Origin: an uncultured Bacteroidales bacterium
GTDB taxonomy: Bacteria; Bacteroidota; Bacteroidia; Bacteroidales; WCHB1-69
NCBI GenBank assembly: GCA_905236885.1
Contig: CAJOQK010000120.1
Span: 1 to 53,245 of the forward strand
Direction of reading: 5' to 3'
DNA length: 53,245 bases
Below the pieces are notes generated by a model. The model saw only the letters and a list, made by a program, of their open reading frames with translations, made no database searches and was not told where the DNA came from. Made by a program: the position numbers and the translations under genes. The first letter of the stretch is position 1. The number at the start of each line of letters is the position of its first letter. Positions 1 through 53,245 of the stretch are shown one piece after another.

Positions 1-1
1 G

Positions 2-361
2 AATGTCAATGGTGTGAACTACAATGTGGAAGCGGAAGTTCTGGTTCCCAAGGCTGCGGTGAGCCGTCCCGCTCCTCGTTCTGTTGCTGCCCCCCAGGCA
101 GCTCCTGCCGCTGCCCCTGCCGCTCCGAAGCCTGCCGCTGGCGGTGCCGGACAGTCCATCAAAACTCCGCTTCCGGGTGTGATTTTGGATGTGTTTGTCA
201 AAGAGGGCGACACGGTGAAGTCTGGACAGAAAATCCTGCTGCTTGAGGCCATGAAGATGGAGAATAATATTGAAGCTGACAAGGATGGTGTTATCCAATC
301 CATCCAGGTCAAAAAAGGCGACAGTGTGCAGGAAGGTGATGTGCTGATGACGATAGCATAA
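2..361 (+). CDS. mmdC: Biotin carboxyl carrier (biotinyl domain) subunit of a Na+-translocating methylmalonyl-CoA/oxaloacetate-type decarboxylase; 5' end cut by window edge
   Basis: Frame is open from base 2, so the GTG at 14 in the ORF track is probably internal. Ala/Pro-rich linker followed by biotinyl-lysine motif EAMKMEN. Lies directly upstream of the decarboxylase beta subunit. Confidence 0.8.
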   Translation, partial: NVNGVNYNVEAEVLVPKAAVSRPAPRSVAAPQAAPAAAPAAPKPAAGGAGQSIKTPLPGVILDVFVKEGDTVKSGQKILLLEAMKMENNIEADKDGVIQSIQVKKGDSVQEGDVLMTIA

Positions 362-388
362 ATTATTTAACAGCATAATTTATTTTAA

Positions 389-1543
389 ATGAATAGTTTC
401 GCAACAACAATTTCAGAAAACATATCGACATTCCTGTCGTTTACAGGATTTGCCAATGCCACTTCAGGACATTTGATTATGCTTGCGGTGGGATTGATAT
501 TCCTTTATTTGGGCATTGCCAAAAAATGGGAGCCGATGTTGCTGGTGCCCATCGGATTCGGTATCCTGATCGGAAACATTCCCTTCTCTCCCGGATTCCA
601 GATAGGCATTTACGAGGATGGCTCGGTGTTGAGCTATTTGTATTTGGGTGTGGTCAAAGGCTTTTATCCGCCTCTGATTTTCTTGGGTATCGGAGCAATG
701 ACCGACTTCTCGGCCTTGATTTCCAACCCGAAGCTGGTGCTGATTGGTGCAGCCGCACAATGTGGTATTTTCGGGGCCTATATAGCCGCCACCGCGTTGG
801 GTTTCACCGCCTCTGAAGCGGGTGCCATCGGTATTATCGGAGGTGCTGACGGTCCTACGGCCATCTTCCTTTCCTCCAAACTGGCTCCTGACCTGATGGG
901 TGCCATTGCCGTTTCCGCCTATTCCTACATGGCGTTGGTGCCGGTGATCCAGCCGCCCATCATGAAACTGTTGACCACCAAAAAGGAGCGTCTGATCCGT
1001 ATGAAACCGCCCCGTAAGGTTTCCCAAACCGAAAAAATCCTTTTCCCGATTGTCGGTCTGTTGCTGACCACCTTCCTGGTGCCATCCGGTCTGCCGTTGC
1101 TGGGTATGCTCTTCTTCGGCAACCTGTTGAAGGAATGTGGTGTGACCCGTCGTTTGGCCAATACCGCCAGTAATTCCCTGATGGACATCGTCACCATCCT
1201 GTTGGGTCTGACAGTGGGAGCCTCCACGCAGGCAACCACTTTCCTCACTCCCAAATCGGTGCTGATTTTCGGACTTGGAGCCGCCTCATTTGTGATTGCC
1301 ACCTTCACTGGTGTGATTTTTGTCAAGATATTCAACCTGTTCCTGAAAGAGGGCAACAAAATCAACCCGCTTATCGGCAATGCCGGTGTTTCAGCCGTGC
1401 CTGATGCGGCCCGTGTCTCCCAGGATGTGGGGCTGCATTATGACAAGTCCAACTATCTGCTGATGCATGCCATGGGACCCAATGTCTCCGGTGTGATCGG
1501 TAGCGCGGTGGCCGCCGGTCTGCTGCTGGGATTCCTTGGATAA
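389..1543 (+). CDS. mmdB: Sodium ion-translocating decarboxylase beta subunit (methylmalonyl-CoA/oxaloacetate decarboxylase membrane subunit)
   Basis: 384-aa polytopic membrane protein with the typical OadB/MmdB look (GIIGGADGPTAIF, NAGVSAVPDAARV). Lies between the biotin carrier and the carboxyltransferase. Confidence 0.85.
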   Translation: MNSFATTISENISTFLSFTGFANATSGHLIMLAVGLIFLYLGIAKKWEPMLLVPIGFGILIGNIPFSPGFQIGIYEDGSVLSYLYLGVVKGFYPPLIFLGIGAMTDFSALISNPKLVLIGAAAQCGIFGAYIAATALGFTASEAGAIGIIGGADGPTAIFLSSKLAPDLMGAIAVSAYSYMALVPVIQPPIMKLLTTKKERLIRMKPPRKVSQTEKILFPIVGLLLTTFLVPSGLPLLGMLFFGNLLKECGVTRRLANTASNSLMDIVTILLGLTVGASTQATTFLTPKSVLIFGLGAASFVIATFTGVIFVKIFNLFLKEGNKINPLIGNAGVSAVPDAARVSQDVGLHYDKSNYLLMHAMGPNVSGVIGSAVAAGLLLGFLG

Positions 1544-1617
1544 CGGTTGGGGCTCCAGTTGCAGAATAACATGATAATAAAAGAAATAGAATTGTAAAAT
1601 ATTTAAAATAAATAAAG

Positions 1618-2028
1618 ATGAAACCGACACATATCGAACATATCGGAATCGCTGTCAAAAGTTTGGAAGAGGCCATTCCCTATTATGAAAAAATATTGGG
1701 CTTGAAATGCTATGCCGTGGAAGAGGTGACCGACCAGAAGGTGAAAACCGCCTTTTTCAAGGTGGGACAGACTAAAATAGAATTGTTGGAGCCGACCTGC
1801 GAGGAGAGCACCATCGCCTCTTTTCTGGAAAAGAAGGGGCCCGGTGTGCATCACATCGCCTTTGCCATGGACAATGTGAACGAGGCACTGCAGGATGCCG
1901 AGAATAATGGTGTCCGCCTGATTGACAAGCAGGGACGCAACGGTGCCGAAGGGCTGAAGATCGGATTTCTGCATCCCAAGTCCACGGGCGGTGTCCTGAC
2001 GGAATTCTGTGAGGATCCCAACAAATAA
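1618..2028 (+). CDS. mce: Methylmalonyl-CoA epimerase (VOC/glyoxalase-fold)
   Basis: 136 aa. N-terminus IEHIGIAVKSLEEAIPYYEKILGL and HHIAF motif are typical of the epimerase family. Context is the mmd genes. Confidence 0.85.
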   Translation: MKPTHIEHIGIAVKSLEEAIPYYEKILGLKCYAVEEVTDQKVKTAFFKVGQTKIELLEPTCEESTIASFLEKKGPGVHHIAFAMDNVNEALQDAENNGVRLIDKQGRNGAEGLKIGFLHPKSTGGVLTEFCEDPNK

Positions 2029-2136
2029 CAAAGTGGAGTGTTTGACGGTATTGAAAGGATTAAATGTCTCCCCAATATGACCGGCAAACGTTTCGATAAG
2101 TAATAATAAACAAGAACAATTAAAATTGAGATAGCC

Positions 2137-3696
2137 ATGACAATGCAAGATAAGGTGAAAGAGTTGTTGGAGTTGAGAACCAAAGCCAGACTCGGAGGTG
2201 GAGAAAAGAGAATTGAAAAACAGCATGAACAGGGAAAAATGACGGCCCGTGAACGTATCCAGCAGCTGTTGGATGAGGGCAGTTTTGAAGAGATGGACAT
2301 GTTTGTAACCCACCGTTGTTCCAACTTCGGTATGGATAAGGAATACTACATGTCTGACGGTGTGGTGACCGGATACGGCACCATCGACGGAAGGCTGGTC
2401 TATGTGTTCGCACAGGATTTTACGGTATATGGAGGTTCCTTGTCCGAAACCCAGGCCCAAAAGATATGCAAGGTGCTGGATTCGGCCATGAAGATGGGTG
2501 CTCCCGTCATCGGTATTAACGATTCCGGCGGAGCCCGTATCCAGGAGGGTGTGAACAGTTTGGCCGGTTATTCTGAAATTTTCCAGCGTAACATTTTGGC
2601 TTCCGGCGTTGTACCGCAGATTTCCGCCATTTTCGGACCTTGCGCCGGCGGTGCGGTCTATTCGCCTGCTTTGACCGACTTCATCATGATGGTGAAAAAT
2701 ACCAGCTACATGTTCCTGACCGGCCCCAAGGTGGTGAAAACCGTGATTGGGGAGAATGTGACCACCGAGCAGTTGGGCGGCGCTTCCGTGCATGGAAGCA
2801 AGTCCGGTGTGGCGCAGTTGGTGGTTGAGAACGAGGAGGAGGGCTTACAGATGATTCGCCGTCTGCTGAGCTACCTGCCTTCCAACAATATGGAGACCGC
2901 TCCCGAAGTGGAGTGCACCGACCCGATTGAAAGGGTGGAGGATTACCTGAACAGCATCATTCCCGAAAACCCCAACAAGGCCTACGACATGAAGGAGGTG
3001 ATTACCTCCATCGTGGATAACGGCGAGTTTTTGGAAATTCTGCCGATGTATGCCAAGAACATCATCACCGGATTTGCACGCATGGGCGGCATGTCGGTGG
3101 GCGTGGTGGCCAACCAGCCTTCCCATATGGCCGGTGTGCTTGACATCAACGCCTCCCGTAAGGGTGCAAGGTTTGTCCGTTTCTGCGATGCCTTCAACAT
3201 TCCATTGGTGACCCTGGTGGATGTACCGGGCTTCCTTCCCGGAACTGTGCAGGAGTATGGCGGCGTGATTACTCATGGTGCCAAGCTGCTGTATGCCTAC
3301 GGTGAGGCGACTGTACCCAAGATTACCGTCACATTGCGCAAATCCTACGGTGGTTCACATATTGTGATGAGCTGCAAGCAGTTGCGTGGTGATATGAACT
3401 ATGCATGGCCGACGGCTGAAATCGCGGTCATGGGTGCTGACGGTGCTGTGGAGGTGCTGTATGCCAAGGAAATCAAGGCGGAGACCGATCCTCAGAAACA
3501 GTTGGAGGCCATCACCGCCCGCAAGGACGAGTACAACAAACTGTTCTGCAATCCTTACAACGCAGCCCGTTACGGTTACATTGACGATGTGATTGAGCCT
3601 AGGAACACCCGTTACCGTGTCATCAAGGCGTTGCGTGCCACGGCCACCAAGCGGTTGGAGAATCCCGCCAAGAAGCACGATAACCTGCCGTTGTAA
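2137..3696 (+). CDS. mmdA: Methylmalonyl-CoA carboxyltransferase (decarboxylase alpha subunit / propionyl-CoA carboxylase beta-chain family)
   Basis: 519 aa. Carboxyltransferase family motifs ([61 protein letters not shown]). Confidence 0.9.
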
Positions 3697-3721
3697 TTTT
3701 TTTACAATAACAATGACATCA

Positions 3722-3756
3722 AAAGAAAGGGCGAAAAAAAATTCGCCCTTTCTTTT
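3722..3756 (+). terminator. Rho-independent terminator after mmdA
   Basis: Perfect 14-bp stem AAAGAAAGGGCGAA / TTCGCCCTTTCTTT with a 6-nt A loop, 26 nt after the stop codon. Confidence 0.8.
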
Positions 3757-4080
3757 GAACTATGACCATGACAAAATTTTTTTTCATTCTGTGGCCGATG
3801 TACACATCGGCCCTACTGTGACGATGACAATGACAATGTTCACCTTAACATCTTCACATTTTAACCCTTAAACAATTCATACCATGACAATTATTCTTGA
3901 CCATTTCATTCCAAAAATTCCCCTGTTTTTGGGTGGTTTTATCTGACCTTTTCGTAAATATTTGGTTTTCAGTGAAAAAAATTTTATTACAGATGCAACA
4001 AAACTGTTCTTTTCTCATTTATATATATAGAAGCAGATAGAACTATGTATTGTACCGGACGCATAAAAAATGTAAATCAC

Positions 4081-5952
4081 ATGAATATGAAAAAGTTATT
4101 ATTATACATGTTTTTGATGGCTGTCGCCACGCCATTGTTCGCATACGACTTTTCCGCAACAAACGCCAAGGGCGACACGCTCTACTACAATGTCACTTCC
4201 GACTCCACGGTAGAGGTGACCTACGACGTGAAAGTTTACCGGCCAACCCGTTTCAATTTCAAAGGGCACATTGTAATCCCTTCCACTGTAAGTTATGAAG
4301 GGAAGAGCTATAGGGTGACTCGGATTGGGGATATGGCGTTCATGTTCTGCCCGCTGATAGATTCCGTCACCATTCCGGAGGGTGTGGAGACGGTTGGCGG
4401 TTGGGCGTTTAAAAGTTGCTCCGGTTTACAATGGGTGAGTCCTCTTCCTGTTTCATTGGAGAAGATGGGGGAAAGTGCTTTCACTTCCTGCAAATCCCTT
4501 GTGGAGTTGCATTTCACATCCCCCTATTGCAGGATAGGCGGATTTGCATTTTCCGGATGCGGCTCCTTGCGTGAGGTGACCCTTCCCTTCCGTCGTGCTG
4601 TCTTGGGCGGAGAGCAATGTTTTTATGGAGACACCAACTTGCACAGGCTGCGGATGCCCGATTCCATGGAGGTTATTCCTACCAGTACTTTTGAAAATTG
4701 TTGGCGATTGGATAGCATTGTGATACCTGCAGGTGTGTATCGTATAGGGGATCATGCTTTTGCATATTGTCGCGGCCTTGTTTCCGTCCAATTCTCCACT
4801 CCCTCCACTTTGGATTCCTTGGGGTTTGGAGCTTTTGAAAATTGCAACTCCCTGTCCACAATGGATCTCTCACAAACCAAAATCAGAGTATTGTCCAGAA
4901 AATCGTTTGCATATTGTCCGAGTTTGAGGGAGTTAAAACTGCCTTCCACTTTGAAAGTGATTGCGGACATGAGTCTCATACATGAAGAATCCCTTCAATA
5001 TTTAGTTGTTCCTGAATCGGTGGAACATATTTCCTACAATTCGACATGGGTGGGAGGTTTTGATGAACTTTATCAGGATTCATTGCGCACTCAAGTAAAC
5101 TACATTTTGCAGTCCCCGACACCTCCTAATCTGTATATGAATAAATTTAATGATTATAGGTTTGGAACGGATTCCACTTTTTTACACGTGTATAATAAAG
5201 ACACCTTCTATGTACCTTGCGGTTATGAGCAGGTGTACCGGCAAGCGACAGACCGGAACTGGATTGTTGTGGCGAATGTCCGGGAGGCTTCGTATACGGG
5301 CGAAATCTTCCTGGATTCGGTGTGCGGGCCGGAGGTGCAGCAGCGTTACGGCTTTTATCCGGACCATTCGGGTGACTATTGCGAAAGATTCAATCCAGAT
5401 GGCTATGCCTGTGATTCCGTTGCCATATTCCATGTGACGTTGGCAACAAGGCCGACAATGGACGATTCGTCCGTCCAAATCGAACCCAACAAGCAGGACA
5501 CCTCGGTATTATGGACATGGGAGGGAACTGGCTACGCCTACAACGTGTACCGGGATGGGAGCTACATCACAACGGTGGAACAGCCCTCATATTTGGACAC
5601 TAACATTGAGATGGATGTGCAGTACTGCTACAACTTCGCCCCTGTGAATGAAAAGTACTGTGAGGGCAAATGGAGCACCACCAACTGTTACACCATGCTG
5701 TCGGACACGACAGGCGTTGCGGAGCATGATGCGGCACATTCGCTGGTCATCTACCCCAACCCTGCCAAACAGTTCCTCTTCCTCACCAACGACGAACGTT
5801 ATGAGAACAATTCCTACGAAATCACTGACGTGACTGGAAGGATTGTATCACAAGGCAGCTATACCTCCGAAGGCATCCATGTGGACAATTTAGCCAAAGG
5901 GGTCTATCTGTTGCGGATAGAAGGAAAGGTGGGGAAATTTGGAAAGAATTAA
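4081..5952 (+). CDS. BspA-like leucine-rich-repeat surface protein with T9SS C-terminal sorting domain
   Basis: Signal peptide MNMKKLLLYMFLMAVATPLFA-YD begins at 4081; the track start 4045 adds a non-signal extension. Repeated LRR units of the BspA type (IPEGVETVGGWAFKSC, IPAGVYRIGDHAFAYC, FGAFENCNSL). C-terminal about 66 aa YPNPAKQ...GVYLLRIEGK is a T9SS CTD. Confidence 0.85.
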   Translation: MNMKKLLLYMFLMAVATPLFAYDFSATNAKGDTLYYNVTSDSTVEVTYDVKVYRPTRFNFKGHIVIPSTVSYEGKSYRVTRIGDMAFMFCPLIDSVTIPEGVETVGGWAFKSCSGLQWVSPLPVSLEKMGESAFTSCKSLVELHFTSPYCRIGGFAFSGCGSLREVTLPFRRAVLGGEQCFYGDTNLHRLRMPDSMEVIPTSTFENCWRLDSIVIPAGVYRIGDHAFAYCRGLVSVQFSTPSTLDSLGFGAFENCNSLSTMDLSQTKIRVLSRKSFAYCPSLRELKLPSTLKVIADMSLIHEESLQYLVVPESVEHISYNSTWVGGFDELYQDSLRTQVNYILQSPTPPNLYMNKFNDYRFGTDSTFLHVYNKDTFYVPCGYEQVYRQATDRNWIVVANVREASYTGEIFLDSVCGPEVQQRYGFYPDHSGDYCERFNPDGYACDSVAIFHVTLATRPTMDDSSVQIEPNKQDTSVLWTWEGTGYAYNVYRDGSYITTVEQPSYLDTNIEMDVQYCYNFAPVNEKYCEGKWSTTNCYTMLSDTTGVAEHDAAHSLVIYPNPAKQFLFLTNDERYENNSYEITDVTGRIVSQGSYTSEGIHVDNLAKGVYLLRIEGKVGKFGKN

Positions 5953-5992
5953 GAAGTAAGAAGCAAGAAGTAAGAAGTAAGAAGTAATAAGT
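5951..5992. repeat. Tandem heptanucleotide array (AAGAAGY) x6, starting inside the stop codon of the LRR gene
   Basis: Read directly: AAGAAGT AAGAAGC AAGAAGT AAGAAGT AAGAAGT AATAAGT, followed by GGGGAC. Confidence 0.95.
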
Positions 5993-6315
5993 GGGGACAT
6001 ACCAGACTATCGTGCAAGCCGAGAGCCATCAAGTTTACTTGAATGGCCGAGGCGCGCGATGGCCCTACTGTTGAACTATGACATTTTTCCCTATAATGTA
6101 TACCATATTCAAATTTGATTATAAATGTAAAATAAAATAAGGAAACTATTTATAATGAATTATTTTTTTTGCATTACATGAGATATTTTGTTTCCAAAAA
6201 TACATGTATATAAGTCAGAAAAAATAATTATACTATTGAAATAATATTATAAATTTAATTATATTAGATTATAAAATATTTTTTTGTTATGTTGATGCCA
6301 CATTGTTATTTTTTC

Positions 6316-6323
6316 TATTTTTG
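6316..6323 (+). promoter_or_regulatory. Bacteroidota -7 promoter motif (TAnnTTTG) upstream of the lipoprotein operon
   Basis: TATTTTTG lies 33 nt upstream of the ATG at 6356, inside a very AT-rich tract. Confidence 0.5.
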
Positions 6324-6355
6324 CATATAGAATATTAATTAAAAAATTTGGTTTT

Positions 6356-6853
6356 ATGAAAACTAATTCTGGCTTTATTGTAGGATTGACATTATGTCTT
6401 TTTTTGTTTTCTGGTTGTGACAAAGAAAACGAAGTGGTTTACAATGTTATAGAAAGTGTACAGGACGAGGGAGGAGGGAGTAACGGAAATGGAGGAACAC
6501 CGGAGCCTCCTCCCAGATACTATTTTTGGAAATGTTTTAATAAATATGATGCGGAGGAAGGACAATGTTATGTTGCCATGAAATGTGAAGGTCCATTCAC
6601 TTCACAATGGAGGCCTTCTTGTAGTGAACCGGGAAGAATTACGTTTGTACTTGATGAAAATGGGGCGCGGATACCCACCGAATGCAATACCCCAATCCAT
6701 CCTTTTCCAGACGTAGATCCAAATAGGGAATGGGACATCGAGTTTACAAAAGAACATATTGAGGAAATATGGGACATTTTGCAAAGCATGTACGATTTGG
6801 AAATTCTTACGGAAAGTCCGGAGGATTTATGGAATATGGCTCCAAACAGGTGA
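6356..6853 (+). CDS. Small Cys-rich lipoprotein, function unknown
   Basis: Lipobox LFLFSG-C at residue 21, a Gly/Asn/Pro linker, then a domain with 5 further Cys. I recognise no family. Confidence 0.65.
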   Translation: MKTNSGFIVGLTLCLFLFSGCDKENEVVYNVIESVQDEGGGSNGNGGTPEPPPRYYFWKCFNKYDAEEGQCYVAMKCEGPFTSQWRPSCSEPGRITFVLDENGARIPTECNTPIHPFPDVDPNREWDIEFTKEHIEEIWDILQSMYDLEILTESPEDLWNMAPNR

Positions 6854-6858
6854 TTAAA

Positions 6859-8016
6859 ATGAGAAAGCTGTTGAATTTTATTGTGGCAATACCTGTCTTA
6901 TTGTCATCATGCCAACACGGTGAAATCCTTGATTTGGAGATTACATCCATTCCGCTTCAAAGGGACAGTATAGATATATATGCAGCCTGGACAATTTACG
7001 AGGATTCCAACGGGATATATTTCATGGCAAAAAAACAGGGGGAAAGCTCTGTATTGCTGTATAAGGAGACTACGGATTGCTTTAGGTTCATGCAATCTTT
7101 TGCATTTCCACAGGCATACTTGGATACCATGAAGGATGAAATCCATTCTGACAAATTCCAACTGATTCCTGTCAATCTGGATTCACTCATTATCTATACC
7201 CGTCACACCATTTCACTTTTGGATCTGAAAAATGGAATTCTGCTCAAACACTTTGCATATAATCATGACAGCGAAAATGTAATCATCGTTGACAGAGCGG
7301 GTCCGTTAAAATGGAATCATGAAAGGAATGTGCTTCCGGTCATGATTGTACGATTTGACAAAACGGGAAAAAAATGGGAATGGGACACCGAATTTGCCGC
7401 AGAGTTTTCAATTGAAAGCGGTGAATTAAACATCATCCCTGTCATCTATCCCAAGGAAAAATGCTATACCAACTACATCCTGTCGGGAATGCATCAGGAA
7501 CCGTTCATTACTTATGGAAAAGGACAATATGTATTCGGTTTTGAAGGAAGTCCTACCCTGTTAATTTATGACCCGCAAAAGAATATAACCGATTCTATTC
7601 AAATAATCAATCCGCTGTACAAACCTTTCCCCGATTATTATGATACACTGAAGTTGCGGGGAGAAGTTGCATACTTGCAACAGATGATACGTTCAGCCAC
7701 CTTTGATTACTATCACATTCAAATGGCGTATGATCCCTATAATAATGTGTATTATCGTTTTTTCTTACAGGATTTGTCGGAAAAAAATGAAAACGGAAAA
7801 AAGAACGAATATTCTGATAAAAAAATCGGTTTCTCCGTCATAAACGACCGATTCCAAGTCATTGGTGATGGACATTGGGAGATGAAAAAAGCGAATTCTT
7901 CCGCCTGGTATCCGACAAGTCGCGGCATATACGGTTTTTCACATGGCTGCATAGGAGAGAATTGCCAGGTAAAGCGATTGGGGAACATTATCAAAATCAA
8001 CTGGAAAAAGAAATAA
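6859..8016 (+). CDS. Lipoprotein, function unknown (size and style recall Bacteroidales beta-propeller-type lipoprotein families; not verifiable here)
   Basis: The ATG at 6859 gives MRKLLNFIVAIPVLLSS-C, a lipoprotein signal. It lies 5 nt after the stop of the previous gene. The track start 6769 would overlap the upstream gene and lacks a signal. Confidence 0.7.
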   Translation: MRKLLNFIVAIPVLLSSCQHGEILDLEITSIPLQRDSIDIYAAWTIYEDSNGIYFMAKKQGESSVLLYKETTDCFRFMQSFAFPQAYLDTMKDEIHSDKFQLIPVNLDSLIIYTRHTISLLDLKNGILLKHFAYNHDSENVIIVDRAGPLKWNHERNVLPVMIVRFDKTGKKWEWDTEFAAEFSIESGELNIIPVIYPKEKCYTNYILSGMHQEPFITYGKGQYVFGFEGSPTLLIYDPQKNITDSIQIINPLYKPFPDYYDTLKLRGEVAYLQQMIRSATFDYYHIQMAYDPYNNVYYRFFLQDLSEKNENGKKNEYSDKKIGFSVINDRFQVIGDGHWEMKKANSSAWYPTSRGIYGFSHGCIGENCQVKRLGNIIKINWKKK

Positions 8017-8017
8017 T

Positions 8018-9904
8018 ATGAAATTTAAGCTTATAACGATATTGGCATTTATATGGTTGACTCCAGTAATGGCATATACCCAGTCCATTATTTATGTAAA
8101 GCCTGGCGGAACCGGCGATGGAAGCACATGGGAAAAAGCCACTTCAGATTTGCATGCGGTTATGCAACAGCCTTATACCACTATTTGGGTGGCATCTGGT
8201 GTTTATTACGGAGATACTGTCACTTACAATCCCAATGCTTTTGTCGTTGCTGAAGGGGTGAAAATATACGGAAGTTTTGTCGGCAATGAACCGGAAAATT
8301 ATGATTTGTCACTTCGCGATTTTGGGCAACATCCAACTGTTTTGGATGGAAAAGGGAAAAAAAGAGTGCTATATAGTAAGGATTTTGATGATGTCCTTGC
8401 CTGTAAAGGATCAACGGACAGCATTATTGTAGATGGTTTTGTTTTTCAAAATGGCATGAGCGGTTTTATATATGCCGAAAACTATTTTCATGGTGGAGGC
8501 GGCGCATGTGTCATATCCACCCATTTCAGCAATTGTGTTTTTCGGGAGAACCGAGTGCCAACAGCAAACAACACCCACTATGGAATAGGAATTTTTGCAT
8601 TCCGCTCCTCTTTGACCCATTGCAAAATAACAAATAATTATGCTTATCACTGCAACTTTGTGCAAGGAGTCGGCTTTTATGCGGAAAACTCAGAATTGAC
8701 GAATTGTGAAATTGTAGGAAACCGTGCGGATGTGTCTGATCAGAATCAGGGATACTTCAACATCGTTTATGGTGTTGGAGGCTATCTTTTCAAATCAAAA
8801 ATAAAGGGGAGCAAAATCAATCATAACATTGCGGTTTTGCAAGCAAAAAATACAGGTTCTATGGCGGCGGGCATTTGTGTGGATACAGCCATCATGGAAG
8901 ATTGTGAGGTTGCTTACGATTCAATTATTGGAGGAGAAAACACTTCCGGGGGCGGCTTTTTAACGGAAGCCGCCATGATACTTGATGTCCGGTGTCATCA
9001 TAACTATGCGGCAGGAGCAGGCGGTGCATCTGTCAGAATAGGAACGGTTGTCCAAAACAGCGAGTTTTACAACAATTCCAGTACCGACTGGGGCGGAGGT
9101 CTGTATGTCAATAATTCATGGATGCGAAACACAACGGTGTACAACAACTCCACCAATGGCATAGGAGGCGGCATGTACGTCAATGACGTTTCTTTCAGAC
9201 CTGCATCTCAATTCATCAATTCCAATGCGGTCTGCAATTTTTCAAAAAAAGAAGGTGCAGGCGTGTATAACAATACCCAAACACCTTTCTGCTGCACCAA
9301 CAGTATTTTTTGGGGAAATAAAAGCGATGTGGCAAACTCCAACCTGTTCGGAGATTTTAACATTTCCCATTCAGCTGTGGAAGGCGGATTCCAGGGTACA
9401 GACAATATTTGTTTGGCATCAGCAAATCAGGGAATCGCTGCCGACAGCCAATATGTGGCATTTGTTTTACCGTCTGACAAGGCAGGTGTTACAATAGACT
9501 ATCAACCCACCTGGAAACTTACCGATGCCTCCGTTTGTATAGACAAAGGGATGGCAGACACTTCCGGTTTGAATCTGCCATTGACAGACTTGGGAGGAGA
9601 CCCTCGCATATATAATCATCGTATTGACATAGGTGCTTATGAATATTTTCCAGGAACATCCATTCATGCGCCATTGTTTTCAGAAAGTCATATTTGTGTG
9701 TATCCCAATCCAGCGAAGCAATTCTTCTATATCACCAACGGCGAACGTTATGAGAACACCGCCTACGAAATCACCGACATGACCGGCCGCATTGTGATGC
9801 AAGGCCGGTACAACGCCGCCGATGGCATCCGGGTCAGCGGCCTGGCCAAAGGAATCTACCTGCTGCGGATGGAAGGAAAGGTGGGGAAGTTTGGGAAAAA
9901 TTAA
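8018..9904 (+). CDS. Right-handed parallel beta-helix (Pmp-like) repeat protein with T9SS C-terminal sorting domain
   Basis: Signal peptide MKFKLITILAFIWLTPVMA-YT. Opening IIYVKPGGTGDGSTWEKATSDL, typical of beta-helix adhesin-like proteins. Repeated GGG(L/M)YVNN, NNS and FxxN segments. C-terminal YPNPAKQ...GIYLLRMEGK CTD. The ATG lies 1 nt after the upstream stop. Confidence 0.8.
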   Translation: MKFKLITILAFIWLTPVMAYTQSIIYVKPGGTGDGSTWEKATSDLHAVMQQPYTTIWVASGVYYGDTVTYNPNAFVVAEGVKIYGSFVGNEPENYDLSLRDFGQHPTVLDGKGKKRVLYSKDFDDVLACKGSTDSIIVDGFVFQNGMSGFIYAENYFHGGGGACVISTHFSNCVFRENRVPTANNTHYGIGIFAFRSSLTHCKITNNYAYHCNFVQGVGFYAENSELTNCEIVGNRADVSDQNQGYFNIVYGVGGYLFKSKIKGSKINHNIAVLQAKNTGSMAAGICVDTAIMEDCEVAYDSIIGGENTSGGGFLTEAAMILDVRCHHNYAAGAGGASVRIGTVVQNSEFYNNSSTDWGGGLYVNNSWMRNTTVYNNSTNGIGGGMYVNDVSFRPASQFINSNAVCNFSKKEGAGVYNNTQTPFCCTNSIFWGNKSDVANSNLFGDFNISHSAVEGGFQGTDNICLASANQGIAADSQYVAFVLPSDKAGVTIDYQPTWKLTDASVCIDKGMADTSGLNLPLTDLGGDPRIYNHRIDIGAYEYFPGTSIHAPLFSESHICVYPNPAKQFFYITNGERYENTAYEITDMTGRIVMQGRYNAADGIRVSGLAKGIYLLRMEGKVGKFGKN

Positions 9905-9965
9905 GAAGCAAGAAGTAAGAAACAAGAAGCAAGAAGTAAGAAGCAAGAAGTAAGAAGTAAGAAGT
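9903..9965. repeat. Tandem heptanucleotide array (AAGAAGY/AAGAAAC) x9, starting inside the stop codon of the beta-helix gene
   Basis: Read directly: AAGAAGC AAGAAGT AAGAAAC AAGAAGC AAGAAGT AAGAAGC AAGAAGT AAGAAGT AAGAAGT, followed by GGGGAC. Confidence 0.95.
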
Positions 9966-9966
9966 G

Positions 9967-9996
9967 GGGACGCAATGCTTGCGTCCCTGCATTTTT
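9967..9996. terminator. Hairpin terminator between convergent genes (beta-helix gene + and aminotransferase -)
   Basis: 9-bp stem GGGACGCAA / TTGCGTCCC with loop TGC, followed by TGCATTTTTATTG. Confidence 0.7.
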
Positions 9997-10013
9997 ATTG
10001 CGTCTCTATGGTC

Positions 10014-11216
10014 TCACAGCCTCTCCAGGCATTCCCATATCAGCCGGCTGCTTTCGCGGATTTCGGTTTCGGTGATGATCAGGGGCGGGGAGATGCGGAA
10101 GGCGGTGTCGCAAAAGAGGAACCAGTCGCTCAGGATGCCGGCCTCCTTGAAAAGTTCCATCATCCGGTACATTTTCCCCGAGTCGCCCAGTTCTACGGCC
10201 ATCAGCAGGCCGCTGCGACGGATTTCTTTTACCTGAGGGTGTCCTTGCAGCAGTTGCTCGTAGAGAGCCCCTTTTGTTTCAACGCTTTCCACTACCTTGT
10301 TTTCCGTCAGGTAGTCTAAGGCGGCCAGGCCTGCGGCGCAGCAGACCGGATGTCCGCCGAAGGTGGTGATGTGCCCTAAGGAGGGCTGGTCGCTGAGATC
10401 CTGCATGACAGCATGGCTTGCGATGAAGGCCCCCAGAGGCATGCCGCCGCCGAACGCCTTGGCCACACATACGATGTCGGGTATGACCCCGTACTTTTGC
10501 AGGGCGAACATTTCGCCGGTCCGTCCCATACAGGTTTGGATTTCATCGAAAATCAGCATGGCGCCGGTCTCGTCGCAACGTTGGCGCAGAGCTTGCAGGT
10601 AGCCTTTTTCCGGCAACCTCACGCCGGCCTCCCCCTGTACCGGTTCCACCAGCACGCAGGCGGTATGCTCTGTTATTTCCTCCAAATCTTCCCATCGGTT
10701 GAAGGTTATGGATTTGATGCCGGGCAGTAGGGGCATGAAGGCGTTTTTCCAGGTGCAGCCCTCCGGATTGCCCATCATGCTCATGGAGCCTTGGGTGGAA
10801 CCGTGGTAGGCTCTCCGCATGCCAATCATTTCGTGCCGTCCGGTGTGGCGTTTGGCCAATTTCAGAGCACCTTCAACCGCTTCGCTGCCCGAATTGAGGA
10901 AATAGACACAATCCAACGGGTCCGGAAGCAGTTCCGTGATGCGTCGGGCGTAGGTGACCTGCGGCTTTTCCACCATCTCCCCGTATACCATGATGTGCAT
11001 GTATTCAGCCGCCTGTTTCTGAACGGCCTCAATCACTTTAGGGTTGGCATGCCCCACATTGTTCACAGACACACCCGCCACCAGGTCGTAATAGCGTTTG
11101 CCTTCCGGGGTGTAAAAAAAGCATCCCTCCGCCTTTGCCACCTCAATCATCAGTGGGGAAGGGGAGGTTTGCGCCACGTGGCGCAAGAACTGTTTTCTCA
11201 AAATCTGCTGTTCCAT
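10014..11216 (-). CDS. Class-III PLP-dependent aminotransferase (acetylornithine/ornithine aminotransferase-like)
   Basis: Family motifs: NSGSEAVEGALKLAKR, LIFDEIQTCMGRTGEMFA, and PLP-lysine context VCVAKAFGGGMPLGAF. Start is ambiguous between 11234 and 11216 (MEQQILRKQF). Confidence 0.8.
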   Translation of the reverse strand: MEQQILRKQFLRHVAQTSPSPLMIEVAKAEGCFFYTPEGKRYYDLVAGVSVNNVGHANPKVIEAVQKQAAEYMHIMVYGEMVEKPQVTYARRITELLPDPLDCVYFLNSGSEAVEGALKLAKRHTGRHEMIGMRRAYHGSTQGSMSMMGNPEGCTWKNAFMPLLPGIKSITFNRWEDLEEITEHTACVLVEPVQGEAGVRLPEKGYLQALRQRCDETGAMLIFDEIQTCMGRTGEMFALQKYGVIPDIVCVAKAFGGGMPLGAFIASHAVMQDLSDQPSLGHITTFGGHPVCCAAGLAALDYLTENKVVESVETKGALYEQLLQGHPQVKEIRRSGLLMAVELGDSGKMYRMMELFKEAGILSDWFLFCDTAFRISPPLIITETEIRESSRLIWECLERL

Positions 11217-11465
11217 GATGCATCGTTTACACAATAACGGCTATTTTGTTTTTTTGTTGTGTGGAATTCCCGTTTGTGCTGAATAATGTTGCGTGAAGTT
11301 TCCATTTCTGCGGGAAAAGGTGCGGAATGCGGCGGAAAAAAATGGCGCTGTGAGGTGCCTTTTGAAAAAAGTATTCAAAAACGCCTTTGTAATACATTGA
11401 TAATAAATTAAATGACAAAAAGATGAAAAAAAATGAAAAATGGATTATACGATGTATTTATTTAT

Positions 11466-11473
11466 TATCTTTG
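11466..11473 (+). promoter_or_regulatory. -7 promoter motif upstream of gdhA
   Basis: TATCTTTG lies about 70 nt upstream of the ATG at 11542. Confidence 0.45.
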
Positions 11474-11541
11474 CAAATTATTTCATTCAAAGTGCAAATA
11501 ATATAAAATATTAATTTATAATAAAATAAAAAACAAAAATT

Positions 11542-12885
11542 ATGGAAGTAAAGAAAATAATGGCTAATTTGGAAGCCAAACATCCGGGCGAGAGCGAATA
11601 CCTGCAGGCAGTTCGCGAAGTGTTGGAATCAATCGAAGAGATTTACAACCAGCACCCTGAATTTGAAAAAGCGAAAATCGTCGAGCGTCTTGTCGAACCC
11701 GACCGTATTTTCACATTCCGTGTGACTTGGGTTGACCGTAACGGTGAAGTCCAGACCAACCTCGGATACCGTGTGCAGTACAATGCCGCTCTCGGTGCAT
11801 ACAAAGGCGGTCTCCGTTTCCACCCGAAGGTGAACGTTTCAATGTTGAAATTCTTAGGCTTCGAGCAGATTTTCAAAAACAGCCTGACCATGCTTCCTCT
11901 CGGTGGTGGCAAGGGTGGTTCCGATTTCGACCCTGTCGGCAAAACTGACGAAGAAATCATGCGTTACTGCCAGGCTTTCATGTATGAGTTGTGGCGTAAC
12001 ATCGGACCGGATCAGGACAGCCCTGCCGGTGACGTCGGCGTTGGCGGACGTGAAATCGGTTACATGTACGGCATGTACAAGAAATTGGCCCGCGAGCACA
12101 GCACCGGTGCCCTCACCGGAAAATCCTACGGCTGGGGTGGTTCCCTCATCCGTCCTGAAGCCACCGGTTTCGGTGCCATCTACTATGTTGAGCGCATGGT
12201 GAAGGAAAAAGGTGACAAGATGGAAGGCAAGAGAATTGCTCTCTCCGGCTTCGGTAACGTGGCTTGGGGTGCCGCTATCAAGGCTACCGAACTTGGTGCC
12301 AAGGTTGTGGCCATCTCCGGTCCGGACGGCGTTTGCGAAATCGCTGACGGCATCACCAAGGAGATGATTGACTATATGCTTGACATGCGTGCCTCCAACC
12401 GTAACAAGGTGCAGGATATGGCCGACAAATTCCCGGGCAAAGCCAAATTCACTGCCGGTAAGAAGGCTTGGAGCGTGAAGTGCGACATCGCTTGCCCTTG
12501 CGCTTTCCAGAACGAATTGGCTGAAGAGGATGCCAAAGAATTGATCAAGAATGGTGTGAAATATGTTGCTGAAGTTTCCAACATGGGTTGCCAGCCTGGC
12601 GCTATCGCAGCTCTGCAGGGTGCCAAGATACCTTTCGGCCCCGGTAAGGCTGTCAACGCCGGTGGTGTTGCCACTTCCGGTCTGGAAATCTGCCAGAACG
12701 CCGAGCACCGCAACTGGACTGCCGAAGAGGTTGACAAGAACCTCCACACCATCATGAACAACATCTATGACATGTGTGTCCAGTATGGTAAGCAGGCTGA
12801 CGGTACCATCAACTACGTGAAGGGCGCCAACATCGCCGGATTCATGCGTGTTGCCAATGCCATGTTAGCTCAGGGCATCATCTAA
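11542..12885 (+). CDS. gdhA: NAD(P)-specific glutamate dehydrogenase
   Basis: 447 aa. Hexameric GDH motifs (LPLGGGKGGSDFDP with the catalytic Lys region, GFGNVAWGAA dinucleotide fold, GANIAGF near the C-terminus). Confidence 0.92.
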   Translation: MEVKKIMANLEAKHPGESEYLQAVREVLESIEEIYNQHPEFEKAKIVERLVEPDRIFTFRVTWVDRNGEVQTNLGYRVQYNAALGAYKGGLRFHPKVNVSMLKFLGFEQIFKNSLTMLPLGGGKGGSDFDPVGKTDEEIMRYCQAFMYELWRNIGPDQDSPAGDVGVGGREIGYMYGMYKKLAREHSTGALTGKSYGWGGSLIRPEATGFGAIYYVERMVKEKGDKMEGKRIALSGFGNVAWGAAIKATELGAKVVAISGPDGVCEIADGITKEMIDYMLDMRASNRNKVQDMADKFPGKAKFTAGKKAWSVKCDIACPCAFQNELAEEDAKELIKNGVKYVAEVSNMGCQPGAIAALQGAKIPFGPGKAVNAGGVATSGLEICQNAEHRNWTAEEVDKNLHTIMNNIYDMCVQYGKQADGTINYVKGANIAGFMRVANAMLAQGII

Positions 12886-12923
12886 CAAACCGGATGGAAG
12901 TGCCTTGCACTTCATTCTAAAAA

Positions 12924-12962
12924 AGAGGGTGATCCAAAAAAACGGGTCGCCTTCTTTTTTTT
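12924..12962 (+). terminator. Probable intrinsic terminator after gdhA
   Basis: 12-bp stem AGAGGGTGATCC / GGGTCGCCTTCT (3 G-U pairs), 8-nt loop, then a T8 run. A second small hairpin GAAGTGC-CTT-GCACTTC lies at 12897-12913. Confidence 0.6.
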
Positions 12963-13031
12963 ATGGGATAGCAGACTAATTTGCGGAGAAATCCGTTTAT
13001 ATATACGAACTGTTTTAGTAAAAAATGAGCC

Positions 13032-13268
13032 ATGATTTTTAAAGTACCTGAAAGAGAGCGAAGAGAGTTTAAGTACAAGCCGCGTTATTATCAGCCGGAC
13101 AAGTTGCAGCAAAGTGCGGAAAAAAATGAGGAGGCGGCGTTGCGAAACCGGATAGAGGAGGCCTATCACAGGGAGTCCAACCACAAGCGGATACCGGCAA
13201 GCCGTTTGTGGGTTTTTGTGGCCTTTTTGCTGCTTGTGTTGTTGCTCATGTCCCGTTTGGGATCTTAG
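13032..13268 (+). CDS. Small hypothetical membrane-anchored protein
   Basis: 78-aa ORF with a charged N-terminal half and one C-terminal hydrophobic helix (LWVFVAFLLLVLLLM). No family recognised, so coding status is uncertain. Confidence 0.35.
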   Translation: MIFKVPERERREFKYKPRYYQPDKLQQSAEKNEEAALRNRIEEAYHRESNHKRIPASRLWVFVAFLLLVLLLMSRLGS

Positions 13269-13286
13269 CATGGAGGTGTTGCTGTC

Positions 13287-15158
13287 ATGATGAAAGAAAT
13301 AATACATGTTTTGCCGGAGAGCGTGGCCAACCAGATTGCGGCGGGCGAGGTTATACAACGTCCGGCTTCTGTAGTGAAGGAATTGGTGGAGAATGCGTTG
13401 GATGCTGGTGCTACGCATGTGGATGTGATTTTGAAGGATGCGGGACGCACGTTGATACAGGTGAGTGACAACGGCTCAGGCATGGGAAAGGAAGATGCCC
13501 TCCGCTGTTTTGAACGGCATGCCACTTCCAAAATCAGTTCCGCCGACGATTTGTTCCAGCTTCATACCAAGGGTTTTCGTGGCGAAGCACTGGCTTCCAT
13601 CGCAGCCATCGCTCATGTGGATTTGAAGACGCGCATGGAGGGGGAGGAGGTCGGCGTACATGTCTGTATGGAGGGAACACGTTGCACGGAGCAGTCGGAA
13701 TGCGCTTGTGCCAAGGGAACCACCTTTATGGTGAAAAACCTTTTTTTCAATGTGCCTGCACGCCGGAATTTCCTGAAATCGGACAATGTGGAATTTAACA
13801 ACGTTTTGGATGAGTTTTTGCGCATTGTGCTGGCCGCGCCCCAGGTTTCATTCAGTCTGTACCACAATGACAAGCAGATATACGATTTGCCCAAGACTGT
13901 GTTGAAGCAACGGCTGGTGAGTGTGTTCGGCAATAGCTGCAAGGGAAAGCTGCTGCCGGTACATCAGGACAGCCAGGTGGTGCGCATTGATGGTTTTGTC
14001 GGTACACCAGCATCGGCCAAGAAGACTAAAGGAGAACAATATCTGTTTGTCAATCAGCGCTATTTCAGGCATCCATATTTCCATCATGCAATCCAGTCGG
14101 CGATGGCGGATTTGTTGCCTTCGGATCATTATATCTCATATTTTCTCTATTTTGAGGTGGATCCTTCCAAAATTGATGTGAACATTCATCCTACCAAAAT
14201 AGAGGTGAAATTTCAGGAGGAGAAAATCATCTATTCCATTCTGCATGCGGCCATACGGCATGCGGTGGGCATGTACAACATCTCTTCAAACATTGATTTT
14301 GATAATGTCTCGCCCATAGATTTCAGCATGGTTTCAGGAAAGCGGGAGATTGTGGAACCTCAAATCTCCTATAATCCCACCTACAACCCGTTTCATGCGG
14401 AAAACGGTAAAAAAAGCTCTACATCCAAAGAATATCCTGCATTTAACGCACCAAAGGCGGCCAATGACTCGTGGAGGCAGATTTACGAAACTTTAAAGGA
14501 GAACACCCCTTCCGCCGCCGATTTGTCCGTGACTGAAAAACAGTTGGAAATGGATGGTATGGAACCGCAGGGAAAACAGGAACAGAAATTGTCGCTTTTC
14601 CAATTGGACAAAAGCTATATTGTGGCCGGATTCTCTTCGGTCTTGTTTCTGATTCAGCAGGATGCGGCCTCGGAACGCATTTTGTACGAACGTTTTATGC
14701 AGCAGATGGAGCGTAAGGAGGCTGCCGCTGTGCAAAAACTGCTTTTCCCTGAGTCGGTCACCTTTTCGCCGCAGGATGCGGAGACTGTGCGTGGACTTCT
14801 TCCCGATTTCAAGTTTTTGGGCTTCGATATGGAGCCGTTTGGCCGTAATGTGATGATTGTACATGGGGTGCCGGCCGATTTTCAGGAACAGGAGGTGCAG
14901 AAAACGCTTGAGCAACTGTTGGAAACCTATAAGGGAAACCTGATGTCGCTCAAATCCAGCCGGAAAGCCAATCTGGCGCGTTCCATGGCGGCAACGTACG
15001 GACTGAAAAAGGGAAAAATATTGCAACGCGCAGAAATGGAATCCTTGGTCAGGCAGCTTTTCCAATGCGAATCCTCCCTGTACGCCCCGTCGGGGAAAAA
15101 GGTGTATGTGCGTTATGACGAGGGGGATTTGTCCAAACTTTTTAAATCCCCACATTAA
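13287..15158 (+). CDS. mutL: DNA mismatch repair protein MutL
   Basis: N-terminal GHKL ATPase motifs (IAAGEVIQRPASVVKELVENALDAGA, DNGSGM, GFRGEALASI) and the MutL C-terminal dimerisation region. Confidence 0.92.
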   Translation: MMKEIIHVLPESVANQIAAGEVIQRPASVVKELVENALDAGATHVDVILKDAGRTLIQVSDNGSGMGKEDALRCFERHATSKISSADDLFQLHTKGFRGEALASIAAIAHVDLKTRMEGEEVGVHVCMEGTRCTEQSECACAKGTTFMVKNLFFNVPARRNFLKSDNVEFNNVLDEFLRIVLAAPQVSFSLYHNDKQIYDLPKTVLKQRLVSVFGNSCKGKLLPVHQDSQVVRIDGFVGTPASAKKTKGEQYLFVNQRYFRHPYFHHAIQSAMADLLPSDHYISYFLYFEVDPSKIDVNIHPTKIEVKFQEEKIIYSILHAAIRHAVGMYNISSNIDFDNVSPIDFSMVSGKREIVEPQISYNPTYNPFHAENGKKSSTSKEYPAFNAPKAANDSWRQIYETLKENTPSAADLSVTEKQLEMDGMEPQGKQEQKLSLFQLDKSYIVAGFSSVLFLIQQDAASERILYERFMQQMERKEAAAVQKLLFPESVTFSPQDAETVRGLLPDFKFLGFDMEPFGRNVMIVHGVPADFQEQEVQKTLEQLLETYKGNLMSLKSSRKANLARSMAATYGLKKGKILQRAEMESLVRQLFQCESSLYAPSGKKVYVRYDEGDLSKLFKSPH

Positions 15159-15172
15159 AATAAAAGAGACCA

Positions 15173-16411
15173 ATGAACAAGCGGAAAATAATCAATGATC
15201 CGGTATATGGATTTATAACAATCGCCAACGATTTGATATTTGATGTGATACAACATCCTTATTTTCAACGGTTGCGGAATATCAGGCAATTGGGTTTGAC
15301 CCATTTGGTCTATCCTGGCGCTCAGCATACCCGTTTCCAGCATTCCTTGGGAGCCATGCACCTCATGCAACAGGCATTGGACACGTTGCGCGACAAGGAT
15401 GCTGACATAACGGATGAGGAGTATGAGGCCACACTGTTGGCAATTCTTCTGCATGATATCGGGCATGCCCCCTTCTCCCATTTGTTGGAAAGGACATTCA
15501 TCTCCTCCATGAACCACGAGCAGTTCACCTCACTCTTCATGGATGCGCTGAACCGTCAGTATGAAGGGCGTCTGACCCTGGCCATCCGGATTTTTGAGGA
15601 CATGTATCCAAAACGGTTTCTGCACCAGTTGGTTTCCGGCCAGTTGGATGTTGACCGGTTGGACTATTTGACCAGAGACAGTTTTTTTTCTGGTGTGGCC
15701 GAAGGGGTTATCGGTACGGAACGTATCATTAAAATGTTGAACGTGAGCAATAACGAACTGGTGGCGGATGTGAAGGCGGTCTACTCCATTGAAAAGTTCA
15801 TAATTTCCCGCCGCCTGATGTACTGGCAGGTGTATCTGCATAAGACGGTGCATGTGGCGGAAATGATGCTGGTGCTTTGTTTGCGGCGTGCCAAGGATTT
15901 GTGGCTCCAGTCCCCACATTTCTTCCTGCCGGAAAAGATGCGCATCTTTTTTGAAAAGGAATACCGGAAGCCTGATTTTGAGCAGAATCCATCCCTGTTG
16001 GAGGCTTATGCCGATTTGACGGATGAAGATATATGGTTTAGCCTAAAACAGTGGCGTTTTCATTCCGACAGAGTGCTTTCGGAACTGTCCAACCGGTTGT
16101 ATGAGCGCAATTTATTCCGTATTGAGCTGTCAGAACAGGCGTTTCCGGAAGAATGCATCAGCCGGGTGCGGCAGGCGTTGCAGCGTCAGCTGCTGTTTGA
16201 CGAGGAAACTTGCGACTACATGATGGCGCATGGAAAAATGGAGAACCGTGCCTATAACAAAACCACCTCCTCCATACTGATTATGGAGAAGGATGGAACC
16301 CTGCATCCGTTGGAGGAACTTTCTGACCATCTGAACCACAGGACTTTATCGGAAAAAGTGAGCAAGTATTTCATGGCCTATCCCAAGGAGTTGCAGGTGA
16401 AGGCGGAATAG
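15173..16411 (+). CDS. HD-domain phosphohydrolase (COG1078 / SAMHD1-like dNTP triphosphohydrolase family)
   Basis: INDPVYGFI..., RFQHSLG, LLHDIGHAPFSH and DRLDYLTRD motifs. Confidence 0.8.
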   Translation: MNKRKIINDPVYGFITIANDLIFDVIQHPYFQRLRNIRQLGLTHLVYPGAQHTRFQHSLGAMHLMQQALDTLRDKDADITDEEYEATLLAILLHDIGHAPFSHLLERTFISSMNHEQFTSLFMDALNRQYEGRLTLAIRIFEDMYPKRFLHQLVSGQLDVDRLDYLTRDSFFSGVAEGVIGTERIIKMLNVSNNELVADVKAVYSIEKFIISRRLMYWQVYLHKTVHVAEMMLVLCLRRAKDLWLQSPHFFLPEKMRIFFEKEYRKPDFEQNPSLLEAYADLTDEDIWFSLKQWRFHSDRVLSELSNRLYERNLFRIELSEQAFPEECISRVRQALQRQLLFDEETCDYMMAHGKMENRAYNKTTSSILIMEKDGTLHPLEELSDHLNHRTLSEKVSKYFMAYPKELQVKAE

Positions 16412-16481
16412 GGCATGTGAAAAAAGCGCGGAAGGTTTGTCCGGATTTCAAATGAATGCAAGATGAAAAACAATAAATACC

Positions 16482-17048
16482 ATGAAAAGAGCTTTTAAAC
16501 CAGGTACTTTGATTTATCCGTTGCCAGCCCTGATGGTGAGCTGCGGCAATTCTCCTGAAAATTACAATATTATTACTGTGGCGTGGACGGGAACAATTTG
16601 CAGCGATCCTCCGATGTGCTATATATCGGTGCGGAAGGAGCGCCATTCGTATCCCATCATCAAGGAAACCGGTGAGTTTGTGCTGAACCTTACCACTGAG
16701 GAGCTGGCGCTGGCGACCGACTGGTGCGGAGTGAAATCGGGAAGGGAGGTCAACAAGTTCAAACAGATGCACCTGACACCGGAAAAGGGGCAGGTGGTGC
16801 AGGCTCCCCTGATTGCGGAATCGCCCCTAAATATCGAATGCAAGGTTTTTGAAATCAAGGAACTCGGTTCTCACGACATGTTTTTGGCGGAGGTTGTGGC
16901 CGTCAACGCCGAGGAGAAGCTGATTGATGCCACAACTGGGGTGTTCCAGCTGAACCACGCCCATCCGATTGCCTATTCGCATGGGAAATACTATAAACTG
17001 GGCGAAAAAATCGGCTCGTTCGGCTTTTCGGTAAAAAAGAGGAAATGA
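16482..17048 (+). CDS. Flavin reductase-like domain protein
   Basis: 188 aa with the typical flavin reductase-like fold opening (PLPALMVSCG...NIITVAWTG...PPM..ISV). Confidence 0.7.
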   Translation: MKRAFKPGTLIYPLPALMVSCGNSPENYNIITVAWTGTICSDPPMCYISVRKERHSYPIIKETGEFVLNLTTEELALATDWCGVKSGREVNKFKQMHLTPEKGQVVQAPLIAESPLNIECKVFEIKELGSHDMFLAEVVAVNAEEKLIDATTGVFQLNHAHPIAYSHGKYYKLGEKIGSFGFSVKKRK

Positions 17049-17119
17049 CACCTGACGGCCTTATCGCCGGCTTGATGTTGTTTTGTTTTGTCTGGAAGAA
17101 CATTTTTTGACAGTTTTTG

Positions 17120-17692
17120 TCAAAATGTGTAGGCCATGCTTAGCTCCAGGGTGTTGTTTCTCAATCCATATTTGGTATAGAGGCTTTTGCCTACCGGAAG
17201 TAGGGAATAGTGCATGTGAAGCTGCAAATCCCAGTGCTCGTTGAGTTTGAAGTCAAATCCACCGAAAACGCTCCACTCAAAAAAACGGTAGGGATGGTCG
17301 CCATTGACCCAGACATCTCCGTTTCGTCTTTCTATGACCCATGGGGTGATGTTGAGGGAGGTGCCTAAATCCACGCGGTATTTTTTCAGGCAGTTCCACC
17401 GGAATTGTAGAGGAACTCCTATCTGATGCAAAGTGAGATGATAGTCAGTTGTCTTGCATCCTTTTTGCATATAGCACATTCCCAATGACATTTCCCAGTT
17501 GGTTTCAGGTGGGTTAAGGCTTGCCGCCATGCCTGCATACAGCCCCGGCTTGTGATAGCCGTCCCTGTTATCCCCGTCCACTTGGGAGGCTAACAAACCA
17601 AGACGCAGATTCCCTTTGAAATCTTGTGCGCTGACAAGGCCGCTTGCCGCCATAAGCAGCCCGATACCTATAAATATTAACTGTTTGTGCAT
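17120..17692 (-). CDS. Small outer-membrane beta-barrel (porin-family-like) protein
   Basis: Signal peptide MHKQLIFIGIGLLMAASGLVSA-QD, alternating beta-strand pattern, and a C-terminal aromatic residue (..SMAYTF). Confidence 0.65.
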   Translation of the reverse strand: MHKQLIFIGIGLLMAASGLVSAQDFKGNLRLGLLASQVDGDNRDGYHKPGLYAGMAASLNPPETNWEMSLGMCYMQKGCKTTDYHLTLHQIGVPLQFRWNCLKKYRVDLGTSLNITPWVIERRNGDVWVNGDHPYRFFEWSVFGGFDFKLNEHWDLQLHMHYSLLPVGKSLYTKYGLRNNTLELSMAYTF

Positions 17693-18135
17693 GGATTATC
17701 TTGAATTGTACAGATGCCCTGCAAATAGTCCCGCGCCGCCGCCTGATCTTGGGCGATTTGTGCGCGGAGGGCCTCCAATGTTTCAAATTTTCGCTCTTTT
17801 CTCAGGAAAAGCAGGGGTGTGACTGTCACACTTTCCCCATACAGGGAACCGTTGAAGTTGAAAAGGTGCATCTCCACACGCTGTTCACAGCCTTGGACAG
17901 TAGGCCGGAAACCGATGTTGAGTATACCCTGATAGAGTTTTGTATTCCATTCCAATTGAGCAATATACACACCATTATCCGGCAGCAGGTCCGTTGTCTG
18001 CAGATTGGCGGTGGGGAAGCCAAGGGTTCTTCCCAGCGCATCCCCATGGATGATTTTCCCCCGCAGGGGCTGATATTTCTTTTCCGGTTTTTGCACGTTG
18101 CAAAAATACATGAAATCCGGATTCGGATTCCACAT
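17677..18135 (-). CDS. Stand-alone riboflavin kinase domain protein
   Basis: RFK motifs GKIIHGDALGRTLGFPTANL and VEMHLFNFNGSLYGESVTV...FLRKERKF. No FMN-adenylyltransferase domain upstream. Its 3' end overlaps the downstream OMP gene by 16 nt. Confidence 0.75.
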   Translation of the reverse strand: MWNPNPDFMYFCNVQKPEKKYQPLRGKIIHGDALGRTLGFPTANLQTTDLLPDNGVYIAQLEWNTKLYQGILNIGFRPTVQGCEQRVEMHLFNFNGSLYGESVTVTPLLFLRKERKFETLEALRAQIAQDQAAARDYLQGICTIQDNPCTNS

Positions 18136-18287
18136 AGCCGAAAAAAATGTATGGGTTTCGTAAAGGTTTGAAAACCGATGGTTTCCGGTAATAGAGAAAA
18201 AAACTTGAAAAAAAAACGGGGAAAATGCCGCATCGTATCCATAATTTATGTTAATTTGTATTTCTTAAATGTAATTTATTTGATTAA

Positions 18288-19826
<1,539 letters not shown>

Positions 19827-19847
19827 ACGGTTGTCAAATCATAATCA

Positions 19848-20102
19848 TTGAAAAATATGAAAGTGGAGATTATAACACCGGAACAGCAATTGGCATTGGA
19901 AGAGGTTTCCTTGGTGCAATTGCCGGGTGCTGATGGTTTGTTTGAAATACTGAACGACCATGCCCCTCTGATTTCCGCCTTGGGAAAAGGAAAAGCCAAG
20001 GTTGTGGTTGCGGGTGAAACCAGAAACTACAATATTTCGGGCGGCGTGGTGGAGGTTTTGAAGAACCATGTTAAAGTTATGACAGAAGTTTGTTCCGAAT
20101 AA
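19848..20102 (+). CDS. atpC: F1 ATP synthase epsilon subunit
   Basis: 84-aa ORF directly after atpD with an N-terminal beta-sandwich-type sequence (VEIITPE...). Confidence 0.8.
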   Translation: MKNMKVEIITPEQQLALEEVSLVQLPGADGLFEILNDHAPLISALGKGKAKVVVAGETRNYNISGGVVEVLKNHVKVMTEVCSE

Positions 20103-20127
20103 GAAAAAGAGCAATGAAAGAGAAAAA

Positions 20128-20153
20128 GGCTGCAAAAAATTGCAGCCTTTTTT
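20128..20153 (+). terminator. Intrinsic terminator after atpC
   Basis: GGCTGCAA-AAAA-TTGCAGCC hairpin followed by T6. Confidence 0.85.
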
Positions 20154-20263
20154 CCTTTCACGAAGCCAATGATTTCGGGGTGCTATACAAACAGATTGAT
20201 TAATAAAAAATTATAATATAAAAAAAAGTTTTCCGAAAAAGAAAAAGGTATTGTAAAATGTAG

Positions 20264-20271
20264 TACTTTTG
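20264..20271 (+). promoter_or_regulatory. -7 promoter motif for tRNA-Asp
   Basis: TACTTTTG ends 13 nt upstream of the mature tRNA 5' end. Confidence 0.6.
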
Positions 20272-20284
20272 CATCACCAAAAAA

Positions 20285-20359
20285 GGTGCGGTAGTTCAGC
20301 TTGGTTAGAATACATGCCTGTCACGCATGGGGTCGCGAGTTCGAGCCTCGTCCGCACCG
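20285..20359 (+). tRNA. tRNA-Asp (anticodon GTC)
   Basis: Acceptor stem GGTGCGG/CCGCACC, anticodon stem CATGC/GCATG with loop CTGTCAC, T-arm GCGAGTTCGAGCCTCGT. CCA is not encoded. Confidence 0.9.
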
Positions 20360-20365
20360 CTGAAA

Positions 20366-20395
20366 GGGAGATTCTTTACGGAATCTCCCTTTTTT
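20366..20395 (+). terminator. Intrinsic terminator after tRNA-Asp
   Basis: GGGAGATTC-TTTACG-GAATCTCCC hairpin followed by T6. Confidence 0.8.
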
Positions 20396-20495
20396 GCATC
20401 CTATCTGCCCATCTCCGCCAAATTGCCCACATGGACACAAACAAAAAAGAGGACACGTACTCGCATCCTCTTTTATCTAAAGAACCACTGGCTTT

Positions 20496-20681
20496 TTAAG
20501 CCTCTGTTTTTTGTTCAATCGCCAATTCACCTCTGTAATAGCCGCATTCAGGGCATACCCTGTGGTACATCACTGCGGAGCCACAATTGCTGCAGGTGCT
20601 CAATTGCGGAGCGACCGCCTTGTCGTGCGTTCTTCTTTTGTCTCTTCTCATTGCTGAGTGTCTGCGTTTTGGATTCGGCAT
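20496..20681 (-). CDS. rpmF: 50S ribosomal protein L32
   Basis: 61 aa. MPNPKRRHSAMRRDKRRTH opening and a CxxC...CxxC zinc ribbon. Confidence 0.92.
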   Translation of the reverse strand: MPNPKRRHSAMRRDKRRTHDKAVAPQLSTCSNCGSAVMYHRVCPECGYYRGELAIEQKTEA

Positions 20682-20707
20682 AATCTACTATTTTAAACTT
20701 TTTAACA

Positions 20708-21244
20708 CTATAATTTCAAATTTTTTAAAGCATCCCATTGGGGATTAGTTTCTTCTGTTTTTTTGCACTGGTGTGCGGCTATCAGTGAAAGCATCTGCTC
20801 GTTGCACTGTTGTCCGGGGTAGTCGCTGTGCACTTTCCGCAGTGGAATCTGTGCATAGACCAATTCGTACAGCAGTTGTTCCAAGTTGTAGTGAAAACTG
20901 TTCTTGGAAAGGAGGATCACATGCTCGTCCTCTTCGTCCAACCCCTCTTCCTGTGCGGTCTTGAACAGGAAATTTTCGGTTGTTTCAAAGGGAAAACGCA
21001 AGTCTTCCAAGCAAATGTCACACTTCAAGGTGACACAACCCTTCAAGTGAAGCTGGAATGCCATGAATGTCTCCTGTCTGTTGAAGACAAGGTGAACATC
21101 CACCTCCGCATCCCTGATTTCTTCATTGGTGTGCTTTTCAAAGAACGTTTTTGTGACTTTCATATCTTGTTCACTTTCCCCCATCGGGAATTTAGAGAAC
21201 TCAATATCAAATTGTTCAAAGTATACGCTGTCTTTCATGGACAC
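20708..21244 (-). CDS. yceD: YceD/DUF177 family protein (large-subunit rRNA accumulation protein)
   Basis: 178-aa acidic protein immediately upstream of rpmF, which is the conserved yceD-rpmF arrangement. Confidence 0.7.
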   Translation of the reverse strand: MSMKDSVYFEQFDIEFSKFPMGESEQDMKVTKTFFEKHTNEEIRDAEVDVHLVFNRQETFMAFQLHLKGCVTLKCDICLEDLRFPFETTENFLFKTAQEEGLDEEDEHVILLSKNSFHYNLEQLLYELVYAQIPLRKVHSDYPGQQCNEQMLSLIAAHQCKKTEETNPQWDALKNLKL

Positions 21245-21261
21245 TTTGTTTACACAAGCTG

Positions 21262-21269
21262 CAAAAATA
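21262..21269 (-). promoter_or_regulatory. -7 promoter motif for yceD-rpmF
   Basis: The reverse complement reads TATTTTTG, 18 nt upstream of the start at 21244. Confidence 0.5.
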
Positions 21270-21363
21270 CAATTTTTTTGAATGCGGTTTGATTGAAACC
21301 GAAAATTTTTTATTATCTTTCCGCATCAGCTCTGTCTTCCGCAAGGTGCCGTTAGAAATTCCC

Positions 21364-21390
21364 ATAAAAAAAGGGCGCGAAGATGCGCCC
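21364..21390 (-). terminator. Intrinsic terminator after ppdK (minus strand)
   Basis: GGGCGC-(6 nt)-GCGCCC hairpin followed on the minus strand by T7. Confidence 0.75.
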
Positions 21391-21411
21391 TAAAAATTAC
21401 ACTATGAAAAC

Positions 21412-24129
21412 TTACAGACTTTCTTTGATAGCTGCCTGTGCGGTGGCCAGACGTGCCACGGGGACACGGTAAGGTGAGCAGGAAACATAGTTCAGACCCG
21501 CTTTGTAGAAGAATTCCACAGATTCGGGGTCACCGCCATGCTCGCCACAAACGCCGCATTTCAGGTTGTTGCGGGTGCTGCGTCCTCTTTCCACACCGAT
21601 TTTCACCAGTTCGCCCACGCATTCCTGGTCGAAGGTGTTGAACGGGTCGGCAGGGATAATTTTCTCGTCAATGTACTTGTGTACAATGGCGTTGACATCA
21701 TCGCGGGAGAATCCGTAGGTCATTTGGGTAAGGTCGTTGGTTCCGAAGGAGAAGAATTCGGCCACTTCGGCAATCTGGTTGGCGACCAGCGCGGCGCGCG
21801 GAATCTCAATCATGGTGCCGAACATGTAGCTGAAATGCACATCATATTTTTTCTCAACCTCTTCAAACACTTTGTCGGCGATGCGTTTCTGGTTTTGCAG
21901 CTCGCGCACGTTGATGGTCAGCGGAACCATGATCTCCAGTTTGGGCTGTTTGCCCTCCTTGATCAGTTCGGCAGTAGCGGAGAACAATGCACGGAACTGG
22001 GTTTCCGTGATTTCGGGATAGATGATGCCCAAGCGGACACCGCGCAATCCCATCATCGGGTTCACTTCGTGCATCTCCTCGATGCGTTTTTTCAGGGCTT
22101 CGAAATCCAAACCTCTTTCCTGGGCCACTTTCTGCTGCTGTTCTTCGGTTTGCGGCACAAACTCATGCAATGGCGGGTCCATCAGACGGAAGGTCAGCGG
22201 ACGGCCGTCCAGCACCTTAAGTGTGGCTTTGGCGGATTCTCGGATGTAGGGTTCCAGCTCGTTCAGGGCGGCAATACGGCTTTCCAAGGTGTCGGAAAGG
22301 ATCATGTTGCGCAGTTTCTCCAGCGGTTTCTCGCTGTTTTTGCCGTAGAACATATGCTCGATACGGAACAGGCCGATACCTTCGGCGCCGAAATCGATGG
22401 CCGTTTGGGCGTCATCCGGATTGTCGGCATTGGTGCGGACGCTCATGGTCCTGTATTTGTCAACCAGTTTCATGAAGTCCTTGAACAGCGGGTTCTCGGT
22501 GTTTTTGCAGGTGGGGATGGCCTCGTCGTACACATAGCCCTTGGTGCCGTTCAAACTCAGCACGTCGCCCTCCTTGTAGGACTTGTTGCCGATTTGCAGG
22601 ATGCCTTTCTCAAAATCAATCTTCACAGCGTCGCAACCCACGATGCAGCATTTGCCCCAGCCGCGGGCCACCAGTGCGGCGTGGGAGGTCATTCCTCCAC
22701 GGGCAGTCAGGATGCCGTCAGCGGCACGCATGCCTTCCACGTCTTCCGGATTGGTCTCCTCGCGCACAAGGATGTTGGCGATTTTCCGGTTGCTGAGTTC
22801 GATGGCTTTCTCGTTGGAAAAGACAATCTTGCCCACAGCACCGCCAGGGCCGGCAGGCAGACCTTTGGCAATGACCGTGTGTTTCTTTTCTTCCTTGTCA
22901 TTCAAAATGGGGTGGAGGAATTCATCCAGTTGGGCGGGAGAGACACGCAGCACGGCGGTCTTTTCGTCAATCATGCCCTCTTTCAGCATCTCCATGGCCA
23001 TGGTCAGGGAGGCGACACCGGTGCGTTTGCCGACACGGCATTGCAGCATGTACAGCTTGCTCTCCTGAATGGTGAACTCGATGTCCAGCATATCATGGTA
23101 GCTCTTTTCCAAAATGGCGCGGATGTCACACAACTCCTTGTAGATGTTGGGCATCAGTTCCTGCATGGATTTCATGTTGCGGTTCTTCTCGTTCTTGGTG
23201 TCGTCGTTCAGCGGGTTGGGGGTGCGGATGCCGGCCACCACATCCTCGCCTTGGGCGTTGATCAGCCATTCACCGTAGAATTTGTTCTCGCCGGTGGCGG
23301 GGTCGCGGGTGAAGGCGACACCGGTGGCGGAGTTGTCACCCATGTTGCCGAAGACCATGGACTGCACGTTGACGGCAGTGCCCCAGTCATCGGGAATGCC
23401 TTCGATGCGGCGGTAGGAGACGGCTTTCTTTCCGTTCCAGGATTTGAACACGGCTTTGATGCCCCCAATCAGCTGCTCTTTGGCATCATCCGGAAACTCT
23501 TTGCCCAAAACTTCTTTCACGCGCACCTTGAAGGCGTTGGCCAGTTCCAACAGCTCTTCTGCAGTCAGTTCGGTGTCGGATTTGTAACCTTTTTTCTCTT
23601 TATAGGCGTCCAGCATGTCATCCAACTGCTTGCGGATGCCTTTGCCGTCGCCCAAATCAATGCCTTCGGCCTTTTCCATCACCACATCGGCATACATCAT
23701 GATCAGCCGGCGGTAGGAGTCGTAGACAAAGCGGGGATTGTTGGTTTTCTTGATCAGTCCGGGGATGGTCTTGGAACTCAAACCGATGTTCAATACGGTG
23801 TCCATCATGCCGGGCATGGAAGTACGAGCACCGGAGCGGCATGAAACCAAAAGCGGATTGTCGGCGTCATCATATTTGAGACCCATGATTTTTTCCATGT
23901 TCTCCATTCCTTTCCAAACGTCATCCATCAAAGTGTCAGGCAACTGGCAATTGTTGGCATAATAGGCTGTGCAGCACTCGGTCGTGATGGTCAGACCGGC
24001 GGGTACCGGCAGTCCCAGCAGGCACATTTCAGCCAGATTAGCACCTTTTCCGCCCAATAAATTCTTCATGTCCGCTTTACCTTCGGCAACTTTTCCGCCA
24101 AAAGTGTAAACATACTTCGTACTATTCAT
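21412..24129 (-). CDS. ppdK: Pyruvate, phosphate dikinase
   Basis: 905 aa. PPDK opening MNSTKYVYTFG...GGKGANLAEM, phosphohistidine region GGMTSHAALVARGWG, and C-terminal PEP-utilising TIM barrel (FFSFGTNDLTQ, CGEHGGDP). Confidence 0.95.
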   Translation of the reverse strand: MNSTKYVYTFGGKVAEGKADMKNLLGGKGANLAEMCLLGLPVPAGLTITTECCTAYYANNCQLPDTLMDDVWKGMENMEKIMGLKYDDADNPLLVSCRSGARTSMPGMMDTVLNIGLSSKTIPGLIKKTNNPRFVYDSYRRLIMMYADVVMEKAEGIDLGDGKGIRKQLDDMLDAYKEKKGYKSDTELTAEELLELANAFKVRVKEVLGKEFPDDAKEQLIGGIKAVFKSWNGKKAVSYRRIEGIPDDWGTAVNVQSMVFGNMGDNSATGVAFTRDPATGENKFYGEWLINAQGEDVVAGIRTPNPLNDDTKNEKNRNMKSMQELMPNIYKELCDIRAILEKSYHDMLDIEFTIQESKLYMLQCRVGKRTGVASLTMAMEMLKEGMIDEKTAVLRVSPAQLDEFLHPILNDKEEKKHTVIAKGLPAGPGGAVGKIVFSNEKAIELSNRKIANILVREETNPEDVEGMRAADGILTARGGMTSHAALVARGWGKCCIVGCDAVKIDFEKGILQIGNKSYKEGDVLSLNGTKGYVYDEAIPTCKNTENPLFKDFMKLVDKYRTMSVRTNADNPDDAQTAIDFGAEGIGLFRIEHMFYGKNSEKPLEKLRNMILSDTLESRIAALNELEPYIRESAKATLKVLDGRPLTFRLMDPPLHEFVPQTEEQQQKVAQERGLDFEALKKRIEEMHEVNPMMGLRGVRLGIIYPEITETQFRALFSATAELIKEGKQPKLEIMVPLTINVRELQNQKRIADKVFEEVEKKYDVHFSYMFGTMIEIPRAALVANQIAEVAEFFSFGTNDLTQMTYGFSRDDVNAIVHKYIDEKIIPADPFNTFDQECVGELVKIGVERGRSTRNNLKCGVCGEHGGDPESVEFFYKAGLNYVSCSPYRVPVARLATAQAAIKESL

Positions 24130-24178
24130 CTGTAAATGTTTAAATTGATAAATACAATAACTATATAAAACAAGAATG

Positions 24179-24186
24179 CAAATTTA
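24179..24186 (-). promoter_or_regulatory. -7 promoter motif for ppdK
   Basis: The reverse complement reads TAAATTTG, about 50 nt upstream of the start at 24129. Confidence 0.5.
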
Positions 24187-24302
24187 CTCAATTCCCCAAC
24201 ACGGAAGCCCCGCGGACGGAAAAATTTTTAAAAAAATGTTTTTGTAACGGATGTTATAGGCCGGAATTGCCCAAAATCAACTGATGATATCTTTGTCGTT
24301 TC

Positions 24303-24917
24303 CTATTTTTCGCTGCTCCAGACGGTTGTCAGTCGCTTGTTGCAGCGCAAATCAAGGGGGTAGATGACCGGTTCCTTGGCCATGGGGAAGCGATGGCAGC
24401 GGCCTTCCGCCAAATCCACGCCGATAGCTTGGTATACGTGGCAGACATATTCGGTGCAGTACATTTTGGTACTGTCGGTTTTGTCGTAGGAATGGTCGAA
24501 AAGCAGGGCTTTCCCATACAGCCGGAGCGCCTCCTGACGGAGAAGGGCACGGGCTTCCACATTGGTGTCATAGCGCATGACGCAGGCTTTTATGCACCTG
24601 TCGGAACGCAGAAAAAGGGAAATGGCATCCTGCTTGATTACCTCTTTCCCTTCGGTTTCTTCCGATTCGCCCGGAACGGCGTGCAGCACTTTCCACCCCT
24701 CCTGCTGATGAACCAGCAGGCCGGTATGGGAGTAGGTGGCCCTTTTGTCCGCCACCGTGACCGCATGGCTCTCCAAACCCCGTCCCAACCTGAAAATCAA
24801 ATCCCCGTCCCGCAGCAGACTGGTGTCTATTGCAGTGGAAGGTTCCGGCAGGGCGGACTGATGCCTGTTGCAGGCTGACAAAAGGCATAGCAGCAGGCAG
24901 AGTGGGAGCAGGCGCAT
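24303..24917 (-). CDS. Lipoprotein, YiiX/C92-like permuted papain-fold enzyme
   Basis: Lipobox LLSA-C. DGDLIFRLG...YSHTGLLV and the Cys context MYCTEYVCHVY resemble the YiiX/YaeF family. Assignment is by eye only. Confidence 0.55.
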   Translation of the reverse strand: MRLLPLCLLLCLLSACNRHQSALPEPSTAIDTSLLRDGDLIFRLGRGLESHAVTVADKRATYSHTGLLVHQQEGWKVLHAVPGESEETEGKEVIKQDAISLFLRSDRCIKACVMRYDTNVEARALLRQEALRLYGKALLFDHSYDKTDSTKMYCTEYVCHVYQAIGVDLAEGRCHRFPMAKEPVIYPLDLRCNKRLTTVWSSEK

Positions 24918-25304
24918 TTATTTGCTCAGCGGGTCGATTTTCCAGGTTTCCCCTTCCAGAACCACCCTGATGTCGGCATCGGCGCTTTCCCCGTTGCCTT
25001 TGGTGAATTGGGTGAAAACAACGGCAACGCTGTCGTTGCAGATGGAGTCCCGCAGAATTTTATAGGATTTCAGTCCGCCTTCCTCCTCCAAACTCTTTCC
25101 CAGTTTGTCCGCAAAAGAGGCAAGCATCTCCTCCTGGCTTGTTTCCGAATCCTTCATGATGACAAAATTTTGCACGGCAGCCTCATAGTTCTTGTGCTGC
25201 AGGTCGCTGTAGTATTTGTCCACAACTCCCTTCGGGGTGTTCTTGGAACAGCCGGCCAGGCAGAAAAGGGCGGCTGCAATCCATAGGCAAACAATCTTTC
25301 TCAT
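24918..25304 (-). CDS. Small lipoprotein (DUF4878-like)
   Basis: MRKIVCLWIAAALFCLAG-C lipobox. The start at 25304 is preferred over 25334 because a -7 motif sits at 25332-25339. Its stop abuts the start of the downstream gene. Confidence 0.6.
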   Translation of the reverse strand: MRKIVCLWIAAALFCLAGCSKNTPKGVVDKYYSDLQHKNYEAAVQNFVIMKDSETSQEEMLASFADKLGKSLEEEGGLKSYKILRDSICNDSVAVVFTQFTKGNGESADADIRVVLEGETWKIDPLSK

Positions 25305-25331
25305 GTTGTTAAAATTTTTTGGTTTCGTTTG

Positions 25332-25339
25332 CAAAAGTA
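25332..25339 (-). promoter_or_regulatory. -7 promoter motif for the two-lipoprotein operon
   Basis: The reverse complement reads TACTTTTG, 28 nt upstream of the ATG at 25304. Confidence 0.5.
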
Positions 25340-25410
25340 GTCAAATTTCGGATAGGAAAGTGTGAAAAAATAAATTTTTTAAAAAAGATTTTCCAAAACA
25401 GTTTTTTTCC

Positions 25411-25418
25411 TATATTTG
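25411..25418 (+). promoter_or_regulatory. -7 promoter motif for rplY
   Basis: TATATTTG lies 50 nt upstream of the ATG at 25468. Confidence 0.5.
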
Positions 25419-25467
25419 CAGTTCTTTAAAAAAGAATTTAAAATTGTTATAATTAATTGTAAATCAA

Positions 25468-26067
25468 ATGAAATCAGTATCTATTAGCGGTTCTATCAGA
25501 GAGAACGTAGGGAAAAAAGATGCGAAAGCCCAACGTAAACAGGGCTTGGTTCCAGCAGTTTTATACGGAGGTGAGAAACAGATTCCGTTGCTGGTAAAGG
25601 AAATGGAAATGAATAACTTGATTTATTCACCTGAGGTGAGATATGTTGAGTTGGATGTGGAAGGGAAAGTGTATAAAGCAACGGTTCAGGAACTTCAGTT
25701 CCATCCTGTGACAGACCATCTGCTTCATGTGGATTTTTTGGAGTCTGTTCCTGAAAGACCTGTCACCATTGCAATTCCTGTGAAAATCACTGGTACGGCT
25801 CCCGGTGTGTTGCGTGGCGGCAAATTGTCAAAAAAAGTGCGCAAAGTGAGAGTTCGTGGAAAATTGGAAGATATTCCTGAATTTATCACAATTGATATCA
25901 GCAATTTGGATATTTTGGATACCATCCGTGCCGGTGAGGTCAAACTGGAAAAGGTTGAGATGGTTGAGGCTCCTTCCATGATTATTGTAACTGTTTTGTC
26001 TTCGCGTAACGTGAGCGAGGCGGAAACCACGGAGGAGGAAGCTCCTGCAGCAACAGCAGCAGAATAA
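25468..26067 (+). CDS. rplY: 50S ribosomal protein L25 / general stress protein Ctc
   Basis: 199 aa. The opening (R...GKKDAKAQRKQGLVPAVLYGG) and the acidic/Ala-rich tail are typical of long-form L25/Ctc. Confidence 0.88.
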   Translation: MKSVSISGSIRENVGKKDAKAQRKQGLVPAVLYGGEKQIPLLVKEMEMNNLIYSPEVRYVELDVEGKVYKATVQELQFHPVTDHLLHVDFLESVPERPVTIAIPVKITGTAPGVLRGGKLSKKVRKVRVRGKLEDIPEFITIDISNLDILDTIRAGEVKLEKVEMVEAPSMIIVTVLSSRNVSEAETTEEEAPAATAAE

Positions 26068-26085
26068 TTTCATAATTTTTTATTT

Positions 26086-26122
26086 AAAAAAGAAAGAGGG
26101 GCATTCGCCCCTCTTTCTTTTT
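26086..26122. terminator. Bidirectional hairpin terminator between rplY (+) and the MFS gene (-)
   Basis: 12-bp stem AGAAAGAGGGGC / GCCCCTCTTTCT with loop ATTC, an A-run upstream and a T-run downstream. Confidence 0.85.
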
Positions 26123-26139
26123 GACCATTTCGGGAACCA

Positions 26140-27774
26140 TTATTTGATGTTGGGTTCCTCCAGTCCGTAACCTTTCTTCTTGTCCACAGCTTTCAGATAA
26201 ACCGAAATCAGCAGGGCCGCAATACCAAGGGCGGCCAGCATAATCAGCGCCCAAGTATAGTTGAGCTCGTGCGCTGCGGTACCCTCTGCGTTGGTTTTGT
26301 TAAGCACAATGCCGATGAGGGCAGGGAAGAGGCCGAGGCCGATATTCTGGATCCAGAAGATGGCCGCATAGGCCGAACCGATGATTTTCTCGTCCACCAG
26401 CTTAGGTACGGAAGGCCACAAGGCTGCGGGCACTAACGAGAAGGATGCGCCGAGTACAAGGATGGTGACATAAGCCACTATGGTGCCTCCGACGGCATTT
26501 CCCTTGAAGGCGGGCAGGATGAAGGCAAATGTGAGGTGGCAGATGACAAGTAGAATGGAACCGAGCATCAGCATTGAAGCGGCTTTTCCCTTGTTGTCCA
26601 CATAATTGCCAAGTATCGGAGTGATGGCCACTGCTAACAGTGGGAACACGGCAAAGATTGTTTCTGCGGTACCGCGCATGTAGCCCATATAGCAGTATAC
26701 CACCAGGGCAACAACGGCAAGCGCCATAAGTCCGACTTTCATCCCTTTATTCTTGGAGAAATTGCTGGCAAACGAACATACAGCCACCACCAGCATGATG
26801 ATATATTGTACAATCGTGACAGAGATGCCGAATGCCTCGGTGCTGCCTCCCCAATAGGTAGCCGAATCGGCGGGATTGAGGGTAAGGTTGCACTGTAACA
26901 TGTTCACGGCGTATTTCTGGAACGGGAAGATTGCACTGTAATAGAGCACACAGAGCAGGGCCACCAGCCAGAATCCAAGGCTGGAGAAAATCTTGCCGAG
27001 GTCGCTAATCTTGAAGGGGTCGTCCTTCTCTTCAGCCTCACCGGTCTGGCTGTCAAGTTTCTTGTCTATGAAGAAGTAGGTGATGAACATGATGAGGGCG
27101 ATGCAGAGCAGCACCACACCGAACTTGACGGAGTTGTCCACATGTATTTCTCCACCGAGTTTGGCGAAATAAGGGCTGAAAATCATGCAGGTGGCCACGC
27201 CCAGACGTGCCAACGCCATTTCGGAACCCATGGCCAAAGCCGTTTCGCGGCCCTTGAACCATTTCACAATACCTCTGGAGACGGTTATGCCGGCCATTTC
27301 GCAGCCGCAACCGAAGAACATGAAGCCGATGGCGGCCAGTTTGGCGGAGGCTGGCATTCCCTGTGCGAATGGAAGGATTGCTCCGATAATTGGCAATTCG
27401 CCGTTCCAGTTCAGATGGTTGGTGAACCATGCCTCAAGTCCCGTGCCCATAAAGCCTTCGCTGACGGCATAGTACTTGATGCATCCGCCGAAGAGCATGA
27501 CCGCACCGGAAAGGATGGCAGTGAATCGGACGCCCATCTTGTCAAGGATGATTCCCGCAAAAATCAGGAAGAAGACGTAGACATTGAGGAAAACCTCTGC
27601 ACCCTGCATCCTTCCGAAGGCGGCGCTGTCCCAGCCGCGCTCTGTCTGCATAAAGTCCTTGATGGGGGACAGTATGTCCATGAAAATGTAGCTGCAGAAC
27701 ATGGCGAGCGCCAGCAGCAGCAGTGCAATCCACCTGAAGGCGGCATTGTCCCTTAAAGTTAATTTTTCTGTCAT
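26140..27774 (-). CDS. Major facilitator superfamily transporter (substrate unknown)
   Basis: 544-aa polytopic membrane protein with many hydrophobic helices and an MFS-like loop 2-3 region (GIILDKMGVR). Confidence 0.7.
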   Translation of the reverse strand: MTEKLTLRDNAAFRWIALLLLALAMFCSYIFMDILSPIKDFMQTERGWDSAAFGRMQGAEVFLNVYVFFLIFAGIILDKMGVRFTAILSGAVMLFGGCIKYYAVSEGFMGTGLEAWFTNHLNWNGELPIIGAILPFAQGMPASAKLAAIGFMFFGCGCEMAGITVSRGIVKWFKGRETALAMGSEMALARLGVATCMIFSPYFAKLGGEIHVDNSVKFGVVLLCIALIMFITYFFIDKKLDSQTGEAEEKDDPFKISDLGKIFSSLGFWLVALLCVLYYSAIFPFQKYAVNMLQCNLTLNPADSATYWGGSTEAFGISVTIVQYIIMLVVAVCSFASNFSKNKGMKVGLMALAVVALVVYCYMGYMRGTAETIFAVFPLLAVAITPILGNYVDNKGKAASMLMLGSILLVICHLTFAFILPAFKGNAVGGTIVAYVTILVLGASFSLVPAALWPSVPKLVDEKIIGSAYAAIFWIQNIGLGLFPALIGIVLNKTNAEGTAAHELNYTWALIMLAALGIAALLISVYLKAVDKKKGYGLEEPNIK

Positions 27775-27820
27775 TTTCTATCTTTTTTTAATGATACAAT
27801 TAAATTAGTTAAACAAAACG

Positions 27821-27828
27821 CAAAAATA
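27821..27828 (-). promoter_or_regulatory. -7 promoter motif for the MFS gene
   Basis: The reverse complement reads TATTTTTG, 47 nt upstream of the start at 27774. Confidence 0.5.
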
Positions 27829-27891
27829 CTCAATAATCGCTTACATTTTTCCCTTTTTCAGAGATATTTTTCCTTTCCTGATGTGGAAAGT

Positions 27892-29265
27892 TCATTCCTT
27901 GAACCGGATCCATTTCCATAACTCTTTGTAAGTTATTTTTTTACCATACATCAAAATACCGGTCCGGTAGATTTTTGCGGCGGCTTTGACGGAAATCATG
28001 CAGCCGATGAGCATGAGTGCGCAGGAGAGCAGTATTTCCCAGTCCTGCACCGCTGCAGCTCCGAACGGGATACGGATCAGCATGGCTATGGGGGCTGTGA
28101 ACGGGATGATGGAGCACCAGAATGCCAACGGTCCGTCCGGTTCGCTGATGATATAGGAACTCACCACAATCATCAGGATTAGGGGAATGGTCAGCGGAAG
28201 TGTGAACTGCTGTGTGTCCGTGTCGTTGTCCACGGCTGCGCCCACAGCTGCATACAGCGAGGCGTAGAGGAAATAGCCTGTTATGAAGAAAAAGATGAAG
28301 AGCAGGACCAACCGGGTGTAATCAATGGATTGTAAGGCGCGGACCACTTCATTGTCAGGTGTGGAGAGCTCATCATCCGCACCCCATTGGGTTGTGAAGT
28401 TGGTGTAGTTGGCCGCCTGTTGTTGTGGCACCTCAATGGCGGAACGCTCCTGTACACTGAACACCTCCGGCATGGTGGCTTTGCAGATGGTCAGGATGCC
28501 TGTAAGCAGCACCACCCAAATCAGCAGTTGGGTAATGCCGATCAGGGCAATGCCGACGATTTTCCCAATCATCAGCTGGACCGGTTTGACGGAGGAGACG
28601 ATGATTTCCACCACGCGGTTGCTCTTCTCCTCCAAAACGCCGCGCAAAACCATGGAGCAGTACATGAAAATGAAGAAATAGATGATGATGCCCACCACCA
28701 TTCCCATGATTTGCTGCACATCCTTCACGTATGAGGATTGTTGTGTCTCGCTCATGTCCTCATTGATGAACATTTGTCCTAACATGATTTTGTCCGTTTG
28801 CCGGGCGATGTAGAGGTTGAGCGAATCCTGGTCAATGCCGAACTCGTCGGTCAGGATTTCATCGGTCAGGTTCTGTTTCATGGCGGCCAAAATGTTGGAC
28901 ATCACTCCGGAACCTAAGGGCGAGGTGGTATAGACCATGCCTCCGATCTGGGTGCTGTTGTAGGGAATGTAGAGCACGGCATTGTACAGGCCTTCCACAA
29001 GTCCCTCTTTCAGTTCGTTCAGGGGTGCCGACAGGTATTTGAAATGAATCTCCTTATCGTTGCCGCTGTTGAGCTTTTGGAAGAGGTTGGACTCGTCCAG
29101 CACGGCAATGTTCACATCGTTGTTGGATCGGGTGGCGAGAATGGCCGGTGTGACAATCAGCGCAGCCATCAGGATGGGACCCAGGATGGTCAGCACCAGG
29201 AAGGATTTTTTACGGACGGCCTGATTGTATTCCCTCCGGATGATGGTCATGATTTTACGCATCAT
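27892..29265 (-). CDS. ABC-2 type transporter permease (NatB-like)
   Basis: 457 aa. One N-terminal helix, a large extracytoplasmic loop, then a C-terminal 5-helix bundle. Overlaps the upstream ATPase gene by 11 nt. Confidence 0.75.
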   Translation of the reverse strand: MMRKIMTIIRREYNQAVRKKSFLVLTILGPILMAALIVTPAILATRSNNDVNIAVLDESNLFQKLNSGNDKEIHFKYLSAPLNELKEGLVEGLYNAVLYIPYNSTQIGGMVYTTSPLGSGVMSNILAAMKQNLTDEILTDEFGIDQDSLNLYIARQTDKIMLGQMFINEDMSETQQSSYVKDVQQIMGMVVGIIIYFFIFMYCSMVLRGVLEEKSNRVVEIIVSSVKPVQLMIGKIVGIALIGITQLLIWVVLLTGILTICKATMPEVFSVQERSAIEVPQQQAANYTNFTTQWGADDELSTPDNEVVRALQSIDYTRLVLLFIFFFITGYFLYASLYAAVGAAVDNDTDTQQFTLPLTIPLILMIVVSSYIISEPDGPLAFWCSIIPFTAPIAMLIRIPFGAAAVQDWEILLSCALMLIGCMISVKAAAKIYRTGILMYGKKITYKELWKWIRFKE

Positions 29266-30193
29266 CGCCTCCTTTCCCCATCCGGTTCACTTGGGAGATG
29301 AATATCTCGTTCATGTCGGGCAGCATTTCGCGGAAAGAGATGATCTGCACATGCGGCAGCAGAGCTTCCAGCAAATGGTTGGCGGAAGCCTGCGGCTGTA
29401 GCTGCAAACAGCTTTTCCAATGGTTGAAAACGGGTTCGGTTTGCATGACTTGGAACAAATCTGTCTGAATATCCGAAAGGTCTTTGTTTTCTTCGGTGTT
29501 GTATTCCACCTCAAACAGGTGTTTTCGGAAGCGGTTTTTGATTTCGTGGATATTTCCCTCCAGAATTTTTTGGGAACGGTTGATGAGTACAATGTCATCG
29601 CACAACTCTTCCACCGAGGACATGTTGTGGGTGGAGAAGATGATGGTGGCGCCCTTTTCCTTCAAATGTAAAATCTCCTGTTTCAACAAATTGGCGTTGA
29701 TTGGGTCGAAGCCGCTGAATGGTTCGTCAAAGATGAAGAAAGGCGGTTCGTGAATCACCGTCACAATAAACTGCAGTTTTTGCTGCATGCCTTTGGAAAG
29801 CTCTTCCACATGTCGGTTCCACCAGGAGGAGATTTCAAATTTTTCGAACCAGTATTTGAGCCGCCGTTCCGCCTCCTTTTTGGGGACACCTTTCAGTTGG
29901 GCCAGATACACAGCTTGTTCTCCGACCTTCATTTTGCGGTAGAGTCCGCGCTCCTCCGGCAGATAGCCGATCAATGCGATATGTTTCCGCGAAAGCTTTT
30001 CCCCTCTGAAAAAGATTTCCCCCTCATCCGGTGCGGTGATTTGGTTGATGATGCGGATCAGGGTGGTTTTTCCCGCACCATTGGGTCCCAATAGCCCCAA
30101 AATCTTGTGCTCGCCTACGGACATACTGACATCGTCCAAGGCGACGGTATCGGAAAATCGCTTGGAAATGTGTTGAATCTTTAATATATCCAT
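29255..30193 (-). CDS. ABC transporter ATP-binding protein (NatA-like)
   Basis: Walker A GPNGAGKTT, signature LSKGMQQK, Walker B FFIFDEP. Confidence 0.88.
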   Translation of the reverse strand: MDILKIQHISKRFSDTVALDDVSMSVGEHKILGLLGPNGAGKTTLIRIINQITAPDEGEIFFRGEKLSRKHIALIGYLPEERGLYRKMKVGEQAVYLAQLKGVPKKEAERRLKYWFEKFEISSWWNRHVEELSKGMQQKLQFIVTVIHEPPFFIFDEPFSGFDPINANLLKQEILHLKEKGATIIFSTHNMSSVEELCDDIVLINRSQKILEGNIHEIKNRFRKHLFEVEYNTEENKDLSDIQTDLFQVMQTEPVFNHWKSCLQLQPQASANHLLEALLPHVQIISFREMLPDMNEIFISQVNRMGKGGDDA

Positions 30194-30199
30194 ATATCG

Positions 30200-30538
30200 T
30201 CAGTCCGCTGTTTCCGTTTGTTGGGACAAATCCGGTTTGCCTTTAGGTTTCGGGAAATCCTTGGATTTGTCAATCTGTTTTTTAAGGGCATCTGCCGCCA
30301 GGTCGGTGGCCTCTTCAAAAGTGTTGCACTGTTTGCTCGCTATCAAATCGTTCCCTTTGATTTTCAAGCGTATGTCCACTATCTTGTTGTTGGGCTTTTC
30401 CGGGCTTTCCAATTTGAGGGTCACGTCGCATCCGATGATGCCGTCCAGATGTTTTCCCAATTTCTCCACTTTTTTGGTGATAAACTGCTCCAGTGACTGG
30501 TCTGCTTTGAAATGCACGGATTGAATGTTGATGTTCAT
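30200..30538 (-). CDS. hpf: Ribosome hibernation-promoting factor / RaiA family
   Basis: 112 aa. The opening MNINIQSVHFKADQSLEQFITKKVEKL is typical of the sigma54-modulation/HPF family. Confidence 0.8.
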   Translation of the reverse strand: MNINIQSVHFKADQSLEQFITKKVEKLGKHLDGIIGCDVTLKLESPEKPNNKIVDIRLKIKGNDLIASKQCNTFEEATDLAADALKKQIDKSKDFPKPKGKPDLSQQTETAD

Positions 30539-30550
30539 GATACTAAAGTT

Positions 30551-31441
30551 TTATTCCCTTGGATGGGATTGTTTATAAATTTTTTTCAAATGGGCGATGG
30601 AGGTGTGGGTGTAGACCTGTGTTGCTGACAGGTTGGCGTGTCCCAGAAGCTCCTTGATTGCGTTGATGTCCGCCCCTTCGTTCAACAGGTGTGTGGCAAA
30701 GGTGTGCCGCAGCACATGCGGACTTTTCTGCTGTACGGAAACCGTTTCCAGATATTGGTGCATGCGCCGGTAAACCAGCATGGGGTAGAGCTGCTCCCCC
30801 TTGTCGGTCACAAACAGGAAGTCATCCCTGTGGATGGTGCCGAACAGCTCTTCCCGTTTGGAAAGGTAGAAAAGCAGCCGTTCCTTGTAGGCGATTGCAA
30901 AGGGTATGATGCGTTCCTTGTTTCGTTTGCCCAACACCTTGATGTGCATGCGGTACATGTCTACATCCCCGAAATGCAACTGGATCAGTTCGCTCAGTCG
31001 GATTCCCAAGGCATAGAAGGTTTCCAAAACTGTGTCGTCACGAATTTCTTCGAAGTTTTTCATTTGGGTGGCGGTGCTGTCCAGCAGGGTCAGCATTTGC
31101 GGCTCGCTCACAAAGGAGGGGAGCCGTTTGCTCTGTCTTGGGGAGGTGATTTTGTGCATCGGATTGACACGGATACGTTTTTCCGTATACAGAAATTTAT
31201 AGAAGGTTTTTAGGGCGGAAATTTTCCGTTTGATGCTTCTTGCCGACAATCCATTCTCGTACAGCTGGTTAATCCATGTTCGAATTTGCTGGTGGGTGGC
31301 GGCGGATGGCTCCTGCAATCCGAAGTTGTTCTGCAAAAAAAGAATAAATTGGCTCATATCGTTTTGATACGCCTCAACGGTATGGATGGAATCGCGTCTT
31401 TCGACTTTTAGATATTGCAGAAAATCAGTAAGCTCATCCAT
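30551..31441 (-). CDS. Tyrosine site-specific recombinase (XerC/XerD family)
   Basis: Catalytic signature R...HxLRHTFATHLL...Y (HVLRHTFATHLLNEGADI, LGHANLSATQVYTH). Lies in the conserved rpsU-recombinase-hpf context. Confidence 0.85.
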   Translation of the reverse strand: MDELTDFLQYLKVERRDSIHTVEAYQNDMSQFILFLQNNFGLQEPSAATHQQIRTWINQLYENGLSARSIKRKISALKTFYKFLYTEKRIRVNPMHKITSPRQSKRLPSFVSEPQMLTLLDSTATQMKNFEEIRDDTVLETFYALGIRLSELIQLHFGDVDMYRMHIKVLGKRNKERIIPFAIAYKERLLFYLSKREELFGTIHRDDFLFVTDKGEQLYPMLVYRRMHQYLETVSVQQKSPHVLRHTFATHLLNEGADINAIKELLGHANLSATQVYTHTSIAHLKKIYKQSHPRE

Positions 31442-31510
31442 AAAAAAAGTGTTACCTTATTTTTTGCAAAGATAACACTTTTTTTTATCTGAAAGAAGAT
31501 TCTTTCAAAA

Positions 31511-31705
31511 TTAATCCTCTTCCTGATTCCGCAAACGCTGCACATAAATGGCCTTGCGGATCTGTTCGCGCCGTATTACGGATTTTTTGGTGAATTTTTG
31601 TCTTTCGCGCAATTCTTTCACGACACCCGTCTTTTCGAATTTACGTTTGAATTTCTTCAACGCTTTTTCCACGTTTTCACCCTCTTTAACCGGAACGATG
31701 ATCAT
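31511..31705 (-). CDS. rpsU: 30S ribosomal protein S21
   Basis: 64-aa basic protein, MIIVPVKEGENVEKALKKFKRKFEKTG. Confidence 0.92.
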   Translation of the reverse strand: MIIVPVKEGENVEKALKKFKRKFEKTGVVKELRERQKFTKKSVIRREQIRKAIYVQRLRNQEED

Positions 31706-31753
31706 TAGTTATACCTCTTTTCTTTGTTGTTAATACTATTGATAATTGAGGTG

Positions 31754-31761
31754 CAAAAGTA
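31754..31761 (-). promoter_or_regulatory. -7 promoter motif for rpsU
   Basis: The reverse complement reads TACTTTTG, 49 nt upstream of the start at 31705. Confidence 0.55.
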
Positions 31762-32009
31762 GATAAATTTGCAATATAAAATGCGAATTTTTGAAATTTT
31801 TTTTTCTTGTCCGCAAGTCAGGCCAAACGGAACCGAAAATACGGCACATTTGTTATTTTTCTGTCATTTTTGCCCGAAGTGATGCGGCATATTCTTGGAT
31901 ATTGGAGGGGAGATGAGTGGTTTTATGCCTGTAATTGCCAAAAAATCAATAGATAGCGATTGTGAAATTTTTTTTATGGAAATAATATGTTTTATATTTA
32001 AAAATGTTG

Positions 32010-32017
32010 TACTTTTG
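32010..32017 (+). promoter_or_regulatory. -7 promoter motif for the tRNA-Leu/tRNA-Gly pair
   Basis: TACTTTTG lies about 60 nt upstream of tRNA-Leu. Confidence 0.5.
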
Positions 32018-32077
32018 CATCCGGTTTTAGGGCAGTGCGTTGTCTTGAATGCCACACGTTATTTGAAACGGCATTTT

Positions 32078-32165
32078 GCCTTGGTGGTGGAATTGGTAGA
32101 CACGCGGGACTTAAAATCCCGTGGCCATTATGGCCTTGCGGGTTCAAGTCCCGCCCGGGGTACCA
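32078..32165 (+). tRNA. tRNA-Leu (anticodon TAA), long variable arm, CCA encoded
   Basis: D-arm GTGGAATTGGTAGACAC, anticodon loop CTTAAAA, variable arm GTGGCCATTATGGCCTT, T-arm GCGGGTTCAAGTCCCGC. The acceptor stem pairs with three G-U wobbles. Confidence 0.85.
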
Positions 32166-32174
32166 TCACTACAT

Positions 32175-32250
<76 letters not shown>

Positions 32251-32251
32251 A

Positions 32252-32290
32252 AGAGAGAACAGCTGAAAAGGTTGCTCTCTCTTTTCTTTT
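32252..32290 (+). terminator. Probable terminator after tRNA-Gly
   Basis: Imperfect stem of about 11 bp, AGAGAGAACAGC / GTTGCTCTCTCT, followed by TTTTCTTTTT. Confidence 0.6.
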
Positions 32291-32332
32291 TCCCTTTTTC
32301 GGTTTTCTTGTCGGGGAGATCTTAGAAGTTCA

Positions 32333-32364
32333 CAAAAAAAAATCGGGTGAGACCATCACCCGAT
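32333..32364 (-). terminator. Intrinsic terminator after rpsT (minus strand)
   Basis: ATCGGGTGA-GACCA-TCACCCGAT hairpin followed on the minus strand by T9. Confidence 0.8.
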
Positions 32365-32391
32365 TTACTTAATATTAACCTTTTAAAAAAC

Positions 32392-32646
32392 TTATGCCAT
32401 TTTGTTAATTTGAACCATGATTCCGGATTTGAGATTGGCGGCTTTGTTCTTGTGGATAATTCCTTTCTTGGCCACTTTGTCAATCAGGGAGACCACGGAG
32501 GGCAGCTTGGCTTTCGCCTCGTTCATGTCCTGGGTGTTTCTGATTTTCTTGATCGCATTACGCATGGTTTTCGCCCAATAGCGGTTGACCAGTCTTCTTT
32601 TTTCGTTTTCTCTAATCCGTTTTAACTGTGACTTATGATTTGCCAT
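32392..32646 (-). CDS. rpsT: 30S ribosomal protein S20
   Basis: 84 aa. MANHKSQLKRIRENEKRRLVNR opening. Confidence 0.92.
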   Translation of the reverse strand: MANHKSQLKRIRENEKRRLVNRYWAKTMRNAIKKIRNTQDMNEAKAKLPSVVSLIDKVAKKGIIHKNKAANLKSGIMVQINKMA

Positions 32647-32691
32647 CTTTAAAAAATATATTTACTTATCCTTTATACCAAATTTTGAGTT

Positions 32692-32699
32692 GCAAAAGT
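32692..32699 (-). promoter_or_regulatory. -7 promoter motif for rpsT
   Basis: The reverse complement reads TACTTTTG, 46 nt upstream of the start at 32646. Confidence 0.55.
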
Positions 32700-32872
32700 A
32701 CAACTTTTTGCAATAGCATATTCCAAAAATCACATAAAAAAATGTGTTTGTCGTAAATGTTTTTAAATCAGTATAATAATGTGCGTTTATAGTTGTAATT
32801 GAATGTTAAAATGGCATTGGGGGCGCATCGGAAGGCCTTTGGAAAAAACGGAATTGGCAGTTTTTTCCCATT

Positions 32873-33649
32873 CTACCAGTCCAGATGGGAGGGAAATTTT
32901 TCCCGGAATTCGTTCAGGGCGGAAAGGGAGAGGGTCGCGCTCATGGTGCCTTCTTCCCCTTCGGGCAGTTCCTTGATGATATTGCCCTTGAAATCAATTA
33001 TCATGCTTCCTCCGCTGTGGCGGATGCCGTTGCTGTCCGTGCCGGTACGGTTGACAAGCAACAGGTAAGCTTCATTTTCAATGGCGCGGGCCTGTGCGAG
33101 GGTGCGCAGGACCTGTTGCCGGCTGTGAGGCCAGTTGGCGATGACAATCAGGCAGTCATACAGGAAGGTTCCGTTATGGTAGCTGTTCCTGCAGCCTTCC
33201 GGAAAGCGGAGGTCGTAGCATATCTGCGGAAATAGTTTCCAACCCTTACAGTGGAAAACAGTTTTCTTTTTTCCTGGGGAAAAATATCCGTTTTCATCGC
33301 CCATGCGGAAAAGATGCCGTTTGTCGTAGTGAAATGTGCTGCCTGAAGGGGAAAAATAGTGCATCCGGTTGTACAGAAGGCTCTTTTCCCGGACCGCCAC
33401 ACCGGCAATGATGCCCATGTCGTGCTGTCGCGCCCATGATGCGAAAGTCTGCAGTCGGGGGCTTCCGGTGGCTTCACCGGTCAGGGTGCCGTCAGTGACA
33501 AAACCTGTCAGGCACATCTCCGGAAGCAGGAATAGGTCGCTTTTTCCGGCCGCTTGCCGGATATAGGACTCATAGCGAGCCATGTTCTCATCGGGCGAAT
33601 TCCATGCGATGTCGCTTTGGCAGAGTGTGATGCGGAGTTCCTCGTTCAT
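32873..33649 (-). CDS. Carbon-nitrogen hydrolase family protein (nitrilase/omega-amidase, YafV-like)
   Basis: The start at 33649 (MNEELRITLCQSDIAW) gives a 258-aa CN-hydrolase with E (LFLLPEM), K and C (LFPQICYDLRFPE) catalytic contexts. A 4-nt ATGA overlap joins it to the mltG stop. The longer track start 33754 would run antisense-free but inside mltG. Confidence 0.75.
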   Translation of the reverse strand: MNEELRITLCQSDIAWNSPDENMARYESYIRQAAGKSDLFLLPEMCLTGFVTDGTLTGEATGSPRLQTFASWARQHDMGIIAGVAVREKSLLYNRMHYFSPSGSTFHYDKRHLFRMGDENGYFSPGKKKTVFHCKGWKLFPQICYDLRFPEGCRNSYHNGTFLYDCLIVIANWPHSRQQVLRTLAQARAIENEAYLLLVNRTGTDSNGIRHSGGSMIIDFKGNIIKELPEGEEGTMSATLSLSALNEFREKFPSHLDW

Positions 33650-34674
33650 TTTTTCAGGCGGTTGAGTGCGGTGTGGTAGCGGTACGCATTGGCGGCATGC
33701 ACGGCGGCGCTTTGTGTGAAATTGTGGTAGCCGGAAAAATCCTCCTTGGCACACATATATATATAAGGATGGTGTTCATAGTTCAGTACGGCGTCAATGG
33801 CGGAGATGGAGGCCATGCGGATGGGGCCTGGCGGCAGGCCTGTCTGTTTGTAGGTGTTGTAGGGGGAGTCAATTTCCAAATCTTTGTAAAGCAGACGGCT
33901 TTTGGCGAAATCACCGATTGCGAATTTGACGGTCGGGTCGGATTGCAGCAGCATGTTTTTCCGCAGCCGGTTGATGTAGAGTCCGGCAATGCGCGGCTGT
34001 TCGTCCGGGCGGAAGTTTTCCTCTTCCACGATGGAGGCCAGGGTCATCACTTCCAAAGGGGAGAGCGGGATTGCAGCGGCCTTCTCTATCCGTCTTGCAT
34101 TCCAGAAACGCAGATATTCCTGGTGCATCCGTCGGATGAATTCCTGCGTGGAACTGTTCCACCAACACTCGTAGGTGTTGGGGATGAAAAGGCAGATGGC
34201 TGTGGCGCTGTCCACTCCGTAGGTTTGCAGCAGGGTGTCCTGCAGCAGCGTTTGGAGGAAGGCGGCGGAATCGAATTCCAATTGTCCTGCCAGACGTTGC
34301 GCCAGTTGTGGCAATGTGCGGATGTTGTTAAAGGAAATTCTTACCGCTGTTTGGTTGCCGGAGCGGATGTTGCGCACCAGCGTGAGGTTGCCGAGTGTCC
34401 GGTTCAGGCGGTAGCGTCCGGAACGGAGATGGCCGGGCAGGTGGCTTGCCTGCGCCACCCATTGGAAACTGCGTGGATGCTTGAGAATTTGGGCGCTGTC
34501 CAACAGGTTCAACAAACTGTTGTAGTCGCTGCCACTCGGAATGTAGAGATATTCGGGCGCATCGGTGCGGATGTTCGGCTGGTATAGTATACGGTAGCCG
34601 GTGTATGCGCCTCCGATACCGGCCATGGCAAGGACTGCCAACGCGCAAATTAGTATTTTGAAGGATTTTTTCAT
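33646..34674 (-). CDS. mltG: Endolytic murein transglycosylase MltG (YceG-like)
   Basis: N-terminal membrane anchor and YceG motifs (ASIVEEE, SDPTVKF, SPYNTYKQTGLPPGPI). Confidence 0.85.
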   Translation of the reverse strand: MKKSFKILICALAVLAMAGIGGAYTGYRILYQPNIRTDAPEYLYIPSGSDYNSLLNLLDSAQILKHPRSFQWVAQASHLPGHLRSGRYRLNRTLGNLTLVRNIRSGNQTAVRISFNNIRTLPQLAQRLAGQLEFDSAAFLQTLLQDTLLQTYGVDSATAICLFIPNTYECWWNSSTQEFIRRMHQEYLRFWNARRIEKAAAIPLSPLEVMTLASIVEEENFRPDEQPRIAGLYINRLRKNMLLQSDPTVKFAIGDFAKSRLLYKDLEIDSPYNTYKQTGLPPGPIRMASISAIDAVLNYEHHPYIYMCAKEDFSGYHNFTQSAAVHAANAYRYHTALNRLKK

Positions 34675-35201
34675 CAGTTTTCAACAATGTATTGGAAAAA
34701 CAGCTCGTCTTCCCACTGGTTACGGTTAATCTGCCGCCATGCCTTGAAATGGCCGCACTGGATGAAGCCCGCCTGCGTGAAGAGGCGTAGACTGGCTTCG
34801 TTGGACGGGGCGATGCTGCAATGGAGCTGTTTCAGTTTCAAAGTTTTGAAAGCGTATTGTTTCAGCAGTTCCAGGCATTCGGACGCATGCCCTTTTCCAC
34901 GGTAGTCCGAATGCAGCAGAATGCCCACGCCTGCGCGAAGGTGGTTGGGCTCAAAGTCGTACAGGTCCACGCAGCCGATGGCGTTTCCGCTTGTCGTTTC
35001 AACAATCACAAACCTGATTTGTTTGAGGGTGAAAATGTCCTGGTTTGCGCAGCTGAGAATGTATTGTTCCAAGGTGTGGCGCGAGAAGGGTGCCAGAGTG
35101 TTGCTGACAGCCCAGTTTTCAGGGTTGTTTTCCAGATCGTAGAGCCAGTCGATGTCCTCCAATTCCATGGCTCTCAAAAAAATTTGCCTGCCTGTGATCA
35201 T
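34674..35201 (-). CDS. GNAT family N-acetyltransferase (RimJ/RimL-like)
   Basis: 175 aa. The acetyl-CoA binding segment (YRGKGHASECLELLKQYAF) is typical of the GNAT fold. Confidence 0.75.
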   Translation of the reverse strand: MITGRQIFLRAMELEDIDWLYDLENNPENWAVSNTLAPFSRHTLEQYILSCANQDIFTLKQIRFVIVETTSGNAIGCVDLYDFEPNHLRAGVGILLHSDYRGKGHASECLELLKQYAFKTLKLKQLHCSIAPSNEASLRLFTQAGFIQCGHFKAWRQINRNQWEDELFFQYIVEN

Positions 35202-35980
35202 GCCTTCTGGGAAAATTCTTGTTTGAGCAGGTTCCGCAATGCTTTTTCATCAATGTCCTCATGGATTATTCCGTTGATGCAGTAGGAGATGTGGCCTGTC
35301 TGCTCTGATACGATGAGGCTTATGCAGTCGGAATTTTCAGTGACCCCGATTGAGGCGCGGTGGCGTAATCCCAAATGGGAAGGAATGTGTTCATTTTGCG
35401 AAACAGGAAGGATGCATCTGGCTGCCAACAGTTTTCCGTTGCGGATTATAAGCGCACCGTCGTGTAGGGGGGTGTTCTTGAAGAAGATGGTCTCGATCAG
35501 TTCGTTTGAAATCTCCGCATTGATGTATTCTCCAGTATGCACAATGTCGTCCAGTGTGTTTTCCTTGGTGATGATGATGAGGGCACCAGTGTAGGAGGCG
35601 GACATGTTTTTACAGGCTTTCACCAAGTTCTCCACCTGCAGTTGGGAAAAATTGTTGGAAGTGGTTTTCAGCCATTTGATATTGCTGATAAAGTTATTGT
35701 TGCCTAAAAAGAGGAAGAATTTCCGGATTTCCGGCTGGAAAATGACAATGAGCGCGATGACACCCACGCTCAGGAATGTGCCGATGATTTCAGAGAGCAG
35801 ATCCATGTGCAGCAGCAGAAAAACCCGCCACAGCAGGTAGAAGAGGAACACGCCGATGAAAATCTTGATGGCGGCGGTGCCTTTCAGCCAGCGGAGCAGT
35901 GCGTAGAGCAGCAAGGTGACCATACATATGTCCAGTATGTCTGTCAGTCCGAATTCCAAAAAGCTGATGAATGAAAGCAT
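35198..35980 (-). CDS. cdaA: Diadenylate cyclase CdaA (c-di-AMP synthase)
   Basis: Three N-terminal TM helices and a DAC domain with GALIII, PLHDGALII and LGLRHRASIGVTE...SEQTGHIS motifs. Confidence 0.88.
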   Translation of the reverse strand: MLSFISFLEFGLTDILDICMVTLLLYALLRWLKGTAAIKIFIGVFLFYLLWRVFLLLHMDLLSEIIGTFLSVGVIALIVIFQPEIRKFFLFLGNNNFISNIKWLKTTSNNFSQLQVENLVKACKNMSASYTGALIIITKENTLDDIVHTGEYINAEISNELIETIFFKNTPLHDGALIIRNGKLLAARCILPVSQNEHIPSHLGLRHRASIGVTENSDCISLIVSEQTGHISYCINGIIHEDIDEKALRNLLKQEFSQKA

Positions 35981-35983
35981 ATT

Positions 35984-37003
35984 TTATTTTTTTACAGGCT
36001 TATATTGAGATTCTTTTAATATTTTTTGAGGTACTTTTTCTTCAAACAGGGCGGTGACAGGTGTCTGCGGGTTGTGCGCAATCCAGGAGCGGCATATCTG
36101 CCAACCCAGCCAGCTGCCCAAATTGCCCGGGGAGCTGTTGCCGAAGTAGGCGGTGTAGGGGGTCTCCCCAATCAGCTTGCGGGCCACAAGGTTGTCGTTG
36201 CCGTAAAGGTAGTTTTTCTGGATGAGGAAGCTCCACACGTCGTATTCGTTGATTTCCGCCCATCGGAGCTGGTCGGCGGTGTAGAGGCAGATGAGGCTGT
36301 CGGGAGCATCAGGCAGGGCTATTTCGGAAAACATCCAGCGTTTGCCCTCCAGAATCATGTCGTCCAGCAGGTTAGCGGAGGCATTGTTGCTGTGGATGAC
36401 CTGGTAGGAAAGGGCTTTCATACAGTCGCTGAGGATGTATTCTTTGCTCAAGTGCCGGCGGACAAAGTTCGGCAGGTATTCACCCATCTGCTTGTAATAG
36501 TGGTAGTCCGCTCCTAAGTACATGTCCAACGCGATGATGAGCACTGTGTCCACATAGATGATGGGGGATTCAAAGTCCATGCCCGAAACTATGGTATAGA
36601 TGCGCGGCGCCTTGAAGTTGGGGAAATGGTACTGCAGCCGTGCAAAGGCTTGCTGGAAACCTTTCTCCAGATCGGAAATGTCCGCATACTTCTCTTGCAC
36701 GTCCTTGTACAGGTTTTTGATGACAGGGTCGTTCAGATAGGCTTTCAAATCGGTGACGGACGGGTTGTCGCCTATGAAAAAGTCGTAGTCATTTCTCATT
36801 TTCTTCAGCCCTTCCGCCAGCGAGTCCTGTGGAAGTTTGGAAAGGGCCTGTTCATAGCGGTAGATGCGGACGGGATTCTCCTTTTCCAGTTTCTTGACCT
36901 CCTGTAAATTGGTTTTTGGCTGGTGTACCTCCTTTTTGTGTTTGCACCCGTTCAGGCCAAAATAGCCGATAATCAGCCATGTGAAGAGGATGATGCGTTT
37001 CAT
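35984..37003 (-). CDS. GldB-family lipoprotein (gliding-motility/T9SS-associated GldB-like, DUF2268-type)
   Basis: Lipobox GLNG-C. The central ...IIALDMYLG... and the C-terminal GSWLGWQICRSW...SQYKPVKK resemble my memory of Flavobacterium GldB. Not verified. Confidence 0.55.
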   Translation of the reverse strand: MKRIILFTWLIIGYFGLNGCKHKKEVHQPKTNLQEVKKLEKENPVRIYRYEQALSKLPQDSLAEGLKKMRNDYDFFIGDNPSVTDLKAYLNDPVIKNLYKDVQEKYADISDLEKGFQQAFARLQYHFPNFKAPRIYTIVSGMDFESPIIYVDTVLIIALDMYLGADYHYYKQMGEYLPNFVRRHLSKEYILSDCMKALSYQVIHSNNASANLLDDMILEGKRWMFSEIALPDAPDSLICLYTADQLRWAEINEYDVWSFLIQKNYLYGNDNLVARKLIGETPYTAYFGNSSPGNLGSWLGWQICRSWIAHNPQTPVTALFEEKVPQKILKESQYKPVKK

Positions 37004-37554
37004 TTGCTATAGGTAAATGGTGATACAAAATCCTTGAAAAATGGCGACTTTTGGTCCTTGTCGGAAATGACGGGGTCTTCAATGCCCCATTCCACATGGA
37101 TGTCGGGATCGTTCCAGCGGATGGCACCTTCCGACTCCTTGTTGTAGTAGTCGGTTGTCTTGTAGGCGAAAATGGTGTTGTCCTCCAAGGCAACGAACCC
37201 GTGTGCGAATCCCGCCGGAATCCAGAACATGTTGTTCTGTTCGGAGGAAAGCAGCGTTTTCACATATCGGCCGTAGGTGGGGGAGCCTTTGCGTATGTCC
37301 ACCGCAACATCCATGGCGCTGCCGGAGATGACACGCACCAGTTTCCCCTGTGCGAAGGGTGGTTTTTGGAAATGCAGGCCGCGAATCACATTTTTTGCGG
37401 AAAGCGACTGGTTGTCCTGTACAAAATCGGCGGTCAGGCCAAGCTCGGCCAGCCGTTCCTTATGGTATGACTCGAAAAAATAGCCCCTTGCGTCACCGAA
37501 TACCTTCGGCTGTATGACTTTCAGTTCGGGGATGGCAGTATCAATGATTTCCAT
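37000..37554 (-). CDS. rfbC: dTDP-4-dehydrorhamnose 3,5-epimerase
   Basis: 184 aa. RmlC motifs (FGDARGYFFESY, RGLHFQ, QGKLVRV, WIPAGFAHGF). Confidence 0.9.
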   Translation of the reverse strand: MEIIDTAIPELKVIQPKVFGDARGYFFESYHKERLAELGLTADFVQDNQSLSAKNVIRGLHFQKPPFAQGKLVRVISGSAMDVAVDIRKGSPTYGRYVKTLLSSEQNNMFWIPAGFAHGFVALEDNTIFAYKTTDYYNKESEGAIRWNDPDIHVEWGIEDPVISDKDQKSPFFKDFVSPFTYSK

Positions 37555-37560
37555 ATATGA

Positions 37561-38295
37561 TTATGCTGTTATTTTTTTACGAAAGATTAATGAAACAATG
37601 ATGTAGCAGAATGTTATCAGCGGAATGGCTTGAATTGCATAAAATTCGGGTGTCAGGACAAATGCTGCCAATAGGATTGCGCTGATAAACAGGAATATGT
37701 AGCGATGCAGGTTTTCTTTCCAACGCAGATTTTTGAATTTAAGAGAGAACAGCGGAATGTTGGTAAGCATGAGCATGCTCACGACCAGGAAGGCCGCATG
37801 GTACACAATCGTGTGAAAGCTGGCAAGGGCAAAAGGCAGCGAAACAACGGTGAATGCCGCAAGGGGAATGGGCAGCCCCCTGAAGTTTTCGGTCTGCCGC
37901 TCATCCAAATTGAATTTGCCCAGGCGCAAGGCTCCCGCACAAACGTAGATGGCACAGAGGATGAATGGTATAATGATAATACCATGCATGTCTGCAAAAT
38001 ACCAGGAAAATCCGGTCTTGCGGGGAAGGCCGCCAAGGGCGTCCCAGAATTGGTAGGACATCAAGGCAGGAACCACTCCGAAAGAGACAAGGTCGGAGAG
38101 GGAATCCAGCTGCTTTCCCAATTCCGACTTCACATGCAGCAGCCTTGCCACCAGGCCGTCACAGAAGTCGAACAGCAGGGCGCAGCACATCATCAGGAGA
38201 CTCCCATCAAAGTTATGGTGAGCCGCGAAAGCAATGGCGGTGAATCCCGAAAACAGGTTCAGCAGAGTGATAAAGTTCGGAATATGCTTTTTCAT
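37561..38295 (-). CDS. pssA: CDP-diacylglycerol--serine O-phosphatidyltransferase
   Basis: CDP-alcohol phosphatidyltransferase motif DFCDGLVAR...GKQLDSLSD in a 244-aa multi-helix membrane protein. Confidence 0.8.
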
Positions 38296-39329
38296 TCGTC
38301 AAAAAGGTTTAAGGTTCCATTTTTTGCAGGCTGGGCAATGCCGAGATGCCGGTAGGCCAGCTCCGTTGCTTCTCGTCCCCGGGGAGTGCGCACCAAGAAG
38401 CCTTCCTGAATCAGGTAAGGCTCGTACACCTCCTCAATGGTGCCTGCATCTTCTCCCACCGCCGTGGCGATGGTGCTCAGACCGACCGGTCCGCCTTTGA
38501 ACTTGTGGATGATGGCGGTGAGGATGCGGTTGTCCATCTCGTCCAGACCGTAGGTGTCCACGTTGAGGGCGCTCAGGCCGAAGCGGGCGATTTCCAGGTC
38601 AATGTGCCCGTTTCCCTTGATTTGGGCGAAGTCGCGCACGCGGCGCAGCAGCAGGTTGGCGATACGGGGAGTTCCACGGCTGCGGCGGGCTATTTCATGT
38701 GCGGCGGCCTTTTCAATGTCAATCTGCAGGATGCCGGCGGAGCGCAGTATGATTTTTTCCAGGGTGCCGGTATCGTAATAGTTCAGCCGCAATGTGATGC
38801 CGAAACGGGAGCGCAGCGGCGCGGTCAGCAGTCCGGAGCGGGTGGTGGCTCCCACTAAGGTAAAGTGGTTCAAGCCAATCTGTACGCTTCGGGCATTTGG
38901 CCCCGTCTCAATCATGATGTCAATTTTATAGTCCTCCATCGCAGAGTAGAGGTATTCCTCCACCACAGGGGAGAGCCTGTGTATCTCATCGATGAAAAGC
39001 ACATCGTTGGGTTCCAGATTGGTGAGCAGTCCGGCCAGGTCGCCCGGCTTGTCAATGACAGGCCCGGAGGTGACGCGGATGTTTACCCCCATTTCGTTGG
39101 CGATGATGTTGGAGAGTGTGGTTTTGCCCAATCCGGGAGGGCCGTGCAGCAGCACATGGTCCAGGGATTCGCCGCGTTGTTTGGCGGCCCGGACAAAAAT
39201 TTTCAAATTTTCAACCACCTGCTCCTGACCCGCGAAATTGCTGAAATCGCCCGGACGAATCACTTTTTCAATCTCTTTCTCCGACAGACTGAGCCTTTCT
39301 GCGTTGGGATCCAAGTTGGGATTTATCAT
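38292..39329 (-). CDS. ruvB: Holliday junction branch-migration ATPase RuvB
   Basis: Walker [10 protein letters not shown], Walker B LFIDEIHR, and the typical opening RP..F..F.GQ; 345 aa. Confidence 0.93.
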
Positions 39330-39455
39330 AAAAAAATTTTTTACAAATGTCCATAAAAATCCAATACGGAATCCAGTCTTTCGAATAAAAATTTATTGTG
39401 GCTTCCAATGATAATAATTTTTTCGTCCCTTTCATTTTCATTCCAAAAAAATGAT

Positions 39456-39463
39456 TACTTTTG
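39456..39463 (+). promoter_or_regulatory. -7 promoter motif for purA
   Basis: TACTTTTG lies 68 nt upstream of the ATG at 39531. Confidence 0.5.
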
Positions 39464-39521
39464 CAAGTTGGTGCGTTTTGATTTTGAAAAGCGCAAACGT
39501 TTGATTTTAAACATATAATAG

Positions 39522-40802
<1,281 letters not shown>

Positions 40803-40833
40803 GGATTGAAAAAATTATTGTAAGTAAAATAAG

Positions 40834-41544
40834 ATGAGGAATATTGCAATCATATTGGCAGGCGGTGTCGGCAGCCGGATGGGGTGTGCCACGCCCAAGC
40901 AGTTCCTTGAACTTGCCGGACGCCCGGTGATTGCACATTCCATTGAAGTTTTCGCATCGCATGCCGCCATTGACGAGGTGGCTGTGGTGGTGCATCCCGA
41001 ATGGCGTGGACGCATGGAGGAGATTGCCGCCGCCAATCATTGGGATAAACTCAAAAAAATCATCAATGGCGGTGACGAACGCTACAGGTCAAGCATGAAC
41101 GCGGTGGCAGCCTGTCAGGAGGAGCCTGATGACACCAACCTGCTGTTTCACGATGCGGCCCGTCCTTGGGTTTCAGGGAAAATCATAACCCGTGTTATGG
41201 AGGCTTTGCGTACACATGAGGCAGTCGGTGTGGCCATTCCGAGTGCCGATACCGTTTGGGAGGTGGAGGATGGTGCGGTTCGCGAGATTCCCGACCGCAG
41301 CCGGATGTGGCTGGCACAGACTCCGCAGGCCTTCCGCCTGCCTTTGATTCGCGAAGCTTATCGTCGTGCCATGAAGGATCCCAAATTCCAAGCCACCGAC
41401 GACTGTGGGGTGGTGCTACGCTACATGCCCGGTGCCAGCATCTGTCCGGTGGAGGGGGATTTGCGGAATATGAAGGTGACAGCTCCACAAGATCTTGTCA
41501 TCATGGAACAAATTATGAAAGAAAAACAGAACGGAATATTTTAA
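40834..41544 (+). CDS. IspD-family cytidylyltransferase (2-C-methyl-D-erythritol-4-P or pentitol-phosphate cytidylyltransferase), copy 1
   Basis: AIILAGGVGSRMG...PKQF, HDAARP, AQTPQAF, TDDCG and EGDLRNMKVTAPQDL: near-canonical IspD motifs. Confidence 0.75.
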   Translation: MRNIAIILAGGVGSRMGCATPKQFLELAGRPVIAHSIEVFASHAAIDEVAVVVHPEWRGRMEEIAAANHWDKLKKIINGGDERYRSSMNAVAACQEEPDDTNLLFHDAARPWVSGKIITRVMEALRTHEAVGVAIPSADTVWEVEDGAVREIPDRSRMWLAQTPQAFRLPLIREAYRRAMKDPKFQATDDCGVVLRYMPGASICPVEGDLRNMKVTAPQDLVIMEQIMKEKQNGIF

Positions 41545-41554
41545 ATCAACAGAT

Positions 41555-42268
41555 ATGAATATCGGGTTAATTATTGCGGGAGGAGTGGGTGCCCGAATGG
41601 GGCAGAGCATCCCGAAACAGTTTCTGACAGTGAATGACCGTCCGGTGATTGTATATACCCTGGAGGCTTTCCAGAAACATGCGGAAATAGATGTGATAGC
41701 CGTGGTTTGTGTTGCCGGATGGGAGCAGGTGCTGTGGGCCTATGCCTCCCAATTCAATATCACAAAACTGAAACATGTCATTACCGGAGGCAAAAACGGG
41801 CAGGATTCTATCCGCAATGGTGTTTATGAGTTGGAAAAGCATTATCAGCCGGAGGATGTGGTGCTTATACATGATGCCATCCGCCCCATGGTCTCTGCGG
41901 AAATAATTTCTGACTGCATTGTCAAGACGAAACAGTTCGGATGTGCCATCACAACCATTCCTTGTGCTGAAGCAATGATGTGTACGGAGGACGGCTTGGT
42001 GTCGACGGGGAGCTATCCTCGGGAAAAACTGAAAAGGACACAGACCCCACAGGGTTTCCCTTTAGGTAAGATTTGCGACCTGCATCGTCGTGCCTTGGAA
42101 AAAGGCATCACCAATTCCGTGGCTTCATGCACTTTGATGGTGGAAATGGGGGAACAGATATATTTTTCAGCCGGTTCGGAAAAAAACTTGAAGCTGACGA
42201 CTGTGGATGATATTGACATTTTTAAGGCGTTATTGATTGCCAAACGTTCAGAGTGGCTAAAGGGTTGA
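41555..42268 (+). CDS. IspD/TarI-family cytidylyltransferase, diverged copy 2 (pentitol- or other alditol-phosphate cytidylyltransferase)
   Basis: LIIAGGVGARMG...PKQF, HDAIRP, TQTPQGF and KNLKLTTVDDI. Several IspD substrate-side motifs are replaced (the TDD motif is absent). Confidence 0.7.
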   Translation: MNIGLIIAGGVGARMGQSIPKQFLTVNDRPVIVYTLEAFQKHAEIDVIAVVCVAGWEQVLWAYASQFNITKLKHVITGGKNGQDSIRNGVYELEKHYQPEDVVLIHDAIRPMVSAEIISDCIVKTKQFGCAITTIPCAEAMMCTEDGLVSTGSYPREKLKRTQTPQGFPLGKICDLHRRALEKGITNSVASCTLMVEMGEQIYFSAGSEKNLKLTTVDDIDIFKALLIAKRSEWLKG

Positions 42269-42272
42269 AAAA

Positions 42273-43319
42273 ATGAATCTGTATAAAAGCAAGCTCTATT
42301 GCTCTGATTTGGAAGAGGCGCTTTCTTCCGTTCCCTCATTGGAACGGTTGCGAGGCTCGTCCGTACTGATAGGTGGTGCGACGGGACTGATAGGCTCTTT
42401 CCTGACGGATATGCTGCTGGCTTATGGCAATCATGGTGGAAATGTGCATGTTTATGCCATGGGACGCAGTTTGGAGCGTCTGCAAAAACGTTTTGAAGGA
42501 GTTCGGACAGATTTTCTCCATTTAGTGGAACATGATGTAACAAATCCTCTTTGTTTTGATTTTCAGGTAGATTACATAATTAACGCTGCCAGTAACGCCT
42601 ATCCGGCATCATTTAATCTGGATCCGGTAGGGACAATCATGGGTAATATCTTGGGTACAAGGAATATGTTGGATTTTGGTAGGGAAAAGGGTATGCGCCG
42701 TTTTTTGTATGTCTCGTCAGGAGAGGTTTACGGACAAGGTGAAATCTCATCGTCCCCTTATGTCGAATCCTATTCCGGATATGTGGATCCGATGAGCGCC
42801 CGTTCATGCTACCCTAATGGGAAAAGGGCGGCGGAGACGCTTTGTGCGGCATATTCAAAACAATATGACGTGGATGTTGTTGTGGGCCGTCCCTGTCATA
42901 CTTACGGCCCGAATGTGACGGCATCGGACAATCGGGCCAATGTCCAGTTCGTGAACAATGTGTTAAAGGGTGAGGACATTGTCCTGAAAAGTGCCGGATT
43001 GCAGGAAAGGTCATATTGTTATGTGGCTGATTGCGCCTCCGCTCTGCTGACCGTGTTGTTGGAAGGGGAGAAAATGGAAGCGTATAATATTGCAAATCAA
43101 AATTCTGTAGTGACTATAGCGGAATTTGCCAAGGAGGTGGCGGAGCAGGCTGGCCGCAAGTTGGTGTATGCGGAACCCGACAAGGCTGCATTGGCCGAAC
43201 GGACTCCAATTATGAGGCAGGTGCTGGATGCTGGGAAACTGGTTCAGTTGGGCTGGAATGGAAAATTTTCGCTAAAAAAAGGGATCAGTCATACTTTGAA
43301 CATTTTAAAGGGAGAATAG
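42273..43319 (+). CDS. Extended short-chain dehydrogenase/reductase (NAD-dependent epimerase/dehydratase family)
   Basis: Rossmann motif GGATGLIGS and catalytic YxxxK (YPNGKRAAE); 348 aa. Confidence 0.75.
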
Positions 43320-43321
43320 CG

Positions 43322-44023
43322 ATGTTGGAAAAACTGAAGGAAAACGTGTGTGAGGCCAACTTGGAACTCGTTTCAAAGGGGGTGGTCATATATACCTGGG
43401 GCAATGTCAGCGGTTTGGACAGGGAAAGCGGACTTGTTGTAATCAAGCCTTCCGGTTTGGATTATGCTGTTATGCGACCGGAAGACATGGTTGTGGTGGA
43501 TGTAAATACCGCAAAGGTGGTTGAAGGGAAATGGAAACCCTCATCTGATTTGAAGACACATCTGGAAATTTACAGGTCTTTCCCTGAAATAGGCGGTATT
43601 ACGCATACCCATTCAGTGTTTGCGGTCTCGTTCGCCCAGGCGGGGATTGATGTTCCGGCTTTGGGCACCACCCATGCGGACTATTTTTATGGGGAGATAC
43701 CTTGTACGCGCAGCCTTACAAAAGAAGAGGTTGAAACGGACTATGAGGCAAACACGGGGAAGGTGGTGGTTGAAACCATGCGGCAGATCAAGTCGGATCC
43801 CAAGCTTGTTCCGGGAATATTGGTGCGCAATCACGGTCCGTTCGCGTTTGGAAAGGATGCCAAACAATCAGTTTATCATGCTGTTGTGATGGAGGAGGTA
43901 TGCAAGATGGCTATTTTTACCAAAATGTTGAACCCTCAGGCGCAGATGCCGCAATATATAATGGACAAGCATTTTATGCGTAAACATGGCGCAAATGCCT
44001 ATTATGGTCAAAAATCTGAATGA
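43322..44023 (+). CDS. Class II aldolase/adducin-fold enzyme, L-ribulose-5-phosphate 4-epimerase (AraD)-like
   Basis: 233 aa. The opening [27 protein letters not shown], then VIKPSG, HTHS and the C-terminal [10 protein letters not shown] closely match the AraD pattern as I remember it. Confidence 0.75.
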
Positions 44024-45357
44024 TGAGTTGGTTCCGGCAGATAAAGGAGAAGTATTTTACAGTTTCAGTGAAGTATTCATTGCGGCTTGTTTGGGCATAT
44101 AAGGATGTGCTGAGGGCGCATTTTTCTCCCGTTTTCTCATGTTATGTGCGCTGTTTTGGAAAGTCCCAAAAAAAGGCCGCCCAATCGTTGCGGAATAAAA
44201 ACTGCAGGGAGGTGGCTTTTTTCCTGACCATTCCCGGAATGTGGAAGACGGATTATCTGTTCAAAAAAATGATGGAAAGCCCATATTATCACCCGTATGT
44301 GGTGATTTATCCCTATTCTGTGTACAAGGATTTCAGCAAAGAGGAGATATGGAACACGATTCACCGTACTGAGGAATTTGTCAGGGAAAAAGGATTCGAA
44401 TATGTGGTCCCATACGATGAGAAAAAGGGAAAGTGGCTGGATGTCAGAAAGATTTATCGTCCTGACATTGTTTTTTTCACCACTCCGTACAAAGATATTC
44501 CCTCCCAATATTACATCTATCATTTCAGAAAAAGTTTGTGCTGTTATGTCCCGTATGGGTTCGCCTCATTGGAATTGGGAAAACTGAATTATGATTTGGT
44601 GTTCCATAACTTGTTGGGGATGTATTTTTTGGAATCGGAAATACATCGGGAGATGGCTAAGAGGAATGCCCGTAACGGAACGAATTTGTATGTGTCCGGT
44701 TTTCCCGGGACGGAAGTGTATTTGAGGAAGGACTATACTCCCAAGGAGGTGTGGAAGAGCCAGCCTGTGGCAAAAAAACGGTTGATTTGGGCTCCCCATC
44801 ATACCATCGGTCAGGAGGAAGCTGTCGGAATTTCAACTTTTTTGCTTTATTTTGACAGCATGTTGGCTTTGGCCAACAAGTACAGGGAGGTGCTGCAGAT
44901 TGCCTTCAAACCGCACCAGTTGCTGAAATTCAAGCTGATTGCCTTATGGGGCGAAGAAAGGACGGAGGCTTATTACCGGCAATGGGACCAGATGGAAAAC
45001 ACCCAGTTGGAGGAGGCCGGATATGTCGACCTGTTCCTTACTTCGGATGCGATGATACATGATTGCGGTTCCTTCACGACGGAATATTTGTTCACCAGGA
45101 AACCGGTCATGTATCTGGAAAAGCCGGATGCGCCTTCCCCAACGTTTAACGATTTTGGCCGGATGTCCTTCTCAATGCACTATAACGGACGTTCCCTTTC
45201 CGATATTGAAGAGTTTGTCAAAAACGTGGTTATCGGTGGGGATGATCCGAAAAAGGAGTCCAGGCAGCATTTTTTTGACAAGTATTTGCAGCCGATAGAC
45301 GGCATGATGCCTTCGGAGAGGATTGTTTACGAAATAGAAAAACTGATTAATAGTTGA
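44020..45357 (+). CDS. CDP-glycerol/alditol-phosphate glycerophosphotransferase family protein (TagB/TagF-like)
   Basis: C-terminal half shows the TagF-type pattern (IWAPHHT..., FKPHQ..., [25 protein letters not shown]). 4-nt overlap with the upstream gene. Confidence 0.65.
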
Positions 45358-46367
45358 TTATGAAAGTTTCCGTTATACTGCCCGTATATGGCGTGGCCGA
45401 ATATATTGAAAAATGTGTGCAGTCGCTGCTTGCACAGACACTTGATGAGGTGGAGTTCCTTTTTGTCGATGACCATGGTCCCGATGAGAGCATTGATATT
45501 TTGCGGCGCACCATCGAGGGCCATCCAAGAGCCTCGCAGTTCCGTGTGCTTACACCGGAACGCAATCTTGGTGCCGGCATGGCACGCAATTTCGGCATTC
45601 CTGAAGCGCAGGGCGAATATATTGCCTTCATTGATCCGGATGACACTGTCGAACCTGACATGCTGGAGGTGCTTTACAACAAAGCCAAGTCCCTTGACGC
45701 CGACATCTGCTGCTGCTATATGCAGAAGTGCTTCCCTGACGGCTCCACAGGCGACCTGCTCGTCAATCCGCATGTGGAGGAGGGGACTTTGTCGCATGAT
45801 AGTCGTGCTTACATCCTCACACATTATGTGTCACTGTTCGCATCGATGATTTACCGACGTGAAATGGTGGTGGCTGACGGCATACGTTTTCCTGAGGACC
45901 GTGCCGCCGACGACAGCTACTTTGTCTCATGCGTATGGATGAAGGCCCGCAGAGTGGCCTATGTGGACCGCCCGCTGTACCATTATCTTATACGTCCCGG
46001 TTCCGTGACAACAACCTTGCAGAGCGACAAATACAAAAAGCGGCTTTCGGTTTTTGGCAAGCTGATGCAGTATGCCCATGAGCATGGGGTCTATGACGAG
46101 TTCAAGTCTGAGTTGGACTATATGTATCTGAAAAAAGGCTACCTCTCATCAGTTGCCAACTATATTCGCAACAGTAGCAGGCCGGTTGCGTCCACATACT
46201 GCGAAATTTACGATGAGCTGATGCGTGTCATTCCAGACTATCGGGGCAACAGTTATCTGAAGCGTGACATCAAGATGCGTCTGTTGATATGGATGCTACG
46301 GCATTGTCCGGTGGCGGCGACAATTGCCATGCGTTGGTATATAAGGAAAAATAATATTGTAAGTTAG
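45354..46367 (+). CDS. Family 2 glycosyltransferase
   Basis: VSVILPVYGVAEYIEKCVQSLLAQT...FVDDHGPDES and the DPDD (DxD) motif. 4-nt overlap with the upstream gene. Confidence 0.85.
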   Translation: MIMKVSVILPVYGVAEYIEKCVQSLLAQTLDEVEFLFVDDHGPDESIDILRRTIEGHPRASQFRVLTPERNLGAGMARNFGIPEAQGEYIAFIDPDDTVEPDMLEVLYNKAKSLDADICCCYMQKCFPDGSTGDLLVNPHVEEGTLSHDSRAYILTHYVSLFASMIYRREMVVADGIRFPEDRAADDSYFVSCVWMKARRVAYVDRPLYHYLIRPGSVTTTLQSDKYKKRLSVFGKLMQYAHEHGVYDEFKSELDYMYLKKGYLSSVANYIRNSSRPVASTYCEIYDELMRVIPDYRGNSYLKRDIKMRLLIWMLRHCPVAATIAMRWYIRKNNIVS

Positions 46368-46370
46368 AAC

Positions 46371-47612
46371 ATGGATTTGATTGTTGGTGCCGGCATATCC
46401 GGTTTGAGTTACGCCGCAGCGGCGGGTGGGGATTTTCAGATTATCGAGGCGGAAGAACAGATTGGCGGCTATTGCAAGACTATCCGCAAGGAGGGGTTTG
46501 TGTGGGACTATTCCGGACACTTCTTCCACTTCCAGCATCCTGAGTTGCGGGACTATGTCATGCAACGTATCGCTCCGGATGAAATGCTTACAGTGCGCAA
46601 ACATACACAGATACTCTATAAGGACCGTCATGTGGATTTCCCGTTTCAGATGAACATACACCAGCTGGAACAGCAGGAGTTCATCGATTGCCTATATGAT
46701 TTGTTTTCAATACCTGATAATGCTCCGTCCGACACCTTCAAGCAGATGCTTTATGCAAAGTTCGGACGCTCTATCGCTGACAAGTTCCTGATTCCATACA
46801 ATTCCAAGCTCTATGCCACCGATCTTGACAATCTTGATGTGGATGCCATGGGGCGTTTTTTCCCTTATGCTGACAAGGAACAGATAGTCCGTAATTTCCG
46901 TAATCCGGAGGGAAAGAGTTACAATGCCACATTCCTCTATCCCAAAGTAGGGTGCATACGTATTGTCAATTCTGTTGCATCGCATGTGGATTCTTCTCGT
47001 ATTTCCCTTGGTGAGAGACTCCTTTCTGTTGACATGGATACGCATACCGCTGTCACAAACAGGCGCACCTTGCACTACGACAGGCTGGTTTCAACGATGC
47101 CGCTGCCACGGCTGCTTGATATCTGCTCCGTGCCATACGATAGCGGCATATATTCCTGGAACAAGGTTTTGGTCTTTAATCTCGGCTTTGATGCAAAAGG
47201 TCCCGAGCGCACTAATTGCTGGATTTATATTCCTGAAAACAAGTATGTTTTCTATCGTGTCGGTTTCTATGACAATATAATCGGACAGGACCGCATGTCG
47301 CTTTATGTCGAGATAGGCTTTGCAAAGGGGCAGCCGGTAGGGGATACTGGCAGTCTTTTGCAGCGCACGCTTGACGACCTGCATAATGCCGGAATCGTTA
47401 CAAACCAGAGGCTGGTTGCCGAACATCATGTGCTGATGGATCCCGCCTATGTCCACGTCACCCGCCATTCTGAAATGGACAAGCAGGAAAAGATGGCGTT
47501 GTTGGCAAAATATGGCATTTATTCTATAGGCAGGTATGGTGCATGGAAATATTGCTCCTTGGAAGACAATATGTTTGATGCTTTTAAGCTTGCTGGAGAA
47601 TTAAAGGAATAA
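46371..47612 (+). CDS. FAD/NAD(P)-binding oxidoreductase (amine-oxidase / UDP-galactopyranose-mutase-like fold)
   Basis: N-terminal GxGxxG (VGAGISGLS) followed by IGGYCKT...WDYSGHFFH, a pattern resembling Glf-type flavoenzymes. The exact activity cannot be called. Confidence 0.6.
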   Translation: MDLIVGAGISGLSYAAAAGGDFQIIEAEEQIGGYCKTIRKEGFVWDYSGHFFHFQHPELRDYVMQRIAPDEMLTVRKHTQILYKDRHVDFPFQMNIHQLEQQEFIDCLYDLFSIPDNAPSDTFKQMLYAKFGRSIADKFLIPYNSKLYATDLDNLDVDAMGRFFPYADKEQIVRNFRNPEGKSYNATFLYPKVGCIRIVNSVASHVDSSRISLGERLLSVDMDTHTAVTNRRTLHYDRLVSTMPLPRLLDICSVPYDSGIYSWNKVLVFNLGFDAKGPERTNCWIYIPENKYVFYRVGFYDNIIGQDRMSLYVEIGFAKGQPVGDTGSLLQRTLDDLHNAGIVTNQRLVAEHHVLMDPAYVHVTRHSEMDKQEKMALLAKYGIYSIGRYGAWKYCSLEDNMFDAFKLAGELKE

Positions 47613-47743
47613 TCTTAAAATTCCATGCGTGACTATGTGTAAATAATGCAATATAAAGTTTTTGCAAAAGTATCTTTCAAAAGATATATATTTTTAAAAA
47701 AGTATTTTATTTAGTTATAAAATAAATAGAAAAATTTTTAGCA

Positions 47744-49096
47744 ATGGACACCCTGACATTAAAACTGAAGGCGCTTTCGGAGCAGTTTGCGGAGGAGACC
47801 GCCAGTTACAGGCGGTTTTTGCACCAGCATCCGGACTTGTCCGGAAATGAGCGGGGTACGGCTGCCTTTGTGGCGGATAAGTTGCGTTCGTTCGGACTGG
47901 AGCCGCAGATGCTTTTGGATGATACAGCCGTGTGCGTCCTCGTGGAGGGGCGGGAGCCTGAACGCCGGTGCGTCGCCTTGCGGGCGGACATAGATGCGCT
48001 GCCCATTCAAGAGGAGACGGGGCTTCCGTTTGCTTCTTCGCAGCCAGGGGTCATGCATGCCTGTGGCCATGACGCACATACCGCCATGCTGCTGACGGTG
48101 GCGCGGTTGCTGCATCTGACGCGGGATGAGTGGTTTGGGACTGTCAAACTGCTGTTCCAGCCTTCGGAGGAGCAGTATCCGGGTGGAGCCATTCAGCTGA
48201 TAGAGGCGGGGGTGTTGGAGAACCCGTCGGTTTCCGCCATCATAGGTTGCCATGTTTCTCCGGAAATCGCCTGCGGTTGCATCGGTTACAAACCGGGACC
48301 TTATATGGCTTCCACCGATGAAATCCATGTCACAGTGCATGGGAAAGGCGGTCATGCGGCCTTGCCTGACACGTTTGTGAATCCGATTGGTATTGCGGCG
48401 GAGGCGCTGGTGCGGTTGGAAAAGGAGTTTGGAAATGTTCAAACTGGTGGAAATGCTGACGCTTGCTTTGACGGCGAGGTTGCTGGGGCATTATCTGTGT
48501 CGGATGACCGTGGAGCAGCTGCGGAGGGAGATGGAAATTCCGTGAATGCCAACAGTGTTGTTGCGAAAGGATGCGATAATTCCATGAATGCCAGAGGAAT
48601 TGTTACGGAGGGACGCGCTTTGCCTATGGTCTGCACTTTCGGACGCATTGAGGCGTTGGGGCATACCAATGTGGTGCCTGAGTGTGCGCAGCTGCAAGGC
48701 ACGCTGCGCACATTTGATGAAGCCCGGCGTGCGGTGGCGCAGGGTCGGATTGCTGAAATATTCGATGCGGTTGCCACGGAGCGGCACGGACAGGCGGAGG
48801 TGCGCATAGCCCACGGCTATCCGGTTCTGGTCAATGACCCCGCTTTGAGTTCGCGATGTGCCAGATTTGCCTCCAATTTTTTGGGTGACAGCAAGGTCCT
48901 GTCATTGGATTACCGTACCACCGCTGATGATTTTGCCTATTTTTCCCATCGGATTCCCGCTTTTTTCTACCGCTTGGGCGTGCAGATTCCGGATCATCCC
49001 AGCAGGTTGCACACCTCCACTTTCAACCTTAACGAGGAGGTTTTTGCCTTCGCCCCGGCTCTGATGGCCGGCATGGCGGTGGAGGTGGCAGGATAG
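47744..49096 (+). CDS. M20D-family amidohydrolase (N-acyl-L-amino acid amidohydrolase-like) carrying a low-complexity insertion
   Basis: Motifs HQHPDLSGNE, LRADIDALP, MHACGHDAH, QPSEE, GGHAA and TEDF-like TADDFAYF. About 55 extra residues sit between the catalytic and lid segments. Confidence 0.8.
   Translation: MDTLTLKLKALSEQFAEETASYRRFLHQHPDLSGNERGTAAFVADKLRSFGLEPQMLLDDTAVCVLVEGREPERRCVALRADIDALPIQEETGLPFASSQPGVMHACGHDAHTAMLLTVARLLHLTRDEWFGTVKLLFQPSEEQYPGGAIQLIEAGVLENPSVSAIIGCHVSPEIACGCIGYKPGPYMASTDEIHVTVHGKGGHAALPDTFVNPIGIAAEALVRLEKEFGNVQTGGNADACFDGEVAGALSVSDDRGAAAEGDGNSVNANSVVAKGCDNSMNARGIVTEGRALPMVCTFGRIEALGHTNVVPECAQLQGTLRTFDEARRAVAQGRIAEIFDAVATERHGQAEVRIAHGYPVLVNDPALSSRCARFASNFLGDSKVLSLDYRTTADDFAYFSHRIPAFFYRLGVQIPDHPSRLHTSTFNLNEEVFAFAPALMAGMAVEVAG
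48536..48613 (+). repeat. In-frame degenerate 42-bp tandem duplication inside the M20 gene
   Basis: 36-nt cores at 48536-48571 and 48578-48613 match at 27 of 36 positions in my hand alignment. They encode NSVNANSVVAKG / NSMNARGIVTEG. Confidence 0.8.
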
Positions 49097-49156
49097 GTTT
49101 GTGATATGTTGTAAAAGTCTAATACATGACATGTTAATATTTAACCCCAACTATCT

Positions 49157-49723
49157 ATGAAAATTATTTGTACAATTTTTGCGTTTTTGCCGCTTTTATT
49201 GGCCTGTTCGCGGGAAAGGCCGCAGGCTGCACTTTCTGTTTCCAATCCGTCAGATAGCAACGTCTCATCGTTTTATGTGGAAGATACCATAGAAGATGAG
49301 AATTTGATGGATACGGCATATCTCAGAAAACATTGCGCTGATTTAAGCGAAGAAGACCTTGCCTTGTTGTTTGTAATGGCTAAAATGGAAAAAAACGAGA
49401 ATCTGAATAGCGGTGATTTCCATACGGTTTGCACATCCCTTTTCCGTCAGGTTGATTTTTCCGAAGGTTTTGGAGGCGGCCTGTTTGATTATCTGCAAAG
49501 AAATGTTTCTCATAACGAAGAGTTTCTCAATTATTTACATGGCAAAACATCTCCCTATAAAGACAGCGTTTTGTCCGAAATGGTTATCATGATGTTTATT
49601 GATTTGGAAGAGGAAAACTATTATTCATACAAGGAATTTGTAAAAGATTTTCCGCTGTTCAAGGGTAACGCGGCAGCAAAACGGAGCTTTGAGAAATGCT
49701 GGCAGAATTGCGTAAAATCCTAA
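49157..49723 (+). CDS. Hypothetical lipoprotein
   Basis: MKIICTIFAFLPLLLA-C lipobox, 188 aa, no recognised family. Confidence 0.6.
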   Translation: MKIICTIFAFLPLLLACSRERPQAALSVSNPSDSNVSSFYVEDTIEDENLMDTAYLRKHCADLSEEDLALLFVMAKMEKNENLNSGDFHTVCTSLFRQVDFSEGFGGGLFDYLQRNVSHNEEFLNYLHGKTSPYKDSVLSEMVIMMFIDLEEENYYSYKEFVKDFPLFKGNAAAKRSFEKCWQNCVKS

Positions 49724-49759
49724 TTTGATATGTGGTAAGGGTGCAGAAAGTGCCTCCTG

Positions 49760-50086
49760 TCACTCTTTCCGCATCCAGTCAAATGCCTTTACAATCGGGC
49801 GGATGCCTGTGTGCGACTCCAGCCGGTAGGCAGAGCGTTCGAAAGGGATTTCCCGATAGGCACGTCCGCTCTCTTTGAATCGTATCAGATTAATTCCCCA
49901 AAACGCAATATAAAGCAGGTAGAATGGAATGACCAGTAGTGCCGCTTGCTGCCACAGATGTACGGTCTCATGCCGCAGTTCCCGTTCCGTTATCTGTTTG
50001 TTTTTGCAAAAAATCACCGGAAAAAGTGTGATGGCGTCAAACTCACCAGGCGGAAACCTGCGGGTGTGGATGATGATTGGGTACAT
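49760..50086 (-). CDS. Small membrane protein with HExxH motif (putative minimal zinc metallopeptidase-like protein)
   Basis: 108 aa. HETVH motif followed by a hydrophobic helix (AALLVIPFYLLYIAFWGI). Confidence 0.5.
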   Translation of the reverse strand: MYPIIIHTRRFPPGEFDAITLFPVIFCKNKQITERELRHETVHLWQQAALLVIPFYLLYIAFWGINLIRFKESGRAYREIPFERSAYRLESHTGIRPIVKAFDWMRKE

Positions 50087-50139
50087 AATTCAGATTTTCA
50101 ACACATTAACAGTTAATACGGGTACTTGATTTTATGCCG

Positions 50140-50147
50140 CAAAAGTA
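50140..50147 (-). promoter_or_regulatory. -7 promoter motif for the HExxH gene
   Basis: The reverse complement reads TACTTTTG, 54 nt upstream of the start at 50086. Confidence 0.45.
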
Positions 50148-50328
50148 ATATTTTTTTTCTTTGAAAATATTAGTTGGAGAGGGATTTTGTGTTTTATTTT
50201 TGAGTATTTTTGCAAAATGAAAAAATGAAAAAATCATGGACGAACAATTTTTTGAAAACATTGAACGCTTGATAGAGCTGGAAAAAGAAAACGTCAGAGG
50301 CAATTGGGCGTTGTGTTGAAAAAATGAT

Positions 50329-50364
50329 TATATTTGCAAATTGGAAAAGATATGGTTATTTTTG
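50329..50364 (+). promoter_or_regulatory. Two plus-strand -7 motifs upstream of the DUF2075-type gene
   Basis: TATATTTG at 50329-50336 and TATTTTTG at 50357-50364. Two more TATTTTTG copies lie at 50195-50202 and 50205-50212. Confidence 0.4.
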
Positions 50365-50370
50365 CGAAAA

Positions 50371-50472
50371 ATGGCGGTGAATATAATAGATAATACTCAT
50401 AGATTCAAAACTATAGACTTCTTCTGCGGAGGAGGCGGAATGATAAATAAAATAATGAATATTCTAAAATGA
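50371..50472 (+). pseudogene. Remnant of the 5' end of a DNA (cytosine-5) methyltransferase gene (motif I only)
   Basis: My own translation gives MAVNIIDNTHRFKTIDFFCGGGGMINKIMNILK*. FKTIDFFCGGGG matches the AdoMet-binding motif I (xxDLFxGxGG) of C5-MTases. The ORF stops after 33 codons, and its TGA overlaps the ATG of the next gene. Confidence 0.55.
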
Positions 50473-52523
50473 TAAATCGCTTTTTTTATCAATCATCTAT
50501 CTCTGACTTCCTTAGTTCTTCTGTTGATATTATCTTTGGACAGATGTCGCGTGCTGATGAGATGGATACTGCTGCCACTCAGAAATATGCGTGGGAACAG
50601 GAAATCTCCATAATGAAAAAGGTTTTAGTGCCTTTTAAAAATGAAGAGGCATGGATTCTTTTTGAATATTCTATTCCCCGTCTTGGAAAAAGGGTTGATG
50701 TTGTTGTTTTGTTGAGAGAGAGAATATTTGTTATAGAATTTAAGGCGGGAGAAACGGATTTTCTCCATCAAGACGTGGATCAAGTGATGGATTATGTACT
50801 TGATCTAAAAAACTTCCATCAAGGGAGTAATGACCGTAGGATTGTTCCAATTTTAGTTGCTACAGAAAGCAACCAGCATTCTACAGTTTGTCAACTTTCA
50901 CATTATGATGATGGCGTTTATGAGCCATTGCTGACTGATGCCTTTCATCTTGGTGAAATTATGAATCTGGTGTTATCTGATAACATTCCAACCGGATCCT
51001 ATAAAGTCGCTTTATGTGATTGGGCACGAAGTCGTTATTCGCCAACTCCTACCATCATTGAAGCAGCACGTTCGCTTTATTTGAATCATAGTGTAAAAGA
51101 TATTACCCGACACGAGGCAGAAGGTGAACAACTAGAACGTACTACAAAATATGTACAGCAAGTGATACATGAAACAAAGGCAAGAGGAGGGAAGAGTATT
51201 TGTTTCGTAACAGGTGTTCCTGGAGCCGGCAAAACATTGGTTGGACTTAATGTTGCTGTACAACAGGAGTCCGACGAGGACTTAGCTGTATATCTTTCGG
51301 GCAATGGACCTTTGGTAGCTGTTCTTACAGAAGCATTGACCCGCGACAGACAGGCACAAGAAAAGGCAAAAGGTAACAAGATAACGAAAAAAGAAGCAGA
51401 ACGTGAAGTGAAGCGATTTATACAGATTATTCATCGTTATCGTGATAATATGCTTGGCAAAGTGAAGGTCGTGAACGGTTGCTTGGAAATAGATCCAGAA
51501 AAAGAACTCAAAGATCATATTGCGGGCTATGGTGAAGTAGAGAATATTGCCATATTTGATGAGGCGCAGCGTTCGTGGGATAAAGAACATATTGCTGGAT
51601 GGCTTAATAGAAAGAAGGGATTTGCAGACTTCCCAATGTCAGAAGGAGAATTTTTGATTTGGTCACTTGATCAACGGAAAGATTGGGCGGTGATTGTTTG
51701 TCTTGTTGGAGGGGGACAGGAAATCAATACTGGAGAGGCTGGTATTGGCGAGTGGATTCGTGCGCTTAATGAGTCTTTTCCTGACTGGCAGGTGTACATT
51801 TCAAGTCAGCTTACTGCCAAAGAATACGCAGAAGGTAAGGTTAAAGAGTTATTAGATAAAAAGCTAAATGTCACTTATTCTGACAATCTGCACCTTGCTG
51901 TCTCCATGCGTAGTTTCCGAGCTGAATGTTTGTCGAATATGGTGCATTATCTATTGGATGGAGAATCTGGAAAAGCGAAAGAGGTTTACGAAAGCATTGC
52001 AGACAGATACCCTATTGTACTTACAAGAGATATTGAAAAGGCAAAAGAATGGTTGCGCAGTAAAGCGCGTGGAAATGAACGATATGGTATGGTTGTTTCA
52101 TCAAAAGCTTATCGTTTGAAACCATTGGCAATAGATGTTCGTTGCAAACCGGATACTGTACATTGGTTTTTGGATGACATTAATGATGTGCGTTCATCTT
52201 TGTTTTTGGAAGATGCTGCCAGTGAATTCGATATACAAGGGTTGGAATTGGATTGGACATGTCTTGTGTGGGATGGAGATTTGCGATATAATGGTACTGC
52301 ATGGGATTATTTTGAATTCAACGGAGGTAATAAATGGAATCGTATCAATAAAGAAGAACGTAAAGCATACCAAATCAATGCTTATCGTGTGTTGCTAACT
52401 CGTGCCCGACAAGGAATGGTCATTTGTGTGCCAAAAGGAGATGACCAAGACCGTACAAGATTACCACAGTTTTATGATGGCACTTACGAATATTTGAAAT
52501 CAATTGGATTGGAAGAAATATGA
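50469..52523 (+). CDS. DUF2075-type protein: N-terminal PD-(D/E)xK-like nuclease module fused to a P-loop SF1-helicase-like (Schlafen-helicase-like) NTPase
   Basis: FEYSIPRLGKRVDVVVLLRERIFVIEFK (E..D..ExK pattern), Walker A GVPGAGKT, Walker B-like IAIFDEAQR, VCLVGGGQEI, and C-terminal YRVLLTRARQGMVICVP (UvrD_C-like). Confidence 0.75.
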   Translation: MINRFFYQSSISDFLSSSVDIIFGQMSRADEMDTAATQKYAWEQEISIMKKVLVPFKNEEAWILFEYSIPRLGKRVDVVVLLRERIFVIEFKAGETDFLHQDVDQVMDYVLDLKNFHQGSNDRRIVPILVATESNQHSTVCQLSHYDDGVYEPLLTDAFHLGEIMNLVLSDNIPTGSYKVALCDWARSRYSPTPTIIEAARSLYLNHSVKDITRHEAEGEQLERTTKYVQQVIHETKARGGKSICFVTGVPGAGKTLVGLNVAVQQESDEDLAVYLSGNGPLVAVLTEALTRDRQAQEKAKGNKITKKEAEREVKRFIQIIHRYRDNMLGKVKVVNGCLEIDPEKELKDHIAGYGEVENIAIFDEAQRSWDKEHIAGWLNRKKGFADFPMSEGEFLIWSLDQRKDWAVIVCLVGGGQEINTGEAGIGEWIRALNESFPDWQVYISSQLTAKEYAEGKVKELLDKKLNVTYSDNLHLAVSMRSFRAECLSNMVHYLLDGESGKAKEVYESIADRYPIVLTRDIEKAKEWLRSKARGNERYGMVVSSKAYRLKPLAIDVRCKPDTVHWFLDDINDVRSSLFLEDAASEFDIQGLELDWTCLVWDGDLRYNGTAWDYFEFNGGNKWNRINKEERKAYQINAYRVLLTRARQGMVICVPKGDDQDRTRLPQFYDGTYEYLKSIGLEEI

Positions 52524-52906
52524 AACACCTTCACGTTGTTGCCGCCATTATCAATGACTCCAAAAATCACATTTTTGCCACCCAGCGAGGATATGGCGAG
52601 TGGAAGGATTTTTGGGAATTTCCTGGTGGAAAAATGGAGGATGGAGAGACACCAGAAGAGGCTCTTGTGAGGGAAATTCGCGAGGAACTGTCGGCAGAGA
52701 TTAGCGTAGATAAATTTCTTTGTACGGTGGAGTATGACTATCCTAAGTTTCACTTGACTATGCATTGCTTTCTGTGTTCGTTGCAGACGGATGTGCTGCA
52801 CTTGAATGAACATGAAGCAGCTAAATGGCTCTCGAAGGATGAATTGGATAATGTGTGTTGGCTGCCGGCAGATTTGGAAGTGATAGAAGCGTTAAAGAAA
52901 CAATAG
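52520..52906 (+). CDS. MutT-like Nudix hydrolase ((deoxy)nucleoside triphosphate pyrophosphohydrolase family)
   Basis: Nudix box GGKMEDGETPEEALVREIREELSAEI; 128 aa. The ATG overlaps the stop of the upstream gene (ATGA at 52520-52523). Confidence 0.85.
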   Translation: MKHLHVVAAIINDSKNHIFATQRGYGEWKDFWEFPGGKMEDGETPEEALVREIREELSAEISVDKFLCTVEYDYPKFHLTMHCFLCSLQTDVLHLNEHEAAKWLSKDELDNVCWLPADLEVIEALKKQ

Positions 52907-52935
52907 CAACAATAACAAAGATGTTATAAGAATAT

Positions 52936-53064
52936 ATGGTAGCACGAAGATATTATTACTCGGATTCCATTACGTACTTTCTGTCTCGGAGAAATGACGA
53001 GATAGAGGGTGCTTTGTTGGCTTCACAGCATGTCATCTTTTCTGTGCGATTAAAAGATAATTAA
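52936..53064 (+). pseudogene. 42-codon fragment resembling the N-terminus of the DUF2075-type protein
   Basis: My own translation gives MVARRYYYSDSITYFLSRRNDEIEGALLASQHVIFSVRLKDN*. Residues 5-27 align with residues 4-26 of the 684-aa protein (RFFYQSSISDFLSSSVDIIFGQM): about 10 identities in 23 plus F/Y and S/T matches. Confidence 0.45.
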
Positions 53065-53072
53065 CAAATAAT

Positions 53073-53245
53073 ATGACAACAATGGCACCCAAATTTAAAA
53101 TAGGCGATACAATTTATTGGTATTGCAACAAGGAGCAAAAGACACATCATGCAAATGTGAATTTTGTGAATTATGTGCATATAGGCAATTTCTATGAAGA
53201 CATAAACTATGAAGTTGAGGCTGTATGTTGCGGTGAAAATAAAAC
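53073..53245 (+). CDS. Hypothetical protein, 3' end beyond window
   Basis: Open frame from the ATG at 53073 to the window edge (MTTMAPKFKIGDTIYWYCNKEQKTHHANVNF...). No family recognised. Confidence 0.3.
   Translation, partial: MTTMAPKFKIGDTIYWYCNKEQKTHHANVNFVNYVHIGNFYEDINYEVEAVCCGENK

Follow-up and report, generated by a model that had tools for sequence, protein, structure and literature searches.

A Nhi-like nuclease-helicase gene overlaps a facultatively linked Nudix hydrolase gene in an uncultured Bacteroidales bacterium

Near one end of the 53,245-nucleotide Bacteroidales contig analysed here in its entirety (the window), the stop codon of a gene for a 684-aa protein overlaps the start of a gene for a 128-aa Nudix protein. 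Both genes and their overlap are real, but the two do not form a dedicated pair. The large protein is a nuclease-helicase of a kind already validated as a single-gene anti-phage defence, and its linkage to the Nudix gene is facultative on its own side and promiscuous on the Nudix side. We consider it probable that the large protein is an autonomous Nhi-like effector and that the Nudix protein is a facultative accessory that would clear modified dCTP from the nucleotide pool. An earlier reading of the same DNA, made from the sequence only, had proposed a new and obligate two-gene defence system; this does not hold, the large gene being of a validated single-gene kind and both genes being present in PADLOC.

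The gene pair and its setting

Both open reading frames and the ATGA overlap described in the sequence-only reading are present (Table 1), and the AT-richer patch reported around them was borne out, with a GC content of 0.34-0.42 across the pair versus 0.46-0.59 upstream. Members of the Nudix clade start with ATGAAA, so a TGA in the frame of the upstream gene is built in. Across 80 loci compared, the 60 nt 5' of the Nudix ATG contain no DNA common to different partner classes; homology begins only at the ATG, and there is thus no integron- or attC-like junction. Promoter-like motifs for the pair were found 5' of the large gene only. The Bacteroidetes-type -7 motif TAnnTTTG, here a consensus match only, occurs 22 times on the plus strand of the 53-kb window; four of these matches form the cluster in Table 1, and from 50600 to the end of the window there are no matches at all. 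Scans for sigma-70 promoters and intrinsic terminators gave no more sites than did shuffled sequence.

Table 1. Features of the gene pair and its flanks (window coordinates)
Feature	Position	Strand	Basis
Cluster of four Bacteroidetes-type -7 motifs (TAnnTTTG), 5' of large gene	50195-50364	+	
Short ORF with C5-methyltransferase motif-I-like string (FKTIDFFCGGGGM)	50371-50472	+	ORF; remnant status not confirmed
Nhi-like nuclease-helicase gene, 684 aa	50469-52523	+	ORF; PADLOC PDC-S41; DUF2075/SLFN-g3 helicase
PD-(D/E)xK nuclease core	50649-50861	+	aa 61-131; E66, D77, E90-x-K92
SF1B-type helicase/NTPase domain	51192-52433	+	aa 242-655; Pfam range, invariant columns, fold matches
Walker A	51213-51236	+	motif coordinates
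Walker B/DEAQR	51552-51572	+	motif coordinates
ATGA stop/start overlap	52520-52523	+	direct sequence reading
MutT/NudG-like Nudix hydrolase gene, 128 aa	52520-52906	+	PADLOC PDC-S07; Pfam NUDIX/NUDIX_4
Nudix box	52628-52696	+	within 128-aa gene
Relic of another (second) DUF2075-family gene, its first ~30 codons	52936-53028	+	family N-terminal profile; tblastn

The defence-island-like character of the setting was upheld. The downstream fragment that had been likened to the large protein's own N-terminus is genuine: a profile built from the 60 N-terminal residues of the family and searched through all six frames of the whole window has two matches only, one at the true start of the gene (56.5 bits) and the other at this fragment (12.8 bits, i-E 3e-5), and tblastn aligns the latter with 10/23 identities. 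The methyltransferase remnant claimed upstream was not confirmed, as the short ORF there offers a motif-I-like string only, with no Pfam match at E<0.1 and no match to an ad hoc profile of C5-methyltransferase N-termini. A motif search found no intact C5-methyltransferase beside DUF2075 in 80 genomes.

A nuclease-helicase of the Nhi-like kind

The motifs quoted for the large protein were all found, namely FEYSIPRLGKRVDVVVLLRERIFVIEFK (aa 65-92), GVPGAGKT (aa 249-256), IFDEAQR (aa 362-368), VCLVGGGQEI (aa 410-419) and YRVLLTRARQGMVICVP (aa 639-655), and the domain calls were correct, since a Pfam search places PF09848 (SLFN-g3_helicase, 9.7e-72) in this protein and NUDIX in the small one. Residues E66, E90 and K92, the Walker A residues (GxxGxGKT) and D364/E365/Q367/R368 are invariant in a 52-sequence family alignment, and D77 is conserved at 90% or more. 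In an AF2 model with a pLDDT of 88.9 the nuclease core has the order strand-strand-strand-helix-strand; HMMs of nuclease families match the N-terminal region weakly (Cas4 0.033, HSDR_N_2 0.081). Searching PDB sequences with a DUF2075 family profile gave P-loop-level matches only. Placing the domain required a fold search, in which the best PDB matches to the AF2 model were SLFN11/14, UPF1, Dna2 and Dda.

A verified Nhi-like protein aligns collinearly with the large protein (28% identity over 393 aa, E 4e-37) through the nuclease core, linker, Walker A, DEAQR and GxGQEI motifs. That homolog, SG141 of Bacillus cereus FSL H8-0482, was cloned singly and shown to defend (Millman et al. 2022). It and Nhi of Staphylococcus epidermidis (Bari et al.) have the same layout as the window protein, in which a single polypeptide carries an N-terminal PD-(D/E)xK domain, aligned here with the verified Nhi-like nuclease region, and a C-terminal DUF2075 (SF1B-type) helicase with intact Walker A/B, and they lie in a similar defence-island setting. 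They are, however, only distant kin: the PADLOC Nhi model matches the P-loop region alone (6.7e-5), the window protein is ~70 aa longer, and a coupled Nudix gene lies 3' of the window gene and of about one quarter of its gut-clade relatives. The main text of the Millman preprint makes no mention of Nudix, and no paper treating DUF2075 and Nudix together was found in the literature searched. Judged by its homology to Nhi-like and Nhi, the 684-aa protein would by itself act as an ATP-driven nuclease-helicase against invading or replicating foreign DNA.

The kinship to Schlafen group III (SLFN5/11/13/14) is confined to the helicase-like domain common to PF09848. Although SLFN11 and SLFN14 are the top structural matches, TM-scores to Schlafen structures are low (~0.3) because only the helicase half superposes; where Schlafens have an N-terminal AlbA_2 RNase domain the window protein has PD-(D/E)xK, and Pfam finds no PF04326 in it, so that it is not a member of the group.

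The pair had also been thought unclassified, yet PADLOC holds full-length models of both proteins as separate and unrelated single-gene candidates: PDC-S41 matches the large protein (4.9e-266, 882 bits, aa 3-684 on profile 2-653 of 657) and PDC-S07 the Nudix protein (5e-50, 167 bits, aa 1-127 on profile 3-130 of 135). The definitions include no recurrent coupling of the two, nor any physical coupling of PDC-S07 to type IV REases or Vsr. Experimental tests of PDC-S41 or PDC-S07 were not found in the literature searched. Protein-level matches to the DUF2075 family are confined to 46 records among 72,556 from plasmids, where no match reaches 60% identity and most are from Bacillus at ~27%, and to one of 50,697 phage records; the family is thus mainly chromosomal.

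Linkage seen from both genes

The exact window protein has no entry in the contig index, and the close homologs P0004 and P0017 and the identical Nudix P0121 served as stand-ins in locus comparison. Among DUF2075 genes from 80 species-representative genomes, whose loci are metagenomic contigs with a rumen/gut bias, 13 have a Nudix gene as immediate neighbour, whereas the density of Nudix genes in these flanks predicts ~1.7 (Poisson P = 3e-8), so the adjacency is non-random; 11 of these Nudix genes lie downstream and two upstream. The adjacency is confined to a gut/rumen clade (13/48 versus 0/32 in an environmental clade, Fisher P = 0.001) but is shared by several phyla, being found in Bacteroidales, Lachnospiraceae, Clostridiales and Kiritimatiellia. 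The Nudix genes involved come from deeply divergent lineages, and both gene orders occur. Where a DUF2075 copy has no Nudix next to it, there is often another PDC-S07 Nudix at a distance of 3-6 kb (loci L001, L004, L024, L027, L030 and L033), and Nudix supply in trans is therefore possible. Some islands, such as L001, carry two Nudix copies.

A reverse census of the 80 nearest relatives of the Nudix gene gives the complementary picture. A tight same-strand upstream gene is present at 61 of these loci, and its identity varies: PLD-helicase-DUF3427 genes (n=14; type IV methyl-directed, PADLOC mREase_IV 3.8e-190), Vsr (n=10), DUF2075 (n=7), YgjP-like (n=7), RhuM/PDC-S05 (n=3), PDDEXK_4/PDC-S26 (n=2) and singletons. 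The downstream genes vary too. In a neighbour-joining tree of the 128-aa protein, which is poorly resolved, DUF2075-linked copies are scattered among those that have other partners. The commonest partners, dcm-vsr operons and type IV REases with a DUF3427 sensor, join the Nudix gene at a 4-nt or near-zero junction as in the window; one tight operon (L113) consists of a Sau3AI-like REase, a C5-methyltransferase, Vsr, Nudix and DUF488. The window differs in that no modified-base sensor can be recognised in its upstream gene and no intact methyltransferase is near the pair. DUF2075 genes have been noted beside modification-dependent endonucleases, and DUF3427 is a modified-base sensor (PMC6765204).

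These two censuses bear directly on the obligate or antitoxin-like role that had been given to the Nudix protein. A dedicated two-gene system, in which it would serve as safety catch (antitoxin), degrade a signal or form a stoichiometric subunit, would account for the ATGA overlap, the lack of an internal promoter motif, the equally low GC of both genes, and the strength and taxonomic breadth of the adjacency; moreover, the DUF2075-Nudix block, at 96% nucleotide identity between the window and L012, shifts as a unit between two differing genomic contexts. We nevertheless regard such a system as very unlikely. The verified Nhi-like homolog functions as a single cloned gene; 67 of the 80 family members have no adjacent Nudix, including all 32 of the environmental clade; an intact, 98%-identical DUF2075 gene persists where the adjacent Nudix has been deleted; and the Nudix clade is just as tightly coupled to at least six other, unrelated upstream families. 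Strong co-evolution of the partners was sought and only a weak correlation found (Mantel r = 0.29), so that neither consistent co-occurrence nor co-evolution of the kind expected of an obligate or toxin-antitoxin-like system was seen. Finally, a Pfam scan of 10 over-long DUF2075 homologs (734-894 aa) found no DUF2075-Nudix fusion. The enrichment, the divergent Nudix lineages and the two gene orders would also fit a functional tie more specific than the accessory role we prefer.

Probable substrate and role of the Nudix protein

The small protein matches NUDIX (PF00293, 2.2e-20, 73.5 bits versus a cutoff of 21.1) and NUDIX_4 (2.3e-17). Its Nudix box, G37-x5-E43-x7-R51-E52-I-x-E55-E56, follows the GX5EX7REUXEEXGU signature; the description of this box as perfect needs amending, for its catalytic part, RE-x2-EE, is preserved whereas Ser (S58) stands in place of the final G, a glycine that is missing too in the Bacteroides fragilis homolog 3GWY. 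PDC-S07 also matches 3GWY (142.9 bits) and nine Nudix genes from other contexts. This homolog (Q5LBB1, PDB 3GWY) is the closest that is both solved and characterised, with 42% identity over the whole length (E 4.5e-24) and a YP-F--TMH-FLC block in common with the window protein. It cleaves 5-Me-dCTP, 5-hydroxymethyl-dCTP and 5-Me-CTP with kcat/Km ~5e6 M-1 s-1, and canonical NTPs poorly (PMC5158307). By extrapolation from this homolog at 42% identity, the window Nudix most likely hydrolyses 5-substituted (d)CTP (5-methyl- and 5-hydroxymethyl-dCTP) to the monophosphate, and such substrates fit the company of Vsr/Dcm and methyl-directed REases that its clade keeps. Of the roles listed in the sequence-only reading, the evidence favours sanitation of a nucleotide pool that contains modified dNTPs, for example 5-methyl-dCTP.

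Family models leave room for other substrates. The window Nudix scores marginally above the cutoff of the NCBIfam MutT model TIGR00586 (100.6 bits versus 97.9) and falls short of those of E. coli-type MutT (PRK10776, 93.5 versus 148) and NudG (PRK10546, 75.3 versus 156). MutT models thus score slightly better than those of NudG (E. coli NudG/Orf135), so 8-oxo-dGTP is a possible substrate. A housekeeping MutT (8-oxo-dGTPase) that is a chance neighbour of an inserted defence gene would agree with the TIGR00586 score and with the name '8-oxo-dGTP diphosphatase' that public sources give to close homologs. It is a highly improbable reading, however, given that the neighbours on both sides of the Nudix vary between loci, that the gene is as low in GC as the island and is gained or lost between near-identical loci, that some islands hold two copies, and that the closest characterised homolog prefers 5-substituted CTP/dCTP. 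Barely credible is an RNA-directed enzyme of the RppH/NudC type, which would strip 5' triphosphates or NAD caps from phage or host RNA and so feed or regulate the nuclease-helicase: the similarity to RppH (7.9e-11) and Nudt16-like (5.7e-4) models is far under the NCBIfam and Pfam family cutoffs, the best matches are MutT/NudG-type dNTPases, and the 128-aa protein has no extra RNA-binding elements. Less easily set aside, though still unlikely in our view, is a stand-alone anti-phage Nudix that depletes or corrupts the nucleotide pool on infection and shares operons through island packing. PDC-S07 is a single-gene candidate in PADLOC, 19 of the 80 Nudix loci have no closely spaced upstream gene on the same strand, the cassettes reported to confer phage resistance include an integron-borne one with a Nudix gene (brc167), and the closest characterised homolog accepts 5-hydroxymethyl-dCTP, the DNA precursor of T-even-type phages. 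On the other side, no experimental test of PDC-S07 was found in the literature searched, and the recurrent 4-nt overlap with modified-DNA-related nucleases suggests a supporting role more than an independent one.

Under the explanation we favour, that of an autonomous effector with a facultative accessory, the pair would be two separately mobile defence-island modules that share one transcript at this locus. The Nudix, a PDC-S07-type MutT/NudG-like (d)NTP pyrophosphohydrolase, is not specific to its DUF2075 partner; it is found promiscuously at the tail of many restriction-type genes, with translational coupling to them (type IV methyl-directed REases, Dcm-Vsr R-M operons, YgjP-like, PDC-S26, RhuM and Nhi-like). 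By cleaving 5-substituted (d)CTP it would keep salvaged or phage-made modified cytosine nucleotides from DNA synthesis, so that the host chromosome would be spared off-pattern modification, and with it self-restriction or mutagenesis, and/or phages that build modified-C DNA would be starved. The latter branch overlaps the stand-alone reading above. Against the favoured explanation it may be said that the proposed substrate comes from a 42%-identity homolog, that the MutT model outscores NudG, and that there is no sign that the window DUF2075 enzyme senses or makes modified nucleotides.

A broader version, which we put forward tentatively and think somewhat doubtful, is that PDC-S07 Nudix proteins are general pool-guard accessories of DNA-modification-aware immunity that destroy 5-methyl- and 5-hydroxymethyl-dCTP. 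If so, salvaged modified cytosine would be barred from the chromosome and the cell's own methyl-directed or Nhi-like nucleases would not be triggered (autoimmunity control), and/or modified-C phages would be denied their DNA precursor and brought back under classical restriction; DUF2075-Nudix would then be one case of a widespread, undescribed coupling of nucleases to nucleotide-pool sanitation. The lead is testable: a very common PADLOC candidate has a characterised close relative that cleaves modified dCTP, and the candidate is found preferentially behind enzymes that produce, repair or attack methylated DNA, to which it is often translationally coupled. This placement, together with the relative's substrates, suggests a rationale for a nucleotide sanitiser in defence islands, either autoimmunity control or action against modified phages. 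For annotators, such a gene should not by default be called a housekeeping MutT, nor the partner of whichever nuclease lies upstream.

Homology of the large protein to a validated defence gene

The DUF2075 and Nudix assignments of the sequence-only reading were confirmed by Pfam, in which the large protein matches the Schlafen group 3 helicase family (PF09848, formerly DUF2075; 9.7e-72, aa 242-655) and its small partner matches NUDIX (2.2e-20) and NUDIX_4 (2.3e-17). Across 52 aligned homologs of the large protein (33-59% identity) E66, E90 and K92 of the nuclease-type signature never vary, nor do the Walker A loop and D364-E365-x-Q367-R368, and D77 is conserved in at least 90%. This alignment yielded a confident AlphaFold2 model (mean pLDDT 88.9, pTM 0.86), in which a core of the order strand-strand-strand-helix-strand (aa 61-131) precedes two RecA-like lobes; the PDB entries that it matches best (SLFN11/SLFN14, UPF1, Dna2 and phage T4 Dda) comprise SF1B-type helicases with one nuclease-helicase among them.

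The pair had been proposed as an undescribed system; however, both families are already listed by PADLOC as single-gene phage-defence candidates, the large protein as PDC-S41 (full length, 4.9e-266) and the Nudix protein as PDC-S07 (full length, 5e-50). Moreover, Millman et al. (bioRxiv 10.1101/2022.05.11.491447) present, under the name Nhi-like, a protein of verified defensive activity in which an N-terminal nuclease is joined to DUF2075 (SG141 of Bacillus cereus FSL H8-0482, marked verified in their supplementary table). The large protein is collinear with SG141 over 393 residues (28% identity, E 4e-37), an alignment that covers the FEY...D...E-x-K nuclease core, the Y-x-P-[ST]-P-[ST]-x-x-EAARS linker, Walker A, YLSGNGPLV, IFDEAQR-x-WD and G-x-GQEI-x-x-GE, and by sequence it is a distant but clear homolog of this validated defence gene. 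In contrast, the PADLOC model of Staphylococcus epidermidis Nhi matches it at the P-loop only, in agreement with the remark of Millman et al. that Nhi and Nhi-like have their architecture in common and not their sequence.

The DUF2075 family is large and widely transferred, with about 944 clusters at 50% identity (E<1e-30) and copies of 50-83% identity in Bacteroidota, Firmicutes, Kiritimatiellia, Planctomycetota, Proteobacteria and one Methanobrevibacter MAG; few copies are found on plasmids or in phages. The methanogen copy (locus L031, contig JAFRFD010000059.1, goat gut), a full-length homolog with 55% identity, points either to transfer between domains of life in the gut/rumen habitat or to an error of binning. 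In other genomes, DUF2075 genes have neighbours of the kind typical of islands: a 1,560-aa DEAD+UvrD protein, UvrD/GajB-like helicases, AAA_11/12-DUF2726 proteins, type IV-like ResIII helicases and an McrB-like AAA_5 protein. DUF2075 NTPases had been noted earlier beside modification-dependent endonucleases in defence islands (Lutz et al., PMC6765204).

The gene pair and its surroundings

Features of the window at and around the gene pair
Feature	Position	Strand	Basis
108-aa ORF	49760-50086	-	ORF
Four Bacteroidetes-type TAnnTTTG motifs, clustered	50195-50364		consensus match
Large gene, 684 aa	50469-52523	+	ORF
ATGA common to both ORFs	52520-52523	+	sequence
Nudix gene, 128 aa	52520-52906	+	ORF
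Relic resembling N-terminus of large protein	52936-53028		family profile match

The two overlapping ORFs are present as claimed, and they do lie in an AT-richer patch, the GC content falling from 0.46-0.59 upstream, where a polysaccharide-synthesis cluster and an M20 peptidase gene are found, to 0.34-0.42 over the pair. The ATGA overlap and the placement of the promoter-like motifs, which are consensus matches and of which there is none beyond 50600 in the window, suggest that the Nudix gene is co-transcribed with the large gene. The methyltransferase remnant reported upstream was not borne out; it is a motif-I-like 13-mer for which no HMM match was found. The 108-aa ORF combines a hydrophobic segment with an HETVH string of the HExxH type, has no Pfam match, and adjoins the pair also in three comparison loci (L006, L008 and L009).

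The fragment downstream of the Nudix gene that had been likened to the large protein's own N-terminus is statistically real: a family profile of the first 60 residues, searched against the six-frame window, gives two matches in all, the true gene start and the relic (12.8 bits, i-E 3e-5). The latter represents about 30 codons from the start of a second gene of the DUF2075 family, directly 3' of the Nudix gene, and suggests either an older Nudix-then-DUF2075 order (compare loci L020 and L023) or an older allele that was replaced.

Linkage of the Nudix and DUF2075 genes

Among 80 species-representative genomes with DUF2075, a Nudix gene lies directly downstream in 11 (gap -4 to +65 nt) and directly upstream in 2, which makes 13 adjacent cases against about 1.7 expected from how densely Nudix genes occur in the rest of the flanks (Poisson P = 3e-8). 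All 13 fall among the 48 members of the gut/rumen clade and none among the 32 of the roughly 50%-identical environmental clade (Fisher P = 0.001). At several further DUF2075 loci the Nudix gene is the last of a longer array, as in L027 (DUF2075, AAA_11/12-DUF2726, Nudix) and L033 (DUF2075, 106-aa ORF, type IV-like helicase, Nudix). In a Lachnospiraceae locus (L040:8164-9177) the gene directly 3' of DUF2075 encodes a 337-aa fusion protein of Nudix and a class-I SAM-dependent methyltransferase domain. Carriers of the pair include a cultured organism, Xylanibacter ruminicola KHT3 (L018).

Viewed from the Nudix side, the linkage is far from exclusive. Its 80 nearest relatives in metagenomes (75-84% identity) have a tight same-strand gene 5' in 61 cases, and these genes come from many families: PLD-ResIII helicase-DUF3427 (PADLOC type IV methyl-directed REase, 3.8e-190; 14 loci), Vsr (10), DUF2075 (7), a YgjP-like metallopeptidase (7), RhuM (PDC-S05; 3), PDDEXK_4 (PDC-S26; 2) and singletons (18). 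The genes 3' of the Nudix vary as much as the 5' ones, so the Nudix is no stationary core gene with an insertion hotspot next to it, and no conserved DNA precedes its ATG across the partner classes. The clade begins ATGAAA, so that a TGA in the upstream gene's frame comes built in, which accounts in part for the recurring 4-nt overlap. In the Nudix tree the DUF2075-linked copies are interspersed with Vsr-, YgjP-like- and type IV-linked copies, and pairwise identities among the Nudix proteins track those among their DUF2075 partners only weakly (Mantel r = 0.29, P = 0.02). Two genes 5' of one YgjP-Nudix pair lies a gene for a Schlafen AlbA_2 + HATPase_c_4 protein (L127:2057-3610); thus the remaining half of the eukaryotic Schlafen architecture is present in these islands too, encoded by a gene of its own.

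Close relatives of the window record both movement and loss. The DUF2075-Nudix-relic block recurs at 96% nucleotide identity in L012 in another chromosomal context, 3' of class-II aminoacyl-tRNA synthetase and GldD genes and 5' of TSCPD and Vsr genes. In L001-L003 a full-length, 98% identical DUF2075 gene is followed directly by PfkB, and homology to the window runs from 2 nt before the ATG to 5 nt past the stop, limits which indicate an exchange precise to the gene. The DUF2075 ORF of L001 (1916-3977) is 96-98% identical in nucleotides to those of L006 (1653-3714) and L012 (5948-8009), against 85% for the neighbouring PfkB. The junction at L001:3970-4040 is a deletion scar: three codons from the start of the Nudix gene (ATGAAACAC) remain and run on in frame into a truncated TSCPD-like ORF, which shows that the Nudix gene, the relic and a 68-aa gene were lost secondarily. 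The nuclease-helicase nevertheless stayed intact, contrary to the proposal of an obligate partner. A second PDC-S07 Nudix lies 3.1 kb off in L001, so supply in trans is possible.

The original observation is confirmed and its interpretation partly supported: a defence setting and a linkage beyond chance both hold, whereas the notion of a two-gene system that is obligate or undescribed does not. No mention of DUF2075 together with Nudix was found in the literature searched, and PADLOC handles PDC-S41 and PDC-S07 as unrelated, which suggests that this coupling of known kinds of component had not been described before.

Likely substrate and role of the Nudix protein

The Nudix box, perfect according to the sequence-only reading, is not so, since Ser replaces its terminal Gly; the closest solved relative, Bacteroides fragilis 3GWY (Q5LBB1; E 4.5e-24, 42% identity), likewise has no Gly there. 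The protein barely exceeds the NCBIfam MutT equivalog cutoff (100.6 against 97.9 bits) and falls below the cutoffs of the E. coli MutT and NudG models. Q5LBB1, itself a PDC-S07 member (142.9 bits), was among the enzymes studied by Nguyen et al. (PMC5158307), who screened it with a panel of 74 Nudix substrates; it cuts chiefly at the alpha-beta bond and acts on 5-Me-CTP, 5-Me-dCTP and 5-hydroxymethyl-dCTP with kcat/Km of 6.7e6, 4.8e6 and 4.4e6 M-1 s-1, respectively, canonical NTPs being much poorer substrates.

About 40% of the tight Nudix partners, the methyl-directed restriction enzymes with a DUF3427 modified-base sensor and Vsr, are enzymes that have to do with 5-methylcytosine in DNA. This company, together with the substrates of Q5LBB1, is most simply explained if the Nudix removes 5-substituted dCTP from the pool, a substrate extrapolated from 42% identity. 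In the mechanism proposed, the Nhi-like large protein is the effector, self-sufficient by homology, and the Nudix a facultative accessory. Such an activity might keep salvaged 5mC/5hmC nucleotides out of host DNA after nucleases degrade modified DNA, so that self-restriction and extra T:G mismatches would be avoided, and it might also destroy precursors for phages whose DNA has 5mC or 5hmC in place of C; the two benefits are plausible and compatible. The value of these findings lies mainly in a testable idea, that PDC-S07 Nudix genes may be nucleotide-pool guards for modification-aware restriction systems.

A five-gene operon at L113:221-5054 encodes a Sau3AI/MutH-like endonuclease, a C5 DNA methyltransferase, Vsr, a PDC-S07 Nudix and DUF488, with every junction between -4 and +9 nt, and from its gene content is predicted to be a complete 5mC restriction-modification system with mismatch-repair and nucleotide-sanitising accessories. 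Finally, a small TSCPD gene (PF12637) recurs beside PDC-S07 Nudix genes (L012:8860-9117 and L001:6647-6904); the TSCPD domain is otherwise known from class II ribonucleotide reductases, and this appears to be a second nucleotide-metabolism-flavoured gene of these islands.
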